This document shows positions 1 through 64,000 of a stretch of 64,000 bases of DNA, piece after piece. Position numbers and translations under genes: made by a program. Under the pieces are notes generated by a model. The model was not told the DNA's origin. It ran no database searches and saw nothing but the letters and a program-made list of their open reading frames with translations. Within the stretch, counting starts at the first letter, position 1, and every line of letters begins with the position of its first letter. Origin of the DNA: Iphione sp. A-MEVVRFRX5 (lineage: Eukaryota); contig OZ320322.1 in NCBI GenBank assembly GCA_976226885.1, positions 16,120,001 through 16,184,000 on the forward strand, in the 5' to 3' direction.

Positions 1-252
1 TCTCTGTTGCGACATGTCATGCATACTTTATGTTGTCAATACTGTCAATATGAAGTAAGTCACTAAAACAGTACTTTTAACATTTATTCTGTATTGCAGC
101 ATTTTGTGTATATTTTATCATGGCCATTCGAATTTAAATCCGTCGTTTAAATAGTGTTTTTCGATTTATCTTTGGAAGTGTTGGTCTCCATAGTTTCGGT
201 AATAATTTGATGAAGTTTTATTCTACTAAAGTCATTACCGGGGTCATTTCAG

Positions 253-3200
253 CACACGACATCAACTGTTACTCATGCCGTTACAGTCGAGGTCAAGATC
301 TAAAAGAGTGCTTGACAGACCCTTCCGAGGTGACCAGTGGGGACCACATCATACTTTGTGAAACCAACTGCACCACAATGGTCACATATGAGCATGGTAT
401 GTTCTCATGGTTTGAGAGAGGATGAAATTAAAGTCCAATCCAGTCAGAACTCGATTTCTGAATGTTTACTAAGAATAGTCGATTTCTGAATGTAATAATG
501 GTTAAATACATTAGTCTTTGATGAGCTGGCCACGGGTCAGAATATGAAAAGTATTAGGGGCTATTTCCATGTATGTAGGTTGTCCAGACTTGGGTTATAC
601 AACTTTACTATATTCTCCATGTGTGTGGGTTCTCCACACCTGCATGCGGGTCTGGACAGACCAGCATACCATGTAGCATGATTGCACCCTCCTCTGAATC
701 TGTGCAACTAATGTGGATGGAAGCAGAGGCCAAGGGTAGAATATGAAATGTAAATGGGTAAAGTATGAAATGTAGGGTATTTTTTTACAGATGAGCTTTA
801 TCACCTTCAGAGGGGGTGTGCAGAGAGTGAGGGAGGCTGTGTTGGCCCAGAAAATCAGAAAATTTGTACAGAACTGTGTGACCTTAACCTGTGCAACAAC
901 AAATCTTATTCGGATGACAATTCAGAGGGTAAGTCTTTATGCCCTTCTTTTCCTACCTGCAGCTGTTTTTAGGATTGTTCTGCATCTAACAAACAATACT
1001 CAACATAAGCAAAGGTCTTGGATACGGTAACCTATATATTGGACAAGGTATTAACATCCCTCAGACAACAGTACAGGGATATTGGTGCTCTATCAAACAC
1101 CAACTAATCACTCTCACTGAAGGTTTCAGGAACATTGCAATGCACATTAAACAACCTTAATTTCAGATTCTATTCCATTTTTGTTCAACGCATCTGTGGG
1201 AAAATCGCACTCATAGAGTTGTGCAGTGAGCCTCACTGCATTTTACATACACTGCAGTACAACTACTTTTGTTATGCAATAATATCTCAAGAAAAAAAGC
1301 CTGTTTTCAATATTTTGCATCAGACGTATTCATATTATTCAACTGTTCAGAAGGCAAGACCGTTTCCAAAATCGAGGGAAAAACTCAGGATCCAATGAAA
1401 AATGTTGTTGACCGGTAACTTAATGCTATAAAAGCTGAGTATGATAATATAGCCTATCAGAAATCTGAACTTTGAACTTAGAATCTTTAAATATATTTAA
1501 GCACCAATCACTTTAATACTTACAGACGATATCCTTATCGCGACTCCAGCCATCATCTGCAGATACTTATTACAGGATCATTACGGAAATTTTATCCTTC
1601 ATCTGTAAATACCTACATTAATATTCAAACCAAGATTCCGCCCATCACCTGTAGATACCTACAAAATTATTCTAACCAAGACATACCAATCAATCATAGA
1701 TACCTATGATAGTATCCTAACCAATATGTCACCTATCACCTTGAGATGCCTACAAAAATATCTTAACCAAACCTCGTTATCCAGAGACCTTCTGTTTCCT
1801 GAATTTTTTGTCTGCTTACCGAAAATCCAGATAACTTGAACATGAAATAACAGAAAAATCAGCTTCTGTTTCCTAAGAAATTGTCTGGATAATGGTGAAT
1901 TCCGGTTATTGAGTCTCCGGATGACGAGGTTCGATGACGATGTATTAATAGAAGGATTATTCAAAGTTAACATATATGTTTTCATCCAGTAGATTGCCAT
2001 TCTATATATCAAAAACTCAAATGGTTGATTGTTTTGATACGAACTTGTTCTTAATGGTAATTGCTTGGTTTTTTTTTCAGTATACAAATGCTTTTCGTGC
2101 AGCAGAGCCGATACGTCCTGTGACCAAGATGTAAACAAAGATAACACTGAATCCATTGACTGTCCGGAGCCTAAACTCTGCTTCATCAAGAGTCAGCAGA
2201 AATCTGGTAATGTTCTCTTCTCTATTCTAGCAGGGAAATCATGTGCTGTACATACAGTTACCTCCACCTAAACCGATCACCTAAGGGACTGAAAAAAGTG
2301 GTCACCTAAGGCAAATGGTCACCTAATCCATTGATTAGGTGCTCAAACCACAAAATGAAATTCATTCTCCCCCTCCCTCTACAAAGTTTATATGATTATT
2401 CCCTAGACAATTCCTTAAGTAGTTGAAAAAATAATGACTGAAATAAAGTTTTAAAAGTGTTGGATTTGATGGGCAAAAGTCAAAAAAGTTCTAAAAGTAC
2501 TCAATTTGATGGGTAAAAGTAAAAAGGTTCTCAGCGTGGAGACCCTCCTACAACATGGGCAACAGTCTTCTAAGCGCCTGCATACAGGCAACCATGAGTG
2601 GTCACCCCTGGCAACTACAAATGGGGGCATCCGTCGACTTTTCAGGCCAGAAAGACTCAAAAAACACATGCAACCTGGCAACTGGTCAGCCCAGGTATCC
2701 AGAAATCATAGTTTCGTTCTGAATAAGATGGGCTTATTGGCCGAATGGTCACCCTGAGTGAGTGGTGGCAGAGAGTATCATATAGAGAATGTACTGAAAT
2801 TCAGTATTTTCTGGGCAAATGTGGTCACCCTGGCCAAGTGGTCACCCCAGGCAGCTGGTTGCAGGGCAAGAGGCAACTGTATTCAGGTTATCTCGGGACT
2901 ATTTGAAATGTACCCAACGTCGTGGAAAGATTATGAATGACAAATGACATAGGAAAAACATTTATTTACATCTCAGAACGAAACACGTCGAGGTCTTCCT
3001 GTCAATTGGTGAAAAAACTGTAATGCAACAATGCTCTGAAAAGAATGCTTGTCAGTGAGGGTGACCGTTCTCCAAACACTAGTGATACAGTAAAATTCCA
3101 TACTACTAAAGCTAATTTAGTTATATTATCTTTTTTATTGGGCAATATGACGCCATGAAAGTCTCACCACAAACATGAAATTGCCTAAAGAAAATCCAGT

Positions 3201-3927
3201 TAACCATGGGCATAGTGTTTCTTGGACATCTCATCAGACAACTCAGTGTACTGACTCTGACTCCTAGTTTCGCATGCTTGTTTTACCACTTAACTGCATA
3301 AAAATCGACCACTTACCTGAATAGACATCTTCCATTTACCCCATAGATATCTATCTCTTACCTGAATAGACCTCTAACATTTACCTGTACAGACATGTAC
3401 CACTTACCAGCATAGACATCTACCACTTACCTGTATAGACATCTACCACTTACCTGCATAGACATTTATTTCTTACCTGCATAGACATTTATTACCTAGC
3501 TGTATAGACATCTACCATCTATCACTTACCTGTATAGACATCTATCATTTACCTGTTTAGACATCTCCCATCTTAACAAGAAATTTGTCAACAAAAAGTC
3601 AAGACTAGGAGTCCCTAAGCTGAATTAGTCTTCGTAGGCTCCTCATTTGGCCTAGGCATTAACATCTCTTTGATTTTAGATGGACAGCTGACAGATTTTG
3701 CGCGTGGTTGCGGGAACGACGTAGACATCAGTCGGTATCACGGGTCTACCCTGCCTTTCCTGGCCGTGGGAGAGAGGCGCACCCTCACGTTGTGCAAGGG
3801 CGACTTCTGCAATGATGACCCTGTCGTGCCGCCAGTCGGCGCCACCGCAGAGATCCGGGCAGCCTCGTTCTGCATTACTATGGGCTTCATCTGCGCAGTC
3901 ATGTACCAGTATATGGTCATCGCTTGA
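253..3927 (+). CDS. Two-domain Ly6/uPAR (three-finger, quiver/sleepless-like) GPI-anchored protein, 5'-partial; exons 253-396, 791-928, 2081-2206, 3680-3927
   Basis: All introns are GT..AG and phase 1, and the joined frame is open: HDINCYSC..ECL..LCETNC..RGC..GC..IC..LC..LCN then VYKCFSC..SC..DC..LC..RGC..LC..FCN, followed by a hydrophobic C-terminal tail (AASFCITMGFICAVMYQYMVIA*) typical of a GPI signal. The signal-peptide exon would lie upstream of the window. AATAAA at 4547. Confidence 0.88.
2255..2879. mobile_element. Non-autonomous Tc1/mariner-type MITE in intron 3 of the Ly6 gene
   Basis: TA flanks (2253-54, 2880-81), termini CAGTTACCTC / GAGGCAACTG, and many internal GGTCACC repeats in both orientations. 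Confidence 0.55.
3305..3570. repeat. Degenerate minisatellite, ~23-bp unit (acttacctgtatagacatctacc)
   Basis: About ten imperfect tandem copies are visible. Related looser repeats occur at ~1520-1710. Confidence 0.8.
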
Positions 3928-5536
3928 TTAGACCTTGGTGGAGCCTGCTTGACCGATCAGTGAACATGAACAAAAAGACATTTTTAAAGAATCTGCCACA
4001 CGAGTATAAATCGTATTAAAGAAGACTGTTGCAAAAAAAGAGACATGTCAAATCCTGAATACTTAGTATCTGAAAATGTTTAATCTCTAAATTCATTTTG
4101 GTGAATACTTTCCCTTTTAGTCACAGGAATTAAAATCTAAATCGAAATGAGCTCGATTTTTCTGACAATATTTCCTGTTACCATCACCATTTGAACATTG
4201 ATTTCAGACCGTACAAAGTAAAACCTTGGCAAGCCGCCGATCTGAACAACCCCCAAACATACAAGAAACACAGTCAGGCCTTTCAAAGTTATGTTTATAA
4301 AGTAACCACTCCCACTTTCCTCATAATTCCAACAAAGTTGACTTGGTACAGAGAGATACCATTCAACCTAAAAATCACTTTAGTAGGAGATAAAGATTGG
4401 AACCAATCAAGGATGGAATGATGAAGGAGTTGCTTTTAATCAAGTTAGATCATATCTACTTAGATTTTTTAAAAATTATAAGAAAAATTATTGTTTAACT
4501 AGCATTGCTACACTATTCACACTGTCATTGGACCATCTGTTCACACAATAAAGCCTCACTAAATAAACATACTGTTAGCCTCCGCCATGATAATAAAGAA
4601 TCCAGACCAAGTTGACTTTGAGTTGTTGACCTTATATCAAGAAGGCTAACAGGCAACTGAATTCAACTCCGTGAAAATCTGTTTTAAAATTATACAAAAA
4701 TGAAAAACCCTCTGCCCCTCCGGCCCTCTGCGTCTCCACCACTCTGCCCCATCTAAGTCCTCCGCTCCCCCCTCCACTACAATACAAAAGCTGTATTTCC
4801 CAATCTTGGTAGGGCTGGGTGAGGGTTCACACCCAGGTCCTAAGCTTGCGTGGTCTCTCCATGCATAGCCTATGTACGACCAGTGGTACTGTCCACTGTG
4901 CCACAAAAATTGAACAAAGATTAGACCATTTTATCAATGTGGGGTGAGACCCCACATGTAATAAAACATCTTTTCTCTTTAATTAAGGTGGAGGGGACAA
5001 CCCTCAACCCCCTTCTTTCCTGTTTTTTTTTCATAAATTATACACATCTTTAGCATTACCTTCAGAAATAGTGCCACCTTTTCAGAAATTTCACACATCT
5101 CTGACCCAATGTCCCAGTGAAACCTACAATTTCTCATCAGTTAAATTTATCTTTATAATTACCTCCAGAAATCTTTGCCAGTTTTTCATGAATTAAATGC
5201 AAGCCTCAAGAAAAACGTCTTTTTTTCCTTTTATTAATTTGGATGGGGGGGGGACTCCCCATACAGCCCCCTTTATACCGCATGTTACTTGCATTATGCG
5301 TTCTTATTATGAAAGTGATATTGTGTATACTCAGTATAGCCCGAAATACTGAGGGAATCATACAGAATACATTCATTGGCTATCAGCAATCCACCCTACT
5401 CCCCATACGTGGCCCCAGCCTGTCTAATTGGTTGAGCAAATGTTCCTTAGGCACGGTTTCCATATGTGTGGTTTTTTTCTAGATTCCGTGCTCATGCAGA
5501 AAATGGGCCGATTTTCCAGACGAGCACAGATGAGCA

Positions 5537-5960
5537 CAGAGCCCCTGTTTCCATGTATATGGGCAGGGAAGGAGGAAGGGAAGGGGAGAGAGAGGGAGAG
5601 AAGGTAGAGAGAGGGAAGGAGAGATAGAGTGTGTCTTTTGTTAAAACTGTGTGTCTTTTGTGCCGATTGGAAAGAATTATGACCAATTCTATTAAAACTG
5701 TGTATCTTTTGTGCCAATCAGAAAGACTTATCCCCAATTCAGTTTTATGCAAATGATATGCAAATTAGGCAAACATATGAGCTAACATATGAACAGTGTC
5801 TGTACACATGGAAAGTCGGCCTAAAACCCCCATGTCTCTATTGTACTGACCAGTGGATGTCCATGGTCTGAAAAAAATTAACATGGTCCGTTTTCCATCT
5901 CCAGACCCCTCTGGGCAAGGAGCTCAGAGCCAGGAGCCCATACACATGGAAATAGCCCTG
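5537..5960. mobile_element. Possible MITE remnant with imperfect inverted ends
   Basis: TTTCCATGTATATGGGC on the left and GCCCATACACATGGAAATAGCCCTG on the right. The same terminus motif (GGGCTATTTCCATGTATG) recurs near 558. No TSD established. Confidence 0.3.
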
Positions 5961-8900
5961 GTGGTAGTCATTATATCATTTGTTCCTGTACCACAGAGCC
6001 CCTGGTGTGGAAGACATTTTAGGTATACATAAAAACCACGCTGTAGTGTGATTAAATCATGAGCTGTTCATCGAAATAATTTATTCATGCGAATAAACTA
6101 ATCCTGCACCTACCCACAAGAACTTTAAAGAGGCGTCTAAACAAATTTAGACTACATTCATTGGGTTAACGAACCAGTCATGCTGAATTCATGGGGGTGA
6201 ATAACAATTCGTACTGAATATAGCAGGTTCGTGTAACATCTCCCGTTACACTCATCAGGTAAATAACAACCCGTAGAAAATCAAAGCTGGCATTTGGCAG
6301 GTTGTTTCCCCTCCCCTCCACTCTCTGTTGTACAAACCTTCTATTCCCCCAGCCTCTCTCGATCCTCCATCAATAGGGAGCCGTCCACATCAGCTATGGT
6401 ATTCCATTGCTCTCCTGACCTCTCGTGACCTTCCGGGGTTCCTCGTCAACTCTGACGTAGGACTCTGCGTTTCCCTCCGAAAGAACGTTGTTGTCTCTTT
6501 CATGTCGTCAGATGGCAGTAAGGTCTTTCTAGTTCTAATCTTCGCCGAAAGGGGCCTACGGAAGAGATTTATATCCCTGGTAGTTGAGGGATTGTGCTAG
6601 AAGACTTATCAATATTACTGAGGATAGAGAGATAAAGGCTGGAAAAAATATTTCAGTGTCTGGTAACAATGTGGAAAAATATATGGTCAATAGGTGGGTG
6701 GTATATATATAGTTTTTTTCAATGTCAAATTATGCTGTATATGACAGTATCACTTCTGTTGCTTAGATTAAACTGATAACATGAAAGCTACTGGTGTACA
6801 TAAAATGGTATAAATCTATAACCAAATTAATTGCCAAGGTATCAAAAATCAAAGCTAAAATAAAATCTTCCATTAGCACCAAAATCAGGGTCTGCCGGGA
6901 TTCTGGAAACACAGTTCTTTTAAAAATAGGTTTGATGAGAGAAAATGAGAGGAAGAGTGGGGATAGGTGGACAGCGGTAGGGACAGAGTTAGGGACAGAT
7001 ATTGGATGTGTCAACAAAGAGGTGAATTATTAAGTAAAATACGTGTTATTGAGGAACAAAAACCCCACTACCAATGTGCGAAGCAACTGTATAAATGATG
7101 AACACCCACAGTATTCCTTAAGAAAATTAGATGGCAACTTTTATTATGACAGAATAGCAGGAATTTTCAGACAAAATACGTTGCAAGTATTGTTGGGCTC
7201 ATTTGTGTTTGACTCTGTCTTTTATACTTGGCACACCGAGTGCATTATCCTGGCATAAGCTGTAATTGCTCTGAAAAAAATTTCTCTAAATGAATTGATT
7301 TTTTAACTCATTGTTTGCCTTCCATTATTTTGTCTTTTTCCAACCATGTAAAATGGTGTTTTCATGATTTTGCTAAACATAATTTGGGTTTATTTCATCT
7401 TTTTCAAATGTTTATTCGTTCATTAGCTGTACCTAGTTGCAGAGGGCTAAGCGAGTAGGGTCATCAGGGAAATGAAGGTGCAGCTTGAACTTAGGATAGG
7501 GACACAGCCACCTCAGGGTAGGTACAAGGCAGTAAGGGGAACCCAGGTTGTGAGCATGCACGTACTGTCAGTCTGTAGTGTGAAGGAAAGGCTGATTGGT
7601 ATGGAAGGTATTGCAAGATAGGATCAGACAAAAAGCACAGGGGGTCAGTCCCTAAAACTAGAGGTGGATGTATACCAACTCCCTCACGTGTAGTTGCATG
7701 ATAAGTAGAGACATGTGTCCACGTGTAACGACCTACCCTGACGGAACTTTGCATTGAGTGTGTATACGGGGGAGTGGATTAAGTCAGAGTGCAGAAAGAA
7801 CTGCCATAGTGAAGGAACATGAGAGTGTACTGGACAGATTGTGTGATGTAGCCAGTCCATCATCAAATCCAGGAGCCTAACCGTTGCATATTATAACACT
7901 ATAACTCTGTTGAATTGTGAAATGTCTGTGCTGGTGTAGTGTGCAACTTAGCTGAGTACATTTTGAACAGGCGACTGCGATTGTTTAATATAACACCAAA
8001 TTTATTAGGCAGTGTTAACTTGTATGTATAGCAGTAAGTGTAGGCATAAGACAAAGTTGTCTGCATACAGACTAAAGTGTGATCAAAATCCATTGTAGGA
8101 TATGATGTATCTGTGATTACCACTCCAATCATCTAACTAACACTATCGCTGTGATACTTTAAATAATTGGTGCCCATTCAACATAACACCTGTGATGTAT
8201 ATGTGATGCTCTTTTTTCTATTATTGTGTAGACATACAGAGAGACAATGAGAAATGTCTAGACCGTAGTATGCTTGACTGTTTACTGTATTTACCTTGAA
8301 CTTTTTTGTCATCCGATTCGGACGAAGACCTTTCGAACATTGTTCAAAAACTCCGAATAAAGATATTTGACATTTGAAATTAGACATTGCTCCTTGCAGT
8401 TGAACTTTAACTTGAAAAGCTCATACAGGTATAACAAAGCGGATGCGTTCTATGATAATTACGACCTCAGTGTGGGAAGCTGCATTATCAGAGGTACACC
8501 TTTCTATCTTGAATTTTCATGATCTGTAACTTGATTTTCTTAAAAAGAACATATGATCTGAAGGAACAGCATTGATAAATACATGCTTTCATTTTATTCA
8601 AATCTTTCATGTTTCTTTTTAGAAAATGGCCTCAGGCCACAACTTCCATAAGAATCATCAGGGATAAGGATATTTCCATTGATGTTATATGTTCCATTTC
8701 AATCTGGATATCTGACCTCAAAGGTACATTTTAATATCATCATAAAAAATATCACATAAGGGTAATGCATCTGAAGCGTTTACATATACCTTTAATTCGA
8801 AGATGGAAACTGCAACCCTTATCAACCTCATTCCTACCAAGAAGACAGGGGTAAGCCTCACCAACCACAAGATGCAACAGAGATGGGCAAGGGACTCTGT

Positions 8901-11900
8901 TTCCCTTTCGGAATTAAAATACACGCTTTAGATTCTGTCTAACCTGACTTTGGAATAACTTGAGAAATTACATAGATGTTTCTCTATTTCATGTGTTGAG
9001 ACTTTCATATTCTCGGAGATCACTTTATAGATAAACGTAGGAAGATTCATAGAATAAGTCTCTTTTTCATCTGGAACCTGATATGTGTGTTGACCTTCAT
9101 AATTTGCAACAAATTGACTGGTATGGATTCGTTATTTTGACGGATAGATTTATTGTCCAGGTACCTCTTCATCTGGTATGCTACCAAAGGTTAGGCATTG
9201 CTATGACAGAAAAAAAGACATCCCTGATTGTTACAGACCTCACAATGTCAGGTCCTCCATACAGAGCATTAGATTGTGATAGATGGGGCATCATGTTACT
9301 TCTGGCATGGGATACTCCAGTGAGATGGAATTGGTGCTTTGGGGTCTGGTATTCCAGTATGTCCTCTGGCACTCTGGATTCTGGGTACAGTTCCCAGAGC
9401 ATCCTACATAGTTGTGATTGCAAAACACAGTATTGCAAAAGTCCTTAGGGCACTGACTGTATATACAGAGGATCAGACAGTCGAGTAAATAACCACCCGT
9501 ACATCCTGACTTTGTGTACTTGGAGGGAACCGAGTGTTTTGTGGACATTCTTTATTCATATGAATAAGATGAACCATTGACATATTCTCTACTAGACTAA
9601 CGTTACAACATCATCTGGTTAATGAGTTTGTTCTCAAAGACAGCCTACCATAAACCTTGTAGCATTCTCGTATATAGTAGGAACACACCTTGTAGACAAT
9701 TTGACGCAGAATTATGGCCACAGTTCTCTTTTCCAATTAGCATATTTTCTTCAATATAGCCATCTCAGGTAACAGGGCAACTAGTAGTTTCCTGCAAAAT
9801 ACCGGTTCTCATTGGTTGTATTTTGACATATTCTGTGTAGGATCACAACACAACAGTAAGAGTCATTCATGATGCATGGTCATGCTGTTTCTACCCCAGC
9901 TGCAAATAGTGTCATTGGAGGAATTAGCAAAGGTATACACTGTAACTGGTATCTAAACTGTTGTGGCATCAGTTCATCCTGAGCTACTCATGTCTAGGGA
10001 AATTGAAGGCTCTAGCTCCATGACCCGGGAGCAGGTATGCACGTATGGTGCAAACACAAGCCAGTAGAAAGTATTTCTAGATCAGCTCCACTATCATGGA
10101 GAGAATGTCACAGAAAGTTTTAGAATCTCAAGGAAGATTCTACAAGGATTTGGTTAAATTAAGTATATTCCGTCTGGCCTAATGACATCAACCTGCTCAT
10201 CTTTAGATTTTCACGTGGTTATATATAGCTGTGTTTTGACTTGAGGAGCATTAGTCTAGCATGAGTTTGTCTCTGCCAGATCTGAAGTTCTTTAAGCAAG
10301 TTTGTCAGCAATGCTTTCAGTGCAAAATATAAATGACACTGATAAGAACATACGTGTAGATAACTTTGTTATACGGAGTGGTTCTAGCCAAAACTATGAT
10401 GATGATGTAGGCTACGGAAGGTAGTCACTTTAGTGGTAATCCAGTAGATTCAGAGCTGCTTCAATCCACTATAACCTTTTCAAATTCTGCATATCCTGGT
10501 TAAGGTTTTATACTGTAAATGATGTTGGGATTTGTGTACTGCTAGGCTTCATTTACAAGTACACAGGGTTTTTAGGACTGTGGCACTGTATTTTCCTAAT
10601 GATTACGAGAGAGTTAAGGTATGCACAGACATAATTACATGCATGTGTGTTGCTCGAAGTGTGTAGCATCTGCATTTGTAGAGTGTTTTAAAATTCAGAA
10701 GCGTCCTAACCTGCCATATTATCGCAGCCATGATGGCATGTTTTGTTTACAACTACATGTATGCTTATCTAATGAGGTGATACCTGATGAACATGCTACA
10801 CATGGACACACAGGTATGCTGATGAGGCAATACTTTTCACAGTACTTCATGATGCTGAAACATGCTAGACACTAAATGTGTTTAATCGATTGATTGTCTT
10901 TATTCTCCATATCTCTATAGATGTACAGAGTTTTCCTTGGCACATGCTAGTATCTCATACCGTTTGCAAAATAACTTTCTCATAAGTACCGACGGTCATA
11001 TCACATTTTGCATTGGTCGTGCAGGTTGACAATAAAGGAATTTCAAAGGTGCATAGTGTGATTGTGTACACTTCACTTAGGCAATATCACATAATGCTTT
11101 GTTCATGATGCACGATTGAAAGAAAAAAAAACGATAACACAATGGAGACATTTGTACAGGGATAAATACAGAAATTGCTATGTTCATGGAATTTCACGAT
11201 GCTGAGACATGCTAGACACTACATGACTTGTGTTCATGGAAATACAGTCTGAAGATGGAATCAGTCAGGACCTGATTTCCCAACAGCCGATATCCGAAAA
11301 TACAGGATATCAAAATGATTTTTTTTTTATGGAAATGTGAAATTTCCTATAAACAAAGGACCCAATATCAGAGTTTATTCAATTTCCGAATATCAAAACA
11401 TCTTTCTGTATATATCTGGGAGACTGTTCTAGTGGCCATTACCTATTCCTGTGTTACTGTAAAGATACGATGTGTTTGTTTTGTCTGAAGCCTGTTATAT
11501 GCTGACAGAAATTGAGGATTACTATATTTTATATGTTGGCCTGGTCGAGAGCATGTCGAAAGTTTGTCTATTTTATGAATAAAGAGTGTCCAAACACAAA
11601 AAATATCTGGCTCACTCCAAGTGCACAATGTTAACATAAGATCCTGCTTGAATGCAGTCAATGCCCTAGTGTCTTTCATAATGAAGACATGATATTTCAC
11701 AATCATTTCGCAATCGAGTATTCTAAAAGGGTGATCCAGGCAACTCCAGAAGCAAGACACTGGAGTGCTAGAGCATATGCTGGAGCACTGCATCAAGGAA
11801 TACTGGATTGACCTAGATACTGGACAGGGCACAACACTCTATTTATTACAGTATTCTTAATAAGTAAACTAAACAAGTTTTGCTGAGCCAGGCATGAAAC

Positions 11901-12193
11901 ATGCTGACTTGACAATTTCAATGAACATTCTCATTTTGTGTATGAGGGCCATTCTAAGAAGAGAGGTCTGCTGTTGATGAATTACGTCGAAATATGAAAT
12001 GACCATAAATGGGTACCTTGTAATCAAATTCTCCATATCAAGCAGCGACAGCATTTTCCCTGAAAATATGTATGCACACAATATTGCAACTAGAGGTACG
12101 TTCGGTTAAAAAATATGGACTTCTATGTAAATACATGTATGTACGCACCAAAATGAGAGAAAATGAAAGCCATTAAGAACATGTGATGGAGAC

Positions 12194-12194
<1 letters not shown>

Positions 12195-12236
<42 letters not shown>

Positions 12237-12640
12237 GAGACAGAGAGAGAATACAGACAAGGAAGAAATAGGGGGAAAAGAGAGAGAGGGAGACACAGAA
12301 GGCAAGGGAGAGCGAGGAGGAAGGGAGAGTGAGAGAGGGAAACAGAAACAGAGAGGGAAATATAGATGAGCCAAACAACGAGAAGACTGAGTAAAACACA
12401 CAGAGAGATAAAAATGAAAGGTGGGAGAGAGAGGGAGAGAGACAGTAACAGAGAGGGAGAGGCAGAGAGAGGACAGAAATGGGGAGAGAAAGATGAAGAC
12501 AGGCACAGGCAGAGGCAGGGAAAAAGAGAAGGAGAAAGGCAGAGAGAGACAGAGACAGAGACAGAGGCGGAGAGAGGGGGAAAGAGAGGAAGAAAAAGGG
12601 AGACAGAAACAGAGGGAGGCAGAAAGAGGAGGAAAGAAGG
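12195..12640. repeat. (GA)n and purine-rich low-complexity tract
   Basis: Direct reading; it generates spurious SL/ER-rich ORFs. Confidence 0.95.
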
Positions 12641-13434
12641 CAAAATTACGTGGCATGAGACACGTGACCTGGCGTAAATTCTGCGTGAGCGATTGAGAAG
12701 CCTGTAGTTTGACCGAGATTTCGGTATATGGCGTGTCCAAATCAACAGGAAGAATGGACAATAGCGCGGGGAGCATACAACCTCCTGTTGCGTGGGTAGC
12801 TCCACCTACGCCTCGTATACCAAATAACCAAGCTAATTTTCCTCCGCAGCTTAATTTTCCCCGAAAAGTACTTTTTTAATTCACCGGTCAGCTGACCAAA
12901 AAAAGCACGGTGGACGGTGGATTTTAGCTGGCCATTCAAAGTAACAATGCTTGCTTTTATGAGCCTCAGCAGAATGAGACGGGAAAGTTTTGTAGAAACA
13001 AGTCAAATATTCGTTATCATTAATCCTTACTTCAGCAAACTTTGAGATAGATATTTTTTTCAATAGACAAGTCATGTCAGGTTTGCCTGCAGGTATCCAT
13101 TTACATTAACCTAGCAAACTTTAAGTCACTTCCCAAAGAATGCCGCGACAAATAAAATTTCCTTGAGTTTATGATAAAAACATTTCAGATAAACTTCAGC
13201 TTTTACCTTTTGTAGGAAATTATACCGTGGCAGAACCTCGGTATCTGTCGCCCCAGAAAAAAGGATAATCTCTTCAATCGGGACAGATTTTGTTCGAACT
13301 ACTTCGATTATCGATTGTAAACTTACCTTTCAGAACTGGGGGCACCCACTAAACGGGGACACCTTCGCTGGGAACCATGGGTGTTTCCAGCTCTGAAGTT
13401 TTACGGTAAATCCCAATGGTTCGATCCATCCCCC

Positions 13435-13770
13435 CATCAGCCAGTTGCCATGAAGTGGAAATATTCTAACAGTTAATCTGCGAGATGAATTATATTGAGA
13501 CGTATATCTATGGTGAGAATGAAAAGAAAAGGCTTGAAAATATACGATAATTGTGAAGTTAAAATGGACAGAGGCAAAAATCAAAATCTTTTGATATAAA
13601 AATGCATCTCCAGGGTTTGATCTTACATCCCGTCAGATAGTTGCCATGAGGTGAAAATATTCCAATAGTTAATCTGCAAGATGAATTATATTAATGTGTA
13701 TCCATGGTGAAAAAAAACGAAATTACCTTTAAATAGACGTTAATTGTAGTTTAAAATAGACACAAGTGAA
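13435..13770. repeat. Diverged tandem duplication, ~195-bp unit
   Basis: agttgccatga..aatatt..agttaatctgc.agatgaattatatt occurs at ~13441 and ~13638. Confidence 0.7.
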
Positions 13771-13864
13771 AATGACTATTTATTGATATCAACGTTCGTG
13801 TTTAGTATCAATGAGCCAGTGGCATTCATTAGATTTTTTCATGTTGGCACAGTTGAGATGCAAG

Positions 13865-14085
13865 GACAGGAGAGAGAGAGAGGGGGGAAGAGAGAGGGGG
13901 GGAGAGAGAAGACAGAGGAAAAGGAAGGGGAACAGAGAGAGAAGGGAAAGACAGGTGGAGAAAGAAAGGGAGAGGGTTCGATGGAGAGAGGGACAGAGAG
14001 AGGAGAGATAGATGGATAAAGAGACGGACAGGCAGAGGGACAGAGGAAGAGAGAGAGGAAGTGGACAGAGAGGGATAGAACCAGG
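13865..14085. repeat. GA-rich low-complexity tract
   Basis: Direct reading. Confidence 0.9.
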
Positions 14086-26935: not shown

Positions 26936-27189
26936 ATAGTCCAACCAACCAATCACATAAAAAACACTATCATACTTTTAATTCAACAACGGAGAAGCCC
27001 GTGTTGGGTGAAACTTGACCTCTACGTGAACTCTGAATCTGGCCTCACTCTCTTGGAGGAAAGTTTGATCACCGTGATGATATCAGTCTCACGTGGAGTT
27101 TGAGGCCCGAGCAACGACACCAACTCAACACAAAAAACATTCTTTACCCGCTCGGGCCCCTACTCACCACCCTGTGGAGGTCGGCTGTT

Positions 27190-28820
27190 CTACTCCTCCG
27201 TCCACATCACGTCAGTGTTGGTGCGACGCTGCTGAGGGGGGCGGGCCTCCAGGAGGTCCCACACAGTGGGGTCCTCCGTTCGTTGTTGGGCCCGCGCTGC
27301 TTGTGCCTCCCGCTCCCAGGTGTCGAAGGCCTCGCGCCTCGAGGCCGCCGTCGTCGCATAGGCCGGACGCGGGTCTTCGAGGAGGTTGGTCGCGGCTTCG
27401 ATCGATCGTTGTGCCAGCGGGTGACACGTTCGCGGTCGCCCCACTCGAGCCGGTCAGGGATCCGCATCCCTTCCAGCGCGAGGACCGGCCGCCTGACCAG
27501 GGGGTCGATGAGGTGCTGCGGCGATGCCTCCGACTCAGCCAGGGCCAGAACCCACGCCAAGGAGGAACTGGCGATGAAGCGAGAGGTTGGGCTCATCTCC
27601 ATCCAGCGGGGAGGGGGCCATTCCAGCCGCTGGGGAAGGCGTACCATAGTAGGAACCATGACGGCTCGCCGTATCGCCGGGTAGGGCGGCACTCGGCCGT
27701 CCAGAATTTCCCGGACTCGGCGGGACAGCAGGCCGAGCATGGGCGTGGTGAGTTCCTGTTCTGCCAGTCGTTGAAGGTGTCCTGGTGGGAGGGCTGCCTC
27801 CCGGGGCCGATCGCTTGACGGACCTCGAGAGGGTCCGGAGGCCTCCCAAGCCGTCAGGGTGTCAAGGAGGGCGGCCGGACTCCAGTCGGGGGTCGGAAGA
27901 GATGGCCCCCCTCGCAGTAAACTGGCGACTGACGTGGGCGTCCCTGGAGTGGCGCTGCTGCTTCGTCGTCCACCGCTGCCGGCTCTGGTTGACCCCCACG
28001 GGCCTCCGGTGACGGGAGATACACCCCGGCCCCAGGCATAGGGCGCTTGTGGTGCATCCCGGAGATACCCCCGCCCGGCAGGAGCTGGAGGCATGGGCGG
28101 AGTGCGGTCGCTCCCTACGCTGCCCTCCCCAGAGTCAGAGGGGGAAGCGGGACGTCCAACGGCGGCAGCGGCCGGTGAGGTGCGCCAGCGGGCTCGGCCA
28201 GAAGCATGGGGCGGCTGGGACTCCGGCGGGGGTGTGGACTCCATTGCCGATGAAGAAGATGGTCTGAGAGGCCCGGGTGGGGGCCTGGCTGCCGGTGTCC
28301 GAGGTGCACCGTGCCCAGGCAGAATAGAAGACGGTTGCCGCCCCCAGACGACGCGCCGCTCGGGGAGGCTCGGCCAACGCTCTAGGATCTCATCTACTTC
28401 CGCCGGACCCATGAAGGCGCCCAGAGTGGCGGAGAGCTGCCGGGCTCGGATGATGACGTCGGCCCGGTTGTCATCGGGCACGAAAAGTTCCCCCGCGTCA
28501 CCCTGTTGATGGTCGAAAAGGCTGCGGTAGGCGGGGGCCGTCAGTCCCCTCTCCATGACCCACGGATGGCGCCGCCGCAAATGGGCGAGCCAGGTGCCAG
28601 GCTCACCTAGGACGCTGGGACAGAAGAGGCAGTCCATCTGTCGGTGTCGGCGGCCCCCATGCTGCTCCTTCTGATGACCCTCCAAGGACTCCCCCGCCCA
28701 ATACACCCGGTGGGGTGTGCAGAGCTCACACCAAGCTGTACCAGGGGGCAGGGGTTCTCCCTCCTCCACCTGGGGTGCCGGGGGACGTGCCACTTTCTGC
28801 CGGGGCATGCCGCTTGCCAT
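27190..28820 (-). CDS. Gypsy accessory ORF, ~540 aa: two N-terminal C2H2-like zinc fingers, Pro/Ser-rich middle, duplicated M(V)R[LI]PxRLEW motif
   Basis: ORF 28820-27207 contains CELC-x14-H-x4-H and CLFC-x12-H-x4-H. A probable single-base frameshift near 27440 would instead end the protein in the 27444-27190 frame (..LAQRSIEAATNLLEDP..WTEE*). Function unknown. Confidence 0.7.
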
Positions 28821-28845
28821 AGAGAGAGAGGGCCAGACAGGGTGG

Positions 28846-29766
28846 TTGTGGAACCACAGGCTCGTTGACAGTACAGGTTAGGTCACGACGTGGGGCCACA
28901 GACTACAACACACAGAGATGATAGTCGGTGCTATCTAACAGTCAGCGACAGACAATCACTGTGGCACCACAGACAACAAGCTGACTGCACTTGGGGTGGC
29001 CACTCAGCCGCCCTAAGCTGTCATCAGAGATGGAGGTGCGAGGTGCGGTGAGGCCACAGCCCGGTGATGGCGACTGCCGCTCCTCGCCCAGTCACTCGAT
29101 CCTTCTGCAGCGTCTGCCCGAAACCGTGGTCTGTGGTTCCACGCTCACGATCAGCTTCCTGTTTCTCAATGCCCCGTTGGATGTGTCCACACAGAAAGAC
29201 TTATTTTTGGCACTGTCCCCCGGCGTCCCCGCTGTTCTTCTCAGCCTCCTCTCTCCCTCACGTGGCCAGCTGTGGTGCCACGGGCCGCCATTGATCACGT
29301 CTCGCAAGACCACGGGTTCTCTCGCGCCCCGCGAGATCCCGCGTCTCGCGCCCGTATCTCATCTGCGGGCCCACAGCGCAACTGCTTACTCTACGACTGC
29401 TGAAGATTCATTCTTTTTGTACTATAGGGGACTGGCAGGGATAGGACAAAAACTGTGCTACACCACTCTATTTTCCTTCCTTCGGCTGTGGCACCATAGG
29501 CACTTTCGCTGAGTTCTCCCTCTAGAGGGCGACACCTCCTCCCCGCCTGTGGTTCCACAGCCCGTTCACCTGATACGTTGTATCGGCTATTTCCCCTGAT
29601 TCCACCAATCACTCGTTATGTTAGATTTCTGTGGCACCACAGTATGAGTGGTTACCCTCTCAGCCAATCACTCGAATGCCAATGATATCTGTGGCACCAC
29701 ATACACGATCTTCGCTGCCCGCCGTAGCCAATCATCTTGGCCCACTGCACCCCCCCCAAATATAAA
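28846..29766. promoter_or_regulatory. Putative internal (possibly bidirectional) promoter of the Gypsy accessory region
   Basis: Ten CTGTGG-N2-CCACAG-like palindromes (28846-29702), TCTCGCG/CGCGAGA cluster (29300-29350), CCAAT at 29605, 29664, 29679 and 29728, TATAAA at 29761. Confidence 0.6.
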
Positions 29767-30002
29767 TGAGATGGGCTATAGCCAGCCTGCTTCATCTGGA
29801 CTCTTGCTGCACCCCACCAGGCTCCTCTATCCTTCCAGCTACCCCTTCCAGCTACCCCAGTTCTACAGGTACCCGTCTTGTGTAGGAATGGCAACTGCTT
29901 AACATCTTTGAACTAGCTGAACCGGAGACAAATCATAGTTTTTTTTTGTTTTTGTTTTTTTTTTTTTAACGGTTTTCTCCCTTTTTCAGCCTAAACCCAG
30001 CC

Positions 30003-30872
30003 ATGACCAATCAAGGGACCGCGTTTGGGCACCTTCCTGCTGCGGTTCTTTGGCCTTATCGCGTGTGAGTGTTTGGATAACTCTTCCTCTACTTCCACTC
30101 GTTCTAAGTGTTATCCAACATCGCCTCTTCCTGAAGTTTAGTGTCAGCCAGATCCGTCTTCATTTTTCCTGCCTATTTTCTCTTCCGTAGGCTCCGCTAT
30201 CGGCCCACCCTGCCCGGGTCAACCCCCTCCGGCATGAACATTCACACAGAAGGGCCGGTGGTACGAGTTTTCGGCACCCATGAGATCATAAATGCCCCCT
30301 TCATCTTGCCTGTTCCGGGCTGTCTGGTCTTCCTTGGACCGCTTCACGTGATTGACCTGGTGGTACGCCCCGTCGCCCCTCCTGGCTCAGCGTGACCCCC
30401 ACCAACGATGCCCGCCCCATCAGACTGGGCCACTTGCTACACCACCCCGGTGCCCCCACCGGCCTCTCCCTCCTCCAGTGCTTCCGGGTATGGCACCGAC
30501 AGCCCTTCATCCCTTACTAGCAGTCGTCTGGACCCCTGGGGGTCCCACCAGGACCTTTCCGCGATGGGCGCCTCACCACCCCCGGCAGACGGATCGGGTC
30601 ACCCCTCTCCGAGCCCACGGCCATCACCCACCCCATCGGGAGAAGACTCTGTACCGCCTCCGTCTCCGGCCGTCACGAGGTCAGAATGCACTACCCCTGA
30701 GACAGGCGATGGCATCTCCCGCAGCTCCTCACCCCTGGGGACTTCCCCTCCGGGAGGCCACGTGCCCTTCGCGGTGATTTCGACTCCCGCCCTGGCAGCC
30801 TGGTATCGTCAGCTTCGTTGGGGTGACGCCCCCTTCTGCCCTATCCTGGTATCTTCCTCCGATGAGGAATAG
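30003..30872 (+). pseudogene. Antisense accessory gene of the Gypsy element (Pro/Ser-rich, ~260 aa if spliced; one in-frame TGA)
   Basis: TATA 29761; candidate donor CAG|GTACC 29869; long pyrimidine tract with acceptor AG at 29988-89; gccATG 30003; candidate intron 30065-30151; frames 30141-30395 and 30408-30872 are the same frame separated by one TGA; AATAAA 30939. Confidence 0.5.
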
Positions 30873-31354
30873 GACCTTGATCGGTAACTATACTCCCCAT
30901 GCTAAGTACTCTGTAGCTGCGTGGCCGACATACCTTGAAATAAATTTCAACTAACTAATTTGTCCCCCGTGTTCATTCTATGTTCCATTCACTCTCAGAC
31001 TTAATTATAAACACCCTTCTCGTCATCCCGCAGCAGCGACCAGAGGACATAACCCGACCAGGTTCTAATTCCTTCGCCCTGGTCCGGGTTGGCTCCACCC
31101 CTGACAGTGTGCCGGCTCGCCCAGAGGACAAAGCCTGGTCAGACCTCCGTCTCCTTCTGGCCCAGGCCGGCTCCACCGTCAGTTCCACCTTCGTGGTCTG
31201 TCAACTTCCCAGCTACCAGCGGCCTACACTGCAAGCGGCCATAGTGCTGCCCTCCCTAACCGGGAGCTTTCTTCGCACACTATGGCTCGCCTTCCGACAA
31301 CATCTCCGGAGCTGCCTAGGTCCCCCCCTGGAGGACGTCCCCCCACTTCTCCCC

Positions 31355-31630
31355 CTAGAACTTTTGGGTACCGCACCCGGGGATGTCCAGCCTCCCCCTC
31401 TGGAGCTTTTGGGTCCCGCACCCGAGGATGTCCAGCCTCCCCCCTCTGGAGCTTTTGGGTCCCACACCCGAGGATGTCCAGCCTCCCCCCTCTGGAGCTT
31501 TTGGGTCCCAGACCCGAGGATGTCCAGCCTCCCCCCTCTGGAGCTTTTGGGTGCCACACCCGAGGATGTCCAGCCTCCCCCTCTGGAGCTATTGGGTCCC
31601 GCACCCGGGGATGTCCAGCCTCCCCTCCCT
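31355..31630. repeat. 45/46-bp tandem repeat (~6 copies) in the pol C-terminal tail
   Basis: Unit tctggagcttttgggtcccgcacccgaggatgtccagcctccccc(c); minus-strand reading EAGHPRVRDPKAPEG. Confidence 0.9.
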
Positions 31631-31699
31631 GGAGCTCTCTGCTCTCCCTAGTCCGACCTCCAATGGAAGATTTTTATCCTATCTTTTGCTACGAGCTCC

Positions 31700-34600
31700 C
31701 TTCCTTATTCGCTCGCCGCCGCCATGACTTGATCCAACGAGGTATCTCCCCTCGATACAGTCATAGGCGATTCCGGTGCACCACCTTGGGGCGAGCCCGG
31801 GCTGCCCGTTGGACCACCAATCGCTCTGGGTCCAGTACCTTAGTAACGAGCCATGGACCCGTCCAGGGCAAGTATACTTTAGGGCTCTTCCCTCTGGGTG
31901 GTTGAGCTTCGTGTAACCACACCGCGTTCCCTTCCTGTAGGGGTTCCCCTTTTGCCTGGCGATCGTATCCTCTAGCCTGCGTCCGTGCAGCCTTTAACAA
32001 GTGCTCCCGGACCGTCTGGTAAGCCCTCTTCAGCTGACGTTGAAGGCGCTGCACCCACTCTGGCATAGTCACCTGTTCCTTCCCCTCCCACTCACTAAGA
32101 GGGAGGCCATCCATCGCATGTGCTGGCAGGACCACCTCCCGACCGAACATCAGGAAGTTGGGTGTGAAGCCAGTACTGGCTTGGGGGGAAGCTCGGTAGG
32201 CCATCATAAGCAGTGGGAGTGCTTCATCCCAGTCGTCGCCGGTATCATAGCAGTGGGCTTTAATCATTTTCGATAAATCCGTCCCCCTGGGGGTGTCTAG
32301 GGGTCGTCTTGGTTCACTGCACCCACTCTGGCATAGTCACCTGTTCCTCTGTTGGTTCCTCTGTCGCTGTGGAGCTCCATGAAGCATCCATAACGAGAGA
32401 CCAAATCCTCCACTAGTACTTGTGCTATCCGGGTTGCCCTCTGGTCAGGAAGTGGGAAGGCCTCTAGCCATTTAGTAAAGTGGTCCCCCACCATCAAGAT
32501 ATAACAATTGCCCCGCTTGGTATGGGGGAACGGACCGGCCACGTCCATGGACCATCTCTCCATTGGCTTCCCGGACACATAAGTGCGCAGCGCCGTCTGT
32601 GGACGGAAGGGATTTACTGTCAGGAGAGCACAGTGACATTTCGCACAGAAATTTTGTATATCTTGTTGCATCCCGGGCCAGTAATACGCCAAGGACACCA
32701 GGAAAGTGGTGCGGTCTACCCCTAAGTGGCTACCCATCCGGCCTTGGTGGATTTCCTTGATAGCCTTGACTCGTCGCTGCGCAGGGAGTACCAGCTGCAG
32801 GCGGGTTCTTGAGGCTTCGAGCTCATGCCACTGCCGGTATAGCAGCCCCTCTTGTACCACCAGACGGTCCCACTGCTGCCATAGTTTCTTGGCCGCCCTC
32901 GACAAGGGGGAAATGTCCTCCCACTCTGGCCTACCAGATGTATCCTCGTTCAGCGTCAGGATAGGTCCAATATCTGGGTCGTCCAGCTGCGCACCCCAAA
33001 GGGCCCGATCTGCCGCCCCCTGAGTGCGGCCTCGGGTGACAACTCGTACCTCCACCCTATGCTCCTGCTTGCACTGTTTACAAGGCATTCAGGATAGAGC
33101 ATCCGCGTTACCATGCAGGCGCCCTGGTCGGTGCTGAAGGTGGAGGTGATATTGGCCGATTCTCTCCAGCCATCGAGCTAACTGCCCCTCAGGGTCCCGG
33201 ATACAGCTCAACCAGCTAACCGCCCCGTTGTCCGTCCGCACCGTGATCTCCTGCCCGTATATGAAAAAATGAAAATGTTTCAAAGCAGCTACCACCGCAA
33301 GCAGCTCCCTCCGCATCACACAATACCTCCGTTCCGGTGACGTGAGACTGCGGCTAAAGTACGCGAGGACTACTTCCTGGCCTCCCTGCTCTTGGGAAAG
33401 CACGGCTCCTAGCCCCACATTGCTGGCATCTGTGTCCAAATAAAAACGTCCCTTAGGCATCGGGTAGCCCAGCACGGGGCTGGCCTGCAATGCCCGTTTC
33501 AAAGATTCGAAGGCCTCCTCTTCTTCGGGGCCCCAATAAAACCGGGTCCGGGGGCTAGTCAGCCGGTGTAGGGGTGCTGCTAGATCGGCGAAATGAGCCA
33601 CCAGACGGCAGTAGTAGGAACAAAGTCCCAGAAAGGCTCTTACGTCGGTAGTGGAGGTCGGCCTCGGCCATTCCTGGATACACTGCACCTTCCCGGGATC
33701 CGCTGAAATTCCCCGATAGGACACCCGATGCCCCAGGAAAGGAACCTCCTCAAGGAACAAACGGCATTTAGCCGGTTTCAATTTTAAGCCAGCAGCCTCA
33801 ATTCGAGAGAGCACCTGATCCAACCGGGCTAGTGTCTCCCCAAAATCCCGCCCGAATACCAATACGTCGTCCAGATAGACTAGGCATTGCTCCCAGGTCA
33901 GTCCCCTGAGCACTGTGTCCATTAAGTGCTCAAACGTAGCAGGAGCGTTGACCAACCCAAATGGCATCACTGTAAACTCATACAACCCAGAGGATGTGGT
34001 GAAGGCCGTCTTTTCCTGGTCCCGCGGATCCATCTTAACCTGCCAATAGCCCGATGCTAAGTCTAACGAGCAAAAGTACCGAGCTCCCGCCAGTGCGCTT
34101 AACGAATCATCAACTCGGGGTAGGGGATACGCGTCAACCTTCGTCTGTTGGTTTAGTTTCCGGTAATCGACACAGAAACGAGTAGTTCCATCCTTCTTGC
34201 GTACCATGACTACGGGACTTGCCCAGGGGCTCTAGCTCTCGACAATGACCCCAGCCTCTGCCATTTCCCTTACTAGTTGCTGCTCTTCCTGTCTTCTTGA
34301 CAGGGGCAGGCGCCGAGGTTGCTGTTTAATGGGACCTGACTCCCCCGTGCAAATACAATGTTGCACCATGTCCGTACAACCCAAGTCACCTTTGTGTTGT
34401 GCAAAGGCCCCCCCTGTGCCGTTCTAACACCACCCACAGCTCTCCTTGTTCCCCTTCAGTGAGATGAACTGTCTTAGTGGCCATCAACTCATCTATTACG
34501 GTCCCTGTCCCCACCTTTGTGGTAGCCACTTTCAGGGGGTGGTCCTGGAGGCAGTCAGTAACCTCCTCCCTCTGCACTGGCGAGCCAAGGGCTAGAGACG

Positions 34601-35150
34601 TCCCCTGTTGGATCAACAGTTCCCTCTCCCCAGTGTTCCACACGGGCAGCACCTGGCTTACAACGCAACGCACTTCTACCACCCCTTGCAATAACCGACC
34701 CTCCTCTAAGCCCTCTACCAAGAATGGGCCCTCTCCACTGGGAGACACTGGGATCCCCACCCCTTCCCCAGGGGGAACCGTAATATCGGAGGCTGCCCTC
34801 AGTACCTTAACTCCCCTGGTCTGTTCCTTCCCCCTAGGGGTCCCTCCAAACAAAACCTCACCCTGTGACAAGTCAATGACAGTGCCATGCTGGGTCAAGA
34901 AATCTGCCCTCAATATCCCATCCCCTTCTATCTCTGCTAACAGGAAGTGGTGTTTGAATTCCTTTCCAGCAATCCCTACCTGCACCTCCTCTCTCCCTAC
35001 CGTTGGCAGGATATGGCCCCCTACCCCCATAACCTTTACAGCAGCCCTCTTAACAACTGGGCCAGGGACCACACAGGATATTCATAATGGAAACTTCAGC
35101 ACCCGTATCAATAAGCAGTAGGAGTGTCCTCCCACCACAGCTTACCTTGA
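31700..35150 (-). pseudogene. pol: Gypsy pol (protease, reverse transcriptase, RNase H, integrase), disrupted
   Basis: IDTGAEVS at ~35110; RFCVDYRKLN, DLASGYWQ, MPFGLVNAPATF, YLDD (~33870); TDASNVGLGAVL, ELLAVV, DALS; integrase H..H..C..C, WSMDVAGP, LHSDRGTN, GDAVWL-like GNAVWL and PWTGPW. Multiple stops and frameshifts. A low-complexity tail may continue to ~30970. Confidence 0.95.
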
Positions 35151-35216
35151 GATGTGGTCCCTGGCCGTATTCCATTATCACCTCCCGGTGGACAGATGCA
35201 GTCAGTGTCCCCTGGC

Positions 35217-36067
35217 CTACTGAGCCGACTGCTGTGTGTTTTCAGACGGTTTAGGCCCTGTAGTGTTCGATGCTTGCTGTGGGGCTTTCGGGCAATCTCT
35301 CTTCCAGTGACCCGGTTGCTTGCAGAGGAAACACAAATTGTCCCTGGGCCAAGACCTCTGAGGTTGCATTTCCTCCTGTAGTTTGGCAAACTCCTGCATT
35401 AGGACTTCCACCATGTCCTTGGGTGCTGTGCTGTTAGAATCCTTGTTGCCACTTGCTTGAACGCCGGGAACCGTTCTTGGATCTCCACTACCTGTAGTGC
35501 AGCCTCCATGGTCTTGCATTGGGCTTCTAAACATTTCAAATGCAGGTCATCAGGGAGTGCCAGTTGGAAGGCCGACACTGCTGCTAACTCTCGCGTTTCT
35601 GCACTCACATCGGGGTACGTGGTGCGTACAAGTCATCGGACTTTGTCAGCAAACCCCTTGGCATCCTCCCCTTTCTATCTGCGGATCGTGGACAGGTCTT
35701 GCATAGCCGTCACTCGATTACGTCGACGTCCAAACCGCTTTTCCAAGGCGGCTACCCTGGACTCAAAGTCAGCCTTGTCCTCTGATGGGAGGTCTCCAAA
35801 GTACATTCGGGCGGTGCCAGTCAACGACAGAGCCAGTGCTGAAGCTCTTGTGTTCGGACTCCACTTGCATGCATCTGCCCATTCGACAAACTGGACAATC
35901 CAGCTGTCCCAGTCGACTACGCTGCCATCGAATCATTCAGGTTTCATGGCATTGGTGCGCAGTGGCTCCTCTGGGGCTAGCACGTAAGGTTCAGCTTCTT
36001 CTTCATCGTCCGCATCCGGTACGCGTAGCTGTACCTCGTCGTCAACTGCCACAAACTTGGTAGCCAT
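35217..36067 (-). pseudogene. gag: Gypsy gag, disrupted
   Basis: ATG at 36067, 13 nt after the PBS; KPE*FDGSVVDWDSWIVQF..ALSLTGTARMYF..ALEKRFG; zinc knuckle CFLCKQPGHWKRDC at 35333-35292; three stops and one frameshift. Confidence 0.9.
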
Positions 36068-36079
36068 GATGTACAGTGG

Positions 36080-36097
36080 ATCCCACTTCTGACACCA
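36080..36097 (-). promoter_or_regulatory. Primer binding site TGGTGTCAGAAGTGGGAT (tRNA-Leu)
   Basis: Starts 1 nt from the 5' LTR; complementary to the 3' end of metazoan tRNA-Leu(CAG) (..ATCCCACTTCTGACA-CCA), from memory. Confidence 0.9.
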
Positions 36098-36098
36098 G

Positions 36099-36556
36099 TG
36101 TAGTTTCTACTTGGGTTCAATAAAGAACTGACAACTCTGAGTCCTGATTCCAAACTGTCTTTATTTATATCTTTTCCCCAATCAAGGCACTAGCCAATCA
36201 TCCGTCAGTATCAGAGTAAGAGAATACATTGTTACCTCCTTTAACAGTCCTTTCAACTAACCCACCAATCAGGAGAGGGCAAAGTATCACCTTTGGGCTG
36301 TGGGACCACAGCCGAGTGCTGCCGATCCAATCACAAGAGAGCTTTGAGACTCCAGGGTAGTTTGTTTTAAATCCAGGGGTGGCTGTGGTACCACAGCGAC
36401 CCTTAGTGCATGTGCACCGAGTCCAGTACTCCTGCACTTACTTCGTATAGCCAGTGCATCCCGACTGTGGCACCACACACTTCTGCGCACAGGGCGTGCA
36501 TCCGTACCTCCACCTGTGGCACCACAGCTCAAGGCCGGCTCCTGCATACCACTACA
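36099..36556 (-). repeat. 5' LTR (458 bp)
   Basis: TG..CA ends, adjacent PBS, followed by TSD ATAC. Confidence 0.97.
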
Positions 36557-60950: not shown

Positions 60951-63900
60951 TGACTTTGACGAACATTGTGAAATAGCCTTTATAAAACACTACAAGGTAA
61001 AGATGTTTTAAATGTTTTTAAAACATTGTAGCAAAATTCTCCGAAAAGCTTTCCAGAAACCTAATTCAAAATTTCTTGGAAAAAGATTTCAGTTCCCAAT
61101 ATGGGATTTGAATCCATTTTTTGTATTCAAATCCAGCACCTAACCCTTATTGAATCAAGTTACAAAATCCTTTATGTTTAATGTGTGATAAAACCAAACA
61201 ATAATGTTTAAAAAATAAACTGCCAAAACCACAATACTCTAGAAATGTTTCATTCCCACATTGCCAACACATTGTAATTTGATAATTATAGCATATTTTA
61301 TAAACGATGTTCTTTCTAACCTAACCAAACCATGACATTTTAGGAATATTTAATAGCAATGCTACCTAAAAGTTTTGGGAGTGTGTTTTTCTTACTTAAC
61401 TAAATAACAATGTTCTAGAAACGTTCCATTCTAATGTTACCTGAACATTATGATTTCAAGTGTTAACATTTTGTCAAGTATTTTTTTTGTAAAGGACTCC
61501 AACCATAACAATATGTGTTTTTGAACATTATGTGTTAGTTGGGATTACCCTACCCTCTGACGACCTACAATATTGAGAAGCATACGTGTTAGTAAATCAG
61601 GGTTTATTGCATGCTGCATCAGAAACATGGATGCACTGATGGTATGCATTGATAACCCAGTACTACACCATTATTATACCTTCAGTGTCTGAGCATGTAT
61701 AGTACATGCAGTACATACTGCGGGAATCTGAATCTGCTGCTAATACTACAGTTGAAAATGTAGACAGAATCCAAGCAGACCCAAAACTTCACATGAAATG
61801 TGTCGATATACTGTTACGTATATATTTGGAGTTAATCCATGGTTAATGTAGACAATGTCCATTAGAAATACTTGCTTGCTAGGTTACTATTATGACTGTC
61901 ATTTAGGCCACAGGTCAAAAGGGTAAAGAATCCCTGTTTGACCATTATGCAGGATTTTAGAGGATTTGATTTAAATATGTTGCTTGTAGCAGCCAAGGGA
62001 TGGAAACCAGCAATTTGCTGATGACATGCGTTGCATAAAATTATCGAAATAAAATGGTTATATAGCTGGTTTAAGCTTTTCTCGTCCTCTCTCTGTAGAC
62101 GATTTTGAACTCTTTTGAATGTCAGAAACTGGAAAAATAATGCGTGCAAATAATTTACAGCCACCTCGTCATCAGAGCCCGCTGAGCGTGGAACAGAACC
62201 GATTCCTCTAAAACTTAAAGAATCACTTCAGTAAATAGAGCCATTTTCAGTTGACCACAGTCGAACAACCCCTCAGCCTCCAGTCATCGTGTTCCTGCCT
62301 TTACTAATGATGTTTTTAATATCTATTACATCCTCCGAGATTTTATAATATCTAATATATATTATAGCATACTAGATAGATTGTTGAATATTGGATGCCG
62401 TAGACTGCATGTATATACCTATATGAACTTGAAGGACTGATTTCGTCTCCATGGACACTCATTGTAGGGAAGTCATGTCCACTGCCCTGGAACAGTTGGA
62501 TCATATACATGTACTCAATACATGGCTTTGGATACTTGAGGTAACTACAGTTGAATATAAAATCATAATCCGACCCATGGACTATGATCCTGCACCGATG
62601 CGGTCAGTCTTTAGTACAGTTCAATCAGCATTGAACCTAAAGCTGGCCAGATTTCAGGGGGATACTGTTATTCTACCCTAAATTGTGAATTTCAACAAGG
62701 TTCTCTCAAGGGGACTCTATGCATGCAGTTTTTTTAATCTAAAGGTGTGTTATGATCCTTGACAAGGAACAAACTTATGTTATAACATAGTAACATAGGT
62801 AACGCTTGACATGGAAATGGCAATGCAAAATCAAGTTGAAAAACAAACATAGGAGGATATGGATAAATGATTATTTTAACCTTGAAAGAAAAGGTGGAAT
62901 AGTGTAGTTGAAAACAAGCAAACAAACAGGGAAAATGTTACAAACGGAGATTCTTGTGTGAAAATGTTGAAACGATTCAAAACTAGCTGCACCAAACAGA
63001 TGCAAGAAAAAACCTTAAGAATATGGCCTCCTATGGAGTACCGTTGTGATATTTAGAAGTTCCGTTCTATGTAGGAAACAACACATTGAGAATCTGCACT
63101 GCACCAAAGAAGAGTATCAAAGTCTAAATCACAATCGGTCACTTAAGGAACAGTTTTTTTTCGGTTCAATAAACAATCGGGGGAATTAGTAAATGTCTAT
63201 CCCCGCTAAAGTATTTACGTATGTACGTATGCGTGGATTCGTGCATTTAAAACATGCATTTTAACCCTATGTCTTTACCCTTTACCCAGCGTTTACATAT
63301 TTTTTGTTTTCAAAAACAAGTACAAAATAAACTACTTGTTCATCACAACAACTATTTCGGGGGACAATTGTGTAGAAACACACGCTGTCAATTACGTTCG
63401 GGGGACAATTGTGGTTAAACACACGCGGTCAAATAGTTTATCAAAGAATGCTATAGATTTGTGTAATTTCTTTGTTTTTGCTTTGCTGTGGGTCTTGTGC
63501 AACCGACACGCGCCTGGGGGTACTTGACTTTACAAAAGATTTCGTGAGCAACTTATAGCTGTTGTTTTTCAATAAGATACTCAACAAAAGAACAGATGAA
63601 TATGCCACATGCATGTTCATGTACCGCAGGACTCACACATGTGAAAGTGTGACATAATAGAAAACAACATTGCACACGATCCAGGCACTGCCATGACATA
63701 GTTCATACATCGCAACCAATTAACCTGGGGATGAAAGATTCAGACATTGCCCAGTTTAACTGTTAGAGTTAGAAAAACATTTCCTACTTACGTAAATTGT
63801 CTCTAGCTAAGGAAGGCACAAGAGTTTACTGGCGCATGCACCCAAAGATTAATACGAATGGACAACGTCCAACTTTCCCATGGAAGTGTGTATTACATTC

Positions 63901-64000
63901 AATTAAACAATAGCGTCGATGCACTTTATTGCGCAAATATTCGGATATGAAAGCACGTCTCCATAGGACTGATAAGAATAATTTCACGCTTAATTCTGTT

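What the first reader, a model, noticed from the sequence alone, without database searches (positions are those of the whole stretch)
27190..28820. Retrotransposon-borne accessory protein with two C2H2-like fingers and a duplicated RxPxRLEW motif
Seen: CELC-x14-HQKEQH and CLFC-x12-HLRRRH in the first 90 aa, a long Pro/Ser/Gly-rich linker, then VRLPQRLEWPPPR and MRIPDRLEW. Adding one G to the TGGGGC run near 27440 would give RLEWGRPR, mirroring the first repeat, and continue into a helical-looking tail with better GAG/CTG/GCC codon usage. The architecture (DNA-binding N-terminus plus disordered region) resembles a transcription regulator. It is not gag, pol or env. Only one inferred lesion in 1.6 kb.
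Basis: partly seen in the sequence, partly recalled or inferred. Interest (0 to 1): 0.8.

Follow-up and report, generated by a model that had tools for sequence, protein, structure and literature searches.

The report
Zinc-finger accessory gene in a retrotransposon
An animal jumping gene carries an extra gene for a two-zinc-finger protein, as several related elements do, set next to a cluster of repeated control sites that also occur in its terminal repeats, which suggests these elements help regulate their own expression.

Summary
The ORF is real. It lies between integrase and 3' LTR of a 10.5-kb Gypsy element (minus strand; LTRs 98% identical; gag-pol decayed). The frame is open for 537 codons (28820-27207). 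Both C2H2 motifs, the Pro/Ser/Gly linker and the 21-residue RLEW repeat check out. Codon statistics favour a frame break somewhere in 27453-27330; the exact site and the claimed mirror after RLEW are not supported.

Four protein database searches or scans found no homologue. But 13 of 54 related Gypsy loci carry a same-strand C2H2 ORF after integrase. Three of them, in the same RT clade, share the unusual C-x2-C-x14-H-x4-H first finger. Direct homology is weak (E 0.025-0.11), and the C-terminal domains differ.

TGTGGNNCCACA occurs 13 times exactly in the element and never outside it, in both LTRs and in a 1-kb region shared head-to-head with a probable spliced antisense gene. The fingers lack basic base-contact residues, so a host (Runx-like) binder is likelier than the protein itself. 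Verdict: a probably undescribed class of Gypsy accessory regulator; function inferred, not shown.

The parts
36099..36556 (-). 5' LTR (458 bp) with 4 TGTGGNNCCACA palindromes and 4 CCAAT boxes
   Evidence: 9 mismatches in 458 columns plus an 18-bp indel against the 3' LTR; 4-bp target-site duplication ATAC
36080..36097 (-). primer-binding site (tRNA-Leu type; identity recalled, not tested)
   Evidence: the same PBS occurs in 8 of 78 related loci
35217..36065 (-). gag, broken (3 stops and a frame change), CCHC knuckle
   Evidence: Pfam zf-CCHC E 2.7e-7; tblastn with L001 gag; frames
31761..35081 (-). pol (protease region, RT, RNase H, integrase), broken by stops at 34234 and 33091 and frame changes near 32350-32270
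   Evidence: Pfam RVT_1 1e-33, RT_RNaseH_2 4.7e-33, Integrase_H2C2, rve; the protease region had no Pfam hit and is placed by position
31361..31636 (.). 46-bp tandem array (6 copies) after integrase
30003..30872 (+). probable spliced antisense gene: ATG 30003, intron 30065-30190 spliced in frame, stop 30872, one internal stop at 30393; about 247 codons; AATAAA at 30939
   Evidence: no Pfam or locus homologue; codon statistics equivocal
29761..29989 (+). TATA box (about 29761), non-coding first exon and AT-rich first intron (29869-29989) of the antisense gene
   Evidence: intron GC about 35% against 57% in flanking exons; consensus donor and acceptor
28847..29740 (.). internal control region between the two head-to-head accessory genes: 10 palindromes (5 exact, 5 with one mismatch) and 3 CCAATC boxes
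27207..28820 (-). accessory ORF, 537 codons open; a second ATG at 28808 follows a pyrimidine tract and a weak AG, like the acceptor-ATG arrangement in relatives
28566..28730 (-). two C2H2 fingers (C-x2-C-x14-H-x4-H; C-x2-C-x12-H-x4-H)
   Evidence: Atlas neighbours are C2H2 clusters at 0.91-0.93; weak PDB hits to ZNF524 (E 0.07) and CTCF
27786..28370 (-). Pro/Ser/Gly-rich linker (aa151-345)
27441..27680 (-). two 21-residue repeats ending R-x-P-x-R-L-E-W (aa381-401 and aa440-460)
   Evidence: no Atlas or Pfam hit
27190..27453 (-). alternative-frame open stretch (87 codons), probably the original C-terminus; break somewhere in 27453-27330
26501..26520 (-). polypurine tract
26025..26500 (-). 3' LTR (476 bp) with 4 palindromes

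Best explanation
This is an accessory regulatory gene that belongs to the Gypsy element itself, from a class of post-integrase C2H2 ORFs that recurs in animal Gypsy lineages. Shown: the position, open frame, finger pair, linker and repeat, recurrence in relatives, and the shared palindrome array. Inferred: (1) it is expressed from its own or a spliced mRNA starting in the 28850-29800 control region, which also drives an antisense spliced gene. (2) The palindrome/CCAAT array, present in both LTRs and in this region, is read by a host dimeric factor (Runx-like) with NF-Y, so that LTR and accessory genes switch on in the same cells. (3) The product is a nuclear co-regulator of the element's own expression. 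Its divergent finger pair docks on a protein partner or chromatin rather than reading a G-rich site by the classical code, and the disordered linker and RLEW repeats recruit cofactors. This copy probably lost its original C-terminus after insertion, as gag-pol decayed.
For: Same-strand C2H2 ORF after integrase in 13 of 54 loci with a mapped integrase end (7 of the 13 were used to build the profile; Pfam zf-C2H2 matches were seen independently in 8 of 8 of them tested, mostly below cut-off). In 6 of the 13 it lies between integrase and a matched 3' LTR. The window element groups with L001, L002, L004 and L035 in a 23-row clade (SH-aLRT 96, quick tree). L001/2/4 share the x14 first finger and give the three top pairwise scores (61, 55, 51; ligand-fixed shuffle p 0.001-0.0065). 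L002 and L035 have the same layout: two fingers, a low-complexity linker and a C-terminal domain. L001/2/4/35 have a TTTCAG acceptor 3-6 nt before the ATG. The palindrome was found 9 times against a simulated mean of 0.03 (max 1 in 300), always with a 2-bp spacer; 11 of 14 sites contain a perfect TGTGGT. The fingers lack Arg/Lys at contact positions.
Against: Direct homology is weak. A profile from L001/2/4 scores the N-terminus alone at E 0.11 and did not report the whole ORF at E<=1; a broader profile gives E 0.025. A finger pair outside any LTR (L021) also reaches p 0.007. The C-terminal domain conserved in L001/L002/L035 is not found in this protein (hhalign probability 0.1-0.2%; hmmsearch). 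L011 and L075, in the same clade, have about 270-330 nt between integrase and LTR and no such gene. The published Runx dimer site has a 4-bp spacer, not 2 (PMC2952845). The palindrome array was not seen in the relatives' LTR sequences examined. No expression data exist.
Confidence: 0.45

Rival explanations
1. Self-encoded transactivator, like foamy-virus Tas: the protein binds CTGTGGNNCCACAG as a dimer at both the LTR and the internal promoter and drives positive feedback.
For: The motif is confined to the element: 13 exact sites inside, 0 in 53 kb outside. It is strictly palindromic with a fixed spacer and sits at the LTRs and directly upstream of the ORF. Relatives' finger 2 has R-D-N-R at contact positions, typical of DNA-binding fingers (code recalled). 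Tas acts on both LTR and internal promoter (abstract starts of PMC8670036 and PMC4929722).
Against: No Arg/Lys at -1,+2,+3,+6 in either finger, and net charge +2 against +3 to +9 in the 10 comparison pairs. The G-rich TGTGG core matches host Runx. Relatives with stronger fingers show no repeated palindrome array in the LTR sequence available.
Confidence: 0.2
2. RNA-level regulator, like Rev or CERV: the protein helps export or protect unspliced genomic RNA.
For: L001 and L002 linkers are RS-rich (21 and 32 RS/SR dipeptides). The spliced-mRNA arrangement is like that of CERV of Cer1, which is needed for genomic RNA export (abstract of PMC10309623). Fingers without DNA-contact residues could bind RNA or protein.
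Against: This protein's linker has only 2 RS/SR dipeptides; the L035 and L051 linkers are acidic, not RS-rich. No similarity to CERV was tested.
Confidence: 0.15
3. Counter-defence or host-directed factor: the protein, perhaps with the antisense product, blocks host silencing or changes host gene expression.
For: Fast-diverging C-termini across lineages fit an arms race. The antisense product has SUMO-interaction-like motifs (VIDL, and a hydrophobic-Ser-acidic C-terminus; recalled motif definitions, untested).
Against: No homology to any known anti-silencing protein was found; such short motifs are common by chance.
Confidence: 0.1
4. Neutral cargo: a captured host zinc-finger fragment or GC-rich sequence without function for the element.
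For: No homologue in three large searches; GC 65% favours long ORFs; break density is not lower than in gag-pol.
Against: Recurrence at the same place and strand in several lineages; the shared x14 finger; pol-like 3-periodicity in aa1-150 and aa331-460; an ORF this long in 1 of 5000 shuffles.
Confidence: 0.1

Closest known systems
Gypsy/Metaviridae elements with an additional ORF after pol (plant aORFs; bdelloid ORF3: GDSL, DEDDy, env-like; PMC5408684 and PMC6431247, passages read)
   Same: extra ORF between pol and 3' LTR, typically from a separate spliced message
   Different: no zinc-finger ORF in the passages read (0 occurrences of 'zinc', 'C2H2' or 'finger' in PMC5408684; 0 of 'zinc' in PMC6431247); here both a sense and a probable antisense accessory gene
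Retand/Grande plant Gypsy elements (PMC11963269, abstract and passages)
   Same: long pol-3'LTR region (2.9-6.6 kb; here 5.3 kb) with tandem arrays and antisense ORFs proposed as regulators
   Different: plants only; TRP28 domain; no C2H2 sense ORF; 0 occurrences of 'zinc' or 'intron' in that paper
Foamy-virus Tas and its internal promoter (abstract starts of PMC8670036 and PMC4929722; figure legend of PMC7828637)
   Same: accessory gene near the 3' LTR, with a second promoter sharing response elements with the LTR (inferred here)
   Different: Retroviridae; transactivation and direct binding are shown for Tas and untested here; no sequence comparison was made
CERV of C. elegans Cer1 (PMC10309623, abstract and outline)
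   Same: nuclear accessory protein of an animal Gypsy-type element made from a spliced mRNA
   Different: acts in RNA export; homology not tested
Post-integrase C2H2 ORFs of L001, L002, L004, L035 (found here; unannotated eukaryotic contigs inside public MAG records)
   Same: position, strand, two N-terminal fingers, low-complexity linker; x14 first finger in L001/2/4
   Different: they follow integrase within 0.1-1.9 kb, have basic fingers and share an 80-aa C-terminal domain that this protein lacks

Membership tests
Gypsy (Metaviridae) LTR retrotransposon | paired LTRs (TG...CA), PBS, PPT, target-site duplication | tested here: met
Gypsy (Metaviridae) LTR retrotransposon | domain order gag, protease, RT, RNase H, integrase | tested here: met
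   Pfam; tblastn; protease placed by position only
Named Gypsy clade (Mag A/B/C, Osvaldo, MolGy) | RT groups with clade reference elements | not testable with these tools
   no named reference elements were available; the tree holds only unclassified relatives
C2H2 zinc finger (Pfam zf-C2H2 clan) | C-x2-4-C-x12-H-x3-5-H ligand pattern | tested here: met
   finger 2 canonical; finger 1 has x14
C2H2 zinc finger (Pfam zf-C2H2 clan) | score above the curated Pfam cut-off | tested here: not met
   zf-C2H2_4 13.4 bits against cut-off 27
C2H2 zinc finger (Pfam zf-C2H2 clan) | beta-beta-alpha fold | tested here: inconclusive
   single-sequence AlphaFold models, mean pLDDT 40 and 38; a helix is predicted over finger 2
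Classical DNA-binding C2H2 transcription factor | Arg/Lys/Asn/His/Gln at helix positions -1, +3, +6 and basic net charge | tested here: not met
   A/S/G and E/T/A, net +2; the rule itself is recalled
L001/L002/L004/L035-type accessory protein | same-strand position after integrase with an N-terminal finger pair | tested here: met
L001/L002/L004/L035-type accessory protein | significant sequence homology of the finger pair | tested here: inconclusive
   E 0.025-0.11; shuffle p 0.001-0.0065, but control p 0.007
L001/L002/L004/L035-type accessory protein | conserved 80-aa C-terminal domain | tested here: not met
Env-like ORF3 | transmembrane helix, glycosylation sequons | tested here: not met
   maximum hydropathy 1.05, no sequon (tested on the 537-aa frame)
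Tas-like transactivator | binds and activates both LTR and internal promoter | not testable with these tools
   needs binding and reporter assays
Runx dimer palindrome (GM-CSF enhancer type) | inverted TGYGG cores 4 bp apart | tested here: not met
   spacer is 2 in 9 of 9 exact sites, 0 at other spacers from 0 to 8, against PMC2952845; the core itself matches

The most novel reading that the evidence does not exclude
A non-retroviral animal Gypsy lineage has independently evolved a complex-retrovirus regulatory circuit: an element-encoded C2H2 transcription factor, made from an internal bidirectional promoter, binds a palindrome repeated in that promoter and in the LTR (Tas-like feedback), paired with a spliced antisense gene (HBZ-like). 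It would be one member of a widespread, undescribed class of Gypsy-encoded zinc-finger regulators.
Probability: 0.2. Interest if true: 0.85.

Novelty: new variant of a known kind. Interest (0 to 1): 0.62.

Why it matters
Host zinc-finger proteins that silence retroelements are well studied. Zinc-finger regulators encoded by the retrotransposons themselves did not appear in the papers examined. The class seen here in several animal Gypsy lineages, with a head-to-head antisense gene and a shared control motif in this element, offers a directly testable case of a transposon regulating its own expression. It would also mean that many 'hypothetical' C2H2 genes in invertebrate genomes are element cargo.

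Tried and rejected
Homologue searches with no hit: whole ORF (8000 candidates scored, none at E<=0.01); aa22-150 (207 candidates, none at E<=1; only proteins of 295-940 aa); phmmer over 1.84 billion representatives (0 at E<=0.001); Atlas on aa345-462 (no usable hit). Shorter and longer length classes were not searched in the word-index tool.

AlphaFold without alignment gave unusable models, so no fold search was run. The homodimer prediction for aa25-160 with zinc returned no verdict. The relatives' C-terminal domain had no PDB match better than E 0.6.

The Pfam scan of 141 of the 188 high-complexity ORFs outside the element found no host gene above cut-off (three piggyBac-like ORFs and one LINE-type ORF were scanned), so the host animal is unidentified. 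The nearest RTs are 55-63% identical, from sea cucumber, spiders, insects and unnamed records. Rfam and ARAGORN found nothing. The bacterial promoter scan is irrelevant to a eukaryote. Cluster look-ups could not be made. The careful tree did not finish; the quick tree was used.

Rejected: env identity, the mirror after the second RLEW, homology of the RLEW repeats to the relatives' C-terminal domain, and identity with the published 4-bp Runx palindrome. No supplements were read.

Full report
Setting. The window is animal genomic DNA (about 40% GC, microsatellites, piggyBac and LINE remnants). A GC-rich block is a Gypsy element on the minus strand, 26025-36556. Its LTRs differ by 9 substitutions in 458 columns plus one 18-bp indel; it has a 4-bp target-site duplication, a PBS and a PPT. 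Gag, RT, RNase H and integrase match Pfam but carry at least 5 stops and 2 frame changes. The nearest RTs are 55-63% identical and come from sea cucumber, spiders, insects and unnamed records. The host and the named clade remain unknown.

Observation. The ORF runs without a stop from 28820 to 27207 (537 aa). All quoted motifs are at the stated places. Two C2H2 patterns arose in 0 of 20000 shuffles, an ORF this long in 1 of 5000, and the 21-residue repeat ending RLEW in 0 of 150. A 3-periodic model trained only on pol picks the annotated frame over aa1-150 and aa331-460, then prefers another frame for the last 248 nt by 18.6 log units (true frame chosen in 73 of 73 overlapping pol blocks). That frame is open for 87 codons and has a folded-domain composition, while the annotated tail is Arg/Pro-rich. 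Against this, the model mis-calls the linker by up to 14 units, and such an open stretch occurs in 940 of 5000 shuffles. I put a frame break at about 75%. Its position is flat across 27453-27330, and no frame after the second RLEW resembles the sequence after the first (p 0.43-0.56).

What it is. Direct searches failed. Weak signals agree on C2H2: Pfam below cut-off, Atlas neighbours and PDB ZNF524 at E 0.07. An RT-alignment scan of the genome collection returned 80 loci, which are eukaryotic contigs inside MAG records; 78 were analysed and L003 and L005 left out. Of 54 with a mapped integrase end, 13 have a same-strand C2H2 ORF after it: L001, 2, 4, 6, 7, 9, 10, 14, 15, 33, 35, 51 and 57. In L033 and L051 it is fused to pol. 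L050 is doubtful, L021 lies outside its LTRs, and L071, L062 and L063 have antisense pairs. Many of the 13 are near-copies; they fall in about four groups on the RT tree, plus L057, which is not on it (quick tree). Several of the other 41 contigs end too early to tell.

Relatives in the same clade. The window element sits in a 23-row clade (support 96) with L001, L002, L004 and L035, which have the gene, and L011 and L075, which do not; L031, L036 and 14 protein rows give no 3' context. L002 and L035 show the same plan as our protein (two fingers, low-complexity linker, C-terminal domain), and L001, L002 and L035 share an 80-aa C-terminal domain that ours lacks. The rare x14 first finger is shared only with L001/2/4, which give the top three of ten pairwise scores. 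A non-element control also reaches p 0.007, and profile E-values are only 0.025-0.11. Membership of the class by position and plan is therefore well supported; orthology is plausible but unproven.

Surroundings. TGTGGNNCCACA occurs exactly 13 times in the element and 0 times in the other 53 kb; five more one-mismatch sites lie inside and two outside. There are four per LTR and ten in 28847-29690. The spacer is always 2, and simulations give 0.03 against 9 observed. All 14 CCAATC boxes of the element point one way. On the plus strand the same region leads to a TATA box, two AT-rich introns with consensus ends, an ATG in good context, an in-frame splice, a stop at 30872 and AATAAA at 30939, with one internal stop. 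Codon statistics for this gene are equivocal and it has no homologue, so it is probable, not proven. Four relatives have a splice acceptor 3-6 nt before the ATG of the finger gene; the window has a pyrimidine tract and a weak AG 4 nt before its second ATG.

Mechanism. The layout suggests two head-to-head accessory genes under the same control motif as the LTR. Whether the protein reads that motif is open. Its contact positions carry no basic residue, unlike the R-D-N-R of relatives (recognition rule recalled). Eleven of 14 sites hold a perfect TGTGGT (counted), and TGTGG is the Runx core, although the published dimer site has a 4-bp spacer (PMC2952845, passages). I therefore favour a host-read array with the protein as nuclear co-regulator (0.45) over a Tas-like direct activator (0.2), a CERV-like RNA factor (0.15), a counter-defence factor (0.1) and neutral cargo (0.1). 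Every functional step is inference.

Literature. Six searches on retrotransposon accessory genes, one more and one on the motif listed no paper describing C2H2 accessory ORFs in animal Gypsy elements; I saw listings and abstract starts only. Term searches inside PMC13524379, PMC11963269, PMC5408684, PMC12440569, PMC6238403, PMC6431247 and PMC10886601 (passages only) show additional ORFs as a known kind, without this type. PMC10309623 was seen as abstract and outline, PMC7828637 as passages. The library lacks most subscription papers, Repbase and GyDB entries were not searchable, and no supplements were read, so prior annotation there is quite possible.

Verdict. A real accessory gene and a new variant of a known kind, with a testable self-regulation hypothesis; interest 0.62.

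Noticed in passing
window 29761-30945 (+): Probable two-intron antisense gene inside the element, head-to-head with the finger gene; it deserves its own study.
   Followed up: partly
window 30980-31648 (+): A further plus-strand ORF (223 codons from an ATG) running into the 46-bp array, with an acceptor-like site at 31033; no Pfam hit, codon signal equivocal.
   Followed up: partly
window 26726-26914: Three copies of a 49-65-bp repeat between the ORF end and the PPT.
   Followed up: no
window 32049-32080 and 32317-32348: Exact 32-bp duplication at the frame changes in integrase.
   Followed up: no
L077:9873-10496 and L071:5732-6481: Histone H3-like ORF after integrase; in L077 it lies inside the LTR pair (Pfam Histone E 2e-30). 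L071 also has an antisense C2H2 ORF.
   Followed up: partly
L001:3-713, L002:7245-7469, L035:5919-6152: Conserved 80-aa C-terminal domain with no Pfam or PDB match.
   Followed up: partly
L033:7100-11248, L051:3523-5190: C2H2 pair and long extensions fused in frame to the end of pol.
   Followed up: partly
L025:6894-10067, L062:13570-16737, L063:6109-9255: Accessory ORFs of about 1050 aa after integrase (sense in L025, antisense in L062/63) with no Pfam hit for the two scanned.
   Followed up: no
L056:12959-15100: Env-like-looking 714-aa ORF between integrase and LTR (judged by eye).
   Followed up: no
L001-L080: Many public bacterial and archaeal MAG records hold eukaryotic contigs with Gypsy elements, some on contigs over 1 Mb.
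   Followed up: no
window 49241-51384 (-); 41778-43453; 17316-18122; 22581-22865: Broken piggyBac-like transposase (DDE_Tnp_1_7), a 288-bp satellite, a LINE endonuclease remnant and a DUF3504 fragment.
   Followed up: no

What the first reader, a model, noticed from the sequence alone, without database searches (positions are those of the whole stretch)
29605..30944. Complete-looking antisense transcription unit inside the retrotransposon
Seen, all on the strand opposite gag-pol and in the right order: four CCAAT boxes, TATAAA 29761, donor CAG|GT 29869, ~50-nt pyrimidine tract with AG 29989, gccATG 30003, donor GTGAGT 30065, acceptor CCAG 30151 (in frame; the intron holds a 9-bp TTGGATAAC/GTTATCCAA stem), TAG 30872, AATAAA 30939. 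The spliced product would be 260 aa with one internal TGA (30393-95), which could be a CGA>TGA change like those in gag-pol. It has a hydrophobic beta-rich N-terminal part, a Pro/Ser-rich middle and ends AAWYRQLRWGDAPFCPILVSSSDEE. The splice model is inferred; ATG 30234 is an alternative start.
Basis: partly seen in the sequence, partly recalled or inferred. Interest (0 to 1): 0.7.

Follow-up and report, generated by a model that had tools for sequence, protein, structure and literature searches.

The report
Spliced antisense gene in animal retrotransposon
A decayed jumping gene (Ty3/gypsy retrotransposon) in an animal genome probably carries a small two-intron extra gene read backwards from its own promoter, a layout known from plants and fungi, but neither expression nor conservation could be shown here.

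Summary
All listed motifs are present. They sit in the 5.2-kb region between pol and the 3' LTR of a decayed 10.5-kb Ty3/gypsy element. The second acceptor is wrong: AG 30190 ranks 1 of 639 in the element, AG 30151 ranks 248. Both are in frame, so the model becomes 247 codons, broken by one TGA at 30393. For a real gene: acceptors rank 1 and 3; a blind GC change-point falls at 30185; the leader has no ATG; the frame ends in the window's only strong SUMO-interacting-like motif (post hoc test). Against: frame openness alone is weak (P 0.05-0.07), no homologue was found, and no second copy or RNA data could be examined. New anatomy: the promoter shares CCAAT boxes and a TGTGGNNCCACA palindrome (13 found, 0.09 expected) with the LTRs, and faces an open sense ORF with C2H2-like fingers. 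Best reading: an antisense accessory gene of the Grande/Retand/Boty kind (0.6), probably a nuclear regulator (inferred). The scan has noted similar antisense genes in fungal and one invertebrate element, not this sequence.

The parts
36099..36556 (-). 5' LTR (458 bp), TGTAGT...ACTACA ends; four CCAAT, four TGTGGNNCCACA, TATAAA at 36169 on the minus strand
36080..36097 (-). primer-binding site starting TGGTGTCAGAAG (tRNA-Leu type)
   Evidence: the same 12-mer is called a tRNA-Leu PBS in PMC8905726 (passage)
35217..36067 (-). gag, broken; one CCHC knuckle
   Evidence: (PF00098 E 2.7e-7)
31690..35140 (-). pol (protease-like, RT, RNase H, integrase order), broken by stops and frame changes; ends approximate
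   Evidence: (PF00078, PF17919, PF17921, PF00665)
31361..31636 (.). tandem array, six copies of 45-46 nt
30959..31651 (+). second stop-free plus-strand frame (230 codons) behind the polyA signal; possible further exon through AG 30998 (rank 9 of 639) or chance
   Evidence: no Pfam; Atlas best 0.78
30939..30990 (+). AATAAA and a downstream GT-rich stretch: predicted 3' end, about 700 nt short of pol
   Evidence: function inferred
30840..30872 (+). C-terminal SIM-like motif PILVSSSDEE followed by TAG
   Evidence: definition from PMC12751080 (passages)
30393..30395 (+). in-frame TGA that breaks the antisense frame (codon 89 of 247)
30191..30872 (+). exon 3 coding part, 65% GC; beta-type start, Pro/Ser/Thr-rich middle (55%), no transmembrane-level hydrophobic segment (KD19 max 1.82), no basic cluster
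30065..30190 (+). intron 2 (126 nt, 44% GC) with a stem that pairs the donor region; acceptor rank 1 of 639
29990..30064 (+). exon 2; first ATG of the spliced RNA at 30003
29869..29989 (+). intron 1 (121 nt, 35% GC) in the leader; removes an upstream ATG at 29888; acceptor rank 3 of 639
29794..29868 (+). predicted non-coding exon 1; start inferred from an initiator-like TCATC 33 nt after TATAAA
   Evidence: initiator pattern recalled
29548..29766 (+). internal promoter: three TGTGGNNCCACA (29548, 29630, 29690), four CCAAT, TATAAA 29761
28821..29600 (-). leader side of the sense ORF: two more exact palindromes (28847, 28960), near-matches at 29132, 29271, 29487; possible donors 29569, 29389, 29261 and acceptors 29432, 28903
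   Evidence: splicing not tested
27207..28820 (-). sense extra ORF, 537 codons, two N-terminal C2H2-like motifs; probable frame change near 27400-27450
   Evidence: (0 of 2000 shuffles stop-free)
26501..26513 (-). polypurine tract next to the 3' LTR
26025..26500 (-). 3' LTR (476 bp); 9 substitutions in 458 aligned bases and one 18-bp gap against the 5' LTR; 4-bp target duplication ATAC at 26021-24 and 36557-60

Best explanation
The stretch is an antisense accessory gene of this retrotransposon family, broken in this copy. Shown: the signals, their order and their ranks. Inferred step 1: a CCAAT/TATA promoter fires on the plus strand near 29794. Step 2: introns 29869-29989 and 30065-30190 are spliced and the RNA ends after AATAAA 30939, before it overlaps pol. 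Step 3: because the introns lie on the strand opposite the genomic RNA, they are not spliced out during retrotransposition and are inherited (follows from the LTR replication cycle). Step 4: translation from ATG 30003 gave a 247-aa soluble protein with a small N-terminal domain, a disordered Pro/Ser/Thr linker and a C-terminal SUMO-interacting motif. Step 5: the promoter uses the same parts as the LTR promoter, so it is switched on with it, and the protein acts in the nucleus on SUMO-marked chromatin or silencing factors to tune the element's expression. About 0.6 for a once-coding antisense gene; about 0.3 for the SUMO-binding regulator role.
For: Acceptors rank 1 and 3 of 639, both within 430 nt downstream of the TATA box (rough chance 0.002-0.006 if placed at random, my arithmetic). 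Blind GC segmentation puts a boundary at 30185, 6 nt from the exon start 30191, at all three penalties. Introns and 3' region 35-44% GC, exons 57-65%. Spliced leader has no ATG; the best acceptor keeps ATG 30003 in the most open frame, 1 stop against 4-8 in the other five. SIM-like motif: 1 hit in 127,996 six-frame residues at five or more S/T/D/E, exactly at the stop; with the narrower core still the only hit at a stop at three or more (19 hits), while a looser core gives 3 of 56 at stops; 0.0001 in residue shuffles. One break in 744 nt fits gag-pol decay (at least five stops and four frame changes in about 4.3 kb, read by eye). Palindrome 13 found against 0.09 expected, all in the element. 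Precedent: Grande gene23 has its own promoter and a nuclear product (PMC7264820).
Against: No homologue of the frame among 1763 word-sharing candidates of 124-396 aa, none in Pfam, none in 92 RT-related loci. Openness and periodicity are not significant alone. Donors are mediocre. The plus strand of the whole element is pyrimidine-rich, and 11 of the 15 best acceptors other than the two used include 9 plus-strand sites, 6 of them inside gag-pol. The GC fall at the 3' end comes at 30842, 31 nt before the stop. The SIM pattern was recalled and chosen after seeing the sequence; SIMs are loose motifs (PMC12751080). No basic nuclear-localisation cluster. The intron-2 stem pairs the donor itself, which could hinder splicing. 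Related elements with 50-58% RT identity show no such unit.
Confidence: 0.6

Rival explanations
1. The promoter, introns and polyA site are real but the RNA is a non-coding regulator, as for micropia: it pairs with the 3' part of the genomic RNA, feeds small-RNA silencing or interferes with transcription. The frame is a by-product of high GC.
For: Promoter and splice signals are stronger than the coding signals. Non-coding antisense RNAs are reported for micropia (PMC7264820). No homologue.
Against: GC boundary at the acceptor, first ATG in the open frame, and the SIM-like motif exactly at the stop. The predicted RNA stops short of pol, whereas the micropia RNA is complementary to RT (reference title).
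Confidence: 0.17
2. The CCAAT/palindrome cluster mainly drives the sense zinc-finger-like ORF towards lower coordinates, as the LTR does; the plus-strand features are incidental.
For: In the LTRs the CCAAT boxes read on the plus strand while transcription runs on the minus strand, the same orientation as here. Palindromes continue down to 28847, next to ATG 28820. Minus-strand donor 29569 and acceptor 29432 (rank 10 of 639) exist. The sense ORF is clearly non-random.
Against: The only TATAAA near the cluster is on the plus strand. It leaves the two top acceptors, the GC boundary and the SIM-like end unexplained. Acceptor 29432 drops to 79-160 of 639 on three of four other scores. It does not exclude a two-way promoter.
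Confidence: 0.1
3. A captured host or mobile-element gene fragment rides along without function; its introns survive only because it is backwards.
For: Relatives L044, L029 and L030 place a zinc-finger-like ORF within 200-400 nt of pol, whereas this element has 2.9 kb there, so the antisense block looks inserted.
Against: Its promoter carries the element's own palindrome, which occurs nowhere else in the window. No host gene matches. The T-tract shows no target duplication that would mark a retroposed tail.
Confidence: 0.08
4. Chance: a pyrimidine-rich strand and GC-rich filler produce splice-like sites and a near-open frame.
For: P 0.21-0.26 for a frame this open in any of six; plus-strand bias of good acceptors; features were picked after the fact.
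Against: Joint occurrence in order within 1.4 kb of a promoter that only the LTRs and one other site match, two of the three best acceptors, and the unique SIM-like end.
Confidence: 0.05

Closest known systems
Antisense additional ORFs between pol and 3' LTR (aORF-3R) of plant Ty3/gypsy: maize Grande gene23, rice RIRE2, Silene Retand (PMC7264820, parts 1-2 of 3 read; PMC11963269, passages)
   Same: Ty3/gypsy; long pol-3'LTR region (5.2 kb here, 2.9-6.6 kb in Retand); antisense ORF; tandem array in the same region; own upstream promoter (shown for Grande); proposed nuclear regulatory role.
   Different: Animal host; no TRP28 (PF04195) or any Pfam match; two predicted introns (the word intron does not occur in the Retand paper); promoter shares a palindrome with the LTRs; head-to-head with a sense zinc-finger-like ORF; conservation and expression not shown.
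brtn of Boty elements, Botrytis (named in PMC7264820 and PMC8365987, passages; original paper not seen)
   Same: Additional antisense gene in the 3' region of a Ty3/gypsy element outside plants.
   Different: Fungal element; no sequence comparison was made; no six-cysteine pattern in this frame.
Foamy virus internal promoter with Tas/Bet (PMC13220597, abstract only)
   Same: Works-like analogy: an internal promoter in the 3' region drives accessory genes, and an element-encoded factor acts on both internal and LTR promoters.
   Different: Retrovirus; sense strand; binding by Tas is shown there, whereas binding of the zinc-finger-like ORF to the palindrome is only a hypothesis here. No sequence similarity tested.
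HTLV-1 hbz and HIV-1 antisense transcripts (PMC10186651, passages)
   Same: Spliced antisense RNA coding a nuclear regulator (hbz).
   Different: Driven by TATA-less promoters in the 3' LTR; here a TATA-containing internal promoter 3.2 kb inside the element.
Extra ORFs of animal LTR retrotransposons: bdelloid ORF3 types (PMC5408684, passages), Cer1 CERV (PMC10309623, abstract), micropia antisense RNA (via PMC7264820)
   Same: Animal elements carry accessory ORFs or antisense RNAs.
   Different: The passages seen describe env, GDSL, DEDDy and TM ORF3 types and a spliced nuclear export factor; micropia's antisense RNAs are non-coding. None is an antisense spliced coding unit with its own promoter.

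Membership tests
Ty3/gypsy LTR retrotransposon | Two LTRs with TG...CA ends, PBS, PPT, target duplication | tested here: met
Ty3/gypsy LTR retrotransposon | gag, then pol in the order PR-RT-RH-INT | tested here: met
   protease recognised by position and a DTG motif only, no Pfam hit
Named gypsy clade | RT groups with reference elements of one clade | tested here: inconclusive
   groups with three unnamed ENA proteins (support 0.97), near sea cucumber and arthropod RTs; no clade references in the tree
Antisense additional ORF (aORF-3R type) | Antisense frame between pol and 3' LTR | tested here: met
Antisense additional ORF (aORF-3R type) | Present and conserved in most copies of the family | not testable with these tools
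   no genome held; no second copy in the window or in 121 fetched loci
Antisense additional ORF (aORF-3R type) | Transcribed from its own upstream promoter | tested here: inconclusive
   promoter motifs enriched; no RNA examined
Retand aORF | TRP28 domain (PF04195) | tested here: not met
   0 Pfam families at E up to 1
env-like ORF | Sense orientation and transmembrane segment | tested here: not met
   antisense; KD19 maximum 1.82 in the N-terminal beta-type part, no C-terminal anchor
SUMO-interacting motif | Four-residue core with at least three hydrophobic residues, flanked by acidic and Ser residues | tested here: met
   ILV then SSSDEE; definition in PMC12751080
SUMO-interacting motif | Binds SUMO | not testable with these tools
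   needs a binding assay
C2H2 zinc-finger protein (sense ORF) | C-x2-C...H-x3/5-H fingers recognised by a family model | tested here: inconclusive
   two patterns by eye; no Pfam hit; Atlas features 0.91-0.94, 9 of 10 best family-bearing hits share a family or clan; fold pLDDT 38
Foamy-type internal promoter circuit | Element-encoded factor binds both LTR and internal promoter | not testable with these tools
   only the shared palindrome is shown

The most novel reading that the evidence does not exclude
An animal Ty3/gypsy family runs a complex-retrovirus-like control circuit from a two-way internal promoter. One direction makes a two-finger protein that binds the TGTGGNNCCACA palindromes in both the LTR and the internal promoter (autoregulation, as foamy Tas does). 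The other direction makes a spliced antisense protein whose C-terminal SIM engages SUMO-dependent silencing machinery, a self-encoded anti-silencing or tuning factor.
Probability: 0.15. Interest if true: 0.8.

Novelty: new variant of a known kind. Interest (0 to 1): 0.5.

Why it matters
Antisense accessory genes of LTR retrotransposons are described for plants and fungi and their function is an open question (PMC7264820). Ten literature searches (open-licence library only) returned no description of a spliced antisense coding gene with its own promoter in an animal gypsy element; subscription papers and Repbase were not searched. If real, this unit gives direct handles for tests: a shared promoter palindrome, a candidate binder encoded next door, and a SUMO-binding motif. 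If the frame is not conserved, it is an ordinary decayed tail with a promoter.

Tried and rejected
RNA runs for 27000-31300: no RNA holder was listed; this is not evidence either way, and no reads were laid. Homologue searches: antisense exon-3 frame none (lengths 124-396 only); sense ORF none (and 0 in 1.84 billion representatives). No language-model look-up, profile-library search beyond Pfam, or fold of the antisense protein was obtained, so its fold and remote kin stay open. Single-sequence fold of the sense ORF's first 157 residues: pLDDT 38, not used. RT scan of viral contigs with the single protein: none; with alignment A1: 12 viral and 80 of 572 metagenome loci, none similar to the 3' region by tblastn or blastn; a weak match of the sense ORF to L077 (E 0.06-0.08) was rejected. 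Palindrome-plus-CCAAT scan: 29 loci, each with one match and no RT, treated as chance. Rejected: acceptor 30151; T-tract as a retroposed polyA tail (no duplication of 8 nt or more in the element); internal promoter as a plain LTR duplicate (local alignment 40 and 36 against shuffle maxima 39 and 36, only the palindromes align); env-like product. The L001 'tail' is a permuted contig holding gag, not an extra region. Earlier-finding look-ups by place and sequence were empty. The tree used 44 RT sequences: window, loci with at least 48% identity over 330 residues plus three distant ones, and 13 of 120 listed proteins.

Full report
Setting. The finding lies inside a 10.5-kb LTR retrotransposon on the minus strand (26025-36556). 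The LTRs differ by 9 substitutions in 458 aligned bases and one 18-bp gap. There is a 4-bp target duplication, a PBS starting TGGTGTCAGAAG and a PPT; PMC8905726 calls that 12-mer a tRNA-Leu PBS (one passage). Pfam finds a CCHC knuckle, RT, RNase H and integrase in gypsy order. gag-pol is broken by at least five in-frame stops and four frame changes (read by eye). The closest RT proteins are 55-63% identical; named ones come from a sea cucumber, spiders, insects and a nematode record. In a tree of 44 RTs the element groups with three unnamed ENA proteins. An animal host is inferred from these hits and from the surrounding repeats; it is not identified.

The 3' region. Between pol (ends near 31690) and the 3' LTR lie 5.2 kb. 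From pol downward: a 45-46-nt tandem array, the antisense unit, a promoter cluster, and a 537-codon sense ORF (28820 to 27207). That ORF is stop-free in 0 of 2000 shuffles and starts with two C2H2-like patterns. The Atlas places its first 170 residues near C2H2 clusters at 0.91-0.94. Pfam and two homologue searches find nothing.

Observation. One correction matters. Donor 30065 joins the long frame through AG 30136, 30151 or 30190. With a simple pyrimidine score over all 639 YAG sites on both strands of the internal region, 30190 ranks 1, 29989 ranks 3 and 30151 ranks 248. Four alternative scores keep 30190 far above 30151. The model is therefore 247 codons with introns of 121 and 126 nt. The frame is broken by one TGA at 30393 (codon 89).

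Is it more than chance? Weak parts: one stop in 226 codons has P 0.07 for that frame and 0.26 for any of six; codon periodicity p 0.09; 60 and 134 of 1102 GT sites score at least as well as the two donors; the plus strand is pyrimidine-rich throughout, so good-looking acceptors also lie inside pol. Strong parts: all four CCAAT carry the fuller RCCAAT(C/G)R flanks (recalled NF-Y pattern), 4 of 33 such sites in the window. TATAAA with four CCAAT upstream occurs at 4 of 57 sites, three of them in this element. A segmentation blind to the gene model puts a GC step at 30185, 6 nt from the exon start; the closing step is at 30842, 31 nt before the stop. The spliced leader has no ATG, provided the start lies after the ATG at 29771. 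The frame ends in PILVSSSDEE-stop. A recalled SIM pattern with five or more S/T/D/E finds this one hit in 127,996 six-frame residues. At three or more it is the only hit at a stop of 19 for one core and 1 of 3 at stops of 56 for a looser core; at two or more it is not special. The pattern was chosen after seeing the motif, and the review consulted calls SIMs loose (PMC12751080, passages).

Promoter. TGTGGNNCCACA occurs 13 times against 0.09 expected, all inside the element: four per LTR and five between 28847 and 29701. All 13 contain ACCACA or TGTGGT, the Runx core (recalled). The LTR promoter and the internal promoter thus use the same three parts, palindrome, CCAAT and TATAAA, firing in opposite directions. 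They are not plain duplicates: only the palindromes align. Minus-strand donors and acceptors between the cluster and ATG 28820 allow a two-way promoter, but they are weaker and untested.

Relatives. No genome is held. Of 92 RT-related loci (33-61% identity), none matches the antisense frame, the sense ORF or the 3' DNA. Of 21 tails examined, several carry other extra ORFs. L044 (52%) and L029/L030 (54%, near-identical to each other) have a sense ORF with N-terminal C2H2-like patterns within 200-400 nt of pol. Similarity to the window's ORF is marginal (E 0.04 pairwise) and they are not sisters in the tree. They leave no room for an antisense block, and L017 and L027 have no extra region at all. 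The antisense unit therefore looks like a lineage-specific addition. Conservation within the family, the key test, could not be run.

How it most likely works. Shown: the anatomy above. Inferred: plus-strand transcription from about 29794, two splices, a 3' end after AATAAA 30939 that avoids pol, and translation from ATG 30003. Introns on the strand opposite the genomic RNA survive reverse transcription, which explains why an intron-bearing gene is found backwards (established replication logic; an earlier scan note, e1-7496389, made the same point). The product has no membrane anchor and no basic cluster, a Pro/Ser/Thr-rich middle and a SIM-like end with a CK2-type context. I commit to a nuclear, SUMO-binding regulator expressed together with the LTR: 0.6 that it is a once-coding antisense gene, about 0.3 for that role. 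Rivals: non-coding antisense regulator 0.17, promoter serving the sense ORF only 0.10, passenger capture 0.08, chance 0.05.

Comparison. It works like the antisense additional ORFs of Grande, RIRE2, Retand and Boty (PMC7264820, parts 1-2 of 3; PMC11963269, passages; PMC8365987, passages). Position and orientation are met. The Retand TRP28 domain is not met. Family-wide conservation and expression were not testable. The shared-site, internal-promoter layout recalls foamy virus Tas/Bet (PMC13220597, abstract) as an analogy only. HTLV-1 hbz is spliced and antisense but starts in the 3' LTR without TATA (PMC10186651, passages). Animal extra ORFs seen in print were of other kinds (PMC5408684 and PMC8220671, passages; PMC10309623, abstract). 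Supplements were not read; element tables in them could hold unlisted animal cases.

Verdict. A probably real, now broken, antisense accessory gene: a new variant of a known kind. Interest 0.5. It would rise to about 0.8 if copies conserve the frame and the neighbouring finger protein binds the palindrome.

Noticed in passing
window 28820-27207 (-): Open 537-codon sense extra ORF with two C2H2-like motifs and no homologue in 1.84 billion representatives; an alternative frame near its end (27453-27190) scores as more coding-like, so it is probably frameshifted near 27400-27450.
   Followed up: partly
window 30959-31651 (+): Second stop-free antisense frame with some codon periodicity (p 0.006 whole, 0.035 before the repeats), acceptor 30998 (rank 9) and TATAAA 31006; phase-matching donors exist at 30808 and 30823, so a longer splice form is possible.
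   Followed up: partly
window 36164-36169 and 26086-26113: The 5' LTR lacks 18 bp that separate TATAAA from AATAAA in the 3' LTR, so the two signals overlap in the 5' LTR.
   Followed up: no
window 26726-26914: Three to four copies of a 49-nt unit with a TACGGCCGT core in the region before the PPT.
   Followed up: no
window 32049-32080 and 32317-32348: A 32-nt stretch is duplicated inside integrase at a frame change.
   Followed up: no
window 35145 (-): Best-scoring donor of the element (AAG|GTAAGC) just after gag; could feed a spliced LTR transcript to the sense ORF.
   Followed up: no
L044 6647-7978, L030 7821-8678, L029: Related gypsy elements carry sense ORFs after pol with N-terminal C2H2-like patterns; the L030 ORF also ends in a hydrophobic-acidic motif.
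   Followed up: partly
L077 9075-7705 (-): 457-codon antisense ORF with weak C2H2 hits (Pfam E 0.012) downstream of a distant RT (41%); whether it lies inside the element was not checked.
   Followed up: no
L032 5118-5573, L037 7295-7780, L046 6011-8056: Extra ORFs with weak GDSL-lipase hits (L032, L037) and a baculovirus-F-like envelope hit (L046, E 5e-11).
   Followed up: no
L002-L007, L011, L012: Distant LTR elements with four to six copies of another palindrome, CTCGC-N4-GCGAG, near their ends: repeated palindromes may be a wider LTR trait.
   Followed up: no
window 138-425 and 3619-3927 (+): Two frames that read like exons of a small cysteine-rich Ly6/uPAR-type host gene (pattern recalled).
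   Followed up: no
window 17316-20536 (+) and 49241-51384 (-): Fragments that read like a decayed LINE (endonuclease and RT) and a piggyBac-type transposase (recalled).
   Followed up: no
window 41778-43398: Array of five to six 288-nt units.
   Followed up: no
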